A stretch of 64,000 bases of DNA from Staphylococcus phage vB_Sau_P68. Below are positions 1 through 64,000 of the stretch, piece by piece. How positions within the stretch are numbered: position 1 is the first letter of the stretch; every line of letters begins with the position of its first letter. Under the pieces are notes generated by a model, which worked only from the letters and a program-made list of their open reading frames with translations, ran no database searches and was not told the origin of the DNA. Both the position numbers and the translations under genes were made by a program. The DNA lies in sequence record OL741057.1; one strand, 5' to 3'.

Positions 1-2483
1 TTCTCTACTTCTACTCTTAATCCTCCAGGTATAGCTACCCCATCATAGTCTAACATAGATACCTTGGATGAATAGAATACAATATTACTTTGATAAGTTG
101 CAACCATATATCTTACAAGGTCTTTAATATTTGTTATTTCTTCTCCTGTGTATTCATTATAAAACTTACCATCAATATTAGTTTTATAGGGGTTATAGTT
201 AGCTGTAGGTGCTAGGAAAGGCTCTCCTGTTTTATTAAAAGTGTACTCTTTCTCTTTAGGTTTGTATTCTACAATAAGTACACCTTGTCTATTTGCATCT
301 GATTTAGTTCTACTTTTGTAAACAATAATACTAAATAGTCTATTATTATAAGAGAACGCACCTTCATGTTCAATCATATCGACAACTTTACCTTGTTTAG
401 TTAGGTAATCTCGTAACTCATAAGGATGGTACGTATAATCATTCATAATATCTCCACTAGGGCTTATCTCTTGTACCCCTTGTAAATGATAAGTATGTGG
501 TTCAATATCTCTAGTTGGGTTCCAGTTACCTCCTAGTGTCTGTACGATGGTATTATTTATAAGTGTCATACCTTGCTTCTTAGCTGAGTGGTTTGTAACT
601 CCCCCTAATAAATTACTTGACCATAATGTAGAATTAGAAGGGTTTATCCATAAGTACCCTGTTTTTTTACTGAAATCCTTGTTGAAAAATACTACCGTAT
701 CTCTCTGTAAAAACACACCTTTAGTTTGGTTATTGTATTCTACTCCCCATCCACTTTCTGTTCTAAAGAAATTCATGTATGCGTTTATATTATATTCTTC
801 TACAGGTTGTAACGTTGATTTCTCCTCAATATTTCTAGAATTAGTTACATCAAACTTACCTATATTATTATTGCTTGTTCTAGCATAGAGGTAAGTTTTA
901 GTTCCTTCTGTTTCTACATGAAGACCTTCTCCTCCGGTTGTTCCTGCGTAAAACATATTAACATACTTATAAAACTCATCATAGATAACAATTAGTCTTT
1001 TAGTACCACTCTCAGGAGCTGAATGTATAATATAGGTTTGACCGTTATTAATGGCAATACCTTGTGGGAAATAATACGTCACATTATCATTTGCTACTAT
1101 ACTATCATAGTCTTGGAATTTAAAGGGTAAATCTGCATGTATTTTTATGTCCCTAAACGTTGTATGTCTATACTTTTGTTCGGTATTTCTTATTGCAGGT
1201 AAATCAGTGTTAACAATTGTTTCAACCGAGCCCTGCTCCCCTGCTAGGTATTCATTTACCTCATCATAAAAATCTTTGAATGTTCTATCTCTAAAATCTT
1301 GGAATTGTGTTATAATACCTTCTGTTCTAGAACTTACAGCACTTATATTTGTTCCTAAGGTTTGAACATCTTTAGTAGCTTGGTTAGATGCTTCTATAGA
1401 CTCTTTAGTAGAGGCAATAAGTTCCTCTAGATTATCCTTCCCTACTCCTTCTAAGAGATAATTTATATCTTCCAGTTCTTTTTGTATCTCTTCTAAGTTT
1501 TTCATAGATTCTTCAATACTATCTCCTAAGTTTTCTAACATAGGCTTTTCATCTATATAAATACCATCATCTGTAAATTCAAATTTATGTTTATCATTTT
1601 TAATATAAAATTTATTATCTTCACTAATTCCATACTCAACCCAAACTTGAGCTTCATCTAACATTAAGTCATCGTCTTGTTTAATTACTCTATAAGACCC
1701 ATCACTCGACATTTCTTGTGTTGTTCTTTGTTGTGTTTCTGTATTTAATACTGATGTTCTAATATCCCCTCGTTCAGAAAGGAATAGAGTAGTTATATGG
1801 TTATCAGGTGTACCATCATCATAAAAAACGCCTTGATGTTTAAATAACATATTAGGTGCTTTTTGTATTCTAGGCTCAATCAATGTTTTATTACCATAAT
1901 ATGAAGTAAATAAATCTTGATATTCTGTACCAGTATAGAAGTCTGAAGCTTGTGGTTTCTCCTCTTCACCTGATGTCATAGAGAAGAATGACTTACCATT
2001 AAAAGTTTTAATACTTGTTCCTTCACCATCATCATACTTATAATTTAAAGATGGAAGTATCTCATATAGTGCACTACTATATTTATAAACACTATCCGTA
2101 TCAAATTTACCTCCGTCTAGGGGGTTAGTATTAATCATTTTATTTTGTTCATTATCACCGTACACACTTAGAATAATAGGACTGTTTATATCATCATTTA
2201 GAAATCCAATTAATACTACAGAACCTTCAGTAATTAAAGGTTTTGTTCCGAATACACTGCCTTCAGGTGTTCTACCAATAAAGGATTTAGGATAAGGTAC
2301 AGCTAAGCTACCATCATCTCCTATATGTCTACCTAGTGTTAAGTTATTAACTTTTACTTCAACTGATTGGTATTGATAATTTATTTTACTTACTGTAGCT
2401 AAAACTAGCCCTTTTACATTTAAGTCGTCTGAATCTACTCTTTTTAAACTTCTTCCCATGGAAGATTGGAATCTTACTACCAT
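1..2483 (-). CDS. tail/baseplate-associated structural protein, partial (start ATG at 2483; frame open past window edge, >826 codons). I recall the Kayvirus gene at this position as an ~848-aa glycerophosphodiesterase-family protein (tentative).
   Basis: Manual translation of minus strand from ATG 2483-2481 (MVVRFQSSMGRSLKRVDSDDLNVKG...) stays open to position 1. The start overlaps the upstream stop by 1 nt (TAATG). It lies in the tail lysin/baseplate cluster. Confidence 0.6.
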   Translation of the reverse strand, partial: MVVRFQSSMGRSLKRVDSDDLNVKGLVLATVSKINYQYQSVEVKVNNLTLGRHIGDDGSLAVPYPKSFIGRTPEGSVFGTKPLITEGSVVLIGFLNDDINSPIILSVYGDNEQNKMINTNPLDGGKFDTDSVYKYSSALYEILPSLNYKYDDGEGTSIKTFNGKSFFSMTSGEEEKPQASDFYTGTEYQDLFTSYYGNKTLIEPRIQKAPNMLFKHQGVFYDDGTPDNHITTLFLSERGDIRTSVLNTETQQRTTQEMSSDGSYRVIKQDDDLMLDEAQVWVEYGISEDNKFYIKNDKHKFEFTDDGIYIDEKPMLENLGDSIEESMKNLEEIQKELEDINYLLEGVGKDNLEELIASTKESIEASNQATKDVQTLGTNISAVSSRTEGIITQFQDFRDRTFKDFYDEVNEYLAGEQGSVETIVNTDLPAIRNTEQKYRHTTFRDIKIHADLPFKFQDYDSIVANDNVTYYFPQGIAINNGQTYIIHSAPESGTKRLIVIYDEFYKYVNMFYAGTTGGEGLHVETEGTKTYLYARTSNNNIGKFDVTNSRNIEEKSTLQPVEEYNINAYMNFFRTESGWGVEYNNQTKGVFLQRDTVVFFNKDFSKKTGYLWINPSNSTLWSSNLLGGVTNHSAKKQGMTLINNTIVQTLGGNWNPTRDIEPHTYHLQGVQEISPSGDIMNDYTYHPYELRDYLTKQGKVVDMIEHEGAFSYNNRLFSIIVYKSRTKSDANRQGVLIVEYKPKEKEYTFNKTGEPFLAPTANYNPYKTNIDGKFYNEYTGEEITNIKDLVRYMVATYQSNIVFYSSKVSMLDYDGVAIPGGLRVEVE

Positions 2484-3370
2484 TAAATATACACCTCTTC
2501 ATCAAATCTCATAACTCTTCCGTTAAACTCATTCCAATAATCATCGAGCTTATATCTACCTATAGGTGTTTCATCTTTAGGAAATTTACCTATCATAGAT
2601 ATAAATTCTCCGTCACCTACATATATTCCTATGTTAGTGTCACTTCTACCAAAGAACAGTATATCTCCTGCTATAAACTTATTAATATCTACTTTATACT
2701 TATGCCCTTTACCAAATACAGTGTAAAATCTTCCTTCTGTAAAGAAATAGTTAATGTTCATAGGGTAAGCTAACTCTTCATCTTCACTTAAGTATAACCA
2801 ATACAGTAAGTTATAAGTATCAATGTAAACATCTTTATCTGTACCAAAAGGATTCTCTTTAGGGGCTCCTTTAAACATATATTTTATATTAGTTAGGGAA
2901 TCTATAGCATCATTTAACTCCAACGCTAATATAGTACTTAAAGGTACATCTTCATTAAACAGGTATTCCTCTTCCATATACTCACCGTATAAAACATCTT
3001 GTATCTCATCAAAGTAATCTATTAGAATTTCTTGGTTTCTTTCTACTAAATGGACTGTTACTGTTGATAAGGAGTCTGTTGGTATAGACCCTCTATCAAC
3101 TAAATAACTTACCTTACGAAAACTTAATTCTGCTTCTATATCTGTACCGTTATTTAAAAAGGACTCATATTGAATCTGTTGAGGGTTTAAACTCTGTATA
3201 ACTCCTACATAAGGTCTAATGTAAACAACCTTCTCGTACATATCTTCTGTAGTTATCTTTTTAATCTCGGCATCTTTCTCTTTAACTCTTTCTGTAGTTA
3301 AAACATCAAAATTAAACACGTTATCTATGAATTTATCAATAATATCTTTAGCTTCCTTATCTGTTGCCAT
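2483..3370 (-). CDS. conserved tail-module protein (295 aa) downstream of the tail murein hydrolase
   Basis: 295-aa ORF tightly packed between the tail hydrolase gene and the next structural gene. Same size and position as what I recall for the Kayvirus tail-associated protein. Confidence 0.7.
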   Translation of the reverse strand: MATDKEAKDIIDKFIDNVFNFDVLTTERVKEKDAEIKKITTEDMYEKVVYIRPYVGVIQSLNPQQIQYESFLNNGTDIEAELSFRKVSYLVDRGSIPTDSLSTVTVHLVERNQEILIDYFDEIQDVLYGEYMEEEYLFNEDVPLSTILALELNDAIDSLTNIKYMFKGAPKENPFGTDKDVYIDTYNLLYWLYLSEDEELAYPMNINYFFTEGRFYTVFGKGHKYKVDINKFIAGDILFFGRSDTNIGIYVGDGEFISMIGKFPKDETPIGRYKLDDYWNEFNGRVMRFDEEVYI

Positions 3371-3383
3371 AGATTATCCTCCT

Positions 3384-5813
3384 TTATTTTTTATCATAAA
3401 TGAATTGAGCTTCTTTACCTATCTGTGAACTCATATCTATTGTTCTAGTTCCATAACCATTAGCTGTAGCCCAATTATGCTCAGATATGAATATTTTCTT
3501 ACCTCCGTCTAAAACTTTCTCAACGAAGGCAACGTGACCATAAGCATTAGAGCCTCCTTTATCTCCTCGTTGCCAAATAACACAGGCACCTTGTTTAGGT
3601 GTCCTACCTACTCCATAACCTGCTCCTTTAGCCCCACCAATCCAGTCGGCGGCATCCCCCCATAGCGGTACCGGTATACCTAATTGACCTCTTCTATTAT
3701 AAGCATACCAAGTACATTGATATTTATAATGTCTATTACCAGGTTGAACAAAGTTAGGGTCATGTTTAGGTAACTTACCATTATATTTTTTAAGTGAATC
3801 TAGTGAACCTCCATCTTGGGCTCCTCCACTATCAGAACCTCCTGTATCTCCACTAGTTTTTTTCTCTGATACTCCTTTTTCTTTAAGCTCTTTGGATGTA
3901 TCTTCACCCATAAGCCCACCCATAAAGTCAGATGATTGGTTCCATAAACCTGCAAATCTGTGAGGACTACCTTTACCATCTTCTAAGATAGCATCTTTTA
4001 AACCTCTAGTTACTCCTACAGTTGTATAGTAACCTTGTTTGTAATCAAACTTATGTTCAACAGATTCTATATAGAATTCCCAAGTATCTCCTCGTTGCTT
4101 ATCTTCAATAAATAGTCTTTTTCCTAAATCATATTTAGGGTCACCTAGAACAATAATGTCTCCTGCGTAGAAGTTAGGGTTACCATGATACCAATTAAAT
4201 AACATCCTAGAAAACATTGCTAGAGGGTCATCACTTGCATCTGAACCTGTGTCTGTAGCTATATTACTAACACCTTCAATAGCTTTTAGGTATTTATCAA
4301 AAGCGACATCATTAGGTGGCTCTCCTTTATACTCAATATAGGAATCTAATAATACTTCTGCGTGTTTTTTATTACCAAATCTATATTTAGTAATTAGTTC
4401 TTTTTTTGCCTCTGCTTTAGCTTTTTTTCTTTTTTTAGCATTGTTGAAGTGTTCTTGTGTTTTAAACTTCTCTTTTAGTATACTCTTTAATTTGTCTTTT
4501 GTCAACTTCGGTCTGTTATCTGATGTTAATTCATCATCTACTTTATTACCTGTTATCTTCTCGTATTCTTTTTCTGTTACTTTTCCTTCTTTGACGAACT
4601 TCTCTATAATTTTTTTAGCTTGAGCTTTTTTTAAGTTTTTATACTTTGAAGATAACTTACTTGTATATTTATCTATACCTTTTGAAATATTGTCTCTTCC
4701 ATAGTTACTTAAATCTTTCATAATTTTAGAATAAGTTCCTCGTTCAGTACCATTATCATCTCCTGCAGAATCAGAATCTTCAGTAGCTGAACCTGTTTTA
4801 GTACTTAGATAAAGGTTCTCTACTTCAAATTTAGTATACCCATATCTATCAGTCAATTCAGGATGAAATTGTGGTTTAGAAAATACATCACCATTAAGTT
4901 CTTTTAACATACCTGCAGGTGTAGCTGTAAATATAGAATATGTCTCTACATCACTTTTACCTACATCCTCCTCAATGAAGTCTTCGGTAGGTACTTTAAT
5001 CATATCCAAAGCTCTCCACTCAGTAGGATTAAAAGGTGTTTTTCTTAATACAAGTTGTGCTTTACCTGGTGTTTTTTCAGAGTTTTTGAAGAACAATTCA
5101 TTAAAAGGTCTAGCTGTAACCATATCCATTAACTGTTTTAACGAACCATCAAAATTAGTAAAAGCGGATATTTCAGTTAGATTTTCAAACTCATCCCAAC
5201 TACTTAAATCATCATAATCAAGATAGCTATCTATTGTATTATATGTTTTTTCAGTATAATTATATTTCATATATGGTATGAATCTACGTATAATTCCTGT
5301 CATTACTTCATGAGCTGAGCTACCGGTAAATTTTACTTCATTATCTCCATCACCATCAATAAGCCAACCTACTTCAGGAAGTACAGCTTGAACCTCTTGA
5401 ATAACACCTAATCCAAATTTCATAAAAGGTTTTACAAAAGATTGACCTGTTATTCTAAACTGAGTTTGGTCATTACCATAACTACCTACTTTTGATACTT
5501 GGGAAACCATACCTACTTGGATGAGTCGTTCTTGTCTTCCTTCTTTATCATTAGGGTCATCATTAGGAGTAATAAATATTCTTATAATATCATTAGCCAT
5601 AACTAGCTTATCCCAATAAGTATCTCCTGCCATATTTATTTGGAAAACTGAACTATCATCTTCCATAGAGTTTTTAGTTTGAAATCCTAATAGTTTAGCT
5701 CCAAACTCATCACCGTTATAATCCCGTGTATCTTCGAATCTTAATGTAAATGTATTATCATCTGTAACAATTTCTATTCTTACCTTAGGTCTTCTTATTC
5801 TACGCATATACAC
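3384..5813 (-). CDS. tail-associated murein hydrolase with C-terminal CHAP domain
   Basis: 809 aa. The C-terminal region (...QCTWYAYNRRGQ...GHVAFVEKV...) has the Cys/His spacing of a CHAP peptidase. It sits directly downstream of the tape measure gene. Confidence 0.8.
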   Translation of the reverse strand: MYMRRIRRPKVRIEIVTDDNTFTLRFEDTRDYNGDEFGAKLLGFQTKNSMEDDSSVFQINMAGDTYWDKLVMANDIIRIFITPNDDPNDKEGRQERLIQVGMVSQVSKVGSYGNDQTQFRITGQSFVKPFMKFGLGVIQEVQAVLPEVGWLIDGDGDNEVKFTGSSAHEVMTGIIRRFIPYMKYNYTEKTYNTIDSYLDYDDLSSWDEFENLTEISAFTNFDGSLKQLMDMVTARPFNELFFKNSEKTPGKAQLVLRKTPFNPTEWRALDMIKVPTEDFIEEDVGKSDVETYSIFTATPAGMLKELNGDVFSKPQFHPELTDRYGYTKFEVENLYLSTKTGSATEDSDSAGDDNGTERGTYSKIMKDLSNYGRDNISKGIDKYTSKLSSKYKNLKKAQAKKIIEKFVKEGKVTEKEYEKITGNKVDDELTSDNRPKLTKDKLKSILKEKFKTQEHFNNAKKRKKAKAEAKKELITKYRFGNKKHAEVLLDSYIEYKGEPPNDVAFDKYLKAIEGVSNIATDTGSDASDDPLAMFSRMLFNWYHGNPNFYAGDIIVLGDPKYDLGKRLFIEDKQRGDTWEFYIESVEHKFDYKQGYYTTVGVTRGLKDAILEDGKGSPHRFAGLWNQSSDFMGGLMGEDTSKELKEKGVSEKKTSGDTGGSDSGGAQDGGSLDSLKKYNGKLPKHDPNFVQPGNRHYKYQCTWYAYNRRGQLGIPVPLWGDAADWIGGAKGAGYGVGRTPKQGACVIWQRGDKGGSNAYGHVAFVEKVLDGGKKIFISEHNWATANGYGTRTIDMSSQIGKEAQFIYDKK

Positions 5814-5887
5814 ATACTTCCTTTTATTTTTTTTATATGTATAAGAGTAGTATACTATGATACTACTCTTGTGTCAAGACAAAATTA

Positions 5888-8800
5888 CTAATAACTTCTC
5901 TTATGTTCATTTGCAAAGATATCCATGTTGTTATCTAGTACTTCTCTAATTCTTCCACCTATAATGTCTCCAGTCTCTTCAGGATTATTTCCACCTTGAA
6001 CGTTAACATTAACTGTTACTCTATTAGTTGTAGAAGCATTAGAAGCGTCATTAGAACCTCTATAATTAGAGCCGGAAGATGTTAATATAGGTTTACTCAT
6101 AGCTTCTTGGTAGGTAGAGGATAATGCTTCTCCGCCTCCGCCTCCTCCGCCGGAACCACCTTTAACTCTTCCTCCTGTTGGACTCCAACCACCATTAGGA
6201 TTATAGTCTTGTTTCCAATTCTTGTTATTAAAGAATGCTAATAATTGGTCATACCCTGACGTGATATTACCATGACCTTTTACTTTATAATTATCAAAAG
6301 TAGAAGGTACATATTGTAATAAACCTTTAGCAGGGGTACCATTTATATTATTAATATCTCCAATATTTCCTTGGGTAATTCCAGGGTCTCCGCCGGATTC
6401 ATTGTGAATTAATGAAGCTATACCATCTACGTCTTTATCAGTGATATTAACACCCATAGCCTTGGCAGCCTTACGGATATCGTCTTTCCATTTATCAGCA
6501 GGTTTTTTCTCATCTGAGTTACTACTTCCGAGGTCTCCCCCCTCTTCAGTGTTACCATCTAGACTAATACCTTTAGCACTCTCAATAATTTTCTGAGCTC
6601 TATCAAGTAAGTCACTATAGATTTTAAGGTTCTTAGTTTCAGATTGGTTATTCTTTTCTCTAAGTTGTTCTGCTGTCATTTTTTCTTTCTTCTTAGTATC
6701 TCCTTTAACACCTTTAACGCCTTTTTTCTTATCCTTGCTATCTTCTTCAGATGCTTCAGCGTCATTATCAAAGAGACCTGTTATACCGCTCCATGCTTTA
6801 GATATAGGTTTTCCTATTAGAGAATCTTGGAATTTATTCTTACCGTCCTTATCTCCATTAGACCATCCTAGGTTCCATCCTTCTTTAGTGTTAGCTTTTT
6901 TAGCCATGTCTCCGACTTTTTCACCAACAGCTCCTCCTCCGAAAGAACCTATAGCTCCACCTATTAAAGCTCCAGGTATTGCACCTACACCACCAAATAA
7001 AGCTCCTATAGAAGCCCCTGCTGATGCACCTGCCATTCCTCCACCCATAGAGCCTACGCCTTTACCAATAGCTTTATCGTCTCCGGAAGCTAAAGCAGGT
7101 ATTAATGATAATGCAGATGTAGCTACACCTAAAACTCCGGCTCCTTTTCCAAGACCGCCTGCAAGTTTTCCAAGTTTTCCTATCCCGCTACCGCCTGCAT
7201 TAGGTGATTGTGACAGAATACCGTTTTTACTTCCATCACCAAACTTATCAGCAAATTTACCATAGGCACCTTTACCTTTGTTTAATAAGCTACCTGTACC
7301 ATCTTTTATTTTTCCACCTAAACCTTTGAAGTTCTTAGGATTAAGAATACTTCCACTGAATTCTGATTTACCAGTGTCAAATAAGCCTTTACCTGTTTTT
7401 TTACCTAGGTCTTTAGTTCTTCCTAAGTATTCTCCCATAGTAAAATCTCTGTTTTTAGGGTTAAGATGGTCAAATAATCCCTTACCAGTTTTCTTAGTAC
7501 TATCCCAAGCACCTTTAAACTGCTCTTTTCCGGAACGAGAACCACCTTTTTTATTTTTACCACCTAAAAGTTTATCTCCGAATAGCATACCTCCTGCAAG
7601 GGCTTCTCCTCCAAAGCTCTTAGCTTTTTCAAACATACTACCTACTCTAGAACCTCCTGAAGTTCCTCCGCCATTAGGTGTTTTAGGATTATTATTAGCG
7701 TATTTTTGTCTACCTGGACTTGTTCCTGGAGGTGGTGTTCCTCCTCCTGATGTACCACCATTTCTTTTCTTATCTACCCATTGTTTACCTTTACCTACTA
7801 CACGACCCAAACCAAATTGTCCTGCAGATGCAAGTAAAGAAGCCGTGAATACCCCTACAGCAGTGGCTCCGGCATATACAATTGCCGGTAGACCTGCAAA
7901 GGCACTATGAACATCTCTTACAGGTTGAGCTAAATCATAAATATCTTCTGCTTTATCATCAGTCTTAGCTTTGTTTTGGTCATTTTTACCTGCATCAGAA
8001 CCTTCATAATCAGTTCTATTGTCTTCTCCTTCTTTTTTACCTTCTTTTTCCATTTTTTTAGCTTTTTTAGCTAATTCTTCTGCAGATAAATCCCCTTTTT
8101 TATATTCATTAAATAAGTCATCTGTTTGGGATTGTGTTAAGTTAGCACCTAGACTATCAAAAGATTTTTTAGCAATAGCTTGTTGTTCTTTAGTGGTACC
8201 TCCCATTTGTTCAGCTTGACCTAGTATATCTGTTAAATTTTCAGGGTCTGATATACCTTTATCCATTCTAGCTTGTAAATCATGCATACCTTCTAGTCCT
8301 TGGTACTCAGTACCCCATCCCATAGATATACGAGCATAAGGATTATTCATACCATTTTTAATCCCTTGGTCTATACTCATCATTGCATTAGCACCCTGTT
8401 CACCCTGTAAACCTTTATTTCCAGTTCCTGCTAGGGTTGCTTGCATAGCTGATAAATTACTCATATCAGTACTAGACATTGTTCTACCTTGTCCTGATTG
8501 CTCAGCTATAGAACCTAATGCTTTAAGTTGCTCATCTTGACGACCAACCATACCTGATTGTTTAATACCGCCTAGGAATGCATCTTGCATTTCCTTCATA
8601 TTACCACTAGATACTCCACCAGTGTGCATTAATTGATTCATAGATTCTTGGTACATTTCCTGGTCTTGTATTCCTAATGAACGTCCCCCGATAGCAAGTT
8701 GTTTAGCTCCTGCCATTGTATCCTCATCACTTTTATGTCCTATTGATGATTCATATGAAGTAGCCATTTTCAACATGTCATTACTATTATAACCTAATTT

Positions 8801-9952
8801 GTTATCAATTGACAAGTCCCCATATGCATTTCTTACAGAATCTATATCCATATTATCTGAATTTTGACCTAATGATGTAACCATTGGTCTATTTGATTCA
8901 CTTAGAGAAGCACCTTTCATGTATAGACCTGTCATAGCCCCTGTCATAGCCATACCTGCATGAGAACCGATAGATGGTAAACGCTCCTCAATCATTCTAC
9001 CGAATGTTCCTCGTTGTTGGTCTACTTTTCTGCCTTGAAATTCTTGTTGTACTGAACCCTTATAATATTGAACAGTTTTATCAAGTTCTGCTCCTAATTT
9101 TTCATAGTTAGATATAAGTTCTTCTCTAGCTTTCATTTCCATTTTAATAGAAGCTAGTTCTTTTTCATATTGAGCTTTATTAATTTGACCACTAGCTCTA
9201 CGTTTAGTTAGGTCTTGTTGTTGGTTTCCATAATTAGTGTATTGCTCTCTTGCTTGGCTTAAATTACGTTGGTTTTGTTTTCTTTGACTTTCATAAGAAT
9301 CTACCTTACCTAGTTCACTTCTAACTCTTGCTCCTTGGTCATATGTTAAACGTCCTGTTCCTTCTGAACGTTCCATGTAACCTCTAGTCATATTACGGTT
9401 AGCTCTTAAACGTTTAGTATAATCTCTAGTAGCACTAGAATCTTTACTAATTTTATTGTATTCTTCTGTTACTTTATTTAAGGTTTTCTGTTCTTTAATT
9501 CTATTTTGAATACTAGCGTCTGAGCCTATTTTCTGTGAAGACATCTTCTCAAGACTTTCACTAGTCTCATTAACAACTTTATTCATCTTAGCGTATGCTT
9601 TTTCAACTTCAGGGTCAGGTGCTATACCCTTAGATATATTTTCTTTTTGAAGGTCATCTAAAGCTTTCTTTAGTTCATTTATATTCTTTGTAGCAGATTG
9701 AGTGGATTTAATAGATTCATCCATATCTTTAGAAGATATAACAGATTTACCTTCCTGTTTATCCATTGAGTCCTGTACATTTTTAACTTCTTTAGCAATT
9801 ACTTTTAATTTCTTTAAGAAATTGTTTAAAGGGGCATCAATATTTTTAGATTCCAGGGAATCCATATAAAGTTCTATTGCCTTTAGACTATTTTCTAAAT
9901 CCGAACTATCACCGGATAAGACCAATCTATAATCGTCATTCATTGCCATCAT
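5888..9952 (-). CDS. tail tape measure protein with lytic transglycosylase (SLT-like) domain
   Basis: 1354 aa. Coiled-coil N-terminal half and Gly-rich low-complexity middle with repeated TGKGLFD motifs. C-proximal HNESGGDPGITQGN...GLLQYVPSTF matches SLT transglycosylase motifs. Located between tail chaperone-like genes and the tail hydrolase. Confidence 0.85.
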   Translation of the reverse strand: MMAMNDDYRLVLSGDSSDLENSLKAIELYMDSLESKNIDAPLNNFLKKLKVIAKEVKNVQDSMDKQEGKSVISSKDMDESIKSTQSATKNINELKKALDDLQKENISKGIAPDPEVEKAYAKMNKVVNETSESLEKMSSQKIGSDASIQNRIKEQKTLNKVTEEYNKISKDSSATRDYTKRLRANRNMTRGYMERSEGTGRLTYDQGARVRSELGKVDSYESQRKQNQRNLSQAREQYTNYGNQQQDLTKRRASGQINKAQYEKELASIKMEMKAREELISNYEKLGAELDKTVQYYKGSVQQEFQGRKVDQQRGTFGRMIEERLPSIGSHAGMAMTGAMTGLYMKGASLSESNRPMVTSLGQNSDNMDIDSVRNAYGDLSIDNKLGYNSNDMLKMATSYESSIGHKSDEDTMAGAKQLAIGGRSLGIQDQEMYQESMNQLMHTGGVSSGNMKEMQDAFLGGIKQSGMVGRQDEQLKALGSIAEQSGQGRTMSSTDMSNLSAMQATLAGTGNKGLQGEQGANAMMSIDQGIKNGMNNPYARISMGWGTEYQGLEGMHDLQARMDKGISDPENLTDILGQAEQMGGTTKEQQAIAKKSFDSLGANLTQSQTDDLFNEYKKGDLSAEELAKKAKKMEKEGKKEGEDNRTDYEGSDAGKNDQNKAKTDDKAEDIYDLAQPVRDVHSAFAGLPAIVYAGATAVGVFTASLLASAGQFGLGRVVGKGKQWVDKKRNGGTSGGGTPPPGTSPGRQKYANNNPKTPNGGGTSGGSRVGSMFEKAKSFGGEALAGGMLFGDKLLGGKNKKGGSRSGKEQFKGAWDSTKKTGKGLFDHLNPKNRDFTMGEYLGRTKDLGKKTGKGLFDTGKSEFSGSILNPKNFKGLGGKIKDGTGSLLNKGKGAYGKFADKFGDGSKNGILSQSPNAGGSGIGKLGKLAGGLGKGAGVLGVATSALSLIPALASGDDKAIGKGVGSMGGGMAGASAGASIGALFGGVGAIPGALIGGAIGSFGGGAVGEKVGDMAKKANTKEGWNLGWSNGDKDGKNKFQDSLIGKPISKAWSGITGLFDNDAEASEEDSKDKKKGVKGVKGDTKKKEKMTAEQLREKNNQSETKNLKIYSDLLDRAQKIIESAKGISLDGNTEEGGDLGSSNSDEKKPADKWKDDIRKAAKAMGVNITDKDVDGIASLIHNESGGDPGITQGNIGDINNINGTPAKGLLQYVPSTFDNYKVKGHGNITSGYDQLLAFFNNKNWKQDYNPNGGWSPTGGRVKGGSGGGGGGGEALSSTYQEAMSKPILTSSGSNYRGSNDASNASTTNRVTVNVNVQGGNNPEETGDIIGGRIREVLDNNMDIFANEHKRSY

Positions 9953-10004
9953 TATTCACCGTCCATTTTAAAAAAATAAGGATGGTAGTATCACCTACCA
10001 CCCT

Positions 10005-10550
10005 TTACATATACCAATCATCATCTAGGTCTTCTAGTGCTTTATTAACGCTATCCTGTGATATCGTAGCATCCTCTTCACTAGTTTTACCATTTCCTAC
10101 TTCATCATCTAATTCTTCTTGTTTTCTTCTAATGTATTCCATCATAGCAAGATGTTGTGTAGTGAGTCCTTCTGTCTCATCATTCAACTCTGCATCATTT
10201 CTCTTAGCTCTTTCTTCTTTATCTCTATCAGATAGTTTAGCTTCCATCTGTTGTGCTAAGTCATCAGCATCTAAGAAATCAGGTACTGGGTCAAAGTCTT
10301 CATGAGATTCATTCCACCAACTACTATCATCATCTTCGAATTGACTATCATACTTGCCACCTTTTTGAGCTTGTTTAAGTTGTTTATTATGTTCGTAAAC
10401 ATCTCTGTTCATATTACCAATAATAAACTCTATTTGATAGTCATCTAAGTCCTTAAATCTTTGCTCAGTAGGTAAAACATTAAACTCTTTCATAATAGCC
10501 CATAGATTTCTAGATAAAGGTTGTTTAACAATTGATTCCATACCACCCAA
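10005..10550 (-). CDS. hypothetical acidic protein; possible tail assembly chaperone
   Basis: 181-aa acidic ORF immediately upstream of the tape measure gene, the usual chaperone position in myophages. Confidence 0.5.
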   Translation of the reverse strand: MGGMESIVKQPLSRNLWAIMKEFNVLPTEQRFKDLDDYQIEFIIGNMNRDVYEHNKQLKQAQKGGKYDSQFEDDDSSWWNESHEDFDPVPDFLDADDLAQQMEAKLSDRDKEERAKRNDAELNDETEGLTTQHLAMMEYIRRKQEELDDEVGNGKTSEEDATISQDSVNKALEDLDDDWYM

Positions 10551-10584
10551 TCGTTCTATATCTTTATCTAGTGTTTCTATACTA

Positions 10585-11040
10585 TTAGTAACGAAAGGAG
10601 TTTAGGAACCCTAACCAATCTTCATACATAACAGTTAAAGGATATAAGTTATAGATATCCTCAGGGTCTTGGAATTCCTTAGGAACTTCAATACCTACTT
10701 CTTGTAATGTAGCTAACATTTGGTAAGCTCTAATTACTTGGTCTGTTTGATACATATCCATACCACCTAGGTAAGCAGAACGTAACGCAAAGATATTACC
10801 TTGCTCTCGTGCATTAGGTAATTTAATTTTAACTCTAAATTGTAAGTCTAATTCTTCAAAGTTATATTCTTTTTCCCAAGTATCATTAACACCTTTAATA
10901 ACTTTGTTAATAACTTTTTCTTTTTCTTTCCTATCTTGGTATTTTAATTCATCTATCTCTTCCGGTGTCATTTTACTAACATCTTTTTTCTCTTCTTTTG
11001 TTTCTTGTACATCTTGTTCCTTTTTAATTTCTTCAGCCAT
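10585..11040 (-). CDS. hypothetical protein; possible tail assembly chaperone
   Basis: 151-aa ORF, second of two small genes preceding the tape measure gene. Confidence 0.5.
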   Translation of the reverse strand: MAEEIKKEQDVQETKEEKKDVSKMTPEEIDELKYQDRKEKEKVINKVIKGVNDTWEKEYNFEELDLQFRVKIKLPNAREQGNIFALRSAYLGGMDMYQTDQVIRAYQMLATLQEVGIEVPKEFQDPEDIYNLYPLTVMYEDWLGFLNSFRY

Positions 11041-11171
11041 ATTATGATATACCTTCCTTTTTTAAATATTAATAAAGCCTACGCTTATCCGATTCAATAT
11101 TAATATAACACGGACTAGTGTAGGCTTACTACTTTAAACATAGTATATCATATTTTGTTTTTAAATCAAAA

Positions 11172-11483
11172 TTACTTTAAGTATTTCTCTGTGCTTGTTA
11201 AAATTTCCTCTAAACTTTGTTTAATTTTATCACTATTTCTTAGTAAATAAATGTAGTATTCTTGTAATGAATCATAATACTCATAATCAATAGTTAATAT
11301 TTCTTGACCTTCTAAATATTTCTTAGTAATCTTACCTGCTTGTTCAGTTAATGTTTTGAATCTATCTAAAATTTGATTGATTGCAATTGCAGTTGATTTA
11401 CTTGTTACATCTACCTCTTGCGGGAATTTTTGTAATTCTACTTTCATTTCTGTGTGTACTGCTCTTAATTTACTTTGTGTCAT
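11172..11483 (-). CDS. hypothetical protein
   Basis: 103-aa ORF with a long hairpin (AAGCCUAC...GUAGGCUU) downstream at 11085-11135. Confidence 0.6.
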   Translation of the reverse strand: MTQSKLRAVHTEMKVELQKFPQEVDVTSKSTAIAINQILDRFKTLTEQAGKITKKYLEGQEILTIDYEYYDSLQEYYIYLLRNSDKIKQSLEEILTSTEKYLK

Positions 11484-11550
11484 TTTATATCTTCTCCTTT
11501 AATTTGTTATATCTTTATTATAATTTATTATTTTTAATTTGTCAATACTT

Positions 11551-11703
11551 TTATTCTAATTCTAAAGGCATTATGTGTAAATCTATATTATTACTACCAT
11601 TTACATATTCTATAGCATCTTGTAATTCTCTAAAAGCTTTAAAATTCATATTTGTTTCTTCTTCTGTACTCCCTCTTAAATCTATTACAATGTATATTTT
11701 CAT
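11551..11703 (-). CDS. small hypothetical protein (50 aa)
   Basis: Not in the ORF track (<60 aa). ATG at 11703 preceded by AAGAAGGAG on the minus strand; reads MKIYIVIDLRGSTEEETNMNFKAFRELQDAIEYVNGSNNIDLHIMPLELE. Confidence 0.4.
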   Translation of the reverse strand: MKIYIVIDLRGSTEEETNMNFKAFRELQDAIEYVNGSNNIDLHIMPLELE

Positions 11704-11718
11704 TTGTACTCCTTCTTA

Positions 11719-11913
11719 TTACATATATTTTAATGAGTAATAAACATCATTAATGATTAAACATGCTAAAAATTGAATTGATGTTATTACCACTAATGCT
11801 TTACTCATAGCTAGTGATTCATTTGTAACTGTGCCCTTACCATTTAATATACTTAATACAATAAATATAATACTTGATAGAATAAAATAACTATTTACTA
11901 TTGTTAATCCCAT
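11719..11913 (-). CDS. small membrane protein
   Basis: 64 aa with two hydrophobic segments. Confidence 0.5.
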   Translation of the reverse strand: MGLTIVNSYFILSSIIFIVLSILNGKGTVTNESLAMSKALVVITSIQFLACLIINDVYYSLKYM

Positions 11914-11925
11914 TATAACTCCTCC

Positions 11926-12387
11926 TTATTTAATTGTCAAGCCTTTATCATAATAATCTAAATCTAATGTTTTGTGTGTATCTGTAATGCCATTATAGTA
12001 TGTAGTTATTATTTTACCATCTTCTAGGTTAATAACTAAGTACTGATAACTACTTACTCCTTCTATAGTTACAATAGTAGGACTCTTAAAAATAATCCTT
12101 CTTTGTTTTTTACCATGAAAATCTGTAATATTAAATTCAATAACGTTAAAAGGTGCATTATTACTCTTAAATATAAATCCTACTAACTTACTAAAATTGA
12201 TTTCATTTTTAACTTTAGGTTTACAATGACTTGTTAGTTCTAAGTATTTATGTGTATCAATTGTATCTTGTAAAAGTTTAACACACTGCTTCTTTTCTTG
12301 TAAAGTCATTTGAGTATAATGCTTCTTCTTCTGTCTTGTACTGCTTGTAGTTCTTCTTTTTGACCAAAATGTACTCATATAATCCAT
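11926..12387 (-). CDS. hypothetical protein
   Basis: 153-aa ORF with AAGGAG RBS 7 nt upstream. Confidence 0.7.
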   Translation of the reverse strand: MDYMSTFWSKRRTTSSTRQKKKHYTQMTLQEKKQCVKLLQDTIDTHKYLELTSHCKPKVKNEINFSKLVGFIFKSNNAPFNVIEFNITDFHGKKQRRIIFKSPTIVTIEGVSSYQYLVINLEDGKIITTYYNGITDTHKTLDLDYYDKGLTIK

Positions 12388-12420
12388 CTCCTTATTTATT
12401 ATACCTTTAGTATATCAGCT

Positions 12421-12558
12421 TTAATATTCCTTGTCAACACCTTTATGTTTATTTTTTCTAGAATATTTTGTTTTATCTTTTTTGACTTGAGTTACCGGTT
12501 TTATTTTCCATGTTGCTCTTGTATTACTCATCTTACCAATTGTTTTTCTATTTGTCAA
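12421..12558 (-). CDS. very basic 45-aa peptide (TTG start)
   Basis: TTG at 12558 follows AAGGAGGG by 7 nt; MTNRKTIGKMSNTRATWKIKPVTQVKKDKTKYSRKNKHKGVDKEY. The track's longer TTG start at 12609 lacks an RBS. Confidence 0.3.
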   Translation of the reverse strand: MTNRKTIGKMSNTRATWKIKPVTQVKKDKTKYSRKNKHKGVDKEY

Positions 12559-12612
12559 GGATAATCCCTCCTTATTTATTATGATAGCATAACCCTTGAT
12601 ATTGGTCAAGGG

Positions 12613-13908
12613 TTATTTATAATTTTGTATATAGTCAATATAACTTATACTTTTTAGTGTATCACTTTTTTCCTGTTCTGTAGCTTCTCTAATATTGTAC
12701 CCTTTAACAGTGTTTCTTTTACCCTTAGCACAATCTACAATGGATGCTACATCTGAACTTATTCTTTTTGTCATCATATGCAAAGGCAACTTAATATCTT
12801 CTGAACCTTTAGTTGCTACATATACTTTAATTCTTTTATCTGTTATTGTTTTAGCTACTTCTGAAAAGTCTTCATCTTCATATCTCCAAAGATAACCACA
12901 TGATTGCTTTTTACTTCCTGATACACACCCTCTAATACTTGATGAAGGTAATCCTAAATTACTAAAGTATTCTTGTGCTTCTTTTAAAGTGTCAAATCTA
13001 ATTTCTTCTAGTGTCTTAATATTTAATCCTACTACAGGTTTAAATCTTTTCTTAACCCCTCTACGTTTCATTAAACCTTTAACATTACCAACACTCATAT
13101 TAAATTTATTTGCAGTTTCTTCTGAAGAGTGTTCTTTATAGAATTCTATAATCTCTTTTTCATTTTCTTTATATTTTGTAAACAGTTCTATTCTCTCAGT
13201 ATAATTTAAATTAATTTCTAAGAACGAACTTATAGTATTTAATATGTCCTTTTTGTCCTCATTAGGATAATAGATATATAGTAACTTTATGTTATTATCT
13301 TTACAGTATTTTTCTTTTAGTGAATCTAGCTCTTGTATCTTTTCTAAGGGCGTACTCCATGTTCCAGTAGCTTGTTTAATATGTTGTTGCCCCATATATT
13401 CAATAGCATATTTATTACCATTTAATTCTATATAAAAATCTAATCTTTGTGGTCTCTCTAATCCTGTGTAGATAGATTTTTCACATATAAATTCGATACC
13501 ATTTTCTTTAAGTATAGTCTGTATAATTCTCTCTCCGATACTTTTCATATGGTCTTGAGGACAATTATTATTAGTATTGTTCTCAAAACTATTCCATATA
13601 ACATCCCATTTATTCCCTTGCGGTGATAGTAGTAAACATCTCTTTGTTGATTGCAGATTTTCAGGGTAGTTTATAATACTATACCCTCTACTTTTAGCGT
13701 AAGAAGAAAAATATTTCTTTTTACCTTCTTCTGTAAGTTGTGTTAGTCTTATTTGTTTTAAGTTATTTAAGTTATTGTAGGACACGTAACATTCACAACC
13801 TTTAAATTTACCTTCCAAAACAACACCTAAATGTTTTGTATCTTTTGCTCTACCTCTATATTCTACGATTTTTATATTTTTTTCTTTTGCTAATTTTTCA
13901 ATTTCCAT
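12613..13908 (-). CDS. free-standing homing endonuclease-like protein: Vsr/EDxHD-like nuclease core plus two NUMOD-like DNA-binding motifs
   Basis: 431 aa. Central RLDFYIELNGNKYAIEYMGQQH matches the DUF559/Vsr-type PD-(D/E)XK motif and is also present in the 40945 ORF. Two helix-turn-helix repeats end in GN-K-G/GYLWRY (NUMOD-type). Own promoter (TTGACA-17-TATCAT) and RBS GAAGAGGTG. A strong hairpin terminator follows the stop. Confidence 0.7.
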   Translation of the reverse strand: MEIEKLAKEKNIKIVEYRGRAKDTKHLGVVLEGKFKGCECYVSYNNLNNLKQIRLTQLTEEGKKKYFSSYAKSRGYSIINYPENLQSTKRCLLLSPQGNKWDVIWNSFENNTNNNCPQDHMKSIGERIIQTILKENGIEFICEKSIYTGLERPQRLDFYIELNGNKYAIEYMGQQHIKQATGTWSTPLEKIQELDSLKEKYCKDNNIKLLYIYYPNEDKKDILNTISSFLEINLNYTERIELFTKYKENEKEIIEFYKEHSSEETANKFNMSVGNVKGLMKRRGVKKRFKPVVGLNIKTLEEIRFDTLKEAQEYFSNLGLPSSSIRGCVSGSKKQSCGYLWRYEDEDFSEVAKTITDKRIKVYVATKGSEDIKLPLHMMTKRISSDVASIVDCAKGKRNTVKGYNIREATEQEKSDTLKSISYIDYIQNYK

Positions 13909-13967
13909 ATTAAAACACCTCTTCTATTAAAGTATATACTAATGATACTATATCATTAGTCTTTTGT

Positions 13968-14000
13968 CAATAGAAAAGACCTAACTTTTATTGTTAGGTC
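13968..14000 (-). terminator. rho-independent terminator after tail tube exon 3
   Basis: Minus strand AGACCUAAC-AAUAAAA-GUUAGGUCU followed by UUUUCUAUU. Confidence 0.7.
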
Positions 14001-14023
14001 TATATTCTATAATAAATACGAAC

Positions 14024-14062
14024 TTATGTTCTGGCTTTATCTGATGCGGTCAAGTACGAAAA
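14024..14062 (-). CDS. tail tube protein, exon 3 (FSYLTASDKART*)
   Basis: Minus strand UUU UCG UAC UUG ACC GCA UCA GAU AAA GCC AGA ACA UAA, directly preceded by an intron-terminal G (AAAUCG|). It continues the tail tube reading frame. Confidence 0.8.
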   Translation of the reverse strand, partial: FSYLTASDKART

Positions 14063-14450
14063 CGATTTATTTATTTACAAACGCTACTTTGTAAACCTGT
14101 GTTATTTCACATGCACTAGCTTTCACTACGTGACTAGACTATTTGTTATCCCTAATTAGTAGGGCAAGGATTTTTCTTCTCCCAATAGCTTGGAGCTTTA
14201 CTCTCATCTTATAATGAGATAGTCGTTGAACGTTCCTCTTATGATTTACTATCACTTAGAGTATTCGATGCTATACACCCATTGTACTTCTCCTTAGGAT
14301 TTAACCTTAGAGTATCTCAATCATTTTTTCTACTTTCGTAACCTTCTAGTTTATTGTTTCCAATTCCTATGTGGTTGATTGAGCTTTAGAAGTTTCATAG
14401 CAGTTAACCCTTAATACTCACAGATTACTCTATGAGCAGAGTGTAAAATT
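14063..14450 (-). other. group I intron 2 in tail tube gene (ORF-less, ~385-388 nt)
   Basis: Minus-strand R element GUUCAACGACUA (plus 14222-14233) and S element AAAUAGUCUAG (plus 14137-14147) form P7 (GACUA/UAGUC). P-like AAUUGGAAAC and Q-like AAAUCCUAAGG, plus P8/P9 hairpins. Terminal G at 14063. The 5' boundary is ambiguous within 14448-14451. Confidence 0.75.
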
Positions 14451-14501
14451 CTCAATTTCCTCTGTCACTATTTCATTGGTCTGCCACGTCTCGTTATAGT
14501 T
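14451..14501 (-). CDS. tail tube protein, exon 2 (NYNETWQTNEIVTEEIE[N])
   Basis: Minus strand AAC UAU AAC GAG ACG UGG CAG ACC AAU GAA AUA GUG ACA GAG GAA AUU GAG, preceded by intron-1 terminal G at 14502. The exon may extend 3 nt (AAU) to 14448, which would satisfy the U-before-5'-splice-site rule. Confidence 0.8.
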
Positions 14502-14834
14502 CACTTATACCCTATCTCTCGATATATTTAAAGGGGTTAGACTGTCCCATGTCCCTTATTTATAAGGTGACTACCTATTACAGTCGTTGAAGCTTCCCAC
14601 TCTCGTAGGCTTGCCTGCGGATTTCCTATTAATTGAGTACTTAGGACATTAATAATGTGTCGCTAGTTATTAATGCTTTTATCTCACCGTATACTATCCA
14701 ATTAATTTTTTCTGATTTCTCAACATTCACGCTTACTTTTTCAAGTTACGTTGTAGTTTAATTGGCTTTAAGGTGTTCCCGCAATTTCAGGTATTATTCG
14801 ACTATACATTACTGTATAGAAGCAACAATTATTT
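14502..14834 (-). other. group I intron 1 in tail tube gene (ORF-less, 333 nt)
   Basis: Minus strand P element AAAUUGCGGGAAC (plus 14777-14789) pairs with Q element AAUCCGCAGGC (plus ~14604-14614) to give P4. R-like UUCAACGACUGU and S-like GGGACAGUCUAACC give a 6-bp P7 (GACUGU/ACAGUC). P2 hairpin CUAUACA-GUAA-UGUAUAG. The 5' splice site follows U (GCCAAU|) and the intron ends with G. Confidence 0.8.
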
Positions 14835-15173
14835 ATTGGCACTACATCCGTGGTAACTAATGATAACTTGTTTAGTTAAATTATCTACTACTAAGATATC
14901 AATGATATCTTTCTTAAGAATTTCTTCACCAAGTGAAGCATATCCTAAATCTGCAAAGTTTTCTTTTTTCATACGTAAACGTTCTACTGTAATTGTACCT
15001 TCATAACGTAAGTATACGTGTTCTTGAGGCATGATAGAACCGATTTCGTATACACCAGTTGTACCGTATTCACGAGTACCTGATGCTGATTGTGCTCTTC
15101 CTACCGGTTTACCTTTAATCATAAGTAAGACGGTATTACCAGTATGGACGGTTTGTTTAGCTTCTGATGCCAT
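14835..15173 (-). CDS. tail tube protein, exon 1 (113 codons, MASEAKQ...SYHGCSAN)
   Basis: ORF immediately downstream of the tail sheath gene with RBS AGGAGAG. The apparent 114-aa ORF ends with 2 intron-encoded codons (K*). Joined exons give 142-143 aa, the tail-tube length I recall for Twort-like phages. Confidence 0.85.
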
Positions 15174-15245
15174 CTGTATTCACTCTCCTAAAGTATTCAA
15201 ATTATATTAATAGGAGTACCCAATCTAGGTACTCCATAACCTAGA

Positions 15246-17009
15246 TTAGGCTTGTAATGTTTGTTGCTTGTAAACCAAGCTAACAGAGATTTTCTTGAAG
15301 CTTCTGATTGGGTAAACTGTCATTGAAATTCTTGCTTTGTTACCTTCAACAATAACTTGTACGTCTTCAGCAGGGAAGTCTTGAATTTCATTATCACGTT
15401 TCTTACGACCCAAGTAAGATTGGATAAAGTCTTTAATGATTGAAGCACTTGTATTGATAGTACGAGTACCAATGAATTGGTCTTCAAGTTGAACTTTAAG
15501 CTCACTTACTAAGAAGTCATTAGCTTCCCCAACAGCCATCTCAGCCTTAACTGGGTCTGACTTATCGTTGAATGTAGTTACGTCATCAACGATTCTGAAG
15601 AATGTATTAGTACGGTTACGAACAAACTCGATACTAATAATACCATTTTCATTTAATTCATCTAAATCAATTGACTCGTATACTTGGTCTAACGCACTTA
15701 CACGTAATGGTTTGAAAGTGATTGATTCACCGATTTCTAAACCACTTGCAAGACCACCTAAAGCTACAGCTACCATATAAGCAGGTACGTGGTTTTTACG
15801 TCCATCATCCATAACAAAAGTACCTGAGTTAGCTACTAATGATACACGAGGATTAGATAATGATGCTTGTCTACCGAACAACTGTTCTTTAGATTCATTA
15901 AATCCTCCGCCAACAATAGCTCTCATTGGTTCTCCTGCGTCAGAACGTTCTTTAACGAAAGCAGATACCTCTGCATGAACTGATTGTTTAGATGATAATG
16001 GGACAATGTAGTATCCGCCTTCATGTGCAAATTTCTCTAATTTATCTGCCCATGTAGCAGGTGGTTCACCGTTAGTACCGCCTTTTAACTTAGTTAATTC
16101 GAAAGGCTCAATAGTTCTAATAGGTGAAGTAGCTGTTACTGTAGCTGATTCTTCTCCTGCTTCAACCTCTACATTACTTGGTACTTCTCCTTCTGCATTA
16201 AGTTGCTCGAAAGATACAATACCATTATAAGCTGTTTGTTTTTCTAAGTCACCGAAGACTGCTTTAACGTATACAGCTTTATCTTTAATATTTACATCTG
16301 ATGCTTTATCTAATTTACTAGATTCTAAGTTTTTATCTCCGAAAGGTGATAACTTAGCTTCAAAATCAGGTAATTGATTAATGTCTGTAATAATAGCGTT
16401 AGTATAGTCATAAGCACCGCTAGTTAAGTCATATGATTTAACTTCTTGGTCTCCGACTTTTAATACCAAACGACTTGCTTTTTGAGTTTCTTCATCATGT
16501 TCTACAGAGAAAGTTGCGTTAGCTTCTTCTCCTTTGTACTTGATTGTGAAGATATTACCGATATTATCATAAACTTCATTGAAACGGTCATCTTGGAAAA
16601 TTACTCTTAAACGTAATGAATCACTTAATGTATTCTTTTCCAATCCTACTTGAATGTTATTAGCAACATTACCGTAGATTTGAGATGTTATTTTTAATCC
16701 GCCAGCTTCTACTGAAGCAGGTTTAGCATCCTCAGTACGCATAGCTAAAATCTTACCTGCTGTATAGTTAGGGTTAGAACCCCATGCTAATTCAATTGCA
16801 TCAAGTAATTCTCCTGAACGGAATAAACGTTTAGCTTGTGCATAGTTACGTAATTCATAAACTGTATTTGGTTCTCCGCCTTCTGCTGAACCGATTAAGC
16901 AAAATACTTTTTCACTTGAACCTGCTGAGCCACCGATACCTGAAGTATCTACTTCAATAGATGCATGAGGGCGGGTAATAGGTCTTCTTGGGAATGGTTC
17001 TACTGCCAT
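15246..17009 (-). CDS. tail sheath protein
   Basis: 587 aa. Immediately upstream of the tail tube gene, separated by a GGAGUACC...GGUACUCC hairpin. The size matches what I recall for the Kayvirus sheath protein. Confidence 0.85.
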   Translation of the reverse strand: MAVEPFPRRPITRPHASIEVDTSGIGGSAGSSEKVFCLIGSAEGGEPNTVYELRNYAQAKRLFRSGELLDAIELAWGSNPNYTAGKILAMRTEDAKPASVEAGGLKITSQIYGNVANNIQVGLEKNTLSDSLRLRVIFQDDRFNEVYDNIGNIFTIKYKGEEANATFSVEHDEETQKASRLVLKVGDQEVKSYDLTSGAYDYTNAIITDINQLPDFEAKLSPFGDKNLESSKLDKASDVNIKDKAVYVKAVFGDLEKQTAYNGIVSFEQLNAEGEVPSNVEVEAGEESATVTATSPIRTIEPFELTKLKGGTNGEPPATWADKLEKFAHEGGYYIVPLSSKQSVHAEVSAFVKERSDAGEPMRAIVGGGFNESKEQLFGRQASLSNPRVSLVANSGTFVMDDGRKNHVPAYMVAVALGGLASGLEIGESITFKPLRVSALDQVYESIDLDELNENGIISIEFVRNRTNTFFRIVDDVTTFNDKSDPVKAEMAVGEANDFLVSELKVQLEDQFIGTRTINTSASIIKDFIQSYLGRKKRDNEIQDFPAEDVQVIVEGNKARISMTVYPIRSFKKISVSLVYKQQTLQA

Positions 17010-17035
17010 ATTTAATTCTCCTTATCTGAATGTTA

Positions 17036-17251
17036 TTATATATCTAATTTCCTACCTAAGTACTTCTCTAATGAGGGTAAGAATTCTTGCTCACTAAACA
17101 AATAATGACTACCTTCCATATAAGCTTTAAATCCTGCTACTTGTGAATCCCTCATATTAAAAAGGGTTTTTGCAGTATCAAGGAATGTATCTATATGAAC
17201 ATAACCATTAAATTTAGGAGTGTTATTTTCAGGTGTCTTTTTTCTAGCCAT
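17036..17251 (-). CDS. hypothetical protein
   Basis: 71-aa ORF between structural genes. Confidence 0.55.
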   Translation of the reverse strand: MARKKTPENNTPKFNGYVHIDTFLDTAKTLFNMRDSQVAGFKAYMEGSHYLFSEQEFLPSLEKYLGRKLDI

Positions 17252-17252
17252 C

Positions 17253-18089
17253 CTACTTCCAATCCTTTCTTTCTTTAAAAGTTAGTTTATTAATATCTTG
17301 TGTAATAGTATAATCCAAGTCTAGAGAACTTGTGTACTTAATAATTGTTGGTCTCCCAAAAATCATTGAGTCACCTTCTTCTATTATTGGAGCAATATCA
17401 CCAAAGGACAAATTCTGTAATTGGAATGTTTGTTGCTCTTCTATACTATCTCTCATAGATATTAAAATCATTTTTAATACAGCATCTAAACATCGTGCAA
17501 CATCTACATTAAATGATAGACCTACAACTGTTACTTGTTCTTCAACTGTGAATCCTTTTACTAAACCTTTTGAATCATTTTTCTTTTCAGTAAAGATAAT
17601 GTTAGCATTATAATTCTCATAATCTTCATTAGTTTGGTATCTAAAGGATACTTTATTACCTTCTACTTTAAGATTATCAAATTTTGCAAATTCAATATCT
17701 TCTACTTTTATTAACTCTCCTATAGGTTTAGAAACAGTAAAAACTAACTTATCATCTTCTCTTATTGCTGTAGAAGATTCGACTAAGGTATCTCCTGTTG
17801 CCTCAAAGTAAGATGACTGAATACTCCCTAGAGAGTTTTTTGTCTCTTGTCCTTGACCTAACTGTATCAAGTAATGAGCTTCATAGTTATTTTTAAATTT
17901 TGGGAAGTTAAATCCTACCGTTACTTCATGTTGTGCATTTTTACCACAGAAAGCTTCTTTAAAGCTCTCTCTAGTTTGATAATCAAAGTCTTTTAAAACT
18001 TCATCTATAATATAACAATTCTCTAGCACAGTGTTAAGTCTAGGCTTTATTTCTGATAATAAATATGAATCAACTGATGTTATTGCCAT
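17253..18089 (-). CDS. conserved virion morphogenesis protein
   Basis: 278-aa ORF in the head-tail joining region. Confidence 0.7.
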   Translation of the reverse strand: MAITSVDSYLLSEIKPRLNTVLENCYIIDEVLKDFDYQTRESFKEAFCGKNAQHEVTVGFNFPKFKNNYEAHYLIQLGQGQETKNSLGSIQSSYFEATGDTLVESSTAIREDDKLVFTVSKPIGELIKVEDIEFAKFDNLKVEGNKVSFRYQTNEDYENYNANIIFTEKKNDSKGLVKGFTVEEQVTVVGLSFNVDVARCLDAVLKMILISMRDSIEEQQTFQLQNLSFGDIAPIIEEGDSMIFGRPTIIKYTSSLDLDYTITQDINKLTFKERKDWK

Positions 18090-18107
18090 TTAATACTAAC
18101 CCTCCTT

Positions 18108-18728
18108 TTAATTTAAATTTTTCATCTTCCAGTTCATTAGTTGCTTAACAGTTTTTAAAGTTGTTTTAGAGAAATTATTCTCATTAACTTTATCTCTATT
18201 AAGTATCCATGAATTAGCAGGTGATTTACTAGAAACAGTTCTAAATATAAAGTAAGAAGATTTCTTTCCTCTTTTAACTTTAGTCATGTTGTGAGTCATA
18301 GGTTCCGGTTTCATTGATGGGTGACTTACATTCTTTCTACGTCCTTCTAGATAATCAGTTATCTTAGAAGCTGAACCTGTGCCTTGATTTACTTTTAGTT
18401 TTCTCATATCTTGATAAGTACTATTATTCATTCTACTAGTTTTAATACGGATTGGTACAGTTAAATACCATCCTCCGTCTTTACTAGTTTTCTTTTTAGA
18501 TGAACGAGCAAATGCTTTTTTAAGGTCTACTACGCCTTCTTTTTCTAGCTTTTTCTCTGTTATTTGTATATAAGTAGGCATACGCTTAATACTAGTATTC
18601 TCTACTTGCTGTGCTGTTGCTTGTAGCTTGTCAAGAACTTCTGAACGCATACCATCAATAGTTCTCTTACCTACCTGCTTATAGTTCTTATTTTTAAATA
18701 AGTTAGGTCTCTTTCCGTGAACTGGCAT
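18108..18728 (-). CDS. conserved virion morphogenesis protein
   Basis: 206-aa basic ORF. Confidence 0.7.
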   Translation of the reverse strand: MPVHGKRPNLFKNKNYKQVGKRTIDGMRSEVLDKLQATAQQVENTSIKRMPTYIQITEKKLEKEGVVDLKKAFARSSKKKTSKDGGWYLTVPIRIKTSRMNNSTYQDMRKLKVNQGTGSASKITDYLEGRRKNVSHPSMKPEPMTHNMTKVKRGKKSSYFIFRTVSSKSPANSWILNRDKVNENNFSKTTLKTVKQLMNWKMKNLN

Positions 18729-19606
18729 TATTTAAATGCACCTCCGAAGAATCCACCTAAATTACTAGGGTTAGATGCTGAAGCTTTAGGGTCATCTACT
18801 TTAATTTCTAGGTCTTCTTCTATACCATCATTAACTTTATAAGGGTCTTGTAGTACAATAACATCTTCCCTTTTAAGAAGTAATTTTTGAGGTAAATTTT
18901 CAAATTTTGATTTAGGTTGATTAAACTTAGTATACTGATAACGACTTTCTTTTAGTATATCTGATACTACATATCTTAAAGTCATAAGTATCTTTAATGT
19001 AACTGTATGGCTCTCATATTTTTCATTTAAATACAATCTGTTATTCTTAATTTCATAGTCTTCTTCGTAGACTGTACCGTCTTGAGTGGCTATATAAGTT
19101 ACTTCTTTTACATCGTAGTATAATGGTATACCTTTTCTAATTCTATCTTTATTTACAAAATAAATCATTTGTTGGGGCATTAACACTTCAGGAACAGTAA
19201 ATCTATCTCTATAGGATATTCTCTTTTCTAATTGAGTTGTACCTAATGCAGTACCTGTATCTAATATCCCTATATCTAATTGGTTAGTTCCTTTCTCTTG
19301 AGACTGTATTGCCATTATAGTCTCTTTAGGAGGTAAATAAGCAATACCTTTACCATGACATCTAGGACAATCTACTCTAGGATGTCCTGTGTCAGGGTTA
19401 AGGCACGGGCAGAAATATGCTTCTTCCCATAGTACTTTTATGCCTCGGTCATTAATAAACCTAATCATATCAATAGTATCAAACTCTAGTCTAGTAGTAT
19501 ACTTAGGTTTATCTTGTTCATCTACTTGTGTTGTAGTAGTGTATGTTGTTGACTCATTAATAATATTAGGGTTAGAGTTGGCTCCTATCATATATGGTTT
19601 TTCCAT
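18728..19606 (-). CDS. conserved structural protein with Cys4 zinc-ribbon-like motif
   Basis: 292 aa; CPCLNPDTGHPRVDCPRCHGKG. Confidence 0.7.
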   Translation of the reverse strand: MEKPYMIGANSNPNIINESTTYTTTTQVDEQDKPKYTTRLEFDTIDMIRFINDRGIKVLWEEAYFCPCLNPDTGHPRVDCPRCHGKGIAYLPPKETIMAIQSQEKGTNQLDIGILDTGTALGTTQLEKRISYRDRFTVPEVLMPQQMIYFVNKDRIRKGIPLYYDVKEVTYIATQDGTVYEEDYEIKNNRLYLNEKYESHTVTLKILMTLRYVVSDILKESRYQYTKFNQPKSKFENLPQKLLLKREDVIVLQDPYKVNDGIEEDLEIKVDDPKASASNPSNLGGFFGGAFK

Positions 19607-19619
19607 TTTCTAACCCTCC

Positions 19620-20528
19620 TTATAATCCTATCATATTATATCCAAAGTAGGCTCTTAAACCATCCAATAGTTCTTTTATATCAGAATCAATTTGAATTAT
19701 CTGAGCACTAGCTCCACCATACATAGCTGATTGAGTAGTTCCGATTGTTTCTGTAATACCGTCTACTTCTAATGTTTTATTAGCAATACCGGCACCAATG
19801 ATTAAGTTACCCCATACTTGGTATATTTCTTTCAATGCATATTTTATAACTAGCTGTTCTAACTCAGGAGGCATCTCCCAAGGTTTATTTCTTCCTGCTT
19901 TTTTACGTGGAAGCATACCTGATACATATTCTAGTCGTATCATTTGAGGTGCAAATGTTGCTCCTGATGGTGGATATACACCTGCTAATTGAGGGTATCC
20001 ATTGAATACAGCGTCATATGACATTGATTGTCCTGTTTGCATAAGTGCTGTAGGGAACAATTGAACATGACCGGCTAAATGCTCTACTTTCCACCAGTTA
20101 GCAGGGTATTTATATATAGGTCTACCATTAAATTGTAGCTGTAAGTTCTCTACCTGTAATATAGGTTTTCTGTAAGCATGTACAAACATATAGCTATTAA
20201 ACTCTGTCTCATGATAATCTCTCATCTCATGTTGAGTGTCAGGTAGTATAGAAATATCTAACGCTCTCTCAGCTTTACCTACTGCCCTTTCTAATATATG
20301 GTTATAAAACTCATCACCCATAGGCTGTCCTGTATCAGGGTTTTGTACTACAATACCGAACATATAAGCTTTAACTGCATCAGGTGACCATCCATAATCA
20401 GCTAATGTTAAGTTATCTATCTCACTTACGTCTATATGTTTAGGGTTGCCATCAGGATGATAAGGATATTCATAGTTTAATGATTTTTCATAAGGGTCTA
20501 AGTCCCCTCCAAACATTGAGTTAACCAT
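19620..20528 (-). CDS. conserved structural protein (head completion/connector region)
   Basis: 302-aa ORF downstream of the capsid gene. Confidence 0.7.
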   Translation of the reverse strand: MVNSMFGGDLDPYEKSLNYEYPYHPDGNPKHIDVSEIDNLTLADYGWSPDAVKAYMFGIVVQNPDTGQPMGDEFYNHILERAVGKAERALDISILPDTQHEMRDYHETEFNSYMFVHAYRKPILQVENLQLQFNGRPIYKYPANWWKVEHLAGHVQLFPTALMQTGQSMSYDAVFNGYPQLAGVYPPSGATFAPQMIRLEYVSGMLPRKKAGRNKPWEMPPELEQLVIKYALKEIYQVWGNLIIGAGIANKTLEVDGITETIGTTQSAMYGGASAQIIQIDSDIKELLDGLRAYFGYNMIGL

Positions 20529-20540
20529 TTAATTCACCCT

Positions 20541-20837
20541 TTACTTATTTTCATCTTTTTTGGCTGTTGTTTTACGTGCTGTAGATTTTCTAGTAGTGCT
20601 TGTAGATTTTCTAGTAGAGGCTTTCTTTTCCTCTTCTTTAGGTTCTTCTTCTTTACTAGTAGAAGCTGATTGTTTTCTAGTGGTTTTCTTTTCTTCTTCA
20701 AATTCAAAACCTGGAACATTTGCAAACTCTTTTTCTTGTTCCTTAGTTAATCCTTTAACCACTCCGTCTTTATCAATCTCGACTGTACCATAAACAGTAG
20801 CCATTTTTTTGTCTATTAATTTCTTATAGTATAACAT
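20541..20837 (-). CDS. small Lys-rich protein with histone-H1-like basic tail
   Basis: 98 aa; C-terminal K/T/S/R-rich low-complexity tail; RBS GAAGGGA. Confidence 0.6.
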   Translation of the reverse strand: MLYYKKLIDKKMATVYGTVEIDKDGVVKGLTKEQEKEFANVPGFEFEEEKKTTRKQSASTSKEEEPKEEEKKASTRKSTSTTRKSTARKTTAKKDENK

Positions 20838-20863
20838 AGTTATTAAGTCCCTTCAAGTTTATT

Positions 20864-20897
20864 TTAATAAAAAAGGGATAAACCCTAAGTTTATCCC
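20864..20897 (-). terminator. rho-independent terminator after major capsid gene
   Basis: Minus strand GGGAUAAAC-UUAG-GGUUUAUCCC followed by UUUUUUAUU. Confidence 0.75.
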
Positions 20898-20928
20898 TAT
20901 TCTCTTGTATTCAGTTTTTCTTATTCTA

Positions 20929-22320
20929 TTAAACTGCGATATAACGAACGTTTTTAATACGAGCCCATTTTTTAGGAGCACGTAATGCTAATGCACCATA
21001 CCATAATACTGCAAATGTAATAGAAGCATTAATTTGAGCTAATGGTAATTTCATCATTGGAAGTAATTCGAATAAGTGAACTACTTGTGGTGACATTTCA
21101 CCAACGAATACGTCTGCTGTTTCAGGTAATGTTTCGTTCTTATCTACGAATACGATTGAACCGTCTTCTTGTGCATCTTTAACTGGTACACGTTTGATTA
21201 AGAAATATTGTTCAGTTTTCTTACCTTGACGGTAAATAGAAACGAATTGTGGTTGTTGTTGGTACATAGCGTTAACATTAATTGTTAATTTAACACCATC
21301 GTCAACGTTAGATACTGTAGCTGTTACTTCTTCAGAAGGAGCTGATTGAGCGTCATCTGAATTAACTACTACTTTATATGATAATCCTGCACGGTCTTCT
21401 TCATCTTCAAAAGCACCTTTTTGCTTAGTTTCAACTGTAGCTGAAACTTTAGCCGGTTGTGGAGCATTTGGTAATGGTTGTAATGTTTCATCTAAGATTA
21501 ATTCATTTTCCATTACTGTAGAACCATGTAATTTAATGAATCCACGAGATGAGTAGAAACCATTTACACTGTAACCAGTGTTAACGTTACCGCTGTTGTC
21601 TTGCATTAATTGCATTTGACGACCTAAGATTGAGTTAACGAAGTCTGCATGTACACCGATAGGCATATAAGCATCTGTAGCTGTACCGAAGCCTTTACCG
21701 ATACGTACCGCCGCCTCATTTAAGTGGCGTTCTGTTAATTGTTCACCTTTAGCGTTAATTACGTTATTTTTGTCAATTAATTTAGCTAAACCATCAAACT
21801 CTAAACCTTCACCTTCAACTTCAGAAGTTAATGAAGCGTCACCGTAGAATGAAGCCCACTCAATTGTTTTTGCAACAACTGCGATAGCATCTTCTGTAAG
21901 GATTTGTGATGGGTCAGCAATGTTATTTACTAAACCTGATGCAATTGACATGTTTTTAGTATCAGAAACGTATTTCATTGATACGGTTTTTTGACGGATA
22001 TTTGGGTCAGATACTGGTGCTACTCCGATTTCTTTAACGAAACGAGAGTGACCTACGTTACCATGACGTAAATATTGGTCGTATTTTACTACTGTAGATT
22101 GAGCAGGACGGCGTGAAATATCACGGTAGAAGATTAAATCTTCATTAGTCCATGTTAACATTGTGATTTGGTCATCTAAAATTTCTCTACGTAAAGCTCC
22201 TGCGTCAATTTGTGTATCAGGAGTGATTCCATAACCAGTTTGGAATGACTTTACTACGTCTTCTTGGAATTGGTCAGCGTACTTTTGTTGAACGTCTGAC
22301 AGGTTCTTTTCGATAGTCAT
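20929..22320 (-). CDS. major capsid protein
   Basis: 463 aa. Lies after the protease and scaffold-like genes and is followed by a strong terminator, as expected for a highly expressed gene. The size matches what I recall for the Kayvirus major capsid protein. Confidence 0.85.
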   Translation of the reverse strand: MTIEKNLSDVQQKYADQFQEDVVKSFQTGYGITPDTQIDAGALRREILDDQITMLTWTNEDLIFYRDISRRPAQSTVVKYDQYLRHGNVGHSRFVKEIGVAPVSDPNIRQKTVSMKYVSDTKNMSIASGLVNNIADPSQILTEDAIAVVAKTIEWASFYGDASLTSEVEGEGLEFDGLAKLIDKNNVINAKGEQLTERHLNEAAVRIGKGFGTATDAYMPIGVHADFVNSILGRQMQLMQDNSGNVNTGYSVNGFYSSRGFIKLHGSTVMENELILDETLQPLPNAPQPAKVSATVETKQKGAFEDEEDRAGLSYKVVVNSDDAQSAPSEEVTATVSNVDDGVKLTINVNAMYQQQPQFVSIYRQGKKTEQYFLIKRVPVKDAQEDGSIVFVDKNETLPETADVFVGEMSPQVVHLFELLPMMKLPLAQINASITFAVLWYGALALRAPKKWARIKNVRYIAV

Positions 22321-22436
22321 ATAAATTTATCACCTTTCATTTGTGTTCTTTTTTATTTTATGTAGGGTACAGTAAAATGTACCCTATTTATATTCTTTAT
22401 TTACACCGTATAATATAACACAACTTTGTGCGTTAA

Positions 22437-23396
22437 TTAAATTTGTGCAAAGTCTTTTACAGTTTTAATATCTTTCTCTGATGCATTAGTAGGGTCAGTG
22501 TTGATGTTCAAGTAAGATTGATAAGCTGATTGTAAATCATGCTTAGATGCTCTAGGGTCTTTAGCTTGTGCTTTATAAGAATCCATGAACTTAGTTCTTT
22601 CTTCTTGACTTAAACCTTTGAATGTGCTATCTTCTTGTACTGCTTCAGCTTCTTCTGTTTTTGCTTCTCCAGTTTCAGCTTGTTCTTCAGCATCTACTGA
22701 CTTAGCAACATAACCTTCTACTTTTTCTTGCTCTCCATTTGTAGATGTAACTGATTTTTCTACAGCTCCATCTTCATCTTTAGCTTCATCAGTGTCTAAT
22801 GATTTAGAAACATCTTCAGAACTAATATTAGAGATTTTTTCTGATAACTCATCAATTGATTTGCTTACTTCATTTAAATCTTCTTTAGTAGCAAAGTTTT
22901 CTTTTTCCTTGTTTAAGTTTTCAAAAGATGTTAAGATAGATTTAAATACTGTTGTGATATCTTCATCAGAAATTGATTTAGAAGTTTTTTCCTTCTTATC
23001 TTCTTTCTTATCTTTAGTATCTTCCTCATCTTTATCTTCATCAGAATCTTTATCATCTTTTTTATTCTTACGTTTCTTGTTGTCTTTATCTTCTGTTTTA
23101 GTATCTTTATGGTCTACAGGGTCATTAGATTCTTTAGCTGATTTCTCAACCTCTTCATCTTCTTTACCTTCAGACTCTTTTGCAGGTTCAACTTTTTCAC
23201 CTTGCTCTTGTGCTTCTTTAGCATCTTCTTCAGTAACCTTTTCAGGTTCTTTAGCAGGCTCTTCAGTTGTTTCTGCTACTTGTTCTTCGGTAGCTTCTAC
23301 TGTATTCTTTTCATCTTCATCTACAGATTTCGAAACTGCCTCTTGAGCATTTAACTTGTCATACTCTTCTAAAATATTTTGCATTTCTTTACTCAT
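22437..23396 (-). CDS. highly acidic head protein (scaffold-like)
   Basis: 319 aa, rich in E/D/K low-complexity; positioned between the prohead protease and major capsid genes. Confidence 0.6.
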   Translation of the reverse strand: MSKEMQNILEEYDKLNAQEAVSKSVDEDEKNTVEATEEQVAETTEEPAKEPEKVTEEDAKEAQEQGEKVEPAKESEGKEDEEVEKSAKESNDPVDHKDTKTEDKDNKKRKNKKDDKDSDEDKDEEDTKDKKEDKKEKTSKSISDEDITTVFKSILTSFENLNKEKENFATKEDLNEVSKSIDELSEKISNISSEDVSKSLDTDEAKDEDGAVEKSVTSTNGEQEKVEGYVAKSVDAEEQAETGEAKTEEAEAVQEDSTFKGLSQEERTKFMDSYKAQAKDPRASKHDLQSAYQSYLNINTDPTNASEKDIKTVKDFAQI

Positions 23397-23414
23397 AGAA
23401 TGTATTCTCCTTAC

Positions 23415-24197
23415 CTATTCTAGTTTTTGTTTGTTTATATCCATTACTGCTAGTTCTGCATCTTTACGAGATAAACCTTTAGCTAGTTGTAATGTAAGGA
23501 CTGATTCCTCATATCCCATACTATTAGATTTACTCAAATCCTCAACAACGCCATTCCATACATCATTAAATTCTTTTAAATCTTTAATCTTAGTAACATA
23601 TGCTAAGTTTGTAATGCTAGATGCTATCTCTTCTTTTCTTAAAGCCCCTGCATCTTCTTGGGTGTCAGGTGAAGTACCATGACCTGTTAAGAAAGATTTA
23701 ATTACTGTATCTATTGTTGCTGTAGTATTCATAGGGTTAGGAGTCAAAGCTAATCCTGTAATAAGGATAGATTCTATAACTCTATTATCATTTCTATTTC
23801 TAGCTCTCACAGAACCTTCTATAGACATTCCTACTTTTCTACCACTGTTAGATTTCTCTAAATTATCTGCAAGCTCCATATATTTCTGAACATTTTCATT
23901 ATCTCTAAAAAGCTCAGCCTCTACATAAAGACCTTCAGGAGTAACACTACAATTCTTAGTCGGGTATCCAATAATTTTATTCTTATCATGGTTATCATTT
24001 ATGTAACCATGGTCAACAAAATAACTAATATCTATACCCTTAGGGTCTACTATGTCATTACCTAAGTCTAAAGAACCAGTGGATGCCATCCCTTTAATTA
24101 TAATATTGCTTTTATTTTCTGCAGTAGTGGATTTCTCTACATCTACATTCATAAAAGCTTTAAATTGCATTTCTTCCAAAGGTGGTTGCACCTCCAT
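23415..24197 (-). CDS. prohead protease (by position)
   Basis: 260-aa ORF immediately downstream of the portal gene and upstream of the scaffold and capsid genes. Confidence 0.6.
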   Translation of the reverse strand: MEVQPPLEEMQFKAFMNVDVEKSTTAENKSNIIIKGMASTGSLDLGNDIVDPKGIDISYFVDHGYINDNHDKNKIIGYPTKNCSVTPEGLYVEAELFRDNENVQKYMELADNLEKSNSGRKVGMSIEGSVRARNRNDNRVIESILITGLALTPNPMNTTATIDTVIKSFLTGHGTSPDTQEDAGALRKEEIASSITNLAYVTKIKDLKEFNDVWNGVVEDLSKSNSMGYEESVLTLQLAKGLSRKDAELAVMDINKQKLE

Positions 24198-24330
24198 TTG
24201 TTATTTTATTTACTTTTACGTTAATAATATAACAATAATAACTTGTAAGTGAAATATTAATATTTTTTATGTATTAATATCAATTACATATAGTATACCA
24301 TAGTTATTACCTTTATCAAAATTAAATTAA

Positions 24331-24367
24331 CAAAAAAATAAATAAAGCCTAGATTTATTCTAGGCTT
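24331..24367 (-). terminator. terminator downstream of portal gene
   Basis: AAGCCUAGAAUAAAUCUAGGCUU hairpin followed by a U-run on the minus strand. Confidence 0.65.
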
Positions 24368-24372
24368 ATTAA

Positions 24373-26064
24373 TTAATGTTTGAAGTCAGAAGATTTTTCT
24401 CCTTTTCTTCCTTGCCCTTTATTAGATGTTTGCGTACGATATACATTATCGTCACCTTTTATCTGAGCATCTGTTCCTATTTCTTTATCATCACTACTAG
24501 AATCTGCTGATTGACTCTCTTCTGAATCATCATTATCTCCTTCTAGTAAACTCATCATCATTTGTAAACGTTCTTTTTGTTTACCATCATCATATTGTTT
24601 TTCTTGTTGTAATTGAGCTGTTCCTTGTAAGAATGAAGCATCTAAAATAATGTCTCCGCCTTCGATAGGTTTCTTACCTTGCTCTTCTCTAGCCTCGTTT
24701 ACTGTTTTGAATATTTGAGTTTCAAGTTTAAGGATATTAAGCTTATCTGTAGCACTCTTAGTATCTCCACCAACAAATTGGAAAGTATATTTATCTCCAT
24801 ATTCAGATATTATATGTCTATTAACTAAATCTTCGATAAATCTAAGTAAAGGTTGTAACCCTTTATTTTGAGATTGTTGTTGTTTTTTACCTGGGTCAGC
24901 CTCATTTAAAGTAGAGCCACCTTTAGAACCTGTAGCTCCCCCTCTATTAGGGAAACCAATTTCCGCAGGGTCAATACCATACAAAGCAGATATAATATTA
25001 ATAAGGTAGTTTAACCATTTCTCAAATTGCATATCATTAGCAGTAGGTGTCATATTAACAAATTTAATATCATCTGCCATTACCACCGGAATTTGCCATG
25101 AACCATTGATACCTGATAAACTTGATTTCCATTCACGCTTAAAATTCTCTAATGCATGTTGTGATTGCTGTTGGTCTGAACGTATTTGTAAAATACCTCT
25201 AGTAGTACCACCGTGTGAGAAAAATCTATCATTAAATGATTCAGTATTATTATAGGCAATAAATTCTTTCATAGCTATCTCTACTTCTGATAATCCGTAT
25301 CCGGAAGAAGATAATTCAGTTCTAGGGTTTCTTATACCCATAGCTAATTCTCTAGACGTAAAACTAGCTACTACTCTTTTATCTACTACTTGAACAAACC
25401 TCTTACCACCCTTAATAATTTTACCTTTTTTATCTGTTGCATAAAAAATAGTAGAAGGGTCTACTGCTATGAATTTTTCTAATCTAGTTTTATTGTTCTT
25501 ATTAAATACTTTTTCAAAGTTAACCTGGTCATATATATAAGTATCTCTAACAATTTTCTTACAGAAAGTTTGAAACGAATCTCTATCTACATCCTTATCT
25601 TTACCGGTATTAACAATAAAGTCTTCTATACGTTTCATTTCTTCTTTTTCTTTTCTACCCGGTTCTGCATCTAGGTCTCTTAATCTTACCTCAAAACCCA
25701 AACCTTTCTCTGAATATCTTGCAGGCTGACAGTACATAGCTACTTGATTTGAACGTGTAAGTATGATAGCATTAAGAATAGGGTTGTTACCAAACTTTTT
25801 CAAAACATCATGTAAATTATGTTCATTCTTCATGTAACTTCTCTTATCTCTAAACTCAGGATTAGTATCCATCATTTCTATAAATGGCTCTGCATAAGCC
25901 TGTTGTTGTCCGTATAAAGACTTAGTTAAGTCTTGATATTCTTTATTGTCTTGCTCTATTTTTTTAATGTTAGCTTGTAATCCTTCATCAATAGGAACCT
26001 GAGCAATGGTACTGTTATTACCGTAACCCTTACCTAATCTGAATTGCTTAAATAAATCTGCCAA
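24373..26064 (-). CDS. portal protein
   Basis: 563 aa, located between the terminase-side genes and the prohead protease, with an acidic C-terminus. The size matches what I recall for the Kayvirus portal. Confidence 0.8.
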   Translation of the reverse strand: MADLFKQFRLGKGYGNNSTIAQVPIDEGLQANIKKIEQDNKEYQDLTKSLYGQQQAYAEPFIEMMDTNPEFRDKRSYMKNEHNLHDVLKKFGNNPILNAIILTRSNQVAMYCQPARYSEKGLGFEVRLRDLDAEPGRKEKEEMKRIEDFIVNTGKDKDVDRDSFQTFCKKIVRDTYIYDQVNFEKVFNKNNKTRLEKFIAVDPSTIFYATDKKGKIIKGGKRFVQVVDKRVVASFTSRELAMGIRNPRTELSSSGYGLSEVEIAMKEFIAYNNTESFNDRFFSHGGTTRGILQIRSDQQQSQHALENFKREWKSSLSGINGSWQIPVVMADDIKFVNMTPTANDMQFEKWLNYLINIISALYGIDPAEIGFPNRGGATGSKGGSTLNEADPGKKQQQSQNKGLQPLLRFIEDLVNRHIISEYGDKYTFQFVGGDTKSATDKLNILKLETQIFKTVNEAREEQGKKPIEGGDIILDASFLQGTAQLQQEKQYDDGKQKERLQMMMSLLEGDNDDSEESQSADSSSDDKEIGTDAQIKGDDNVYRTQTSNKGQGRKGEKSSDFKH

Positions 26065-26067
26065 TTA

Positions 26068-26448
26068 CTAGTCACCTCTACTCCCTCTTACTGTAGTTAA
26101 TACCACAGTGTTATTATAAGTTACATCTCTAATATGCTGAGGGATATTTATTTTAACCTCAAACGGTTCTTCGATGTAATAAAACATCTTTTTACTTTCC
26201 ATAACAATATCATAATCTTCTAATAGTATATTATTATCTTTATCTACTAATATTACTTTATTGTCTTTTGTTGCTTCTAGAATCATATATTTTACTTTGT
26301 TTAAAGCAATAAAAACAGCTACGTGTTTTCCACCTATCTGTCTATAATAATCTACAATCTCTATCCAATTATCTTGCATACCTTGACCTTTGATGAAATC
26401 TTTTGCTTCATCCCATTTTTTATCTTTAGAGAATATCAACCTATTCAC
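26068..26448 (-). CDS. hypothetical protein
   Basis: 126-aa ORF. Confidence 0.65.
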   Translation of the reverse strand: MNRLIFSKDKKWDEAKDFIKGQGMQDNWIEIVDYYRQIGGKHVAVFIALNKVKYMILEATKDNKVILVDKDNNILLEDYDIVMESKKMFYYIEEPFEVKINIPQHIRDVTYNNTVVLTTVRGSRGD

Positions 26449-26825
26449 CGTCTTTTTTTATTTTTAAAGTTACTCTTTTTAATAATTTTCATCATCTTGT
26501 ACCATATTCCTCCAAGTATCGAACCTATAAAACTTATAGTAAATATAATTATAGGGTCATTAAATCCAATATAATGTTCAGTATTTTCTATGGAATCTAT
26601 TACATCATTTTTAATAAGTACAGATGTTGTCTGAAACATAGTTAAAACTATGTATGTGCCTATACCTATTATAGCATAAATTACATACAAAACAAAAACG
26701 TTTTTACTGGAGAACTTACTGTGAACAAAAATCATTAAAGTTAAAAGACTTAAACAGGTAAATACTACTGATAGTGACGTTATAACATTCATTCCTACCA
26801 AAGTTTTCACCACCGTAATGTTCAA
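26445..26825 (-). CDS. membrane protein (3-4 transmembrane helices)
   Basis: 126 aa with several hydrophobic helices. Confidence 0.65.
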   Translation of the reverse strand: MNITVVKTLVGMNVITSLSVVFTCLSLLTLMIFVHSKFSSKNVFVLYVIYAIIGIGTYIVLTMFQTTSVLIKNDVIDSIENTEHYIGFNDPIIIFTISFIGSILGGIWYKMMKIIKKSNFKNKKRR

Positions 26826-26873
26826 TTTTTTTATATTTATCTCTTATTTAATATAGCAAAAAAAGAGGAGTAA

Positions 26874-28121
26874 TTACTCCTCTTCAATTTTATCTTCGTT
26901 ATCTGTAGTATTATCGTCCGGTTGTTCTTCCGGTTGTTCTGTAGTCTGCTCATCCTCTGATGTACCTTCATTTGTATCCTCTTCGTCCGCTTTATCGTCC
27001 GGCTCAGATGGTGTTTCAGGTTCAGATGGTTCAGTTTCCTCTGCCTCATTTTCATCAGGGTTATCTGTTGGTTCTGATGGTTCAGGAGTTACTTCCTCTT
27101 CATTTCCCTCATCAGGTTTTTCGTTAGGTTTCTCAGTCTCAGGCTCAGAAGGAGTAGGTTCAGGTTCAGGTTCAGGAGTTACTTCTTCTTCATTGTCTCC
27201 TGTATCTCCATTATCTGAAGGTTCTTCCGTTGGGGGAGGTTCAACACTACCTCCACCACCTGAACCTCTACCACCGTCTTCATCTGTATATCCTGGAGGT
27301 GGTGGATTTGGATTATCTATATTTCCTGTGTTATTGTCTTCGGTATTTCCAGGTAATATAGGAACTGAAGGATTATCAGTAGGAGGTAATATATCTGAAG
27401 GTGTGTCAGGCTCAACGGGGTTTGTTATACTAGGATTATCCGTTGGTACACTCTCAACTACCGGATTATCAGTAGGAGGTAATATATCTGAAGGTGTAGT
27501 CGGGTTAACTGGGTTTGTTATAACAGGGTTATCCGTTGGTACACTATCTGCTGTGTTTGGATAGACATTACTATCAATAATACCTAAACTATCTGTACTA
27601 GGTGAATCTGGTACTAAGTAAGGAGAACCTAATACACTAGTAATAATAGAACCTACTGTTTGTTTTTCATAACCACTGTTTGTAGGAACAGTTATCGTAC
27701 CAACCCCATCTTCACTAATAAGTATTTCAGGCTTGCCTACTTTATCACTAAACTCAATATTATTTTTTACTAATATTAAATCATCGTCACCGTTTACATC
27801 ATATATTTTATCTCTAGTTTTTTTATCTTCCTTTTGTCTTTCTTTTTTTGACTTCTCATTATAACCCTTATAATTTGTTTCTTTTTTAACTTTCCTCAGC
27901 TCTTCTTCAGCTTCATTTAATCTTTTTACATATTTCTTTTTAGTCTCTCCATCACTATCATCTGCTTTTTGATAAATCTCAACTATTCTCTGATATCTAT
28001 CTTTATCTTCCTTAGCATCTTGATATTTATTAAAAAATATGGTAGTGATGACTACAAATATTGCGACCATAACCGTAATTATGGTTATGATTATCTCATT
28101 ACCTTGTGGTTTCTTTTTCAA
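26874..28121 (-). CDS. membrane-anchored protein with Pro/Thr-rich 31-aa tandem repeats and an extremely acidic C-terminus
   Basis: 415 aa. N-terminal transmembrane helix, a Lys/Glu-rich segment, a repeated ...SDILPPTDNP... region, and a D/E/T/P-rich tail. Confidence 0.75.
   Translation of the reverse strand: MKKKPQGNEIIITIITVMVAIFVVITTIFFNKYQDAKEDKDRYQRIVEIYQKADDSDGETKKKYVKRLNEAEEELRKVKKETNYKGYNEKSKKERQKEDKKTRDKIYDVNGDDDLILVKNNIEFSDKVGKPEILISEDGVGTITVPTNSGYEKQTVGSIITSVLGSPYLVPDSPSTDSLGIIDSNVYPNTADSVPTDNPVITNPVNPTTPSDILPPTDNPVVESVPTDNPSITNPVEPDTPSDILPPTDNPSVPILPGNTEDNNTGNIDNPNPPPPGYTDEDGGRGSGGGGSVEPPPTEEPSDNGDTGDNEEEVTPEPEPEPTPSEPETEKPNEKPDEGNEEEVTPEPSEPTDNPDENEAEETEPSEPETPSEPDDKADEEDTNEGTSEDEQTTEQPEEQPDDNTTDNEDKIEEE
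27370..27555. repeat. 93-bp tandem direct repeat x2 inside the 415-aa ORF
   Basis: Two units starting with GGATTATCAGTAGGAGGTAATATATCTGAAGGTGT at 27370 and 27463, about 90% identical. Confidence 0.8.
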
Positions 28122-28162
28122 TTATGATACCTCTTTTTATATAGTCTCACAATTCTTCCTTT

Positions 28163-28642
28163 TTATAAGTTATTAAGCTTTTCTTCTTCTTCTTTTCTAA
28201 TTTGTTCTTTTTCTTCAAAGTCTTTTCTAAGCATAAAAGAAATACTTCCTTGGAACTCATTACCTGAAAGAATGTTACTTAGTGCTGTATCTATAATAGC
28301 TACATCACCTAGCTCAATTGCTTTACCTAATTCTACATCTTTTCTGAATTGCTTGTTAGCTTCAAAAATATCAATGCGTTTTGAAAAAGCAAGTTTATAC
28401 ATCTTATCATGTAAATCTCCTGTTAATGGGTCATTTAATCTACTTTGAAAGACCATTAGAGAACCATCTAGTCGTTGCGTTTCATCCATAGGGTCTTGTC
28501 TAAATACGTTATAAGACTTGTATAATCTATTTACCATTTCACATAATAAGCTACTAAATTCTTTAATACTATCTTCTTTCTCTTCTTTACTAAGTGGAGT
28601 TATTGATTCTTCTAACGTTAAATTATTTTCTTCTAAAGTCAT
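28163..28642 (-). CDS. hypothetical protein
   Basis: 159-aa ORF. Confidence 0.7.
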   Translation of the reverse strand: MTLEENNLTLEESITPLSKEEKEDSIKEFSSLLCEMVNRLYKSYNVFRQDPMDETQRLDGSLMVFQSRLNDPLTGDLHDKMYKLAFSKRIDIFEANKQFRKDVELGKAIELGDVAIIDTALSNILSGNEFQGSISFMLRKDFEEKEQIRKEEEEKLNNL

Positions 28643-28821
28643 TTATTTCTTCCTTCCTTTTTTATCTTACCTTTAATATCTTCCTGTAATATCTGTAGTA
28701 ATTCAGTTGTATTATCTACTCTGTTCATATTTGTGTTAATACAAACTAATTTTATTATAATATATAGTATGAAAACAATAGAATAGATGATTATAGTGCT
28801 AAATAAAATCACTATAATCAC
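28639..28821 (-). CDS. small membrane protein
   Basis: 60 aa with one long hydrophobic helix. Confidence 0.45.
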   Translation of the reverse strand: MIIVILFSTIIIYSIVFILYIIIKLVCINTNMNRVDNTTELLQILQEDIKGKIKKEGRNK

Positions 28822-29620
28822 CTAAGAATTGTTTTACATCTTTTTTTCTTAAGATGTATCCATCTTTATTAGGTTTAAATCCTAAAGTTTTTAAATACTC
28901 TATAGCTTCAGGTAACTCTATATTATATACAACTGCATTTTTATTTTCTTTAATACTTAAACGGAGTAATTCCATAATAGCCCTAGCTCCTACACCATCT
29001 GAATCAGGTGAACTTGCATAAGAATCTAATATTATATCATTTTCAGTTCTTTTAAAAGATGTAATTCCTAATGTATCTCCATCATCATCAACAAACTCTT
29101 TGTACAATGATGAGTTTGTGCTAACATGTGATACATCGACACCTTTTTTACTTAAACTAGATAATGAATTTGCTACCTTTTTAGGGTTTACCTTTCCTTC
29201 TTCACCATTCGAAATAGCTCTTGCTCCTACTGCACTTCTACTAACTTCTTCTTTTCCTTCTTGTTTTTCATTACTATCATTATCTTTATTACCATCTTCG
29301 TAAACTGTCATTTGCATTTCTTTACCATTACGAATAACAGTACGTTTAACCTTATTTAGTCCACTAAGATTTTTATCTCCACCTTTGTGGACTATTTCCG
29401 GTTCTCTATTAGCATATAAAAAACAATCAAAGAAATTATCGAATCCTAGAGATTTATAAACATGTTCGTATTTAACATCTAAGGAATCACTATTTTTAGA
29501 AACATAGTCTAAAGATAATTCCTCACCCAATAACAAATTCAATACACTTTTATTAATTTCTTCATTACTAATTGTATCATAAAATAATTTATTTGTCAAG
29601 TCTATTTCACCTCTATTCAT
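28799..29620 (-). CDS. hypothetical protein downstream of terminase (start taken at ATG 29620; the track's TTG start is at 29668)
   Basis: The ORF overlaps the TerL 3' end. ATG at 29620 gives an 8-nt overlap and a 273-aa product. Confidence 0.6.
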   Translation of the reverse strand: MNRGEIDLTNKLFYDTISNEEINKSVLNLLLGEELSLDYVSKNSDSLDVKYEHVYKSLGFDNFFDCFLYANREPEIVHKGGDKNLSGLNKVKRTVIRNGKEMQMTVYEDGNKDNDSNEKQEGKEEVSRSAVGARAISNGEEGKVNPKKVANSLSSLSKKGVDVSHVSTNSSLYKEFVDDDGDTLGITSFKRTENDIILDSYASSPDSDGVGARAIMELLRLSIKENKNAVVYNIELPEAIEYLKTLGFKPNKDGYILRKKDVKQFLGDYSDFI

Positions 29621-31430
29621 CAAAGTAGAATTGTTTATTTCCGTCTTGATTATAATCAGTAGTAACAAATGTAGAACCGAAGCTTGTACCGTTTCCTTCT
29701 TTAAGAAGTTCTTGTATTCTTGTTAATCCGATATTAGAATATACAGATGCTTGAGCCCAATGGTCGTCACCTTTACGTTTAATTACCTGTCTCATTTCTT
29801 CTGTTTTCTCATCTTCTTCATCCATAATTAATACATTTTGCCAATGTTTTAAGAAAGTTCTTAAATCATCGTCTACTTCTTGGTACATTCTAATATTCTT
29901 AGTTTTTAAACCTTGAATATATAATTTGTTCTGCATTAATTTATCTACTGTAACCGTATTTTTATTTTCATTAAATTCAGGTCTTAACTGTCCTGTGGAT
30001 TTAGGAGAAGATTTATAAGTACATCCAAAAACTTTGTCTTCCCCAAAATGATTAATGAGTTTTAAAACATTATTACCTGAGTCACCGTTATCTGCAATTA
30101 TAATGTCGGGGTCGTACTTAGATATTTCCCAAATGATTTTTTCTAAATCTGCCTCTACCATATCAGGTCTAGACATTTTCTTGACAGAAAATAATCTAAT
30201 TAAATCTTTTTTACCGTCAGGTAAAACTCCATGAATAGAAATCCAATGAGTATTACCCCAATCTATACCTACGGAAATATGTGTATATCTATCTCGTCTC
30301 ATTAATTGTTTTTCTGCAACAGGTGATTTATTTTCAAATACATCTTCTTCTAAAACACGCATTTTAACATCTTCAAAAGGCATACCTAACGAATAGTTGT
30401 AAAAAGCCTGTTTGGATTCAGTATTCATTTCTTTTTCAACAAGTTGGTCTGCAGAAATCCATACAGCGTTCATTTGAGATATATAGTAACCTCTAATACC
30501 TGAGTTATTTTTGGTTCTATCAGGGTAACGACATTCCCATACTCCATTATACCATCTATCTAGAGGTTTACCGCATTTTTGACATACATACTGGTAAGTA
30601 CCATCTTGGACTGTTTTTGCTGTTTCATCTATACCATCAGGATTAACTAATAATAAATTACCGCTTTCCATCAAGTTATTTTCATCGTACGGTGCATATT
30701 TCATCTCATTATGGTAATCACAGTGCTGACAAACGTGTGCATAATACCATTGGTCTGACTGTTGGTAAAGTTTATGAATACCGATTCCAGGTGCTGAAGG
30801 TGTTGAGAACCTACGTACTATTTGGAATGTAGAACTTGACATGGACTCTAGTGCAGAAGACTCAGCAAGGCTATTTACCCTCTCATATTCATCCATTGCA
30901 AGAAAATCTATATCTACACCCTCTACTGTTCCTGGTTTACTACTTGTTCTAAAGAATAAACTAGAGTTTCTTATCTGTTTATACCCTAAAGAATCTTTAT
31001 CCCAATTAACTATATCAGTAAAATATCTCTTCTCTAATACAGGATTTAACCTAGATTGAACAAATTTTTTCATCTGCTCGTTGGTCGGGAAGGTGTAAAG
31101 ACATTTAGGTGATTTATAACTATACATATCTGCAAAATGAACCATTTCCATTACACTCATCTCACTCAAACCAAGCTGTCTGCTTTTTATTACTGCTTTA
31201 TTTGGATGAGTGTCATTTACTATACGGACTTGCCACGGTCTATGAGCCTGTGCTTTACTTCTATCCCTCTTAGGAATACTGAAAGTTATAGGGTGACCTC
31301 TTAACGTGTGATACTTAAGCATATAGGTAGAAGGGTTTAACATATTGATTATATGGTCTACCTGTTCTCTTGTTATTTTTTCTGTTTGAAATGTTTCTTG
31401 TGCTATCTTAATTAGTTCTTTTCCATCCAT
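29613..31430 (-). CDS. terL: terminase large subunit
   Basis: 605 aa. Walker A-like KSRQLGLSE near the N-terminus and a C-terminal nuclease-type acidic motif region. Located upstream of the portal gene. Confidence 0.85.
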   Translation of the reverse strand: MDGKELIKIAQETFQTEKITREQVDHIINMLNPSTYMLKYHTLRGHPITFSIPKRDRSKAQAHRPWQVRIVNDTHPNKAVIKSRQLGLSEMSVMEMVHFADMYSYKSPKCLYTFPTNEQMKKFVQSRLNPVLEKRYFTDIVNWDKDSLGYKQIRNSSLFFRTSSKPGTVEGVDIDFLAMDEYERVNSLAESSALESMSSSTFQIVRRFSTPSAPGIGIHKLYQQSDQWYYAHVCQHCDYHNEMKYAPYDENNLMESGNLLLVNPDGIDETAKTVQDGTYQYVCQKCGKPLDRWYNGVWECRYPDRTKNNSGIRGYYISQMNAVWISADQLVEKEMNTESKQAFYNYSLGMPFEDVKMRVLEEDVFENKSPVAEKQLMRRDRYTHISVGIDWGNTHWISIHGVLPDGKKDLIRLFSVKKMSRPDMVEADLEKIIWEISKYDPDIIIADNGDSGNNVLKLINHFGEDKVFGCTYKSSPKSTGQLRPEFNENKNTVTVDKLMQNKLYIQGLKTKNIRMYQEVDDDLRTFLKHWQNVLIMDEEDEKTEEMRQVIKRKGDDHWAQASVYSNIGLTRIQELLKEGNGTSFGSTFVTTDYNQDGNKQFYFDE

Positions 31431-31444
31431 TTATATCTTTCTCC

Positions 31445-31855
31445 TTAGAATGTCTCAGAATTTTCCTCATTCATTATTCTTTCCTTCTCAGAAATCATTT
31501 CTGTAATATCTTCTGCTGACATTTCTGATATTTTTTGTAAGTCTACAGTAGACTCCCCGTTACTATCTTCTGTTGTAATCTCTTCAAATAATTCTTGTTG
31601 GGGTCTAGATAGCTGAGGTATTGCTCCACCTTCAGAAGTTTCATTAACCATATTCTGCATTTGAGAGAATATCACAAATAGTTTATATAAATCGTTAGGG
31701 TCTTTAACTTCTATTTCTTTATTATCTACTTTTTTATTGAATTCATACATTAATTTACCGATACCGTTCATAAATCCATCAGCTATATACTTTCTTGTAT
31801 CCTCTTCTTCCAACTTTCTCTTGTTAATTATATCTCTAATATTTTCTGCACTCAA
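31445..31855 (-). CDS. hypothetical acidic protein upstream of terL
   Basis: 136-aa ORF. Confidence 0.6.
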   Translation of the reverse strand: MSAENIRDIINKRKLEEEDTRKYIADGFMNGIGKLMYEFNKKVDNKEIEVKDPNDLYKLFVIFSQMQNMVNETSEGGAIPQLSRPQQELFEEITTEDSNGESTVDLQKISEMSAEDITEMISEKERIMNEENSETF

Positions 31856-32130
31856 TCCATTTCACCTCGTTTTCTTAAATTTTTATAGCAATTGTTGATA
31901 TCTGCACAGATATCAAAATAAATATACTTAGAATACTGTAAATGAAAATGATTAACTTTCGATAGTGCTTTTCCTTTAGTGTAATTCATACCTGATAACT
32001 GCTGACCGCATAGACTACAAATTCTACTAGAACTAGCTATCCTTTTATCTCCTTTTTTTACTAAAGAAACAGTTGTAGCACCATCCTTAAGTTCTTTCCT
32101 TTGTTCTTTAATTTCTTTCTTCGTTTTCAT
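31852..32130 (-). CDS. small hypothetical protein with CxxC motif
   Basis: 92-aa ORF. Confidence 0.5.
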   Translation of the reverse strand: MKTKKEIKEQRKELKDGATTVSLVKKGDKRIASSSRICSLCGQQLSGMNYTKGKALSKVNHFHLQYSKYIYFDICADINNCYKNLRKRGEMD

Positions 32131-32494
32131 CGTAATCTTCCTTTTTACTATCTTCCTCTACTCTTCTTTGGGCTTTAGCCCTAACTTTTATCTCTTCTGC
32201 TGTTATACCGTAGTTACTTTCTATGATTTTCTTGATTATTTTTATTTCTTTATCATTTATCTCTACCTGTTTAAGAACGTACTCAGGTAAGGGGTCTTCT
32301 TTCTTAAGTAGGAACTTATCTGTTATAGTAAGTGCGACATTAGAAACAAGACCACCAAAGAGAAAGTATGTCATAACTACACTCGGTCTTATTGAGTAAA
32401 TAAGTGACAAGGAATTAATAACAGACAAAATTAGTAGTAAGAATATAATAATAACCAAAGTTTTGAATATGAATATAGCTATGTTATTATTCAA
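32108..32494 (-). CDS. membrane protein
   Basis: 128 aa with two N-terminal transmembrane helices. Confidence 0.6.
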   Translation of the reverse strand: MNNNIAIFIFKTLVIIIFLLLILSVINSLSLIYSIRPSVVMTYFLFGGLVSNVALTITDKFLLKKEDPLPEYVLKQVEINDKEIKIIKKIIESNYGITAEEIKVRAKAQRRVEEDSKKEDYDENEERN

Positions 32495-32633
32495 CCACTT
32501 TAACCTCCTATTGTCTTTTTTTATTATATTATTAATCTAACAATTGACTTTTATGACTATCTTTTAATGTTATATTAGTGGTGTAATCTAAAAGTTCTAG
32601 AAATAATAGGTCAAAAGAAATAGGTGTTTAACA

Positions 32634-32900
32634 ATGATTATCGTATCTTTTTTTGTGTCTATACCTCTTTTTTGTTTCTATTATTTTATACTTAGTGGTG
32701 TTACAACGTCTTTAGGTTATTCTATCTATAGAAAAGATAAAAGTAAGATAACTATTAATATAGTATATCTATCAGCTATCTACGGTTTATCTGTTGTTAG
32801 TATTTGGCTTATCTTCTCAGAAAAAATAATTATTATCATTATTCTTAATATAATTATAATAACTGCTTTTATCATAACTATTATACCACAAAATAAGTAA
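32634..32900 (+). CDS. membrane protein
   Basis: 88 aa, three hydrophobic helices. First plus-strand gene after the divergent intergenic region. Confidence 0.6.
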   Translation: MIIVSFFVSIPLFCFYYFILSGVTTSLGYSIYRKDKSKITINIVYLSAIYGLSVVSIWLIFSEKIIIIIILNIIIITAFIITIIPQNK

Positions 32901-32932
32901 AATTAAAAATTAATAGTAAGGAGGTTACCACT

Positions 32933-33259
32933 TTGACTAAATATAAGGATATCCTTAAGTTAGAGTTTAAAGATGCACTAGCTCATTTCAAACGAGACAG
33001 AGTATTCTTTCATATGTATAGAATAAACCGTCTACTAATAAATGGCTCAATTATATACTTCGACTATTATTACCTTCCTTCTGATGACCCGAATATTGTA
33101 ATAAAAGAACTAGACCTCCAAGACTTCGGTAAACTTAGATTCGAAATTGACGTTAGAACATCCTACGGAAAAGTCGTAACAGATAATTATATGGAGATTA
33201 TCAATGATTTCTTAGAGAATTATGATACCCATTCTGAGTCTGAAACGGTTAGACCTTAG
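32933..33259 (+). CDS. hypothetical protein
   Basis: 108 aa; RBS AGGAGG. Confidence 0.65.
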   Translation: MTKYKDILKLEFKDALAHFKRDRVFFHMYRINRLLINGSIIYFDYYYLPSDDPNIVIKELDLQDFGKLRFEIDVRTSYGKVVTDNYMEIINDFLENYDTHSESETVRP

Positions 33260-33271
33260 AGGTGATTCTAG

Positions 33272-33604
33272 TTGGATAAGGAAATAAACAACCTTGTTTC
33301 TCAAGTAGAGACTATTAAGTCTAAGATACAAGAAGGTAATTATATAGATAGAGGAACTTTCAGAGATTTAGAAGTTGAGGTAGCTGAACTAAGAAAAATG
33401 ATAGTTAGTATAGATAAAGATGTAGCTGTCAATAGTGAAAAACAATCAGCAATTTACGTCCAATTAGAAAGACTTGATGAAAAGATTTCAGAACTTGCTG
33501 AAAGTACAAAAACTAAGGATACTAGGAAAAAGGATACTACTGAGAAGGTTCTTTTACTTGTTCTAGGAGCTATATTATCCTTTGTCTTTAACAAATTTGC
33601 ATAG
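33272..33604 (+). CDS. coiled-coil protein with C-terminal transmembrane helix
   Basis: 110-aa ORF. Confidence 0.65.
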   Translation: MDKEINNLVSQVETIKSKIQEGNYIDRGTFRDLEVEVAELRKMIVSIDKDVAVNSEKQSAIYVQLERLDEKISELAESTKTKDTRKKDTTEKVLLLVLGAILSFVFNKFA

Positions 33605-33616
33605 GAGAGATTGTAG

Positions 33617-33826
33617 ATGTCAAAACATATTGAAATAACAATGTCAAGTGGTGCTAAGTATTTTTTAGTATCTACTGATGAAAAGAGTTATAGCAGGCAA
33701 GATATAGATTATATGCTTAGTGGTGTTGATTCTGTATCAATTAAAGTATTTACTGAGAGTAATAATGCTTCACCTCAAGTTTATATTAACCCAAAAAGAA
33801 TAGAATCTTTTAAAATTGTATTTTAA
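33617..33826 (+). CDS. hypothetical protein
   Basis: 69-aa ORF. Confidence 0.55.
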   Translation: MSKHIEITMSSGAKYFLVSTDEKSYSRQDIDYMLSGVDSVSIKVFTESNNASPQVYINPKRIESFKIVF

Positions 33827-33945
33827 TTATTGAGTGACTTTAAGTAGTCACTTTTTTATTTGTCTTATTGTTGACTCCCTAACATTGTTAATTATATATT
33901 ATATATTAGTAATTAATAATAAGTAATAAATATATATATAACTAT

Positions 33946-33985
33946 AATAGGAGTACTCCTTATTTTCTAAATACGTACTTTTTCT
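33946..33985. repeat. direct repeat copy 1 containing palindrome AGGAGTACTCCT
   Basis: AATAGGAGTACTCCTTATTTTCTAAATACGTACTTTTTC; a second, near-identical copy lies 178 bp downstream. Confidence 0.7.
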
Positions 33986-34123
33986 TCTGTAAGTACTGAT
34001 ATAAAGGGATTTTACTTTAGATAAATATAAATTATTACTCAGAATAGTAATTTTTCTGTTCTTGTTAATTATAATTATATATTTAATATTATTAATTACT
34101 TATATCAGAATATAATTATATAT

Positions 34124-34162
34124 AATAGGAGTCCTCCTTATTTTCTAAATACGTACTTTTTC
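34124..34162. repeat. direct repeat copy 2 (AGGAGTCCTCCT core)
   Basis: AATAGGAGTCCTCCTTATTTTCTAAATACGTACTTTTTC. Confidence 0.7.
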
Positions 34163-34223
34163 TCTTGTAACCCTCGGTATTAAAGGATTCTTCAAAATAA
34201 TTTAAATTATTTTTAAAAAACTG

Positions 34224-34252
34224 TTGACTTATTTATCAATATAGTATATAGT
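34224..34252 (+). promoter_or_regulatory. sigma-A-type promoter (TTGACT-17-TATAGT)
   Basis: Consensus spacing; lies upstream of the 34291 gene. Confidence 0.6.
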
Positions 34253-34290
34253 TAAACTATCAAATAAAACAAGAAAAGGATTGATTAATT

Positions 34291-34509
34291 ATGAAAAGAC
34301 AAAAAATGTTTTACTCAAGTTTAATATGTAAAGAATGTGGTAATGTATTCAAAGTACCAAGAAAAAGAGCAAATAAAAGAGAAGAAGGTCATATCAAAGA
34401 TATATACTGTATCAAATGTTGTAAAACTACAAAACATGTAGAAGATAATCGTAGTGAAGCAGAAAGAAGATGGGATGCTATTCAGGAAGAATTAACAAAA
34501 GATAACTAA
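34291..34509 (+). CDS. small zinc-ribbon protein
   Basis: 72 aa; CKECGN...CIKCCKTTKH; RBS AAAAGGA. Confidence 0.6.
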   Translation: MKRQKMFYSSLICKECGNVFKVPRKRANKREEGHIKDIYCIKCCKTTKHVEDNRSEAERRWDAIQEELTKDN

Positions 34510-34535
34510 TATTTTAAAAAAAGTAGTAAATTAAC

Positions 34536-34564
34536 TTGACAAAGGTATCAGTATATGCTATAAT
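34536..34564 (+). promoter_or_regulatory. consensus sigma-A promoter (TTGACA-17-TATAAT)
   Basis: Perfect -35 and -10 with a 17-nt spacer. Confidence 0.7.
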
Positions 34565-34570
34565 GTAATT

Positions 34571-34722
34571 AACAATAAAACAAATACCTTACACATCACT
34601 GTTTTTTCTTACATTGTTTTCCAGTCCAAACAATAACAATGTTATTCTCTATTCTACTGAATAAACTAAACCCTCTATAAATAATATACTTGTAGGATTA
34701 ACGAGGGAATCCTACTTTTATA
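34571..34722 (+). ncRNA. candidate small RNA (~150 nt) between a consensus promoter and an intrinsic terminator
   Basis: No ORF. Internal hairpin CAUUGUU...AACAAUG. Terminator GUAGGAUU-AACGAGGG-AAUCCUAC followed by a U-run (34682-34722). Confidence 0.45.
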
Positions 34723-34741
34723 ATTTTTTTTTGAAATTAAC

Positions 34742-34770
34742 TTGACAAGTAATAAAAATTATGTTATAGT
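34742..34770 (+). promoter_or_regulatory. sigma-A promoter (TTGACA-17-TATAGT)
   Basis: Consensus -35 with 17-nt spacer; it drives transcription into the ORF-free region upstream of tRNA-Asp. Confidence 0.65.
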
Positions 34771-34776
34771 TAATAT

Positions 34777-35652
34777 ATAAATAATACAACTAAATATCTG
34801 AGCATAGTGACTGAATAATGATTTGGTAATCATAAGGTACAAGATAATCAAACGAATCAAAACTTATCGGAGTTATTTCGGTAAGATGAGTCGTCATTAG
34901 TATTGTTTAATACGATTGGTATACTTGGTACTTACTTATAAGGTCTGTAGAGTATGATAACAGCTAGGGTTTAATTTCTTCTTAGGGTCTTAGCGGAATC
35001 CTAGGAAGATACGCTATAACGACTTCCTGTAGTTGGAGCACAGAAATGTGTTTGATAATAGAGGTTATCAGTATGAGTAGCATAAATCTACAGGTTCAAA
35101 AGATATATATTTGATAAAAATAATTTGGTAATCAAATAAATTTACTTTTCTTCGACCATGTGAAAGTTACTAACTAATATGTTAGTATCACAATATCCTT
35201 TTGGATTGCGTGCGATGGACTTAAGGTAGCTCCTTAATAGAGTCAAGCGTAGTGATTAACTTAATAACAGGTCTTATAGGTAGGTTCCTCGTGAGACGGG
35301 TTATGCTTGGATATTTAGTTGCATTATATCAGAATGTGACTATAAATATTTTCCTCTTTATAGTTTATTATTAACAATTATCAGTTTCCTCCTTTGATTG
35401 ATAATTAAAAAGAATCTACAAGGAGTATATTTTCACTCTTTCATGTATTTATTGTTCACACTCCTTTATGAACCAATAACTTACTCCTTGTAGATTATAC
35501 ATATTTCCTTCTTAGGTACCAATTACCACGCTTTGTTCATTTCACCTCCTTTCACTTAATATATAGTTGTTATGAGTGGTAATAATCGTTGCTTCGAACC
35601 TAAGAGAAAACCTGCTATACATTAAGGTAAGGTTAGGGTATAGCATTTATTT
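34777..35652 (+). ncRNA. candidate large structured non-coding RNA or tRNA leader (~880 nt, ORF-free)
   Basis: No ORF of 60 aa or more on either strand. Long-range 13-bp stem UCUACAAGGAGUA/UACUCCUUGUAGA. Many hairpins, elevated GC, and repeated AUUUGGUAAUCA motifs. A hairpin (GCUAUAC...GUAUAGC) lies just before the tRNA. Confidence 0.3.
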
Positions 35653-35653
35653 T

Positions 35654-35727
35654 GGCTCATTGGTGTAACTGGTTAACACACTGCCCTGTCACGGCAGAGA
35701 GTACGAGTTCGAGTCTCGTATGAGTCG
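35654..35727 (+). tRNA. tRNA-Asp (anticodon GUC)
   Basis: Cloverleaf: acceptor GGCUCAU/AUGAGUC, D-arm GUGU-AACUGGUUAA-CACA, anticodon arm CUGCC-CUGUCAC-GGCAG, T-arm ACGAG-UUCGAGU-CUCGU. No encoded CCA. Confidence 0.85.
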
Positions 35728-35767
35728 TAAACTAATATACTTTACATATTTAAAAGGAGAGATATAA

Positions 35768-35953
35768 ATGGCATCAGCAAAACAAATATACTATACAGAG
35801 AGTTTAGTAGGTAAAGCAGTAATCAATAATAAAGTTTCCAATAAAGAAGAAGTTTGGGATAAATTAGAGCTACTACCTGAAACTAAATTAGAAGACTTAG
35901 ACAATAAACAAATGTCAGAAGTTATTAAAAAATTAAATCAAATAAACGAGTAA
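35768..35953 (+). CDS. hypothetical protein
   Basis: 61 aa; RBS AAAGGAGAG. Confidence 0.55.
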   Translation: MASAKQIYYTESLVGKAVINNKVSNKEEVWDKLELLPETKLEDLDNKQMSEVIKKLNQINE

Positions 35954-36037
35954 GTGTTAAATTAATATAGTTAAACATAACCGACCAACTGTTATATTAT
36001 TGTTAGAAATAAATATAATAGAAAGGTCGGTTTTTTA

Positions 36038-36541
36038 ATGACTAATGAAGCTAAACAACCTAAAGTTGTTGGAGGAATAAACCTTAGTACACGAACTAAG
36101 AGTAAAACATTTTGGGTAGCAATTATATCGGCAGTAGCAGTATTTGCTAATCAAATTACAGGTGCTTTTGGTTTAGATTATTCAGCTCAAATTGAGCAAG
36201 GTGTCAATATCATAGGTTCTATACTAACATTATTAGCAGGTTTAGGTATTATTGTTGATAATAATACTAAAGGTCTTAAAGACAGTGATATTGTTCAAAC
36301 AGACTATACAAAACCTCGTGATAGTAAAGACCCTAATGAATTTGTTCAATGGCAAGCAAATGCAAACACAGCTAGTACTTTTGAATTAGACAACTACGAA
36401 AACAATGCAGAGCCTGATACAGATGATAGTGATGAAGTACCTGCTATTGAAGATGAAATTGATGGCGGTTCAGCACCTTCTCAAGACGAAGAAGATACCG
36501 AAGAACACGGTAAAGTATTTGCGGAGGAGGAAGTTAAGTAA
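36038..36541 (+). CDS. holin
   Basis: 167 aa. Two transmembrane helices followed by an acidic C-terminal tail. Immediately upstream of, and overlapping, the endolysin start (ATGA-type). The size matches what I recall for the Kayvirus holin. Confidence 0.8.
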
Positions 36542-37175
36542 TGGCTAAGACGCAAGCAGAAATAAATAAACGTTTAGACGCATATGCAAAAGGAACAGTA
36601 GATAGCCCTTATAGAGTTAAGAAAGCAACAAGTTATGACCCTTCATTTGGTGTAATGGAGGCAGGAGCAATTGATGTAGATAAATATTATCACGCTCAGT
36701 GTCAAGACCTTATTACAGACTATGTATTATGGTTAACAGATAATAAAGTTAGAACTTGGGGTAATGCTAAAGACCAAATCAAACAAAATTATGGTACTGG
36801 ATTTAAAATACACCAAAATAAACCTTCTACAGTACCTAAAAAAGGTTGGATTGCAGTATTTACTTCAGGTAGCTATACACAGTGGGGTCACATAGGTATT
36901 GTATATGATGGAGGTAATACTTCAACATTTACTATTTTAGAGCAAAACTGGAACGGTTACGCTAATAAAAAACCTACAAAACGTGTAGATAACTATTACG
37001 GATTAACTCATTTCATTGAAATACCTGTAAAAGCAGGAACTACTGTTAAAAAAGAAACAGCTAAGAAAAGTGCAAGTAAAACACCTGCACCTAAAAAGAA
37101 AGCAACATTAAAAGTTTCTAAGAATCATATTAACTATACAATGGATAAACGAGGTAAAAAACCTGAAGGAATGGT
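36541..37175 (+). CDS. lysK: endolysin exon 1 (CHAP domain), LysK-like
   Basis: Reads [12 protein letters not shown]...[24 protein letters not shown]..., a CHAP Cys/His pattern. The frame ends in an intron-encoded stop right after ...KKPEGMV. Confidence 0.85.
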
Positions 37176-38132
37176 GTAAAAAATAATCTATAAAATAACT
37201 TGTAATTCTATTAGTTCTATGGTATAATACTTATATAATGATGTAGGAGGTATTATACATGGAAGAAATTTGGAAAGACATTCAAGGATATGAAGGTAAA
37301 TATAAAGTTAGTAACCTAGGAAATGTTAAATCAATAAAACGAACTGTTAAACACGCAGGAAGTAATACTAGAACTTTTCCTGAAACTTTATTGAAACCTA
37401 ATAAAGTAGCATTTGATTATCTTCAAGTAACTCTATATAAAGAAGGTAAAAGAAAATGTAGGTACGTTCATAATTTAGTAATGGAAGCTTTTGTAGGAGA
37501 AAAGGAAAAAGGTTTTGAGACAAATCATAAAAATGAAATAAAAAGTGATAATAGGCTTGAAAACTTAGAATACATTACTGCAAAAGAAAATAATAATTAT
37601 GGGACACGAATACAAAGAATGTCTGAAAAAAATACTAATGGGAAAAGAAGTAAGAAAATTAAAGGTACTCATTTAAAAACTAAAGTTGAAATTATTTTAC
37701 CTTCTATTGAAGAAGCAAAAAGACAAGGATATGGTAATCATATATCTGAAGTTTGTAATGGTAAAAGAAATTCATGTAAAGGTTATAAATGGGAATTTAT
37801 AGATTAAGCACTGCATATATCGTGAGGTATATGTACTAAAAACATAAATTGCTTTGAAGAACCTTAGAGCCTTGATACCACAATAAAGCTGAAAAGACTT
37901 TATGAGGGTTTAACAAGTTCAAGGATTGGTTTGTTTAGCATCACTACTCCTAAGTGATAGAAAAATCATAAGGAGAATGTTCAACGACTAGAGGATTGCC
38001 TCCTCGTAGGGTTCAAGTGAACTCGAAAGAAGAACTATCTCACAGAGATAGAGAGAAATAGTCTGCTCACGTCCTGTAATGGGAGTGCTAGGTAATACCT
38101 AGAGCTAGATTAACGAACTAGTGAAACATAAG
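37176..38132 (+). mobile_element. group I intron in endolysin gene carrying an HNH homing endonuclease ORF
   Basis: 957 nt. 5' splice site after U (AUGGU|), terminal G at 38132, then exon 2 (G AUA CAC AAC GAU = V-I-H-N-D). Downstream of the ORF: R element GUUCAACGACUA (~38029) and S element AAAUAGUCUGC (~38086) form P7. Internal extended -10 promoter at 37200-37228. Confidence 0.8.
37259..37807 (+). CDS. intron-encoded HNH homing endonuclease (I-KsaI-like)
   Basis: 182 aa. Motifs HKNEIKSDNRLENLEYITAKENN (HNH) and C-terminal NSCKGYKWEF. RBS GGAGG. Confidence 0.8.
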   Translation: MEEIWKDIQGYEGKYKVSNLGNVKSIKRTVKHAGSNTRTFPETLLKPNKVAFDYLQVTLYKEGKRKCRYVHNLVMEAFVGEKEKGFETNHKNEIKSDNRLENLEYITAKENNNYGTRIQRMSEKNTNGKRSKKIKGTHLKTKVEIILPSIEEAKRQGYGNHISEVCNGKRNSCKGYKWEFID

Positions 38133-38988
38133 GATACACAACGATGCGGGTCGTTCTTCAGGACAACAATACGAGAATTCATTAGCTAAAGCAGGTTATG
38201 CTAGATATGCTAATGGTATTGCTCATTACTACGGTTCTGAGGGTTATGTATGGGAAGCAATAGATGCTAAGAATCAAATTGCTTGGCATACAGGAGATGG
38301 GACAGGAGCAAACTCAGGTAACTTTAGATTTGCAGGTATTGAAGTCTGTCAATCAATGAGTGCTAGTGATGCTCAATTCCTTAAAAATGAACAAGCAGTA
38401 TTCCAATTTACAGCAGAAAAATTTAAAGAGTGGGGTCTTACTCCTAACCGTAAAACTGTAAGATTGCATATGGAATTCGTTCCTACTGCATGTCCTCACC
38501 GTTCTATGGTTCTTCATACAGGATTTAATCCAGTAACACAAGGAAGACCATCACAAGCAATAATGAATAAACTTAAAGATTATTTCATTAAACAAATTAA
38601 AAACTACATGAGTAACGGAACTTCAAGTTCTACTGTAGTTAAAAAAGGTAAAACAAGTAGTGCAAGTACACCGGCAACTAGACCAGTTACAGGTTCTTGG
38701 AAAAAGAACCAATACGGAACTTGGTATAAACCGGAAAACGCAACATTTGTTAATGGTAACCAACCTATAGTAACTAGAATAGGTTCTCCATTCTTAAATG
38801 CTCCAGTAGGAGGTAACTTACCGGCAGGAGCTACAATTGTATATGACGAAGTTTGTATCCAAGCAGGTCATATTTGGATTGGTTATAACGCTTATAATGG
38901 TAACAGAGTATATTGCCCTGTTAGAACTTGTCAAGGTGTTCCACCTTCACATGTACCTGGAGTTGCCTGGGGGACATTCAAGAGTTAA
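38133..38988 (+). CDS. lysK: endolysin exon 2 (amidase_2 + SH3b domains)
   Basis: Frame open from 38125 ([16 protein letters not shown]...). Amidase motifs (AWHTGDG...[12 protein letters not shown]) and SH3b C-terminus (...[27 protein letters not shown]...VAWGTFKS). Joined exons give ~496 aa. Confidence 0.85.
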
Positions 38989-39013
38989 TAAATAAATAAA
39001 TAAATAATTTTTA

Positions 39014-39041
39014 AGAGACCTATTGACAGGTCTCTTTTTTT
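39014..39041 (+). terminator. rho-independent terminator after endolysin
   Basis: AGAGACC-TATTGAC-AGGTCTCT followed by TTTTTTT. Confidence 0.8.
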
Positions 39042-39081
39042 ATGATATATTTTAAATATAAAAAAATAAAGGATTGATTAA

Positions 39082-39774
39082 ATGGAAGGTAAAAAATTTA
39101 ATAGGTTGACAGTACTAGAATACTCTCATAAAAAAGGAGGTAAAAAATATTATTTATGTGAATGTTCGTGCGGTAATAAAACATATGTTAGACAGGATAA
39201 AATAAAAAGCGGGCATACAAAATCATGTGGGTGTCTTATGAAAGAGTCTAGTTCTAGAATAGGTAAAAATAAAAAAACCCATGGAAAAACAGATACTGCA
39301 GAATATATGGTATGGTGTGATATGAAATCTAGATGTTTTAATGATAAAAATATAGCTTACAAAAATTATGGTGGTAGAGGTATTACTGTGTGTGATAGAT
39401 GGAAAAAGTCTTTTAATAATTTCTATGAAGACATGGGAGATAGACCTACCAATAAACATCAATTAGATAGAAAAGATAATGATGGTAACTATTCTCCGGA
39501 AAATTGTAGATGAGTAACTCCGAGTGAAAACAGCGTTAACAGACGAAATAAAGGAAACAATTCCGGAATAAAAAACATTCATAAAGATGGTAATAAGTAT
39601 TATGTAGTAGTAACAAGAGACAAGATAAAAAGAATTTCTTCATATACATCATTGGAAAATGCTATAAAATTAAAAAATTTATATATTGAGGAATACAAAG
39701 AAAACAAATCAGATTGGGTTAAAAATACACTAAAAAATAATTACAAAAAAGTGTTGACAAAACATAATACATAG
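39082..39774 (+). pseudogene. HNH homing endonuclease gene with in-frame TGA at the conserved Trp codon (pseudogene or opal read-through)
   Basis: The 143-aa ORF ends ...LDRKDNDGNYSPENCR-TGA. The same frame continues VTPSENSVNRRNKGN... for 86 more codons to TAG at 39772. The intact paralog 42878..43609 has ...GNVKWSNASEQSFNRRQ with TGG (Trp) at the aligned position. Both share the N-terminal Zn-finger region (F-RLT...CEC-CGN...SCGCL). Confidence 0.6.
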
Positions 39775-39782
39775 TGTATAGT
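39754..39782 (+). promoter_or_regulatory. sigma-A promoter (TTGACA-17-TATAGT)
   Basis: Consensus elements; overlaps the 3' end of the HNH read-through region. Confidence 0.65.
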
Positions 39783-39813
39783 TATATATGTAATCAAATA
39801 AAGGAGGAATTGC

Positions 39814-40122
39814 ATGGCATTATTTTTAACAATATTATCTATTTTTATTGTTTTCTTAGTCCTTGTAGGTTTTGGTATAAGTTATCTGTTTGACTTTCTA
39901 TCTATGAAAGAACATAAGAGTAATATACGAAGACAGTACAGGGAAATGGTTAGACAAGGTAGACTAAATGACTATGAGTTAGAACAGTATATCAAAAACA
40001 AAAAACAGTTTTTGAATGACCGTAGACAATCTCTTGTTACCAAAGCAGATAAACTAGAAATAGACAAAGAGGAAAAAGCTTTAAATAGCTTAATAAAAGA
40101 AATAGAAAAAGGAGAAATGTAA
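39814..40122 (+). CDS. small membrane protein (single N-terminal transmembrane helix, charged coiled C-terminus)
   Basis: 102 aa; stop/start overlap (ATGA) with the downstream SPFH gene. Confidence 0.7.
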   Translation: MALFLTILSIFIVFLVLVGFGISYLFDFLSMKEHKSNIRRQYREMVRQGRLNDYELEQYIKNKKQFLNDRRQSLVTKADKLEIDKEEKALNSLIKEIEKGEM

Positions 40123-40916
40123 TGAGAAAGTCAGTCGTAATTTCAGGAGTAATAGGGTTTTTAGCAATTATAGGATTTATTATTTTATTAATGTGTATCA
40201 CAAAAATTCCACAAGGACATGTTGGTGTTGTGTACTCAGTCAATGGTGTCAAGGAAGATACTAAATCACCAGGGTGGCATTTAACAGCCCCATTTGATAA
40301 GGTAAATAAATACCCAACTAAAACACAAACACATAAATATAAGGATTTAAATGTAGCAACGAGTGATGGTAAAAATTTAACAATGGATATTGATGTTTCT
40401 TATAAAGTAGATGCAACTAAAGCTGTAGATTTATTTAACCGTTTTGGTAGTGCAGATATTGAAGAGTTAGAAAAAGGATACTTACGCTCACGTGTGCAAG
40501 ACAATGTGCGTCAAGCAATTTCTAAATACTCAGTAATTGATGCATTCGGTGTTAAAACTGGTGAAATTAAACAAGATACATTAGATAAGTTAAATAAAAA
40601 CTTAAAGTCTCAAGGATTCATTATTGATGATATTGCACTATCTAGCCCTAAAGCTGATAAGAACACTCAAAAAGCAATTGACGAACGAGTTAAAGCTAAC
40701 CAGGAATTAGAACGTACTAAAGTCGATAAACAAATTGCGGAACAAAATGCTAAGAAAAAAGAAGTAGAAGCCAATGGTGATAAGAAAGCCAATGAAATTA
40801 GAAAAGAATCACTGTCTGAAGAAATTATTCAACAACAATTAATTGAAAAATGGGACGGTAAGCAACCTATTACTTATCCTAACTCTAATGGTGTTATATT
40901 AGATATGAAAAAATAA
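40122..40916 (+). CDS. SPFH/band-7 (prohibitin/stomatin/HflC-like) domain membrane protein
   Basis: 264 aa. N-terminal transmembrane helix, then PQGHVGVVYSVNGV...GWHLTAPFDKV...V-TSDG-N...VDV---YKV, typical of SPFH. C-terminal coiled-coil with AEQNAKKKEVEA. Confidence 0.8.
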   Translation: MRKSVVISGVIGFLAIIGFIILLMCITKIPQGHVGVVYSVNGVKEDTKSPGWHLTAPFDKVNKYPTKTQTHKYKDLNVATSDGKNLTMDIDVSYKVDATKAVDLFNRFGSADIEELEKGYLRSRVQDNVRQAISKYSVIDAFGVKTGEIKQDTLDKLNKNLKSQGFIIDDIALSSPKADKNTQKAIDERVKANQELERTKVDKQIAEQNAKKKEVEANGDKKANEIRKESLSEEIIQQQLIEKWDGKQPITYPNSNGVILDMKK

Positions 40917-40944
40917 AATCTAATATAGATAAGGATGGGTACTT

Positions 40945-41889
40945 ATGGGTAGAAAATTAACTCAAGAAGAATTTATTAAAAAACTTAAAAATAAATTTCC
41001 TAATGATACTTTAGAACTCATGGACGATTATAAAAACAAAAGAACTAAAGTTATGATTAAACATGGTGAATGTGGTAGGATTATAGATACTAGAACAGCA
41101 GGTAACTGGTTGCACACAGCAATCAGTCCTTGCCCTTTTTGTAATGACCCTAGAAATAAACCATTAGAAGAATTTTTAAAAGAAGTTGATGAACATAGTA
41201 AAAATACTCTAAAGTATATAGAGGGGTTTGAACACAAAAATGGTTCTAATATTAAATTGCAATGTTTAAAATGCAGTAACATATTTGAAAAGACACAACA
41301 AAATATAAAAAGAAATATTAAACGTAATGGTAGTATTTGCCCTTACTGTAGTAAACTTAGAAACTTAAGTACAGAAGAGTTTAACAATAAGTTATTACAA
41401 GAAACCGATAATAACTATTCTATTTTTGGAGAATATAATAATGTATCAACGAGAATTAATGTTATACATTCTAAGTGTGGTAAGATAACAAAAAGTATAA
41501 CACCTAAAAGAGCTTTACGAGGGTTATGTTGTAATCATTGCTATCCTAGAAGTGCTTCATATAAAGAGAGGTTTATTATAGATATATTAGATAAAAATAG
41601 TATAGAATATACACGTGAAAAGATATTTAATGACCTTAAAAGTTCAGGAGGATATTCTTTAAGATTTGATTTCTGTCTATTTAAAGAAAATGATATTATA
41701 CTTATTGAGTATGATGGAGAACATCATTCAAACGAAGAAGGTTATTTAAGTAATAACACTGTAAAAAATGATAAAATAAAAAATGATTACTGTTACAATA
41801 ATAATATTAAGCTTTATAGAATAAAAGATTGTTCAGATGAAGGTTTAGAAATAAAGATTAATAATATTTTATCGGAAATGGAACTATAG
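40945..41889 (+). CDS. Vsr/EDxHD-like (PD-(D/E)XK-superfamily) endonuclease with multiple CxxC zinc-ribbon motifs; putative free-standing homing endonuclease
   Basis: 314 aa. At least four C-x2-C pairs in the N-terminal two-thirds. C-terminal SLRFDFCLFKENDIILIEYDGEHH resembles the catalytic motif of the 12613 ORF and Vsr/DUF559 nucleases. Confidence 0.7.
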   Translation: MGRKLTQEEFIKKLKNKFPNDTLELMDDYKNKRTKVMIKHGECGRIIDTRTAGNWLHTAISPCPFCNDPRNKPLEEFLKEVDEHSKNTLKYIEGFEHKNGSNIKLQCLKCSNIFEKTQQNIKRNIKRNGSICPYCSKLRNLSTEEFNNKLLQETDNNYSIFGEYNNVSTRINVIHSKCGKITKSITPKRALRGLCCNHCYPRSASYKERFIIDILDKNSIEYTREKIFNDLKSSGGYSLRFDFCLFKENDIILIEYDGEHHSNEEGYLSNNTVKNDKIKNDYCYNNNIKLYRIKDCSDEGLEIKINNILSEMEL

Positions 41890-41915
41890 TAGACGCAACA
41901 GGTAAATAGTAATAA

Positions 41916-41945
41916 TGAGAGAGGTTAATACCTCTCTTTTTTTAT
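41916..41945 (+). terminator. rho-independent terminator
   Basis: GAGAGAGG-TTAATA-CCTCTCT followed by TTTTTT. Confidence 0.7.
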
Positions 41946-42103
41946 GTTTTAATTATCTGACAATGGTAATGTTTGTAACAAAACCTTAATATTATTACAC
42001 TAAATAGTGCTATATTATACTTGCGTTATTTAAAGATATATGTTATGATTACTTATGTCGATAAAATAATACATTATAAAAAATATTAAGGAGTTTTAAA
42101 TTT

Positions 42104-42802
42104 ATGAAGAAAACAATTTTTGCAACATTAGCATTAGGTACAGCTATTACTTTTGGAGGTATTGCTACAAACGAAGCTAGTGCAGACGAAATTGATTATA
42201 ATAAATTAGCAGAACAAGCTAAATCAAATTCAGTAGAAGTAAATACAAAACCAATTCAAGAAGGTAACTACGACTTCTCATTTAGTGATGAAGAGTTTAC
42301 TTACCATTTCTATAATTATAATGGTAACTTTGGTTACGAATACCACTCAGGTTCTACACAAGTAGATAATACAGTATCACGTTTAGCAGGTGAAGAGCAA
42401 ACACCTGAACAAAAAGTAGACCAACAACAAGCTCAATTTAATGTTCAAAATGAACAAGATACTAAAAAAGATGTGCAACCGACATCAGTGTCGGCTCCAG
42501 TACAAAAAGAAACTAAACAACCTACACAATCTACAAGTAAATCAGGTGGTTCTGTTAAGGCTCAGTTCTTAAATGCAGGAGGAACAGAAGCTATGTGGAA
42601 TTCTATTGTAATGCCTGAAAGTACTGGTAATCCTAATGCAACTAATGGACAATATTCAGGATTATTCCAAATGTCACCACAATCAGGTAATGGTACAGGT
42701 TCTGTTGAAGAACAAACAAAATCAGCAATTAAATATGCCAACGAAAGATACGGTTCAGTAGAAAATGCTATTTCTGCTCGACAATCTAAAGGTTGGTGGT
42801 AA
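42104..42802 (+). CDS. secreted protein with signal peptide and IsaA/SceD-like transglycosylase-type C-terminal domain
   Basis: 232 aa. Begins MKKTIFATLALGTAITFGGIATNEASA. C-terminal PESTGNPNATNGQYSGLFQMS...AIKYANERYGS...GWW resembles staphylococcal IsaA/SceD transglycosylase domains. Confidence 0.7.
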   Translation: MKKTIFATLALGTAITFGGIATNEASADEIDYNKLAEQAKSNSVEVNTKPIQEGNYDFSFSDEEFTYHFYNYNGNFGYEYHSGSTQVDNTVSRLAGEEQTPEQKVDQQQAQFNVQNEQDTKKDVQPTSVSAPVQKETKQPTQSTSKSGGSVKAQFLNAGGTEAMWNSIVMPESTGNPNATNGQYSGLFQMSPQSGNGTGSVEEQTKSAIKYANERYGSVENAISARQSKGWW

Positions 42803-42810
42803 ATCATTAA

Positions 42811-42839
42811 AAGACATCTTGACAGATGTCTTTATTTAT
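42811..42839 (+). terminator. weak terminator hairpin
   Basis: AAGACATCT-TGAC-AGATGTCTT followed by TATTTAT. Confidence 0.4.
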
Positions 42840-42877
42840 GCTATATTAGTAATAGTCATTAGAAAGGAGTAAATATA

Positions 42878-43609
42878 ATGCTAGAAAATTTTGTATATTC
42901 TAAGAAACCTAACAGAATTAAAGGTGAAGTTTTAGATGAGAGAGGTAAAGTTTTTGGTAGGTTAACTGCTATTAGAATTGTAGAAAAAGCTAAAGGAGGT
43001 TCTAAATGGGAATTTAAATGTGAATGCGGAAATACAAAAGTATTAAATATAAGCCAAGTTAAAAGAGGTAAAACAAATTCTTGTGGATGCCTTCATAGAG
43101 AATCAGCCTCAAAAAGAATGAAAGATAAATTTAAAACACATGGAGCATCTAAAGAATCTTGGTACTCTAATTATAACAGTATGATACAGAGAACAGTAAA
43201 TGAAGAATATAATTATAGAAATGAAATGACCTATGGGGAAGATTTTATACAAGGTAAATTAATAGAAGAAAGTTGGATAGATGACCCTTGGGAGTTTTAT
43301 AAAGAAATAGGGGAAAAACCAAGCAAAAAACATTCCATAGATAGAATAGATAACAATAGAGGGTATGTAAAGGGTAATGTTAAATGGTCGAATGCAAGTG
43401 AACAATCTTTTAATAGAAGACAGATGGGAGACCTACCTAATATAACTTTACAACCTAAAGGAACAAATAGAAGAGCTAGAGATGCTTACTTAGTTAAAGT
43501 AGGAAAAGAATATTTAGGAACAAGGTTTACTTTAGAAGAAGCTACAGAGCTTAGAGATGACTATCGTAAAAGAAAAGGACTTCCTGAAGTTATAAATAGA
43601 ATTGACTAA
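42878..43609 (+). CDS. HNH homing endonuclease (intact paralog of 39082 ORF)
   Basis: 243 aa. Zn-finger CECGN...SCGCL, then HSIDRIDNNRGYVKGNVKWSNASEQSFNRRQ. Confidence 0.75.
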   Translation: MLENFVYSKKPNRIKGEVLDERGKVFGRLTAIRIVEKAKGGSKWEFKCECGNTKVLNISQVKRGKTNSCGCLHRESASKRMKDKFKTHGASKESWYSNYNSMIQRTVNEEYNYRNEMTYGEDFIQGKLIEESWIDDPWEFYKEIGEKPSKKHSIDRIDNNRGYVKGNVKWSNASEQSFNRRQMGDLPNITLQPKGTNRRARDAYLVKVGKEYLGTRFTLEEATELRDDYRKRKGLPEVINRID

Positions 43610-43703
43610 GATTAATTTCTTAGTCTTTTTTGTATATTATAGTTGACTTCTTAAGTTAACTATGCTATAATTAGTTTAACAAATAAATAAAGGAGGATAA
43701 TAA

Positions 43704-43931
43704 ATGAATAAATTTAAAAGATGGTTTCGGATTAATGTTCTAAAAAAAGAAACCCTACTTTTTAAAGTTTATTGGAGATATGAATCACCATCTTTAAAAA
43801 AACCTCATGTATTTCATATAGAGTTATATGCTAAGAGTAAAGCAGAGGCAAGAGACAAATCACACGAGTATATACTAAAAAATGCAAAGGCATCTGAGGA
43901 TTTTAAATTTTTAAAAGTAGAGGAGAAATAG
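43704..43931 (+). CDS. hypothetical basic protein
   Basis: 75 aa; RBS AAGGAGG. Confidence 0.6.
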   Translation: MNKFKRWFRINVLKKETLLFKVYWRYESPSLKKPHVFHIELYAKSKAEARDKSHEYILKNAKASEDFKFLKVEEK

Positions 43932-43933
43932 TT

Positions 43934-44164
43934 ATGGATGAAAAAAAGGAAAGTAAACCTCTAAACCTTCAAAAAATTAGAGTAGAAAAAGGACATACGT
44001 TAAGGAGCCTAGCTTCTGAAATAGGTGTTCATTACTCTCTCATATCTTATTGGGAGTATGGTAAAAAGAAACCAAGAAGTGCTAATTTAATGAGGTTAGA
44101 GAAGGCATTAGATACTCCAGGTAAAGAGCTATTTAAGGAATTGGAGGAAGACGATGGAGAATAA
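43934..44164 (+). CDS. XRE/Cro-type helix-turn-helix transcriptional regulator
   Basis: 76 aa; LRSLASEIGVHYSLISYWEYGKKKP is a classic HTH. Confidence 0.7.
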   Translation: MDEKKESKPLNLQKIRVEKGHTLRSLASEIGVHYSLISYWEYGKKKPRSANLMRLEKALDTPGKELFKELEEDDGE

Positions 44165-44795
44165 TAATTTAGTTAATTTTTTAATGACTACAGATGATAT
44201 AGATGATACTATAGAAATGGTAGATTCATTTGAATTACAAGACATAAACAAAGTTTTAGGTGAAGATACGTTTTTAACAATAATGGAAATTACAGATAGT
44301 CTTCCTGATAACCAATATAAAATAGTATTATTGTCTTCTTTAGACAAGCTATTAAATACAGATAGAAAAGAATTAGTAGAATATGACGAAGACTTCCCTA
44401 CTATACGGAAACATAATGTATCTGAATTAAAAAGGGACACAGTTAATTCTGTAATTGATAGTTATATGAATACTAATGTAGAAATACTTTATGTAGAGTA
44501 CCCTACTATTAGTAATTACAGTGTAGTCGTAGATTCTGTTAAAGTATTAAATACTCTGTATTTAATTGAAAATAGGAATGGTAAGATAGAAGCATCTCTG
44601 TCAGAGGACGGGGAAGACTTGCATGAATATATATCAGAGGAAGGTTACAGTGTTATTGATATTTTAAATAAATTTGATGATGTGGAAGATTTATTTGATG
44701 AAGATAGCAATATAAGTAATTTCTTTTCGGATATTGATGAAGGTAAAAACAAAACGATTAAATCATTTATTGAGTTGGTTATTAATTTAAAATAA
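44154..44795 (+). CDS. hypothetical acidic protein
   Basis: 213-aa ORF. Confidence 0.7.
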   Translation: MENNNLVNFLMTTDDIDDTIEMVDSFELQDINKVLGEDTFLTIMEITDSLPDNQYKIVLLSSLDKLLNTDRKELVEYDEDFPTIRKHNVSELKRDTVNSVIDSYMNTNVEILYVEYPTISNYSVVVDSVKVLNTLYLIENRNGKIEASLSEDGEDLHEYISEEGYSVIDILNKFDDVEDLFDEDSNISNFFSDIDEGKNKTIKSFIELVINLK

Positions 44796-44817
44796 ACTTA
44801 GTGGAGGTATTTGTTTT

Positions 44818-45006
44818 ATGAAAAAAGGATTATTTACTGTAATAGCGGATGGGTTTAAATTTAATGTAATTGCTAGAAATAAGGTAGAAGTAAAAGAACA
44901 CTGTTTTAAATGTTTTGATTTTGATTATATTTCTATAACATTTTGTCGAGATATCTATTCTGACTATGATTACCCTCAGTTCATGGAGGATTATAAATAT
45001 GCATGA
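44818..45006 (+). CDS. small hypothetical protein
   Basis: 62 aa; RBS GGAGG. Confidence 0.45.
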   Translation: MKKGLFTVIADGFKFNVIARNKVEVKEHCFKCFDFDYISITFCRDIYSDYDYPQFMEDYKYA

Positions 45007-45424
45007 TAGAGTGAATATATACACTGACGGTAGCTCATCTTATAATAAAGGTAAAGTAGGCTCAGGTGCTGTATTAGTAAGTATAGATGGAAAAATTATA
45101 TCAGAAATTAGTAAAAGTGTTGACAAACCAGGATTGATAAAGTATAATAATGTTGCAGGTGAAATATTAGCTTGTTGTTACGGTATTGAAGAGGCTATTA
45201 ACTTAGGATACAAACAGGCAATAGTTTATATAGATTACATTGGTTTAATTCACTGGTATGAAGGTACCTGGTCAGCTAGAAATATACTAAGTCAAACATA
45301 TATTAAGATGATACGAGAATACCAAAAAGTAATAGATATAAACTTTGTAAAAGTTAAAGCTCATACCGGAGATGAGTGGAATGAGTATGCGGATAACCTA
45401 GCAAAAAAATCTATAGGTATATAA
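44999..45424 (+). CDS. rnhA: ribonuclease H
   Basis: Start ATG at 44999 after GGAGG. Reads YTDGSS...NNVAGEILA...YIDY...VKAHTGDEWNEYADNLA, which gives the RNase H DEDD residues. Confidence 0.75.
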   Translation: MHDRVNIYTDGSSSYNKGKVGSGAVLVSIDGKIISEISKSVDKPGLIKYNNVAGEILACCYGIEEAINLGYKQAIVYIDYIGLIHWYEGTWSARNILSQTYIKMIREYQKVIDINFVKVKAHTGDEWNEYADNLAKKSIGI

Positions 45425-45441
45425 AAAAAGGAGAAAATATT

Positions 45442-46062
45442 ATGAAGAGAATTAATTCAGTAATTAAAGGTAAAGGAAAGAAAATTCAAACAACAGATGT
45501 TATGAAGATTAGTTATTATGTTAGAGACCACAACCCATCTATGACTTTAGAAGATGCAGAAGATTATAATGCAAACAGTCAATACTTAGTTAGTGATAAT
45601 GGTAAGTTTATTGCAAAGTATAACAAAGAGCTGAACGCAGTAGGTTTCTATGAAGAATCAGGAGAAGACGTTAAACATCTAACACATACTACACCTGAAA
45701 AATTAGAAGGAACTGTATTTACGATTGAAGAAGAAACAGAAATTGATTTAGTTAATGATGTATTACCTCAAGGAGATATTTTAATTAAGTTTACAGATGG
45801 TGATTTCTACTTACCTGATAATGAGTCAGTATCAAATACTGTAAATTACTTAGTAGGTAATGATTGGGATATGGTTGATGAAGTTATTTACACAGGATTA
45901 TCTAAAGGTAAAGGGGAAAATTGTATTGTAGATTTTGATTCTAGTATTTATCATGAAGACTTATTTGATGATGATGATTATGATGATGAAGTTTGTGAAA
46001 ATTATCCTGAATGTAACTGTGGTAAATACTGCTCTTCAACAGGTGAATATATAGGTAATTAG
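45442..46062 (+). CDS. hypothetical acidic protein with C-terminal Cys cluster
   Basis: 206-aa ORF. Confidence 0.7.
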   Translation: MKRINSVIKGKGKKIQTTDVMKISYYVRDHNPSMTLEDAEDYNANSQYLVSDNGKFIAKYNKELNAVGFYEESGEDVKHLTHTTPEKLEGTVFTIEEETEIDLVNDVLPQGDILIKFTDGDFYLPDNESVSNTVNYLVGNDWDMVDEVIYTGLSKGKGENCIVDFDSSIYHEDLFDDDDYDDEVCENYPECNCGKYCSSTGEYIGN

Positions 46063-46113
46063 TACTATATTAAAAGAGAGTAAAACTATTTATAGATAGG
46101 GGAACTTTAAAAT

Positions 46114-46854
46114 ATGGCAATACAACTAAAAGAATTAGACTTTAAGTTAAAAGATTATCCTAATGTACGATATAACATGGGAGAACACTTAGTATTTAAT
46201 GACTTTCTAGAAATGGCTACAAAAGAACAATTAGATTTTTGTGAGGATTTCTTTGATGATGATGTTGAAATACTTTGGAATGAAAGTCAAGCCGGTACAG
46301 GTAAAACAATGTGTTCAGTAGCTTGTGCTTACGCTGATTATCTTAATAAAGACAGAAAATTAGTATTTGTAATTTCACCAGTATCTGAAGATTTAGGTTC
46401 AAGACCAGGTAATCAAACAGAAAAAGAAATGGCATATTTCATGGGGTTACATGATGCTCTTATTGAACTTAATATGAGACCTGAACAACAAATAACTGAA
46501 ATGTTGCAAATGGAAGATAATGTTAAAGAAGATAAATTAGGTGAATGTTGGGTATCTCAAATATCACACCTGTTTTTAAGAGGTGGTAACTTAAGAGATG
46601 CTACTATAATTATAAATGAAGCTCAAAACTTTAAACGTAGTGAACTTAAAAAAGTACTTACTAGAATTCATACAAAGAATTCAACAGTAATAGTTGAGGG
46701 TAACTTCAAACAAATAGATTTAAAAGATGAACGCAAATCAGGTTTTGGAGACTATATGGACTATTTTAGAAAGTATGACGGAGCAGTATTCCATAATTTT
46801 ACAGTTAACTTCCGTTCTAAATTAGCCCAATACGCAGACGATTTTAAATGGTAA
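46114..46854 (+). CDS. PhoH-like ATPase
   Basis: 246 aa; Walker A QAGTGKT and Walker B-like IIINEAQN. Confidence 0.7.
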   Translation: MAIQLKELDFKLKDYPNVRYNMGEHLVFNDFLEMATKEQLDFCEDFFDDDVEILWNESQAGTGKTMCSVACAYADYLNKDRKLVFVISPVSEDLGSRPGNQTEKEMAYFMGLHDALIELNMRPEQQITEMLQMEDNVKEDKLGECWVSQISHLFLRGGNLRDATIIINEAQNFKRSELKKVLTRIHTKNSTVIVEGNFKQIDLKDERKSGFGDYMDYFRKYDGAVFHNFTVNFRSKLAQYADDFKW

Positions 46855-46863
46855 AATAATATG

Positions 46864-46892
46864 TTGACAAGCCTCCTTAGTTATGGTATACT
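46864..46892 (+). promoter_or_regulatory. sigma-A promoter (TTGACA-17-TATACT)
   Basis: Consensus spacing. Confidence 0.65.
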
Positions 46893-46921
46893 TATCTTAT
46901 AATAACTAAGGAGGATTTTTT

Positions 46922-47146
46922 ATGAATTATTTAGCTAAGGTATTTATTAATAACAGTTGGTTGGTAAAACTTATAACAATTGTATTACTAACTTTATTTC
47001 TAAGCGGTCTAGCTTATGTTATAAGTGCAGTATCATTATTCTTATCAACAGTTTTAAATTTACCTGGTTTAGTAGTATTAGCATTTTTAGCAAGTGTAAG
47101 TCTTATTTTATTATCTGTAGTTAAAACAGTAAAGGAGGAAAAATAG
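46922..47146 (+). CDS. small membrane protein
   Basis: 74 aa, two transmembrane helices. Confidence 0.6.
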   Translation: MNYLAKVFINNSWLVKLITIVLLTLFLSGLAYVISAVSLFLSTVLNLPGLVVLAFLASVSLILLSVVKTVKEEK

Positions 47147-47147
47147 T

Positions 47148-47285
47148 ATGAAATTTTTAGATTTTTTATTAGATGATGATGGAGAAGTTGCAGAAGGTTT
47201 AAGAGGTAAGTCAGAGGAAGACATCGAAAGAGAGTACGAAATCAGTCAAGATGCCGGGGACGATTACATTGGAGGGCTTAGCTAA
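47148..47285 (+). CDS. small acidic protein (45 aa)
   Basis: Not in the track; strong RBS AAAGGAGGAAAAATAGT-ATG; stop overlaps the next start (TAATG). Confidence 0.5.
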   Translation: MKFLDFLLDDDGEVAEGLRGKSEEDIEREYEISQDAGDDYIGGLS

Positions 47286-47911
47286 TGGTAAATAAAATTA
47301 AAGATAAAGTAATATATATGGGTGGTCATATTTTAAATGACGCAATGGTAGACTACAGAGATAAACAACATAAGCAAGTAGAAGGTATTATAGGAGTCAC
47401 TCCTTATAGTCCTCATAAAGATAAATCAATTAATGATAAGGCTAATGCAGAACAAACTGGTTTAGCTGAACGTATTTTAAACAATGACTTTAAAGCTATG
47501 CAAGAGTCAGATATCTTTGTGTTTGATATTCTTAACGAAGGATTAGGAACAATTGCAGAACTTGGTATTTTACTAGGTATGAAACATCAAGCAGAAGAAA
47601 CAATTAACCATATATATGATAATGGAGAAGGATACTTTAATTATATGTCAAATAGATTTGAAACTTCATTAAGTGTTGAAGAGGAATTAATAGTAGACAA
47701 ACTAGAAAATATTGTAAATAAACCTGTTTTAATTTATTGCTCAGATATTCGTCAAGGTCATGGGAAAGGTTATAACGACCCTGATAGAGCTGAATTTAGT
47801 ACAAATCAATTTGTCTATGGTATGGTTCTGTCATTAACCAATGGAGAAGGTTTCATTTCATGGGAAGAAGTTTTAAAAAGATTAGAGAAATTAGGAGAAC
47901 AAGATGGATAA
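47285..47911 (+). CDS. nucleoside 2-deoxyribosyltransferase-like protein
   Basis: 208 aa. N-terminal VIYMGG plus ...DIFVFDILNEGLGTIAELG pattern, consistent with an NDT/DNPH1 fold. Tentative. Confidence 0.55.
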   Translation: MVNKIKDKVIYMGGHILNDAMVDYRDKQHKQVEGIIGVTPYSPHKDKSINDKANAEQTGLAERILNNDFKAMQESDIFVFDILNEGLGTIAELGILLGMKHQAEETINHIYDNGEGYFNYMSNRFETSLSVEEELIVDKLENIVNKPVLIYCSDIRQGHGKGYNDPDRAEFSTNQFVYGMVLSLTNGEGFISWEEVLKRLEKLGEQDG

Positions 47912-48482
47912 TTTATCACATTACTTGAGTATATTATATGCTATATTAGTTACAGTAGGTTATATACCAGGTCTAATAGCTTTAGTTAAATCGGATAGTG
48001 TTAAAGGAGTTAGTAGTTATTTTTGGTATTTAATTGTAGCTACAGTAGGTATTAGTTTTTACAATTTACTATTAACTGATGCTTCAATGTTTCAAGTAGT
48101 ATCAGTTGGTCTTAATTTAACCCTAGGTATTGTTTGCTTATTAGTAGCTTCATATAGAAAAAAGGATTATTTCTCTATACCTTTTATTATTGTGTTCTCG
48201 TTGTTACTATTTTTATTAAGTGACTTTACAGCTTTAACACAAACTATAGCAACTATTACTATTATCCTTGCGTATGTAACTCAGATAACAACATTCTATA
48301 AAGCTAAAAGTGCAGAAGGGACAAACAGATTTCTATTCCTTATTATTGGATTAGGATTAGCTTCGTTGATAGTAAGTATGGTTTTATCACATACCTATGT
48401 TCATATTATAGCTACTGAATTTGTAAACTTTGTTCTTATACTTATATGTTATCTACAGGCTAATTATTACTCAAGGAGGTAG
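47904..48482 (+). CDS. polytopic membrane protein (possible PnuC-like transporter)
   Basis: 192 aa with 5-6 hydrophobic helices; in frame with the downstream LysM-like ORF across a TAG. Confidence 0.65.
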   Translation: MDNLSHYLSILYAILVTVGYIPGLIALVKSDSVKGVSSYFWYLIVATVGISFYNLLLTDASMFQVVSVGLNLTLGIVCLLVASYRKKDYFSIPFIIVFSLLLFLLSDFTALTQTIATITIILAYVTQITTFYKAKSAEGTNRFLFLIIGLGLASLIVSMVLSHTYVHIIATEFVNFVLILICYLQANYYSRR

Positions 48483-48488
48483 GTAATA

Positions 48489-48662
48489 TTGAATGACCTT
48501 ATTAAAAAGGGAAATAAGTATTACCATAAAGTAAGAGCAGGGGAGACATTATGGACTATAAGTAAGAACTATGATGTAGATATTAAGAAATTGCAAGAAT
48601 TAAATAATATTAAATCGGTATCATTAACTAGCTTAGAGTACGTACTTGTTTGTGTAGAATAG
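48489..48662 (+). CDS. LysM-like small ORF (57 aa, TTG start), in frame with upstream membrane protein across a TAG codon
   Basis: YHKVRAGETLWTISKNYDVDIKKLQELNNIKS fits a LysM motif. GGAGG lies 10 nt upstream of the TTG. Confidence 0.4.
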   Translation: MNDLIKKGNKYYHKVRAGETLWTISKNYDVDIKKLQELNNIKSVSLTSLEYVLVCVE

Positions 48663-48678
48663 ACCAGGAGGTTATCAA

Positions 48679-48942
48679 ATGAGCATAGAAAAGAAAGAAG
48701 AAGTTATAGCACATAATGAGGTAGTATTCAGGAGTTTAACACAAGGTCTATATGTAAAAGAAGTAGATATCTACTCAGATGTCGTAAGCTATACTAAAGA
48801 CGTTGATGAAGCTCTTGCTATGCCAAATACTATCAATTTTAAAAATTCAAGAAAGTATGAAAAACTTATTCGAAATTTAGATTTAAAACCTCTAAATAAA
48901 ATTCAAAAAGTTATATACGAAACTCATTTAGAAGAACTTTAA
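48679..48942 (+). CDS. hypothetical protein
   Basis: 87 aa; RBS AGGAGG. Confidence 0.65.
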   Translation: MSIEKKEEVIAHNEVVFRSLTQGLYVKEVDIYSDVVSYTKDVDEALAMPNTINFKNSRKYEKLIRNLDLKPLNKIQKVIYETHLEEL

Positions 48943-48958
48943 AAAGTTCTTCTTTTTT
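48931..48958 (+). terminator. terminator overlapping gene end
   Basis: GAAGAACTTT-AAAA-AGTTCTTC followed by TTTTTT. Confidence 0.7.
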
Positions 48959-48959
48959 G

Positions 48960-48988
48960 TTGACAAATATTAACTACTATGGTATAAT
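48960..48988 (+). promoter_or_regulatory. consensus sigma-A promoter (TTGACA-17-TATAAT)
   Basis: Perfect hexamers. Confidence 0.75.
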
Positions 48989-49018
48989 TAGTACATAATA
49001 AATAAGGAGGTTGTATAA

Positions 49019-49180
49019 ATGGTCAAACCAGTTATAACTTTAGAACCTGAAGAAGTTAGAATATTAATAGAGTATTTAAGCCATTTTGAACAGGACTTAC
49101 GTAAGTATAAAGATATGGAAAAAATATATGAGGAATTACACAAAAAGTATCAACTTGCTAAAGGAAACTATTCAGATTAA
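49019..49180 (+). CDS. small hypothetical protein (53 aa)
   Basis: RBS AAGGAGG 8 nt upstream; not in the track. Confidence 0.5.
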   Translation: MVKPVITLEPEEVRILIEYLSHFEQDLRKYKDMEKIYEELHKKYQLAKGNYSD

Positions 49181-49209
49181 TTGACAAATGTATAACAATA
49201 TGATATAAT
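49181..49209 (+). promoter_or_regulatory. consensus sigma-A promoter (TTGACA-17-TATAAT)
   Basis: Perfect hexamers. Confidence 0.75.
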
Positions 49210-49223
49210 AAAGGAAGTTAGAA

Positions 49224-49412
49224 ATGGAAAAATTCCAAGAAGATTATGTTAATATAGATGTCAGAGTGAAAGCTTATGTTCGTGTAGGTTATCGGTATGA
49301 AGAAGATATTACTAATAACCTACATGAATTAGTCGAAGATAACTTAAATGTAACAAGTGACTCTGATAAACTAATTATCAAAGATACAGAAATTAAAGGA
49401 GATATAGAATGA
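49224..49412 (+). CDS. hypothetical protein
   Basis: 62-aa ORF. Confidence 0.55.
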   Translation: MEKFQEDYVNIDVRVKAYVRVGYRYEEDITNNLHELVEDNLNVTSDSDKLIIKDTEIKGDIE

Positions 49413-49834
49413 ATAAATTAAAAGTAAAGTTACTACACAAAGATGCTGTAATACCAAATAGAGCTAATCCTAAAGATAGTGGAGCTGACTTATATGCAAT
49501 TGAGGATATGACAATCCCACCTAACAGTACTGTGTTAGTTCCTACAGGAATAGCTGTTTACTTAGAAGAAGGGTATGAAGCACAAGTAAGACCTAAGTCA
49601 GGTATCTCAGCTAAGACACCTAAAAGGGTTGTCCTAGGAACAGTTGATACTATTTACCATCAAGAAGTTAAAGTTATTGTTGATAATATATCGGATAAAC
49701 CTCAGTTTATTGAAAAGGGTAAAAAGATAGCTCAATTAGTAGTAGCACCTGTGGCTTATCCTGAAATTGAGGTTGTAGAAACGTTTGAAAATGAAAGCAC
49801 TAGAGGCGGGTTTGGTTCGACAGGTTTAGACTAA
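49409..49834 (+). CDS. dut: dUTP diphosphatase (dUTPase)
   Basis: All five trimeric dUTPase motifs are present: SGADLYA, RPKSG, GTVDTIYHQE, KIAQLVV, TRGGFGSTG. Confidence 0.8.
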   Translation: MNKLKVKLLHKDAVIPNRANPKDSGADLYAIEDMTIPPNSTVLVPTGIAVYLEEGYEAQVRPKSGISAKTPKRVVLGTVDTIYHQEVKVIVDNISDKPQFIEKGKKIAQLVVAPVAYPEIEVVETFENESTRGGFGSTGLD

Positions 49835-49896
49835 GGAAAACTGTTATATTATGAGGTGTACTTAGACAGTACACTTCCATAATATCTTTCCTTTTT

Positions 49897-49930
49897 CACC
49901 TTGCTTGTAACCAGGCAGGGTGTTTTTTTT
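49897..49930 (+). terminator. rho-independent terminator
   Basis: CACCTTGCTTG-TAAC-CAGGCAGGGTG followed by TTTTTTTT. Confidence 0.75.
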
Positions 49931-49952
49931 ATATAATTTAGGAGGGTATTAA

Positions 49953-50369
49953 ATGAATGCAAAAGAATTTATGAAAACACAAGCTAAAGTAGAAGATTAT
50001 CTAGATAAATTAAAAATAACAATTATAGAAGATGCGTTATCAGTATCAAAAGAATGGTCTAATGACTCTAATGATTTGGATTATGCTTTATCTAGTCTTG
50101 GGGAAAGTATAGGTCTTTTAGAAGACTACTACGGTATACAAGTAGATGCACATTTACCTGAGCACTATAAAGGTAGTAAGGATGTTATTTCCTTCTTAGA
50201 GGAGCACTTTTCTTATGACGGTTTTGTTGATTCTATGATATTTAATATTGTAAAATATACTACAAGACTAGGAAGAAAAGATGCAGTAGACAAAGAAGTT
50301 CAAAAGATTAAAACATATTATGTAAGACTAGAAAGAAACATAAAGTACGGAGATAGTACTCGTGTCTAA
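49953..50369 (+). CDS. hypothetical protein
   Basis: 138 aa; RBS AGGAGGG. Confidence 0.7.
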   Translation: MNAKEFMKTQAKVEDYLDKLKITIIEDALSVSKEWSNDSNDLDYALSSLGESIGLLEDYYGIQVDAHLPEHYKGSKDVISFLEEHFSYDGFVDSMIFNIVKYTTRLGRKDAVDKEVQKIKTYYVRLERNIKYGDSTRV

Positions 50370-50688
50370 AAGAACAGACAATTTTATATATTTCTGTAAA
50401 TACTACTTTTCAAAGTATTTACCGTCATTAGGTATAGAAGTTCTTAATCATAATGAAACTTACCATGGAACAATGGAAGGTGTTAAAAAATATTATATAG
50501 CAAACATCCTTTATGAAGGTCAAGAACTTACAGTAACTATTGATTTAGATGAATTAAATAATGCAACTTCTATGCATAATATGCTAGAAATAGTGAATAA
50601 CCATACATATAATTGTATGTTTATGTATGATATGGATACACACGGAAGTAAAGATATTGACGATTTTTTTAAGTTAATGTATTTTTAA
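50362..50688 (+). CDS. hypothetical protein
   Basis: 108-aa ORF. Confidence 0.65.
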   Translation: MSKRTDNFIYFCKYYFSKYLPSLGIEVLNHNETYHGTMEGVKKYYIANILYEGQELTVTIDLDELNNATSMHNMLEIVNNHTYNCMFMYDMDTHGSKDIDDFFKLMYF

Positions 50689-50779
50689 AAAAAAGTGTTG
50701 ACAATTACCTTACCCTATGTTAAGTTATAGGAGTAAGGTATTTTTTTATTAGCAACTAAAAAAAAGTTTTAGAAAGTTG

Positions 50780-50808
50780 TTGACAAATGCAAATACTTGT
50801 AATATAAT
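50780..50808 (+). promoter_or_regulatory. consensus sigma-A promoter (TTGACA-17-TATAAT)
   Basis: Perfect hexamers; a second weaker promoter lies at 50698-50726. Confidence 0.75.
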
Positions 50809-50832
50809 AAATATATAACAAATCAAAGGAGA

Positions 50833-51972
50833 ATGATAAATATGGCAAAGCAAGATACTATTGAAAGATTAGAGAGATTGGTAGAACAACAAATGGAGAC
50901 AACGAAAGACTTAGCAGATAAACTAGGAGAGAAGAACTCTAACCCTTACGAACAAGCAATCGTAGATGCAATTGTTGAGAAAGCAGGAACTGAGAGTAGA
51001 GAGTTCATTATTACTGATGTTAAAAAACAAATTGAAGAATATGTAGAGGAACAGCTTAATAACTTACCAGTTAAGATTGAATTACAACAAGAAGGAAAAA
51101 CAATTAAGGATATCTCAGGAATATTCCATTACAGATACCAAGATATATTAAAACTAGTTAATCAGAACATTCCAGTGTTTTTAAAAGGTGGAGCAGGTTC
51201 AGGTAAGAACCACGTATTAGAGCAAGTAGCAGAAGCATTAGACTTAGACTTTTATTTCAGTAACGCAATAACTCAAGAGTTTAAATTAACAGGTTTTATT
51301 GATGCAAATGGTAAATTCCATGAAACACAATTTTACAAAGCATTTACAAATGGTGGGTTATTCTTCTTAGATGAGATGGATGCATCTATCCCTGAGGTAT
51401 TATTAATTCTTAACTCAGCTATTGCAAATAAATACTTTGACTTCCCAACTGGTCGTGTGACAGCACATGAAGACTTTAGAGTAGTATCAGCAGGTAACAC
51501 TATGGGAACTGGAGCAGACCACATTTACGTTGGTAGACAGCAACTAGATGGGGCTACATTAGACCGATTTGCTCAAGTTGAATTTGATTATGATAATAAA
51601 GTAGAACACCAACTATCAAGTAATGAAGACTTAGTAAACTTTGTACAAAAATTAAGATATGAAAATGATGAAAAAGGATTACCTTATGTCTTTTCAATGC
51701 GTGCAATTATTAATGGAAGTAAATTAGATGGGGTAATGGATGACGAGTTTGTTGTAGAAAGTATCATCTTCAAATCTGTACCAAAAGATGAGATTAATCA
51801 ATTTATTAATTCTTTACCTGAAGATAATAGATACACAGAAGCAACAAAAAATCTTTTAGGTATTAAACAAGAACCTAAACAAGAGCCTAAACAAGAACCA
51901 AGAAAAACTCAAAGTTCATCTAGTGATTCAATGGACTTTAACACTATTATGGATAAACTAGGATTAGAATAG
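50833..51972 (+). CDS. AAA+ ATPase (MoxR/CobS-like, AAA_5 type)
   Basis: 379 aa. Walker A GGAGSGKN, Walker B LFFLDEMDAS, sensor RVVSAGNTMGTGAD..ATLDRF. Confidence 0.8.
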   Translation: MINMAKQDTIERLERLVEQQMETTKDLADKLGEKNSNPYEQAIVDAIVEKAGTESREFIITDVKKQIEEYVEEQLNNLPVKIELQQEGKTIKDISGIFHYRYQDILKLVNQNIPVFLKGGAGSGKNHVLEQVAEALDLDFYFSNAITQEFKLTGFIDANGKFHETQFYKAFTNGGLFFLDEMDASIPEVLLILNSAIANKYFDFPTGRVTAHEDFRVVSAGNTMGTGADHIYVGRQQLDGATLDRFAQVEFDYDNKVEHQLSSNEDLVNFVQKLRYENDEKGLPYVFSMRAIINGSKLDGVMDDEFVVESIIFKSVPKDEINQFINSLPEDNRYTEATKNLLGIKQEPKQEPKQEPRKTQSSSSDSMDFNTIMDKLGLE

Positions 51973-51983
51973 GAGGAAAAACA

Positions 51984-52829
51984 ATGGGTAGACGATTAAT
52001 AGATAACTCAAAATTAAATGTAATTAAATATGATGGTCTACCTGATTTCTTTTCTACTTTAAAAAAGAATAGAGTTTCAGGTAGAGACAACGCATCAGAT
52101 ACAGGTAGCTACGACTTCACAGGCACTCACAGCTTTAATGAAGCATATAACTTAATGGTTAAAGGGGATAGAGAGTCTTATGACATGGTTGTTAAACTTA
52201 AAAAGATGACAGATGCATTATTCAGAATGGATAAATCTGTAAAAAGAAAACCGGTTATAGCTCCTGAAGGTTATCAACCTCACGTACCTAATGCTATAAA
52301 AGGTTTACCTAACTCTATGATGTCTCAACAAAGAGTTAAGGCAGAGAAGAAAGTCATTGATGTGTTCTATAATTCTAGTATAAGTTGGATGGAAGACCCT
52401 GAGAACCTTGCTTATAGAGGAGCTATAATGTTAAGTGCTATCCAAACATTAGAAACAAAAGGGTATAGTATAAATCTATACTTAGGTAAACTGTCAAACT
52501 CAAGTCGTACTGGTAAACTTACTGGGTTTGTTGTTAACATAAAACATTCTTATCAAAGATTAAATGTTTTTAAATCATCGTTTTATTTAGTAAACCCGTC
52601 ATTTTTACGTAGAGTTTCGTTTAGAGTATTAGAAGTTGAATCTGATATGACTGATTTAACACACGATGGTTATGGTAGTGTAACCGGTAAAGCTAGTTAT
52701 GAAAATGAACTTAAAGAGAACTTACTTGATAATGCTGTAATTTTTGATTCTAGCACCGGAATTAATATAAATAACGATTCATCAGAAAACTTAAAAGCTG
52801 TAAAAAAATTATTTGGAGGTAGGTTATAA
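51984..52829 (+). CDS. hypothetical protein, likely partner of the AAA+ ATPase
   Basis: 281-aa ORF 12 nt downstream with RBS AGGAGG. Confidence 0.7.
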   Translation: MGRRLIDNSKLNVIKYDGLPDFFSTLKKNRVSGRDNASDTGSYDFTGTHSFNEAYNLMVKGDRESYDMVVKLKKMTDALFRMDKSVKRKPVIAPEGYQPHVPNAIKGLPNSMMSQQRVKAEKKVIDVFYNSSISWMEDPENLAYRGAIMLSAIQTLETKGYSINLYLGKLSNSSRTGKLTGFVVNIKHSYQRLNVFKSSFYLVNPSFLRRVSFRVLEVESDMTDLTHDGYGSVTGKASYENELKENLLDNAVIFDSSTGININNDSSENLKAVKKLFGGRL

Positions 52830-53110
52830 TGGCTAATAATATTTGGGCTGTAGTATTGAGCATTATTATTTTACTCATAGTTTTACTAATACTTTGGTTT
52901 CTTTTTAGAAAAAAAATTGGAGGTTCTAGTAATCAAGGTAACGTTAAAGAAGTGAGAGAATCTAAAGAAGGTTCTGATAAAGAGGAACAGAAAGTAGAAG
53001 AAGCACAATATAGAGAACTTAACGAAGAAGAAAAAGAAGATAATGCATCCAAGAAGGATTATAAGTATGATAAAGATAAAGTAAGGAATAAACTTAAGGA
53101 GTTAGAATAG
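52829..53110 (+). CDS. membrane-anchored charged protein
   Basis: 93 aa; N-terminal transmembrane helix, then K/E-rich. Confidence 0.6.
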   Translation: MANNIWAVVLSIIILLIVLLILWFLFRKKIGGSSNQGNVKEVRESKEGSDKEEQKVEEAQYRELNEEEKEDNASKKDYKYDKDKVRNKLKELE

Positions 53111-53112
53111 TT

Positions 53113-53277
53113 ATGAGAAAGTTAAATAAAATTTCAATAACGTTAATAGCAACTGTCTTGACTTTTCCAATAGTATGTGTTATACTTAAAAAAGAAAAAA
53201 ATACTAAAAGAAATGGTGTAGTGCCTTTAGATTTTTCATTAGAAGACCACATTCACCTAAACAAGGAGATTAAATAA
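53113..53277 (+). CDS. small membrane protein (54 aa)
   Basis: Not in the track; one hydrophobic helix. Confidence 0.4.
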   Translation: MRKLNKISITLIATVLTFPIVCVILKKEKNTKRNGVVPLDFSLEDHIHLNKEIK

Positions 53278-53279
53278 AT

Positions 53280-53813
53280 ATGACATATGATAATATTATT
53301 TCTAGAACAATGGCGGTATCAATTTTAAATAAATGGATTGCGGAATTAATTACCGATGTTGATTTAGATAAATGTAAGTTTACAGAAGAAGAATACGCAG
53401 AAGTAGTTACAAATTCAATAGATAAAATTCAAGATGTATTGATTGAAAAGAATTACGAAGTTACAGATGGTGAATTATATGATATCGTTTGTAAAGAGCT
53501 AATTAACCCTATTAAAGATAATCCTATAGAAGAAGAATTTCATACAAAAAATGAATTATTAGAACATTTAGAAGACTTAGCATTTAAACATGAAATTGAT
53601 TTAGGATATGCTAGTGACGGTTCATATAACTTAACTGTAACCCATTGGTTAATGCAAGATGAATATACAGATGTAAATATTAAAGTTAATAAAGACGAAG
53701 ATTTCTATACAGTTACAATCCCTGGAAGTAAATACTTTTGGTTACCTATTACAAAAGAGAATTTAGAAATGTTCTTAACACAAGACCCTATTAATAAAGG
53801 AGAGATTGAGTAA
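53280..53813 (+). CDS. hypothetical acidic protein
   Basis: 177-aa ORF. Confidence 0.7.
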   Translation: MTYDNIISRTMAVSILNKWIAELITDVDLDKCKFTEEEYAEVVTNSIDKIQDVLIEKNYEVTDGELYDIVCKELINPIKDNPIEEEFHTKNELLEHLEDLAFKHEIDLGYASDGSYNLTVTHWLMQDEYTDVNIKVNKDEDFYTVTIPGSKYFWLPITKENLEMFLTQDPINKGEIE

Positions 53814-54349
53814 TGGATAGAATTATAGGTCAACATAACTTAACTCAAGATTTGAGAATAGGTGATAAAGTAGAAGTATATGATGCTCGTAAATTTAAAG
53901 AAAATGAAGATGGGACTATTGAATTAGGTGACAAAGTAACTGAAGGTGTTGTTGTAAACCGTATACAAGATTATGCAACAAGCGGTTTAGTAACTCTTGA
54001 TTCTTCTGAGGAAGAATTAATCATTGGAGAGTATAACTTTAAACTTATTGAAGAAGGTAATTTACAGGCTGTTTATGACTCTTTATCTAGAGATAATGTA
54101 GAAAAACTTGGTAAGGATATCAAGATATATAAAAAACTACTTACGATTAAGAGAGACGAATTGAGAGATTTAAAAGAAAAAATAGAAGACCTAGTATACG
54201 AATATAATCGTAAAACAGAAAATTACAATGGTTTAATAACTTTATATGAAGAAAAATCTAGGGAATTATCATTACTTACTGGAGATAAGGTGTCTATACA
54301 GCACTCAAAAAACTTAAGATTAGATTTAGATAAAGAAGCAGACTCTTAA
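53813..54349 (+). CDS. hypothetical protein
   Basis: 178-aa ORF. Confidence 0.7.
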   Translation: MDRIIGQHNLTQDLRIGDKVEVYDARKFKENEDGTIELGDKVTEGVVVNRIQDYATSGLVTLDSSEEELIIGEYNFKLIEEGNLQAVYDSLSRDNVEKLGKDIKIYKKLLTIKRDELRDLKEKIEDLVYEYNRKTENYNGLITLYEEKSRELSLLTGDKVSIQHSKNLRLDLDKEADS

Positions 54350-54398
54350 TAGGTCTGCTTTTCTCTTATATTAGTATTAGATATAAGGAGGTTGGTAT

Positions 54399-54881
54399 AT
54401 GGCAAACGAGAAGGAACTTATAAGAATGGTTAATTATCTTGTTGATAATATGTCTATGTGGCATATAAACTACGCTAGAGCTGTTTTAATACCAAGTGAA
54501 GTAGAAAAGATAATTAAAGAGCATGAGAAGTTTGATGACCTCCTTAAGAAGAGAGGAGAGTGGTTAGTGAAAGGTTCAGATACAGATAACATTGATGATT
54601 TAGAGACTTATAATCAAATAATGAATAATCAAAAGGATGAAATGATGATACAAGAAATTGATATCTATACCCAAGGCAAAACAATAAAGGCAGATAATGA
54701 ACACTATTCTTCAAATGAACTAGATGAAATTATTAACAAAATAGAACAATCAGAAGACATTAAAATAAAGTCCAATTACAAATTACTATGTATAGATTAT
54801 ACTAAGATAATAGGATACGAAGTAACTTATGCTAGCTCATATGAAGAGCAGTTTAAAACCGACCTAGAAAAAGACCTGTGA
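54399..54881 (+). CDS. hypothetical protein
   Basis: 160 aa; RBS AAGGAGG. Confidence 0.7.
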   Translation: MANEKELIRMVNYLVDNMSMWHINYARAVLIPSEVEKIIKEHEKFDDLLKKRGEWLVKGSDTDNIDDLETYNQIMNNQKDEMMIQEIDIYTQGKTIKADNEHYSSNELDEIINKIEQSEDIKIKSNYKLLCIDYTKIIGYEVTYASSYEEQFKTDLEKDL

Positions 54882-54921
54882 TATATTAATACTGTAAGAA
54901 TAACTAGGAGGAATAAACCTT

Positions 54922-55095
54922 ATGGAAAACGTAAATCATGAGTTTCTAGCAGAATTAGCAAAGAGTAATAGTCCTGTACTAAATTCAAAACCGCTTCAAG
55001 ATGGAGACTATAATATTGAATTTGACTACGATGGTTTTCACTATGAGTTCTCACAGAAAAATGGTTACTTCAAATGGAAGTACTATCAAAAGTAA
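54922..55095 (+). CDS. small protein homologous to the central segment of the 42104 secreted protein
   Basis: 57 aa; NSKPLQDGDYNIEFDYDGFHYEF aligns with NTKPIQEGNYDFSFSDEEFTYHF of the 42104 ORF; RBS AGGAGG. Confidence 0.5.
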   Translation: MENVNHEFLAELAKSNSPVLNSKPLQDGDYNIEFDYDGFHYEFSQKNGYFKWKYYQK

Positions 55096-55104
55096 TTAAT
55101 TTTT

Positions 55105-55134
55105 AAGGCTACTTTAATTAGTAGCCTTTTTTTG
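55105..55134 (+). terminator. rho-independent terminator
   Basis: AAGGCTACT-TTAATT-AGTAGCCTT followed by TTTTT. Confidence 0.75.
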
Positions 55135-55163
55135 TTGACAAAACATAAAAAATAGTGTATAGT
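55135..55163 (+). promoter_or_regulatory. sigma-A promoter (TTGACA-17-TATAGT)
   Basis: Consensus -35, 17-nt spacer. Confidence 0.7.
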
Positions 55164-55194
55164 AGAATTATAAATAAAAGGAGGTAGAAATATT

Positions 55195-55581
55195 ATGTTT
55201 GAAAAAGCACCGGAACATGTTATGAAAACTATAGCCAAAGAGGATAATATATTAGGAGAGGATTTAACTTTAAATATAGATTATAAAGGTATAGAATTAA
55301 CGGTTAAGCGTCACCCTGACATGGGGCATTTGAACGGGTATATTAATGTTCCTACTGATATAACTGAGGAGAAGTTTAATGCTATAGAAAGCTTTTCTCA
55401 TGGAGGTATTACGTATGATGAACATGAAGGTGATTACAGGGTACTAGGGTTTGATTGTGCACATTACAGTGATATGGCACCCTATTCCATTATTTATTCT
55501 TCTGACATCCACTATAGAGATTTGAAATATGTACTTAATACTTTAAAAGATATGGCAGACTGTTTAAAAGGGGGTGAGTAG
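55195..55581 (+). CDS. hypothetical protein
   Basis: 128 aa; RBS AAAGGAGG. Confidence 0.7.
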   Translation: MFEKAPEHVMKTIAKEDNILGEDLTLNIDYKGIELTVKRHPDMGHLNGYINVPTDITEEKFNAIESFSHGGITYDEHEGDYRVLGFDCAHYSDMAPYSIIYSSDIHYRDLKYVLNTLKDMADCLKGGE

Positions 55582-55822
55582 TATGGTCTTCTATCAATTT
55601 TTAAATCACGAAAATGTACGAGTTAATTCTATAACACCAGGTCAAAAGAATTTTATTAGAGAAAATTTAGAATTAACTAACCTAGAGGATACCGATATTG
55701 ATTTTATTAGTTCTGAACAAGCAAAAGAAGAAATAGAGGAAATTATAAGAATTAAAAATGAAGAAGAATATGATATGGCTATGGATGCTTTAGCAGGATG
55801 GGTAACTAAACACGGTTATTAA
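55574..55822 (+). CDS. hypothetical protein
   Basis: 82-aa ORF. Confidence 0.6.
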   Translation: MSSMVFYQFLNHENVRVNSITPGQKNFIRENLELTNLEDTDIDFISSEQAKEEIEEIIRIKNEEEYDMAMDALAGWVTKHGY

Positions 55823-55941
55823 GGAGGATTGTTATGAAATATATTTTAGGGTTAATAACTTTAGGAGTTATATTATTTAAAGTTTATGAGTACTTTAAGT
55901 ATAAGCAAGATGAAGTTGATACAACAGAAGATATTTAATGT

Positions 55942-55970
55942 TTGACATTAATAAACATATGTGTTAATAT
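55942..55970 (+). promoter_or_regulatory. sigma-A promoter (TTGACA-17-TAATAT)
   Basis: Consensus -35. Confidence 0.65.
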
Positions 55971-56000
55971 TATAATAACAAGTAAAAGGAGGATGTTATA

Positions 56001-56738
56001 ATGAATTTAGAAAAAAGTTTTTTATTATCTACAATAGAATTTGGGAGTACCTATCAAGGAACATCAGATGAATACTCAGATAAGGATTATATGAGTTTAG
56101 TAGTTCAACCTTTATCAGATACTATTTTTAGAAATAATGAAAAAGCAAGTAAACATACAGAAGTGTCAAGATACTATGCGGTAGAAAGATTTATTTCTTT
56201 GGTACTAAAGAGTAGTTTCGACAGTGTTCTTAATTTATGTGCTCAATTAGAACAAGCTAAGAATACAAGATTCAATAAAACTGTTCTAGATTTATTCTAT
56301 GATGATTTTATATTTTTAACTTATGTTAGGGCTAATTTCAAGCCTATAACATATTCTGTTATTGGTAATATCAATAATATATTAAAAAAAGAAGAATTAA
56401 ATGGTAAAGACCTTGTTAAGTTTTACACATTCTATAATCATTTAGAATATTATAATGATTTATTAGATGATTTAGATAACTTAAATGTTAGCTATAAAGA
56501 CTTTGCAAAAGTTAAGTATATGCCAAAAGAAGTATTAGATAATAAGAGAAGTAATATAAGTATAGAAAATAAAAAAGATTTAGTTAATAAGTCTGAGCCA
56601 TTAATTAAAGAAGTAAAAGATAAAATTAAATCTAATGAATCGAATATAAAACATTATAAAGATGCTATGGAACTAGTAGAAAAATCTTTAAAAGACAAAA
56701 CTGTAGCATTTCTTACGGAGGTCTACAATGAGAGATAG
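56001..56738 (+). CDS. hypothetical protein
   Basis: 245 aa; RBS AAAGGAGG. Confidence 0.7.
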   Translation: MNLEKSFLLSTIEFGSTYQGTSDEYSDKDYMSLVVQPLSDTIFRNNEKASKHTEVSRYYAVERFISLVLKSSFDSVLNLCAQLEQAKNTRFNKTVLDLFYDDFIFLTYVRANFKPITYSVIGNINNILKKEELNGKDLVKFYTFYNHLEYYNDLLDDLDNLNVSYKDFAKVKYMPKEVLDNKRSNISIENKKDLVNKSEPLIKEVKDKIKSNESNIKHYKDAMELVEKSLKDKTVAFLTEVYNER

Positions 56739-56922
56739 GAGAATACACTCTGAATTATTATATGATATTATAGGTAAGCATATACAAGAAGAAGAAAAGA
56801 TTACACCTTATATAGAGGCTATATACGTAGATAAGATGAATGTTATCGTAGTAGAGTATACCTTTTATAATGAAGACGGTGTAAGAATGTTAGGACAATA
56901 TCCGATAGGAGAGGTTATGTAA
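56728..56922 (+). CDS. hypothetical protein
   Basis: 64-aa ORF. Confidence 0.55.
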   Translation: MRDRRIHSELLYDIIGKHIQEEEKITPYIEAIYVDKMNVIVVEYTFYNEDGVRMLGQYPIGEVM

Positions 56923-57141
56923 ATGAAAAAAATTATTAATTTTTTAGTAGATTATAATATTAGTTTTAGTTATAAAGACGGTAGTTTAAATGTATTAGGT
57001 AATGCTTATTTAGTAGATAGATACGGTACACAAGATTATGAAATTGTAGGTAACTATGAACATATTACCGGGGTATTCTCTTACCAAACAGAAGAAGAGG
57101 TCATAGATAAACTTAAAAATCTTATAGGTGTTCAGGAGTAA
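56923..57141 (+). CDS. hypothetical protein
   Basis: 72-aa ORF. Confidence 0.6.
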   Translation: MKKIINFLVDYNISFSYKDGSLNVLGNAYLVDRYGTQDYEIVGNYEHITGVFSYQTEEEVIDKLKNLIGVQE

Positions 57142-57166
57142 TAATAGATTAAATTGATAAATTAAC

Positions 57167-57195
57167 TTGACATTAAGTATTATTTATGATATACT
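57167..57195 (+). promoter_or_regulatory. sigma-A promoter (TTGACA-17-TATACT) driving an ORF-free transcript
   Basis: Consensus hexamers immediately after the 56923 gene. Confidence 0.7.
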
Positions 57196-57201
57196 ATTAG
57201 T

Positions 57202-57770
57202 ATAGTAGTTAACTAAAGCCTCTTATATAATGCTAAACACAGTTAGCCTTTTTTAACCTTATAATGAGAGTAAGAGCCTAACTATATGGGTACTTTGAAA
57301 TCATTATATTTTACCTATGGTATAGGTGAACCGTACCTACTTTCCAAATAGGGATAACTCAAAATCAGGTAGCAACTTGAGAGTGAAATAAGTCGGACAG
57401 CTTTATATTCAGAAGAAGTGTCAGAGGATATAAAGTAATGGCTTGAGATACCGAGCCTTGATTACTAGGTATCAGACACTTGGCGTGTAACCTAAGTTTA
57501 TGGTTAGATGGGTTGCAACATAAGGAAGCTGATTTCCTCTGTATAGCTTGGAGGAACTCCATAAGACAGCCAAACCACTGTATATTCAGTTACTATGGCA
57601 AAGCTATATGAGGTAAACTCTTATATAGCTCCCTGTTATAGTACATACACGCAGTGACGAGCGTTTCAACATCAAGGATACTCATACAATTGTCGTAAAA
57701 TAATATTAACCGTAATCTAAGTACGGGAGCCTTGATGGGACACCTATTTTAATTAATAGGTGTTTTTTTT
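57202..57770 (+). ncRNA. candidate ~570-nt structured non-coding RNA with its own promoter and intrinsic terminator
   Basis: No ORF on the plus strand. GC-elevated. Many hairpins (e.g. AGCUAUAUGAG...CUCUUAUAUAGCU; CCAUA...UAUGG; GGAAGCUGAUUUCC). Repeated GAGCCUUGAU motif. Terminator ACACCTATT-TTAATTAAT-AGGTGT followed by TTTTTTTT at 57740-57770. Confidence 0.5.
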
Positions 57771-57771
57771 A

Positions 57772-57800
57772 TTGACATTTATAAATAAGTATGGTAAGAT
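57772..57800 (+). promoter_or_regulatory. sigma-A promoter (TTGACA-17-TAAGAT)
   Basis: Upstream of the phosphatase gene. Confidence 0.6.
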
Positions 57801-57827
57801 AGTTATATACAATAAGGAGGAGATTAA

Positions 57828-58532
57828 ATGGCTATATATGTAGTACCTGATATTCATGGGGAATATGAAAAACTAATAACAATTATGGATAAAATTAATA
57901 AAGAAAGAAGACCTGAAGATACCATTGTATTCTTGGGTGACTATATTGATAGAGGTAAAAAGTCTAAAGATGTTGTAAACTACGTGTTTGACTTAGTATC
58001 TAACGATGATAATGTAGTAGCTTTATTAGGAAATCATGATGATGAATTTTATAGGGTCATGGAGAAGGTAGATTATTTAGATATCTATAGCATTGAATGG
58101 TTATCAAGATATTGTATAGAAACACTTGATTCTTATGGTGTAAGTACTTCAACTTTAAAATATGAAAGTGTAGAAGATAACATAAGAAATAATTATGATT
58201 CTATTAAAGGAGAACTAAAGAAATTTAAAGAATCAGAAGATTATAGAAAATTTAAAATACTTATGGTTAATTGCAGAAAGTATTATAAAGAAGGTAAGTA
58301 TACATTTTCTCACTCAGGAGGAGTCAGTTGGAAACCTATAGAAGAACAGACAATAGACCAATTAATATGGTCTAGGGATTTTCAACCTAGAAAAGATGGA
58401 TTTATTCACGTATGTGGTCATACACCTACGAGTAGTGGGGAAGTAGAAGAACATAATGATATGTTGTTATGTGACGTAGGTGCTGTATTTAGGGATATAG
58501 ATTTACCACTTATTAAATTGGAGGAGTATTAA
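57828..58532 (+). CDS. Ser/Thr protein phosphatase (calcineurin-like metallophosphoesterase)
   Basis: 234 aa. VVPDIHGEY...FLGDYIDRG...LLGNHD...GH are the signature metallophosphatase motifs. Confidence 0.8.
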   Translation: MAIYVVPDIHGEYEKLITIMDKINKERRPEDTIVFLGDYIDRGKKSKDVVNYVFDLVSNDDNVVALLGNHDDEFYRVMEKVDYLDIYSIEWLSRYCIETLDSYGVSTSTLKYESVEDNIRNNYDSIKGELKKFKESEDYRKFKILMVNCRKYYKEGKYTFSHSGGVSWKPIEEQTIDQLIWSRDFQPRKDGFIHVCGHTPTSSGEVEEHNDMLLCDVGAVFRDIDLPLIKLEEY

Positions 58533-58534
58533 AT

Positions 58535-58987
58535 ATGGAAACAGTAACTTTAGGGAGATTACTAGAACTATTCAGTAATAAAGAAAACATAGAAAAACTT
58601 AATAAAGATAATTTTATAGCTTTAGAGCCTGAATATCGTCATGATAAAGAGAGTAAAGGTCATACTATACACTTTAACTTTAACACACCTAAATTTGAAA
58701 ACTTTTTTACAATTATTGTCAAACTTAACTCTTTTGAAGGCTATGGTAATGATGATATTGAACTTTGTCTGTTAGCAGGTCATTTAAGAGGGTATGTAAG
58801 TAAACGTATACCAAATACTTATGATGATTTCTTTAAAACCCTTATTCAATTAAGAGATGAGTATATCGAGTATAAGGGAGAGTTCAAAGAATCAAATAAA
58901 GAAGAATGTGATAAAGCAAATCAAGCAAAGATAGAGAACCAAAAACAAGTCGATAAAATGGCTAATACTTTAGATAAATATTTATAA
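58535..58987 (+). CDS. hypothetical protein
   Basis: 150-aa ORF. Confidence 0.7.
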   Translation: METVTLGRLLELFSNKENIEKLNKDNFIALEPEYRHDKESKGHTIHFNFNTPKFENFFTIIVKLNSFEGYGNDDIELCLLAGHLRGYVSKRIPNTYDDFFKTLIQLRDEYIEYKGEFKESNKEECDKANQAKIENQKQVDKMANTLDKYL

Positions 58988-59001
58988 GGGGATAATAACA
59001 A

Positions 59002-59496
59002 ATGAGAGAAACAAGCAGATATATTATGTTTTGGGGTCAGGAAGATATTTACTCTAACTTTTACCCTATAAAGTTTAAACATAAAGGTCGAACATTTAAT
59101 AATTCAGAACAAGCTTTTATGTGGCGTAAGGCTCAATATTTTAAAGACTGGCAGATAGCAGGAGAAATATTAAATGCTAAGAATCCGAAACATGCTAAAA
59201 GTTTAGGACGTAAAGTTCGTAATTTTAATGAAGAGCAATGGAATAAGGTAAGATATGACATTATGGTAGAAGTGGTTAAAGATAAGTTTATGACTACACA
59301 CTTAAAGAAAAAAATACTCGATACAGATTTACGTAAAGACTTCGTAGAGGCATCACCTTATGATAAAATATGGGGAGTGGGACTTAAAGCAAATGACCCT
59401 AAGATATTAGAACAAAGCAACTGGAAAGGTCAGAATTTATTAGGAAAAGTAATGGAAGATGTTCGAGTACATTGTGTCTATAATAAATATAAATAA
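59002..59496 (+). CDS. NADAR/YbiA-like (DUF1768) domain protein
   Basis: 164 aa. FWGQ...SNFYP...FNNSEQAFMWRKA...LGRKVRNF...W...EASPYDKIWGVG matches the YbiA/NADAR signature. Confidence 0.75.
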   Translation: MRETSRYIMFWGQEDIYSNFYPIKFKHKGRTFNNSEQAFMWRKAQYFKDWQIAGEILNAKNPKHAKSLGRKVRNFNEEQWNKVRYDIMVEVVKDKFMTTHLKKKILDTDLRKDFVEASPYDKIWGVGLKANDPKILEQSNWKGQNLLGKVMEDVRVHCVYNKYK

Positions 59497-59511
59497 AAAA
59501 GGAGTACTAGG

Positions 59512-59955
59512 ATGAATATAAAATATATAGATTTAGTATTAGAAAATTGTGATGTAGTAAGATTAGAGCCTAAAGATGTATCTAGGTTCCATATAGACGG
59601 TATTACAGAAGGTATAGATTATTATGGCACATATAAAGGAGCTTCACATGTAAGTAGAACACGTCATTGTACTTACCTTGGTATACTTATTGATAAGCCT
59701 AAAGAAATACCTCAAGTCGGTTTTGCTTACCCTGATAATACAAATGCCTATGAAATGATTACAGCACACTCAGATATTACAGCTATAGATATTATTTATG
59801 AAGATGGAACAAATGAATACATTTATGTAGACTTCAATGAATATAACGATAACTACAATATTAACCAAAAGAATGAATATTACAATAATATGTTAGAAGT
59901 AACTATTACGGAAAGTAACTCTATAGAAGAAGAGGAAGATAGGAGAGGAAAATAA
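59512..59955 (+). CDS. hypothetical protein
   Basis: 147-aa ORF. Confidence 0.7.
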   Translation: MNIKYIDLVLENCDVVRLEPKDVSRFHIDGITEGIDYYGTYKGASHVSRTRHCTYLGILIDKPKEIPQVGFAYPDNTNAYEMITAHSDITAIDIIYEDGTNEYIYVDFNEYNDNYNINQKNEYYNNMLEVTITESNSIEEEEDRRGK

Positions 59956-60434
59956 TGGCTTATGAATATAAAAATAAAATTCAAGATATTATAACTGACA
60001 ACGAGAACTACTGGTGTATTGATAATGAGAAAGAATTAGAAGAGTTGAACGAAGTTTATCAAAAAGCAAAGCTACTAGATGATATTGTAACAACTACTAA
60101 AAAACGTTTATCGGAACAAGAACGCAAAGCAGAAGCCTTCGATGAGATTGTAAATGAACTCTACTCCCAATTACAGAATCTAGAGAGTTGGGACACGCTA
60201 GACCAAAAGGATTGTCAGACTCTAAAACAAATACTAGAAGAAAATACTAAGGAGGAAAAACAAATGGGGAGATTTAAGGTAAAACGTATTATTACTACAG
60301 AAGAAATAAGATATATAGATGCAGAAACAGAAGAAGATGCATGGTATAGTGTAGAATATGAAGACGAGGGTACAGACACAGCCCATTTTAGTGCAGAATA
60401 CGGTGAATGGTCTTATGAAAAGGAGGAAGAATAA
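59955..60434 (+). CDS. hypothetical acidic coiled-coil protein
   Basis: 159-aa ORF. Confidence 0.7.
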   Translation: MAYEYKNKIQDIITDNENYWCIDNEKELEELNEVYQKAKLLDDIVTTTKKRLSEQERKAEAFDEIVNELYSQLQNLESWDTLDQKDCQTLKQILEENTKEEKQMGRFKVKRIITTEEIRYIDAETEEDAWYSVEYEDEGTDTAHFSAEYGEWSYEKEEE

Positions 60435-60592
60435 TGGTGGGGTATGATATTAATGAAAAAAGTTATGACGCATATGAGTATATAAAAGAAAAGTATAAGA
60501 ATGAAAACTTAAGCCTTGGAGAGATATTTTATTATGAAGTTTTAGATGATTTACAGGGAAAAGATAGCATACTAAATAAGGAGGAAAAGTAA
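60434..60592 (+). CDS. small hypothetical protein (52 aa)
   Basis: Not in the track; ATG overlaps the upstream stop (TAATG) and its stop overlaps the next start; RBS AGGAGG. Confidence 0.5.
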   Translation: MVGYDINEKSYDAYEYIKEKYKNENLSLGEIFYYEVLDDLQGKDSILNKEEK

Positions 60593-60837
60593 TGGAATTT
60601 TTTATAGATAGAACAAGCACAATTAATAAGAAGCCTATAGAAGGTGCCTATATAAAGGAATTAGAACTTGTAGACCGCAAAGGTAATCCATTTACGCTAG
60701 AACGTTGGTGTGTAGAAATTAATAGCCTAGAAGAGCTCATAGAGATAAGTAATCAAGAGGGTGAAGTTATTATTAATACTAGAGGTGACTCACCATTTTC
60801 ACCTTACTTAGAAATATATGATGATTATAGAGAATAA
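60592..60837 (+). CDS. hypothetical protein
   Basis: 81-aa ORF. Confidence 0.6.
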   Translation: MEFFIDRTSTINKKPIEGAYIKELELVDRKGNPFTLERWCVEINSLEELIEISNQEGEVIINTRGDSPFSPYLEIYDDYRE

Positions 60838-60852
60838 AGGAGAATAACTAAT

Positions 60853-61047
60853 ATGAAAAATAATAAATATGAAGTAATATTTGAAGTCGTTTATAGTCCA
60901 TTGTTTTTCTTTCACCCCAAATATGAAGTTACAGCAAAAGATGAAAATGAGGCAAAAGAAAAAGCACAAGAAGCATTTAATAGTCACCCAAACAATATTA
61001 ATTTAGAACGTGAAATTGTAGAAGTAAATTTATTGGAGGATAAATAA
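60853..61047 (+). CDS. hypothetical protein
   Basis: 64 aa; RBS AAGGAG. Confidence 0.55.
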   Translation: MKNNKYEVIFEVVYSPLFFFHPKYEVTAKDENEAKEKAQEAFNSHPNNINLEREIVEVNLLEDK

Positions 61048-61311
61048 ATGAAACTATATCAAGTAGAACATGATAATTGTGAACCTTATGAAGATAACCA
61101 TTCTTACAGAGAAAACAAGGTATATACAAATAAAGAGAATCTAATTAAACGTATTAAAGCAGAAGGCTATGAAGAAAAAAGAAGCGGATACCTTCAAGAT
61201 GGAGATACTTACTATTATAAAGATAATATAGAAGATGTACCATTATTTAGAGAAGACATGATTACTATTCATGAATTAGAAGTTATTAATAATACCTTAG
61301 AGGAAGAATAA
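61048..61311 (+). CDS. hypothetical protein
   Basis: 87-aa ORF. Confidence 0.6.
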   Translation: MKLYQVEHDNCEPYEDNHSYRENKVYTNKENLIKRIKAEGYEEKRSGYLQDGDTYYYKDNIEDVPLFREDMITIHELEVINNTLEEE

Positions 61312-61340
61312 TATTCTTTCTCTTTTTTTATATAAAACTA

Positions 61341-61369
61341 TTGACATTCTAATTCCTATCCTTTATACT
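61341..61369 (+). promoter_or_regulatory. sigma-A promoter (TTGACA-17-TATACT)
   Basis: Consensus hexamers. Confidence 0.7.
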
Positions 61370-61399
61370 AAGTATATAACCAATAAGGAGGAATTAATT

Positions 61400-61690
61400 A
61401 TGAATGAATTACAAGGCGTACAAACATTATTTAATAAACTAGAGAAGAGATTAGAGGACACAGCTTATATAGGGAACAAACAGTTAGGGTATAAAGATAT
61501 ACTAAAGATTCAACTAGGCTTAGACGACACAGCTTTTGAGGTTCTATACTTTGACGAGCTAGAGGAGTACTTAGAAAACCCTCAAGACTACCACCTTTAT
61601 TATGATGATTCAAGAGTAAACTGGATTGAGGTTTGGGAACACTTGAATGTAGTTGAACAGGAACTAGATAATAGAAGATTACTTGTATAG
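61400..61690 (+). CDS. hypothetical protein
   Basis: 96 aa; RBS AAGGAGG. Confidence 0.65.
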   Translation: MNELQGVQTLFNKLEKRLEDTAYIGNKQLGYKDILKIQLGLDDTAFEVLYFDELEEYLENPQDYHLYYDDSRVNWIEVWEHLNVVEQELDNRRLLV

Positions 61691-61691
61691 G

Positions 61692-61726
61692 TAAGAGAGG
61701 GGGAATATACCTCCTCTTTTTTATTT
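61692..61726 (+). terminator. rho-independent terminator ending the plus-strand module
   Basis: GAGAGGGGG-AATATAC-CTCCTCT followed by TTTTTT. Confidence 0.7.
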
Positions 61727-61856
61727 TAGATATGTTGACTTTATATTTAAGGGCTTCTTATTTATACTATAAATTGTTGACTTACAGGTTAGGGCTATAA
61801 TGTTGACTTACTATAAGGTGTGTTGACTTTTAAATATTTATTTTCATAATTTTCCC

Positions 61857-61998
61857 CAAAAAATAAGTACCTGGGTAGACCGTAGGGGTATATAGACCCA
61901 CCCCCATTGAGTGGCATTTTACCCCTGCCCCCGTATAATATAAAAAAATTATATAATAAGACAAAAATAAAGAAGGGCGTTTGCCCTCCTCTTAAATT
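61857..61998 (+). ncRNA. candidate small RNA from a GC-rich island between convergent terminators
   Basis: Four TTGACT boxes at 61735-61828, with the last spaced 17 nt from ATAATT. Strongly GC-rich 61872-61932 in a 30% GC genome. Bidirectional terminator AGGGCG-TTT-GCCCT at 61973-61998. Confidence 0.3.
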
Positions 61999-62002
61999 CC
62001 TT

Positions 62003-62263
62003 TTAAAGTTCATCTTCGAATTCATCTACATATTCAAATTCTGCTTCAAATTCTTTCCAAAATTGTTCTTCACTCTTTGGCTCAATTCTAATTTCTTCGT
62101 AAGCTTTCATGTTCTCTACAATAGCTTTTAAGTAGATAACCTTTTGATTTTGTTCTTCAAGCTCTGCTTGAGATACGCCACAATCATGTAATACGAATAA
62201 GTTATTTACCGCCATTTCTAATTCTTTTTCAAATTGTTTGATTTGTTCTTTCATGTTCATCAT
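62003..62263 (-). CDS. hypothetical acidic protein (early-array gene)
   Basis: 86-aa ORF. Confidence 0.6.
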   Translation of the reverse strand: MMNMKEQIKQFEKELEMAVNNLFVLHDCGVSQAELEEQNQKVIYLKAIVENMKAYEEIRIEPKSEEQFWKEFEAEFEYVDEFEDEL

Positions 62264-62339
62264 TTCCTTTTCTTTTAATTTGTTAAGTTCATTATAACAT
62301 ATAAATTAAAAGATTGTAAAGCGTTTTGATTAAACTTTT

Positions 62340-62609
62340 TTAAACAAATGTTTTGATTAGTTCTTTAATCTCACCAGTAGATAGAGAAGAGAGGTCATAA
62401 GCCTCTCTAAGCTCTTCTAAGCTACCATATGAGTCATTGGTATATGCAGGAGTATTATTGTTCATCTGTATTGTCCCGCTTCCCTGCGTGCGTCTGTGTA
62501 GCTCCTCTGTGATGTAGTCATCTATGACATGATTTGTTATGTGCTCCTGCTCCTGTAGGAGTTTGTTCTTTGCACTCCTAACGACCTTATGAGCCTCTCT
62601 AATGTTCAT
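62340..62609 (-). CDS. hypothetical protein
   Basis: 89-aa ORF. Confidence 0.6.
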   Translation of the reverse strand: MNIREAHKVVRSAKNKLLQEQEHITNHVIDDYITEELHRRTQGSGTIQMNNNTPAYTNDSYGSLEELREAYDLSSLSTGEIKELIKTFV

Positions 62610-62791
62610 TATTCATCATCACCAGTCATAGCATCAACTAATGTCATTAGCTCCTGCTTAGCTTTTATCTGTTGTTCTAGTTGTTTGTTTAACTCCTGCA
62701 TTGTCTTCTGCGTGTCTGCTATTTGCTTGTCTAATAATCTAACTGCTTCGTTTAACGCTTTGTTTACCCGTCTTGTGTTCATCTTCAACAT
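62609..62791 (-). CDS. small coiled-coil protein
   Basis: 60-aa ORF. Confidence 0.5.
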   Translation of the reverse strand: MLKMNTRRVNKALNEAVRLLDKQIADTQKTMQELNKQLEQQIKAKQELMTLVDAMTGDDE

Positions 62792-62860
62792 CTCCTGATT
62801 AATTGTATTAGAGAAGCGGTTAAGCTTCTCTGTGTGTCTCTGTGTGCTTCCTGCAGGGTC

Positions 62861-63343
62861 TTATGCTTCCTGCATTTGTTGTGCCACAATCTCAACTGCT
62901 AAGTTAACAAACTGCACTTTGTCAGTGTCTTGAATTTCAAGCTCTATAAACTCCATAGCTTCGTAGATTGCTTCCGCCTGCTCGTCTTCGTCCATATCTT
63001 CGAAGCCCTCAACGTCTGCATTTGCAATACGTTCCGCTTCAATGTACTCAAGTTCAATATAAGTATCTTCGTGTTGAAATTCTACGTTTGCATAGTCCTC
63101 TAGGTCATTCATTAGCTCGTAGTTTAATAAGTCATAATACTGACCACCTGTGACACCTTCTAAGTAATCCGTGATTACCTCTTCAATGTCCTGCTCGTAT
63201 CGGTCAAAGAAATTTACTACGTCTGACGTGTAGATTAATCTGCCGATTGCTCCGCTTTGTACTCCGTAAGTTGCTACGTCTTTCACTGTGCTTGCTTCTT
63301 CTGTTTGTAAAAATCCTTTTATTGTGTTTGTCATTATCATCAT
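62861..63343 (-). CDS. hypothetical acidic protein
   Basis: 160 aa; preceded by promoter-hairpin unit 1. Confidence 0.65.
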   Translation of the reverse strand: MMIMTNTIKGFLQTEEASTVKDVATYGVQSGAIGRLIYTSDVVNFFDRYEQDIEEVITDYLEGVTGGQYYDLLNYELMNDLEDYANVEFQHEDTYIELEYIEAERIANADVEGFEDMDEDEQAEAIYEAMEFIELEIQDTDKVQFVNLAVEIVAQQMQEA

Positions 63344-63377
63344 ATCCTTTTCTGATTTGTATTTTTTAACTACCTTA

Positions 63378-63406
63378 ATATTACCATCTATGTGCTAAGG
63401 TGTCAA
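63378..63406 (-). promoter_or_regulatory. early promoter unit 1: TTGACA embedded in palindrome, 17-nt spacer, TAATAT
   Basis: Minus strand GGTGTTGACACCTT palindrome contains the -35; the same conserved architecture is repeated at 63684 and 63928. Confidence 0.6.
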
Positions 63407-63414
63407 CACCTTTT

Positions 63415-63660
63415 TTAAACTAATTTCCAATTGATATCTGAAATGTATTCCTGCAGGTCTTCCATAGTCTCTGCAAATTTGATTGATTGCAGAATATGAG
63501 AAATCTTTACAACCGCTTCCTGGTCGTATATTTCAGTGTCTAGAACGTTATTATCTAAATGGTCGAGATACTCCCAAATTAGAGCATGTTTGACACTCTC
63601 AAGTGTTGCTAGGCAAATTACGATTTCGTTGTCTCTGTTTAATAATTTCATTTTCATCAT
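63415..63660 (-). CDS. small early protein (start taken at ATGATG after RBS AAAGGAA)
   Basis: The track ORF 63415..63693 begins with an alternative start inside the conserved leader; the likely start is MMKMKLL... Confidence 0.55.
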   Translation of the reverse strand: MMKMKLLNRDNEIVICLATLESVKHALIWEYLDHLDNNVLDTEIYDQEAVVKISHILQSIKFAETMEDLQEYISDINWKLV

Positions 63661-63683
63661 TTCCTTTTCTTTAGTATATATTA

Positions 63684-63712
63684 ATAATAACATCTAAGGG
63701 GTTAAGTGTCAA
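63684..63712 (-). promoter_or_regulatory. early promoter unit 2 (TTGACA in GGGGTTGACACTTAACCCC palindrome, 17 nt, TATTAT)
   Basis: Same architecture and conserved leader (ATTATTAATATATACTAAAGAAAAGGAAATGATG) as units 1 and 3. Confidence 0.6.
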
Positions 63713-63730
63713 CCCCTTATTTAGATTTTT

Positions 63731-63904
63731 TTAAACAGTTTCTGAATTCTTTTTTAATTCGATTTGTAGGTCTAATTCTCTAATCTGTGCACATGTTCTT
63801 TCAAAGGCTTCATAATATCCGTTTGCTAATTCCTCATCTGATTTTCTTTCTAGTCTTTCAAGTTGGCTTTCTAATTGTTTGATTGTTTTTGTCATTGTCA
63901 TCAT
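63731..63904 (-). CDS. small early protein
   Basis: Likely start MMTMTKTIKQ... after the conserved leader; the track ORF is 63731..63937. Confidence 0.5.
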   Translation of the reverse strand: MMTMTKTIKQLESQLERLERKSDEELANGYYEAFERTCAQIRELDLQIELKKNSETV

Positions 63905-63927
63905 TTCCTTTTCTTTAGTATATATTA

Positions 63928-63956
63928 ATAATATCATGAAGCGGTTATAATGTCAA
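63928..63956 (-). promoter_or_regulatory. early promoter unit 3 (GCGGTTGACATTATAACCGC, 17 nt, TATTAT)
   Basis: Third copy of the palindrome-embedded -35 with a near-identical 5' leader. Confidence 0.6.
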
Positions 63957-64000
63957 CCGCTTCTGTGAAGTTTTTTTTATTTCTTTTTGCTTGTTTTCTT

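What the first reader, a model, noticed from the sequence alone, without database searches (positions are those of the whole stretch)
59002..59496. Phage-encoded NADAR/YbiA-like protein: candidate counter-defence or NAD/ADP-ribose metabolism enzyme
The 164-aa protein carries the YbiA/NADAR signature (FWG...SNFYP...SEQAFMWRKA...LGRKV...EASPYDKIWGVG). NADAR-family enzymes act on ADP-ribose-derived substrates. They have been reported to remove ADP-ribose from guanine bases, reversing DarT-type DNA ADP-ribosylation. A phage copy could therefore neutralise DarTG-like or other NAD/ADP-ribose-based host defences. It lies between a Ser/Thr phosphatase and other early genes.
Basis: partly seen in the sequence, partly recalled or inferred. 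Interest (0 to 1): 0.55.

Follow-up and report, generated by a model that had tools for sequence, protein, structure and literature searches.

The report
Staphylococcus phage NADAR ADP-ribose-removing enzyme
This is a genuine, intact NADAR-family enzyme gene in a Staphylococcus Kayvirus-like phage, already annotated as NADAR in RefSeq; it most likely strips ADP-ribose off nucleic-acid bases, as related phage NADARs do to beat the DarTG1 defence, but no matching defence is yet known in staphylococci.

Summary
The ORF at 59002-59496 (+, 164 aa) is real and is a NADAR protein: Pfam PF08719 scores 137.6 bits against a cut-off of 35.1. An AlphaFold model (pLDDT 96.8) superposes on the Phytophthora NADAR:ADP-ribose structure 8BAU at TM 0.86. 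All eight ADP-ribose-contacting or catalytic residues are conserved (E36, K43, R70, W80, R84, E116, D121, W124).

The window is a Staphylococcus Herelleviridae (Kayvirus-like) phage. The gene is the ortholog of phage K gp028, which RefSeq already names "NADAR family protein". In phage K it is a middle gene, not an early one, co-transcribed with the Ser/Thr phosphatase. It is present in about 230 Staphylococcus phage records and is under strong purifying selection (dN/dS 0.05-0.14).

It belongs to the Glu-type "general NADAR" clade, not to the DarG1 antitoxin type or the T4 AdfN type. It is 35% identical to the Bas60/61 phage NADAR, which was shown experimentally to counter DarTG1.

The counter-defence reading is therefore plausible by homology but untested. 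I found no DarT-family gene among the staphylococcal plasmid hits shown. The Bacillota DarTG loci I inspected use macro antitoxins. The closest cellular relatives sit in NAD/ADP-ribose and RNA-repair islands.

Verdict: a new member of a known kind, of modest interest.

The parts
59002..59496 (+). NADAR-family ADP-ribosyl N-glycohydrolase gene (164 aa). It is the ortholog of phage K gp028 and MCE-2014 gp024.
   Evidence: ORF. Pfam PF08719 at 137.6 bits. TIGR02464 at 189.9 bits. 8BAU E=4.5e-24. AlphaFold pLDDT 96.8, and Foldseek to 8BAU TM 0.86. Functional residues conserved. dN/dS 0.05-0.14.
58986..58991 (+). Shine-Dalgarno-like AAGGGG, 10 nt upstream of the NADAR start codon.
   Evidence: Read directly from the sequence.
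57772..57800 (+). Sigma-70-like promoter candidate (TTGACA, 17-nt spacer, TAAGAT, with an extended TG) for the phosphatase-NADAR unit.
   Evidence: Consensus scan, 10 of 12 matches. The position corresponds to the start of phage K TU14, downstream of an annotated terminator. This is an inference, not a demonstration.
57828..58532 (+). Calcineurin-type (NinI/lambda-like) Ser/Thr metallophosphatase, the first gene of the same unit.
   Evidence: Pfam Metallophos 73.8 bits and phrog_246 E=3e-64. The phage K ortholog gp030 is in TU14 together with NADAR.
58535..58987 (+). 150-aa ORF of unknown function between the phosphatase and NADAR. This slot varies among Kayviruses.
   Evidence: phrog_20305, function unknown. 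No Pfam or PDB match. CF7 has no gene in this slot, phage K has a different 399-bp gene, and MCE-2014 has two genes.
59512..61311 (+). Six tightly packed small ORFs downstream in the same apparent unit (59512-59955, 59955-60434, 60434-60592, 60592-60837, 60853-61047, 61048-61311), all of unknown function.
   Evidence: ORF list. phrog_2349 and phrog_4355, function unknown. No PDB match for the first ORF.
61299..61323 (+). Intrinsic-terminator-like hairpin followed by a T-run, the likely end of the unit.
   Evidence: 11-bp stem, then TTTTTTT.
57737..57766 (+). Terminator-like hairpin that closes the upstream non-coding unit and isolates the phosphatase-NADAR unit.
   Evidence: Phage K annotates a terminator at the equivalent place.

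Best explanation
The gene encodes a compact, stand-alone, catalytically intact NADAR enzyme of the Glu-type 'general NADAR' clade.

Shown here: family membership, fold, a complete set of ADP-ribose-binding and catalytic residues, strong purifying selection, and conservation across about 230 Staphylococcus Herelleviridae phages.

Inferred from homology to enzymes that have been assayed: it binds the ADP-ribose moiety through K43, R70, W80, R84 and W124, and positions the distal ribose with E36, E116 and D121. It then hydrolyses the N-glycosidic bond between ribose C1'' and an exocyclic nitrogen of a nucleobase. The base would be guanine N2, and probably also cytosine, as reported for this clade. 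The reaction releases free ADP-ribose and restores the unmodified base in DNA or RNA.

Inferred role: the gene is expressed in the middle phase from a sigma-70-type promoter, together with a Ser/Thr phosphatase. The enzyme would then clean phage (and perhaps host) nucleic acids of ADP-ribose adducts placed by a host ADP-ribosyltransferase toxin or defence. That would make it an orphan 'antitoxin-like' counter-defence of the kind shown for NADAR-Bas60, NADAR-Bas32 and AdfN against DarTG1.

The specific staphylococcal transferase it answers to is unknown.
For: Family and fold.

Residues: Pn E43/K50/R79/W89/R93/E125/D130/W133 correspond to query E36/K43/R70/W80/R84/E116/D121/W124. All except R84 are invariant, as is S18, in a 42-sequence family alignment. 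The equivalent Glu is essential in SCO5665 (E167Q and E167D are inactive; PMC12945103).

Homology to tested enzymes: 42.5% identity to PnNADAR, a guanine-ADPr hydrolase. 35.4% identity over the full length to Bas61_0107, sharing the motifs FVEASPYD and WKGQNLLGK. Bas60-62 encode the NADAR-Bas60 protein, which restored phage growth on DarTG1 hosts and neutralised DarT1.

Every NADAR family tested removes G-ADPr from DNA and RNA, and the NADAR and YbiA families also remove C-ADPr.

Maintained as a functional gene: dN/dS 0.05-0.14 with dS up to 0.83, and present in 233 Staphylococcus phage records.

Expression: middle gene, TU14 in phage K; promoter and terminator signals in the window.

Basic protein: pI 9.69, net charge +12, compatible with nucleic-acid binding.
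Against: There is no biochemical or genetic test for any Gram-positive phage NADAR. The main text of the key paper does not mention Staphylococcus, Bacillus or Listeria.

No staphylococcal DarT-family gene was seen. Plasmid tblastn with an E. coli probe and a Bacillus probe gave 80 and 93 hits, none staphylococcal among the rows and genera shown. The three DarT loci inspected pair with macro antitoxins. Chromosomes could not be searched.

In vitro activity does not guarantee in vivo protection: YbiA and T4 NADAR hydrolyse G-ADPr in vitro but did not rescue cells from DarT1.

Gene neighbourhoods of the closest relatives point to NAD/ADP-ribose metabolism and RNA repair rather than to DNA-ADPr defence.

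The protein lacks the N-terminal nucleic-acid-binding extension of DarG1 antitoxins. This follows from its length of 164 aa with the domain starting at residue 8-10.
Confidence: 0.55

Rival explanations
1. The enzyme works on soluble ADP-ribose or NAD-derived small molecules rather than on macromolecular adducts. Candidates are immune signals, toxic by-products, or by-products of KptA-dependent RNA repair. It would act as part of the phage's NAD/ADPr housekeeping or as a signal-degrading counter-defence.
For: The closest cellular relatives are clustered with NrtR (13 of 80 loci), Tpt1/KptA (7), microbial PARG (7) and Macro (6+4). In 46 dereplicated viral lineages, NAMPT (4, all within 3 genes), NAPRT (4) and Nudix (8) recur near the gene. 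RtcB, RNA ligase or PNK3P lie next to NADAR in Listeria, Enterococcus and huge phages. Iyer et al. 2022 predicted that phage NADARs prefer low-molecular-weight ADPr derivatives.
Against: The papers read here report no small-molecule ADPr substrate for any NADAR. NADARs were inactive on phosphate-linked ADPr at RNA or DNA ends. Every recurrent neighbour is present in 8 or fewer of 46 viral lineages, and lineage independence was not controlled. No NAMPT, Nudix, Macro, KptA or RtcB homolog was found in this window by tblastn, though that test has low sensitivity.
Confidence: 0.2
2. It is a YbiA/COG3236-type metabolite-damage N-glycosidase acting on riboflavin-pathway intermediates, as the labels 'riboflavin biosynthesis intermediates N-glycosidase' and 'ribA/ribD-fused' suggest.
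For: TIGR02464 scores 189.9 bits against a cut-off of 73.7. JGI names for homologs are 'ribA/ribD-fused uncharacterized protein'. Phage K tables call the ortholog 'N-glycosidase YbiA-like'.
Against: TIGR02464 also accepts PnNADAR (117.9 bits) and the anti-DarTG1 Bas61 NADAR (109.8 bits), so it does not discriminate substrate. The query is much closer to PnNADAR (96.7 bits) than to YbiA (45.8 bits). No riboflavin genes were noted in the annotated regions of related phages read here. E. coli YbiA itself also hydrolyses G- and C-ADPr. The CF7 label 'GTP cyclohydrolase II' has no domain support.
Confidence: 0.07
3. It acts non-enzymatically, as an ADP-ribose-binding sponge or inhibitor of a host defence. 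Johannesman et al. cite such a case for another phage NADAR, in the Retron-Eco1 study of Carabias 2024.
For: [quoted passage not shown] T5-like phage NADARs are 29% identical to the query.
Against: Complete conservation of the catalytic Glu and the other active-site residues under strong purifying selection argues for catalysis. I could not read the retron paper itself, because it is not held in the library.
Confidence: 0.05
4. It reverses, or limits, ADP-ribosylation carried out by a phage-encoded transferase, acting as a self-immunity or regulatory partner, as proposed for T4-like phages where NADAR is expressed alongside Alt/Mod ARTs.
For: Iyer et al. note co-expression of NADAR with ARTs in T4-like phages.
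Against: No ART is annotated in the roughly 20-40 kb around the gene in MCE-2014, CF7 or phage K. There was no tblastn hit to T4 Alt or DarT seeds in the window (low sensitivity).
Confidence: 0.03

Closest known systems
Phage K gp028 and MCE-2014 gp024 ('NADAR family protein', RefSeq YP_009041250.1 and YP_009097954.1)
   Same: These are orthologs, 91-92% identical at the protein level, in the same position downstream of the NinI-like phosphatase. In phage K the gene is a middle gene in TU14.
   Different: The window's phage (closest relative CF7, 99.4%) carries a different set of small ORFs around the gene. It has one 150-aa ORF between the phosphatase and NADAR, and it lacks the 543-bp gene that follows NADAR in K and MCE-2014. 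None of these orthologs has been characterised experimentally.
NADAR-Bas60 (Bas60-62; bas61_0107 of Escherichia phage EmilieFrey), an experimentally shown anti-DarTG1 factor (Johannesman et al., Nat Commun 2025)
   Same: A stand-alone phage NADAR of the non-DarG1, non-AdfN type. It is 35.4% identical over the full length (blastp E=8e-29), has the same catalytic Glu/Lys/Arg/Asp set, and shares the motifs FVEASPYD and WKGQNLLGK.
   Different: The host is a Gram-negative bacterium that can carry DarTG1. Bas61 has insertions (183 aa) and Tyr in place of W124. Its genomic context is different. Activity of the staphylococcal phage protein is untested.
Phytophthora nicotianae NADAR (PDB 8BAU), a guanine-ADP-ribosyl hydrolase (Schuller et al. 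2023)
   Same: This is the best structural and sequence match among solved proteins (42.5% identity; Foldseek TM 0.86). All eight ADPr-contacting residues are identical.
   Different: It is a eukaryotic protein of 189 aa with an insertion of about 17 residues after the GIGL motif, which forms part of an active-site-adjacent extension. The phage protein lacks this insertion.
AdfN (T4 gp30.3; Pfam PF08010 Phage_30_3)
   Same: A phage-encoded orphan NADAR used as an enzymatic counter-defence. It keeps the Glu/Lys/Arg/Trp core positions.
   Different: There is no significant pairwise similarity (blastp E=2) and no PF08010 or TIGR02464 relationship. AdfN replaces the catalytic Glu with His and is adapted to hydroxymethylated T-even DNA.
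DarG1 (the DarT1-associated NADAR antitoxin; E. coli C7, G. lovleyi)
   Same: Same superfamily, and the same reaction is expected (removal of ADPr from guanine).
   Different: DarG1 has Asp at the catalytic position and a basic N-terminal extension, and it sits next to darT1. The query has Glu, has no extension and has no adjacent toxin gene. Its family profile does not reach the G. lovleyi structure even at E<=10.
E. coli YbiA (PDB 2B3W), the COG3236 riboflavin-intermediate N-glycosidase
   Same: Same fold (TM 0.78), same Glu-type active site, and both pass TIGR02464.
   Different: Only 26.6% identity. K43 is Gln and R84 is Lys in YbiA. YbiA is a chromosomal housekeeping or SOS-operon gene.

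Membership tests
NADAR superfamily (Pfam PF08719 / DUF1768) | Significant full-length match to the family profile | tested here: met
   PF08719 E=5.8e-40, 137.6 bits against a cut-off of 35.1, covering profile positions 2-159 of 163. phrog_1017 E=6e-65.
NADAR superfamily (Pfam PF08719 / DUF1768) | Alpha-helical core flanked by small beta-sheets, superposable on solved NADAR structures | tested here: met
   AlphaFold model with pLDDT 96.8 and pTM 0.90. Foldseek gives 8BAU at E=2.9e-12 and TM 0.86, and 2B3W at E=9.3e-8 and TM 0.78, with no other significant hit.
NADAR superfamily (Pfam PF08719 / DUF1768) | Conserved Ser/Glu/Lys of the substrate channel, plus the catalytic acidic residue (SCO5665 S69/E87/K94/E167; Pn E43/K50/E125) | tested here: met
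   S18, E36, K43 and E116 are present and invariant in a 42-sequence alignment. R70, W80, D121 and W124 are also invariant.
NADAR superfamily (Pfam PF08719 / DUF1768) | ADP-ribosyl-nucleobase glycohydrolase activity | not testable with these tools
   This needs an enzyme assay on G-ADPr, C-ADPr and T-ADPr oligonucleotides.
'General NADAR' family (PnNADAR, SCO5665, E. coli sigma70-linked NADAR), as opposed to the YbiA, T4-phage and DarG1 families | Glu, not Asp or His, at the catalytic position | tested here: met
   E116 aligns with Pn E125.
'General NADAR' family (PnNADAR, SCO5665, E. coli sigma70-linked NADAR), as opposed to the YbiA, T4-phage and DarG1 families | Closer to reference members of this family than to YbiA, AdfN or DarG1 | tested here: met
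   blastp gives Pn 96.7 bits, YbiA 45.8 bits and AdfN not significant. The family profile gives 8BAU 130.7 bits and YbiA 64.9 bits, and does not detect the G. lovleyi NADAR.
DarG1 antitoxin of DarTG1 | Encoded next to a DarT1 (DUF4433) toxin gene | tested here: not met
   The neighbours are a metallophosphatase and small ORFs of unknown function with no DUF4433 hit. There was no tblastn hit to DarT seeds in the window.
DarG1 antitoxin of DarTG1 | Asp at the catalytic position and a basic N-terminal extension preceding the YbiA-like core | tested here: not met
   The residue is Glu (E116). The NADAR domain starts at residue 8-10 of a 164-aa protein.
AdfN (T4 gp30.3-type phage NADAR, PF08010) | Match to PF08010 or sequence similarity to gp30.3, with His replacing the catalytic Glu | tested here: not met
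   No PF08010 hit at E<=0.01. blastp against gp30.3 gives E=2. The Glu is retained.
Phage anti-DarTG1 NADAR, as a functional class (NADAR-Bas60 and NADAR-Bas32) | Homology to a tested member, with an intact active site | tested here: met
   35.4% identity to bas61_0107 at E=8e-29, with the catalytic set shared. T5-like NADARs are 29% identical.
Phage anti-DarTG1 NADAR, as a functional class (NADAR-Bas60 and NADAR-Bas32) | Restores phage growth on DarTG1 hosts, or neutralises DarT1 | not testable with these tools
   This needs plaque assays and toxin-rescue assays.
Phage anti-DarTG1 NADAR, as a functional class (NADAR-Bas60 and NADAR-Bas32) | The host range includes bacteria that carry a guanine-specific DarT1 | tested here: inconclusive
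   No staphylococcal plasmid appeared among the DarT-family hits shown. The Bacillota loci inspected are macro-type. No literature record was found.
YbiA/COG3236 riboflavin-intermediate N-glycosidase (TIGR02464 equivalog_domain) | Score above the TIGR02464 cut-off | tested here: met
   189.9 bits against 73.7. However, PnNADAR (117.9 bits) and Bas61 (109.8 bits) also pass, so the model does not define the substrate.
YbiA/COG3236 riboflavin-intermediate N-glycosidase (TIGR02464 equivalog_domain) | Fusion to, or clustering with, riboflavin biosynthesis genes (RibA/RibD) | tested here: not met
   The protein is a stand-alone 164-aa protein with a single NADAR domain. No rib genes were noted in the flanking annotation of K, MCE-2014 or CF7.

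The most novel reading that the evidence does not exclude
Staphylococcal Herelleviridae keep this NADAR, under strong purifying selection and in about 230 genomes, because staphylococci possess a nucleic-acid ADP-ribosylating defence or toxin that has not yet been described and is not DarTG1. It might target guanine or cytosine in phage DNA, or in tRNA or mRNA. The phosphatase-NADAR middle operon would then be a two-enzyme 'modification eraser' module, removing phospho- and ADP-ribosyl marks imposed by host immunity. The linkage to RtcB, RNA ligase and PNK seen in Listeria, Enterococcus and huge-phage relatives would fit an RNA target.
Probability: 0.2. Interest if true: 0.6.

Novelty: new member of a known kind. 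Interest (0 to 1): 0.3.

Why it matters
Kayviruses (phage K and its relatives) are the main therapeutic phages against Staphylococcus aureus, and most of their early and middle genes have no assigned function. Assigning one conserved middle gene to a defined chemistry, the removal of ADP-ribose from nucleobases, gives a concrete and testable hypothesis about host-range determinants. It also offers a genetic handle: a gp028 knockout could be used to look for ADP-ribosylation-based immunity in staphylococci, where none is currently documented in the sources I could search. Beyond that, the finding adds little conceptually. Phage NADARs, their activity and their counter-defence role were published in 2023-2025, and the gene is already labelled NADAR in RefSeq.

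Tried and rejected
1. The 'riboflavin N-glycosidase' label from TIGR02464 was rejected as uninformative, because the control proteins PnNADAR and Bas61 also pass the model.

2. 'GTP cyclohydrolase II', the annotation in CF7, was rejected. The protein has a single NADAR domain and no GCHII domain.

3. I looked for a fixed functional partner among the adjacent ORFs. The slots flanking NADAR differ between K, MCE-2014, CF7 and the window, and the ORFs have no Pfam or PDB match. No obligate partner emerged.

4. I looked for a universal gene neighbourhood. Viral neighbours are heterogeneous, each family occurring in 8 or fewer of 46 lineages. The RtcB linkage holds in Listeria and Enterococcus phages but not in Kayvirus. 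No enrichment statistics with proper controls were computed.

5. I sought a DarT1/DarG1 reference sequence by several routes:
   - T4 AdfN against plasmids gave one unrelated Euzebya hit.
   - The NADAR profile against PDB did not reach the G. lovleyi NADAR.
   - The Lawarée paper has no locus tags.
   - LeRoux 2022 is not held in the library.
   - I did recover EPEC DarT2 through a supplement, but all plasmid DarT loci inspected were macro-type.
   - As a result, no DarT1-specific probe was obtained.

6. The S. epidermidis plasmid NADAR (CP052942.1) was examined for a partner toxin, and none was recognisable.

7. A seed-based tblastn for other NAD/ADPr enzymes in the window gave nothing. The test is insensitive: even the metallophosphatase seed missed the window's own phosphatase.

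8. The Retron-Eco1 paper on a non-enzymatic phage NADAR could not be read, because it is not in the library.
Full report
**Observation.** It has an ATG start, encodes 164 codons and ends in TAA, and every quoted motif is in its translation. An AAGGGG Shine-Dalgarno-like element lies 10 nt upstream. The gene sits 14 nt after the preceding ORF and 15 nt before the next one, so it is packed as in an operon.

**Family assignment.**
- Pfam NADAR (PF08719) matches at E=5.8e-40, 137.6 bits against a gathering score of 35.1, across almost the whole profile.
- NCBIfam TIGR02464 scores 189.9 bits against a cut-off of 73.7.
- PHROG 1017, of unknown function, matches at E=6e-65.
- Among solved structures, the best sequence matches are the Phytophthora nicotianae NADAR 8BAU (E=4.5e-24) and E. 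coli YbiA 2B3W (E=2.8e-5).
- An AlphaFold2 model built on a 42-sequence alignment is very confident (pLDDT 96.8, pTM 0.90).
- Foldseek finds only 8BAU (TM 0.86) and YbiA (TM 0.78) as significant matches.

**Active site.** Schuller et al. [quoted passage not shown] In a MAFFT alignment these positions map to E36, K43, R70, W80, R84, E116, D121 and W124 of the query, and all are identical. All except R84 are invariant, as is S18, in the 42-member family alignment. The equivalent of E116 is essential in SCO5665, where E167Q and E167D abolish activity (PMC12945103).

The residue at this position also sorts the superfamily. It is Glu in the general NADAR and YbiA families, Asp in DarT1-associated antitoxins, and His in T4-type phage NADARs. 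The query is of the Glu type. By pairwise score it is much closer to PnNADAR (96.7 bits, 42.5% identity) than to YbiA (45.8 bits), and it has no detectable similarity to T4 gp30.3/AdfN. A profile built from its family does not reach the DarT1-associated G. lovleyi NADAR in PDB even at E<=10.

**What TIGR02464 does and does not say.** The NCBIfam name 'riboflavin biosynthesis intermediates N-glycosidase' might suggest a metabolic role. As a control I scored characterised NADARs against it. E. coli YbiA (169.5 bits), PnNADAR (117.9 bits, partial sequence) and the Bas61 phage NADAR (109.8 bits) all pass the cut-off. Only T4 AdfN fails. The model therefore recognises the Glu-type NADAR fold, not a substrate. 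The 'GTP cyclohydrolase II' label on the 99.4%-identical CF7 ortholog is a mis-annotation, because the protein has a single NADAR domain.

**Source genome and conservation.** The surrounding 4 kb matches 253 Staphylococcus Herelleviridae (Twortvirinae, Kayvirus and relatives) records at 80-96% identity. The protein is found in 233 Staphylococcus phage records, the closest being phage CF7 from S. succinis at 99.4%.

RefSeq already calls the orthologs in phage K (gp028, YP_009041250.1) and MCE-2014 (gp024) 'NADAR family protein'. Seven orthologs give pairwise dN/dS of 0.05-0.14 with dS up to 0.83, which indicates strong purifying selection. The gene's GC content equals that of the window (0.315 against 0.314), so there is no sign of recent acquisition.

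Relatives at 38-52% identity occur in Listeria (Pecentumvirus), Enterococcus (Schiekvirus) and Bacillus phages. Relatives at 35-40% identity occur in phi92-like and phAPEC8-like coliphages, and many more in huge phages from metagenomes.

**Expression.** A terminator-like hairpin at 57737-57766 is followed by a sigma-70-like promoter candidate at 57772-57800 (TTGACA, 17 nt, TAAGAT, with an extended TG). Downstream come the phosphatase, a 150-aa ORF, NADAR and six small ORFs, then a terminator-like hairpin at 61299-61323.

This mirrors phage K. There an annotated terminator precedes the phosphatase gp030, and RNA-seq places gp030 through gp025, including gp028, in one unit, TU14, classed as 'middle' (PMC9241854 supplement). 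The phosphatase is also not the immediate neighbour in this window.

The ORFs flanking NADAR differ among K, MCE-2014, CF7 and the window, and they have no Pfam or PDB match. There is therefore no evidence for an obligate adjacent partner.

**What is known about such enzymes.** All four NADAR families hydrolyse guanine-linked ADP-ribose on DNA and RNA in vitro, and none removes thymine-ADPr (PMC11125620; PMC11833690). The general NADAR and YbiA families also remove cytidine-ADPr, whereas the DarG1 and T4 types do not (PMC12945103). NADARs are inactive on phosphate-end ADPr.

Johannesman et al. (PMC11257639 / PMC11825919) showed that T4 AdfN, NADAR-Bas32 (T5-like) and NADAR-Bas60 (Bas60-62) counter DarTG1 but not DarTG2. 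They also showed that the latter two neutralise DarT1 without infection. Escherichia phage EmilieFrey is Bas61, and its bas61_0107 protein is 35.4% identical to the query over the full length (E=8e-29). The two proteins share the FVEASPYD and WKGQNLLGK motifs and the catalytic set. This is the closest experimentally characterised phage homolog. The main text of that paper does not mention Gram-positive phages.

**Context of relatives.**
- In 46 viral lineages, dereplicated at 70% NADAR identity, the recurrent genes within about 8 kb are Nudix (8 lineages), metallophosphoesterase (8), MmcB-like (8), a Dda/RecD-like helicase (7, of which 6 within three genes), NAPRT (4) and NAMPT (4, all within three genes).
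- In Listeria LP-124 and Enterococcus A2, NADAR lies within about 1 kb of RtcB. In LP-124 it is also near an RNA ligase, a HAD protein and a phosphoesterase.
- In a 462-kb phage contig it sits between a PNK3P phosphatase and a P-loop kinase.
- In the 80 best cellular loci, none of which is staphylococcal and the closest being Hazenella, Metabacillus and Lysinibacillus at about 50% identity, the recurrent neighbours are NrtR (13 loci), Tpt1/KptA (7), microbial PARG (7) and Macro (6+4).

These are the NAD/ADP-ribose and RNA-repair associations that gave the family its name. They were the basis of Iyer et al.'s prediction that phage NADARs act mainly on soluble ADPr derivatives. They keep a small-molecule or RNA-centred role alive as a rival. 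No neighbour family is universal, and I did not compute a controlled enrichment.

**Is there a cognate defence in the host?** I could not find any report of DarTG in staphylococci. DarTG occurs in 11.2% of Bacillus cereus-group genomes (PMC11811056).

Using EPEC darT2, recovered from a paper supplement and the E. coli genome collection, tblastn found DarT-family genes on 80 of 72,556 plasmids, with Bacillus accounting for 34. A Bacillus thuringiensis DarT probe found 93. No Staphylococcus record appears among the rows shown or the ten most frequent genera.

The three loci I inspected (B. thuringiensis, Cytobacillus, Sinorhizobium) all pair DarT with a macro-domain antitoxin, i.e. they are type 2. 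Staphylococcal chromosomes could not be searched, so this is only a partial negative.

One S. epidermidis plasmid (CP052942.1) carries an orphan NADAR that is 43.6% identical to the query, among unknown genes.

**Conclusion.**
- The identification as a NADAR enzyme is secure, at about 0.97 confidence.
- Activity as a nucleobase-ADP-ribose N-glycohydrolase (guanine, probably also cytosine, on DNA and/or RNA) is a strong inference from complete active-site conservation and from assays on homologs, at about 0.75.
- Use as a counter-defence against a host ADP-ribosyltransferase is the best-supported biological role, by analogy with NADAR-Bas60, NADAR-Bas32 and AdfN, at about 0.5.
- A specific link to DarTG1 in staphylococci is unsupported.

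The gene is already annotated as NADAR in RefSeq, and the concept was published in 2023-2025. This is therefore a new, uncharacterised member of a known kind, of modest interest. Its main value is as a handle for discovering ADP-ribosylation-based immunity in staphylococci and for annotating therapeutic Kayviruses.

Noticed in passing
window 57642-57774 (+), within the non-coding stretch 57142-57827: There is an Rfam hit to DUF3800-I RNA (RF02969) at 45.0 bits against a gathering score of 44.2, E=2e-5, matching the full model. It overlaps the terminator-like hairpin just upstream of the phosphatase-NADAR promoter. A sub-threshold TEG147 match lies at 57255-57314, and a strong promoter-like site (TTGACA, 17 nt, TATACT, with TG) at 57167-57195. 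This suggests a non-coding RNA unit of about 570 nt. In phage K the equivalent region holds tRNA-Met, and lnc002 is reported next to that gene. CF7 annotates a pseudo-tRNA there. ARAGORN finds no tRNA at this place in the window.
   Followed up: partly
L171 (S. epidermidis plasmid pHD75-1_1, CP052942.1) 3075-3560: A 64-kb staphylococcal plasmid carries an orphan NADAR gene that is 43.6% identical to the phage protein (Pfam 154.9 bits). It sits among ORFs with no recognisable function, and no partner toxin was visible.
   Followed up: partly
L003 (phage CF7, PP034388.1) 20001-20495: The 99.4%-identical ortholog is annotated 'GTP cyclohydrolase II' in GenBank, and several other phage records carry the same label on NADAR homologs. 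This is a propagated mis-annotation, probably arising from RibA-fused family members.
   Followed up: yes
window 57828-58532 (+): The NinI/lambda-type Ser/Thr metallophosphatase is co-transcribed with NADAR. Its N-terminal part also matches phrog_8238, a 737-position 'RNA ligase' profile. It could be a protein phosphatase countering kinase-based host responses, or an RNA-end-healing phosphoesterase. Neither possibility was tested.
   Followed up: no
L008 2948-5510 (Enterococcus phage A2); L009 3463-8840 (Listeria phage LP-124); L006 4944-7428 (462-kb phage contig LR756500): NADAR homologs in other large phages lie next to RNA-repair genes: RtcB, RNA ligase, HAD or phosphoesterase proteins, and PNK3P plus a P-loop kinase. 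No such linkage exists in the Kayvirus window. The Kayvirus 'RNA ligase' (759 aa in CF7) lies about 17 kb away, outside the window.
   Followed up: partly
window 58535-58987 and 59512-59955; compare L001, L003, L010: The small ORFs immediately flanking NADAR are a mosaic, variable set among otherwise collinear Kayviruses (0, 1 or 2 genes upstream; a 543-bp gene present or absent downstream). The phosphatase and NADAR are constant.
   Followed up: partly
L174 2989-4658 (B. thuringiensis pBMB51); L176 2471-4137 (Cytobacillus plasmid); L175 2480-5301 (Sinorhizobium plasmid): The plasmid-borne DarT genes inspected all pair with macro-domain antitoxins (DarTG2-like). The Sinorhizobium DarT is an unusually long 441-aa protein next to a SIR2 gene. 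Thirty-four of the 80-93 DarT-positive plasmids are from the Bacillus cereus group.
   Followed up: partly
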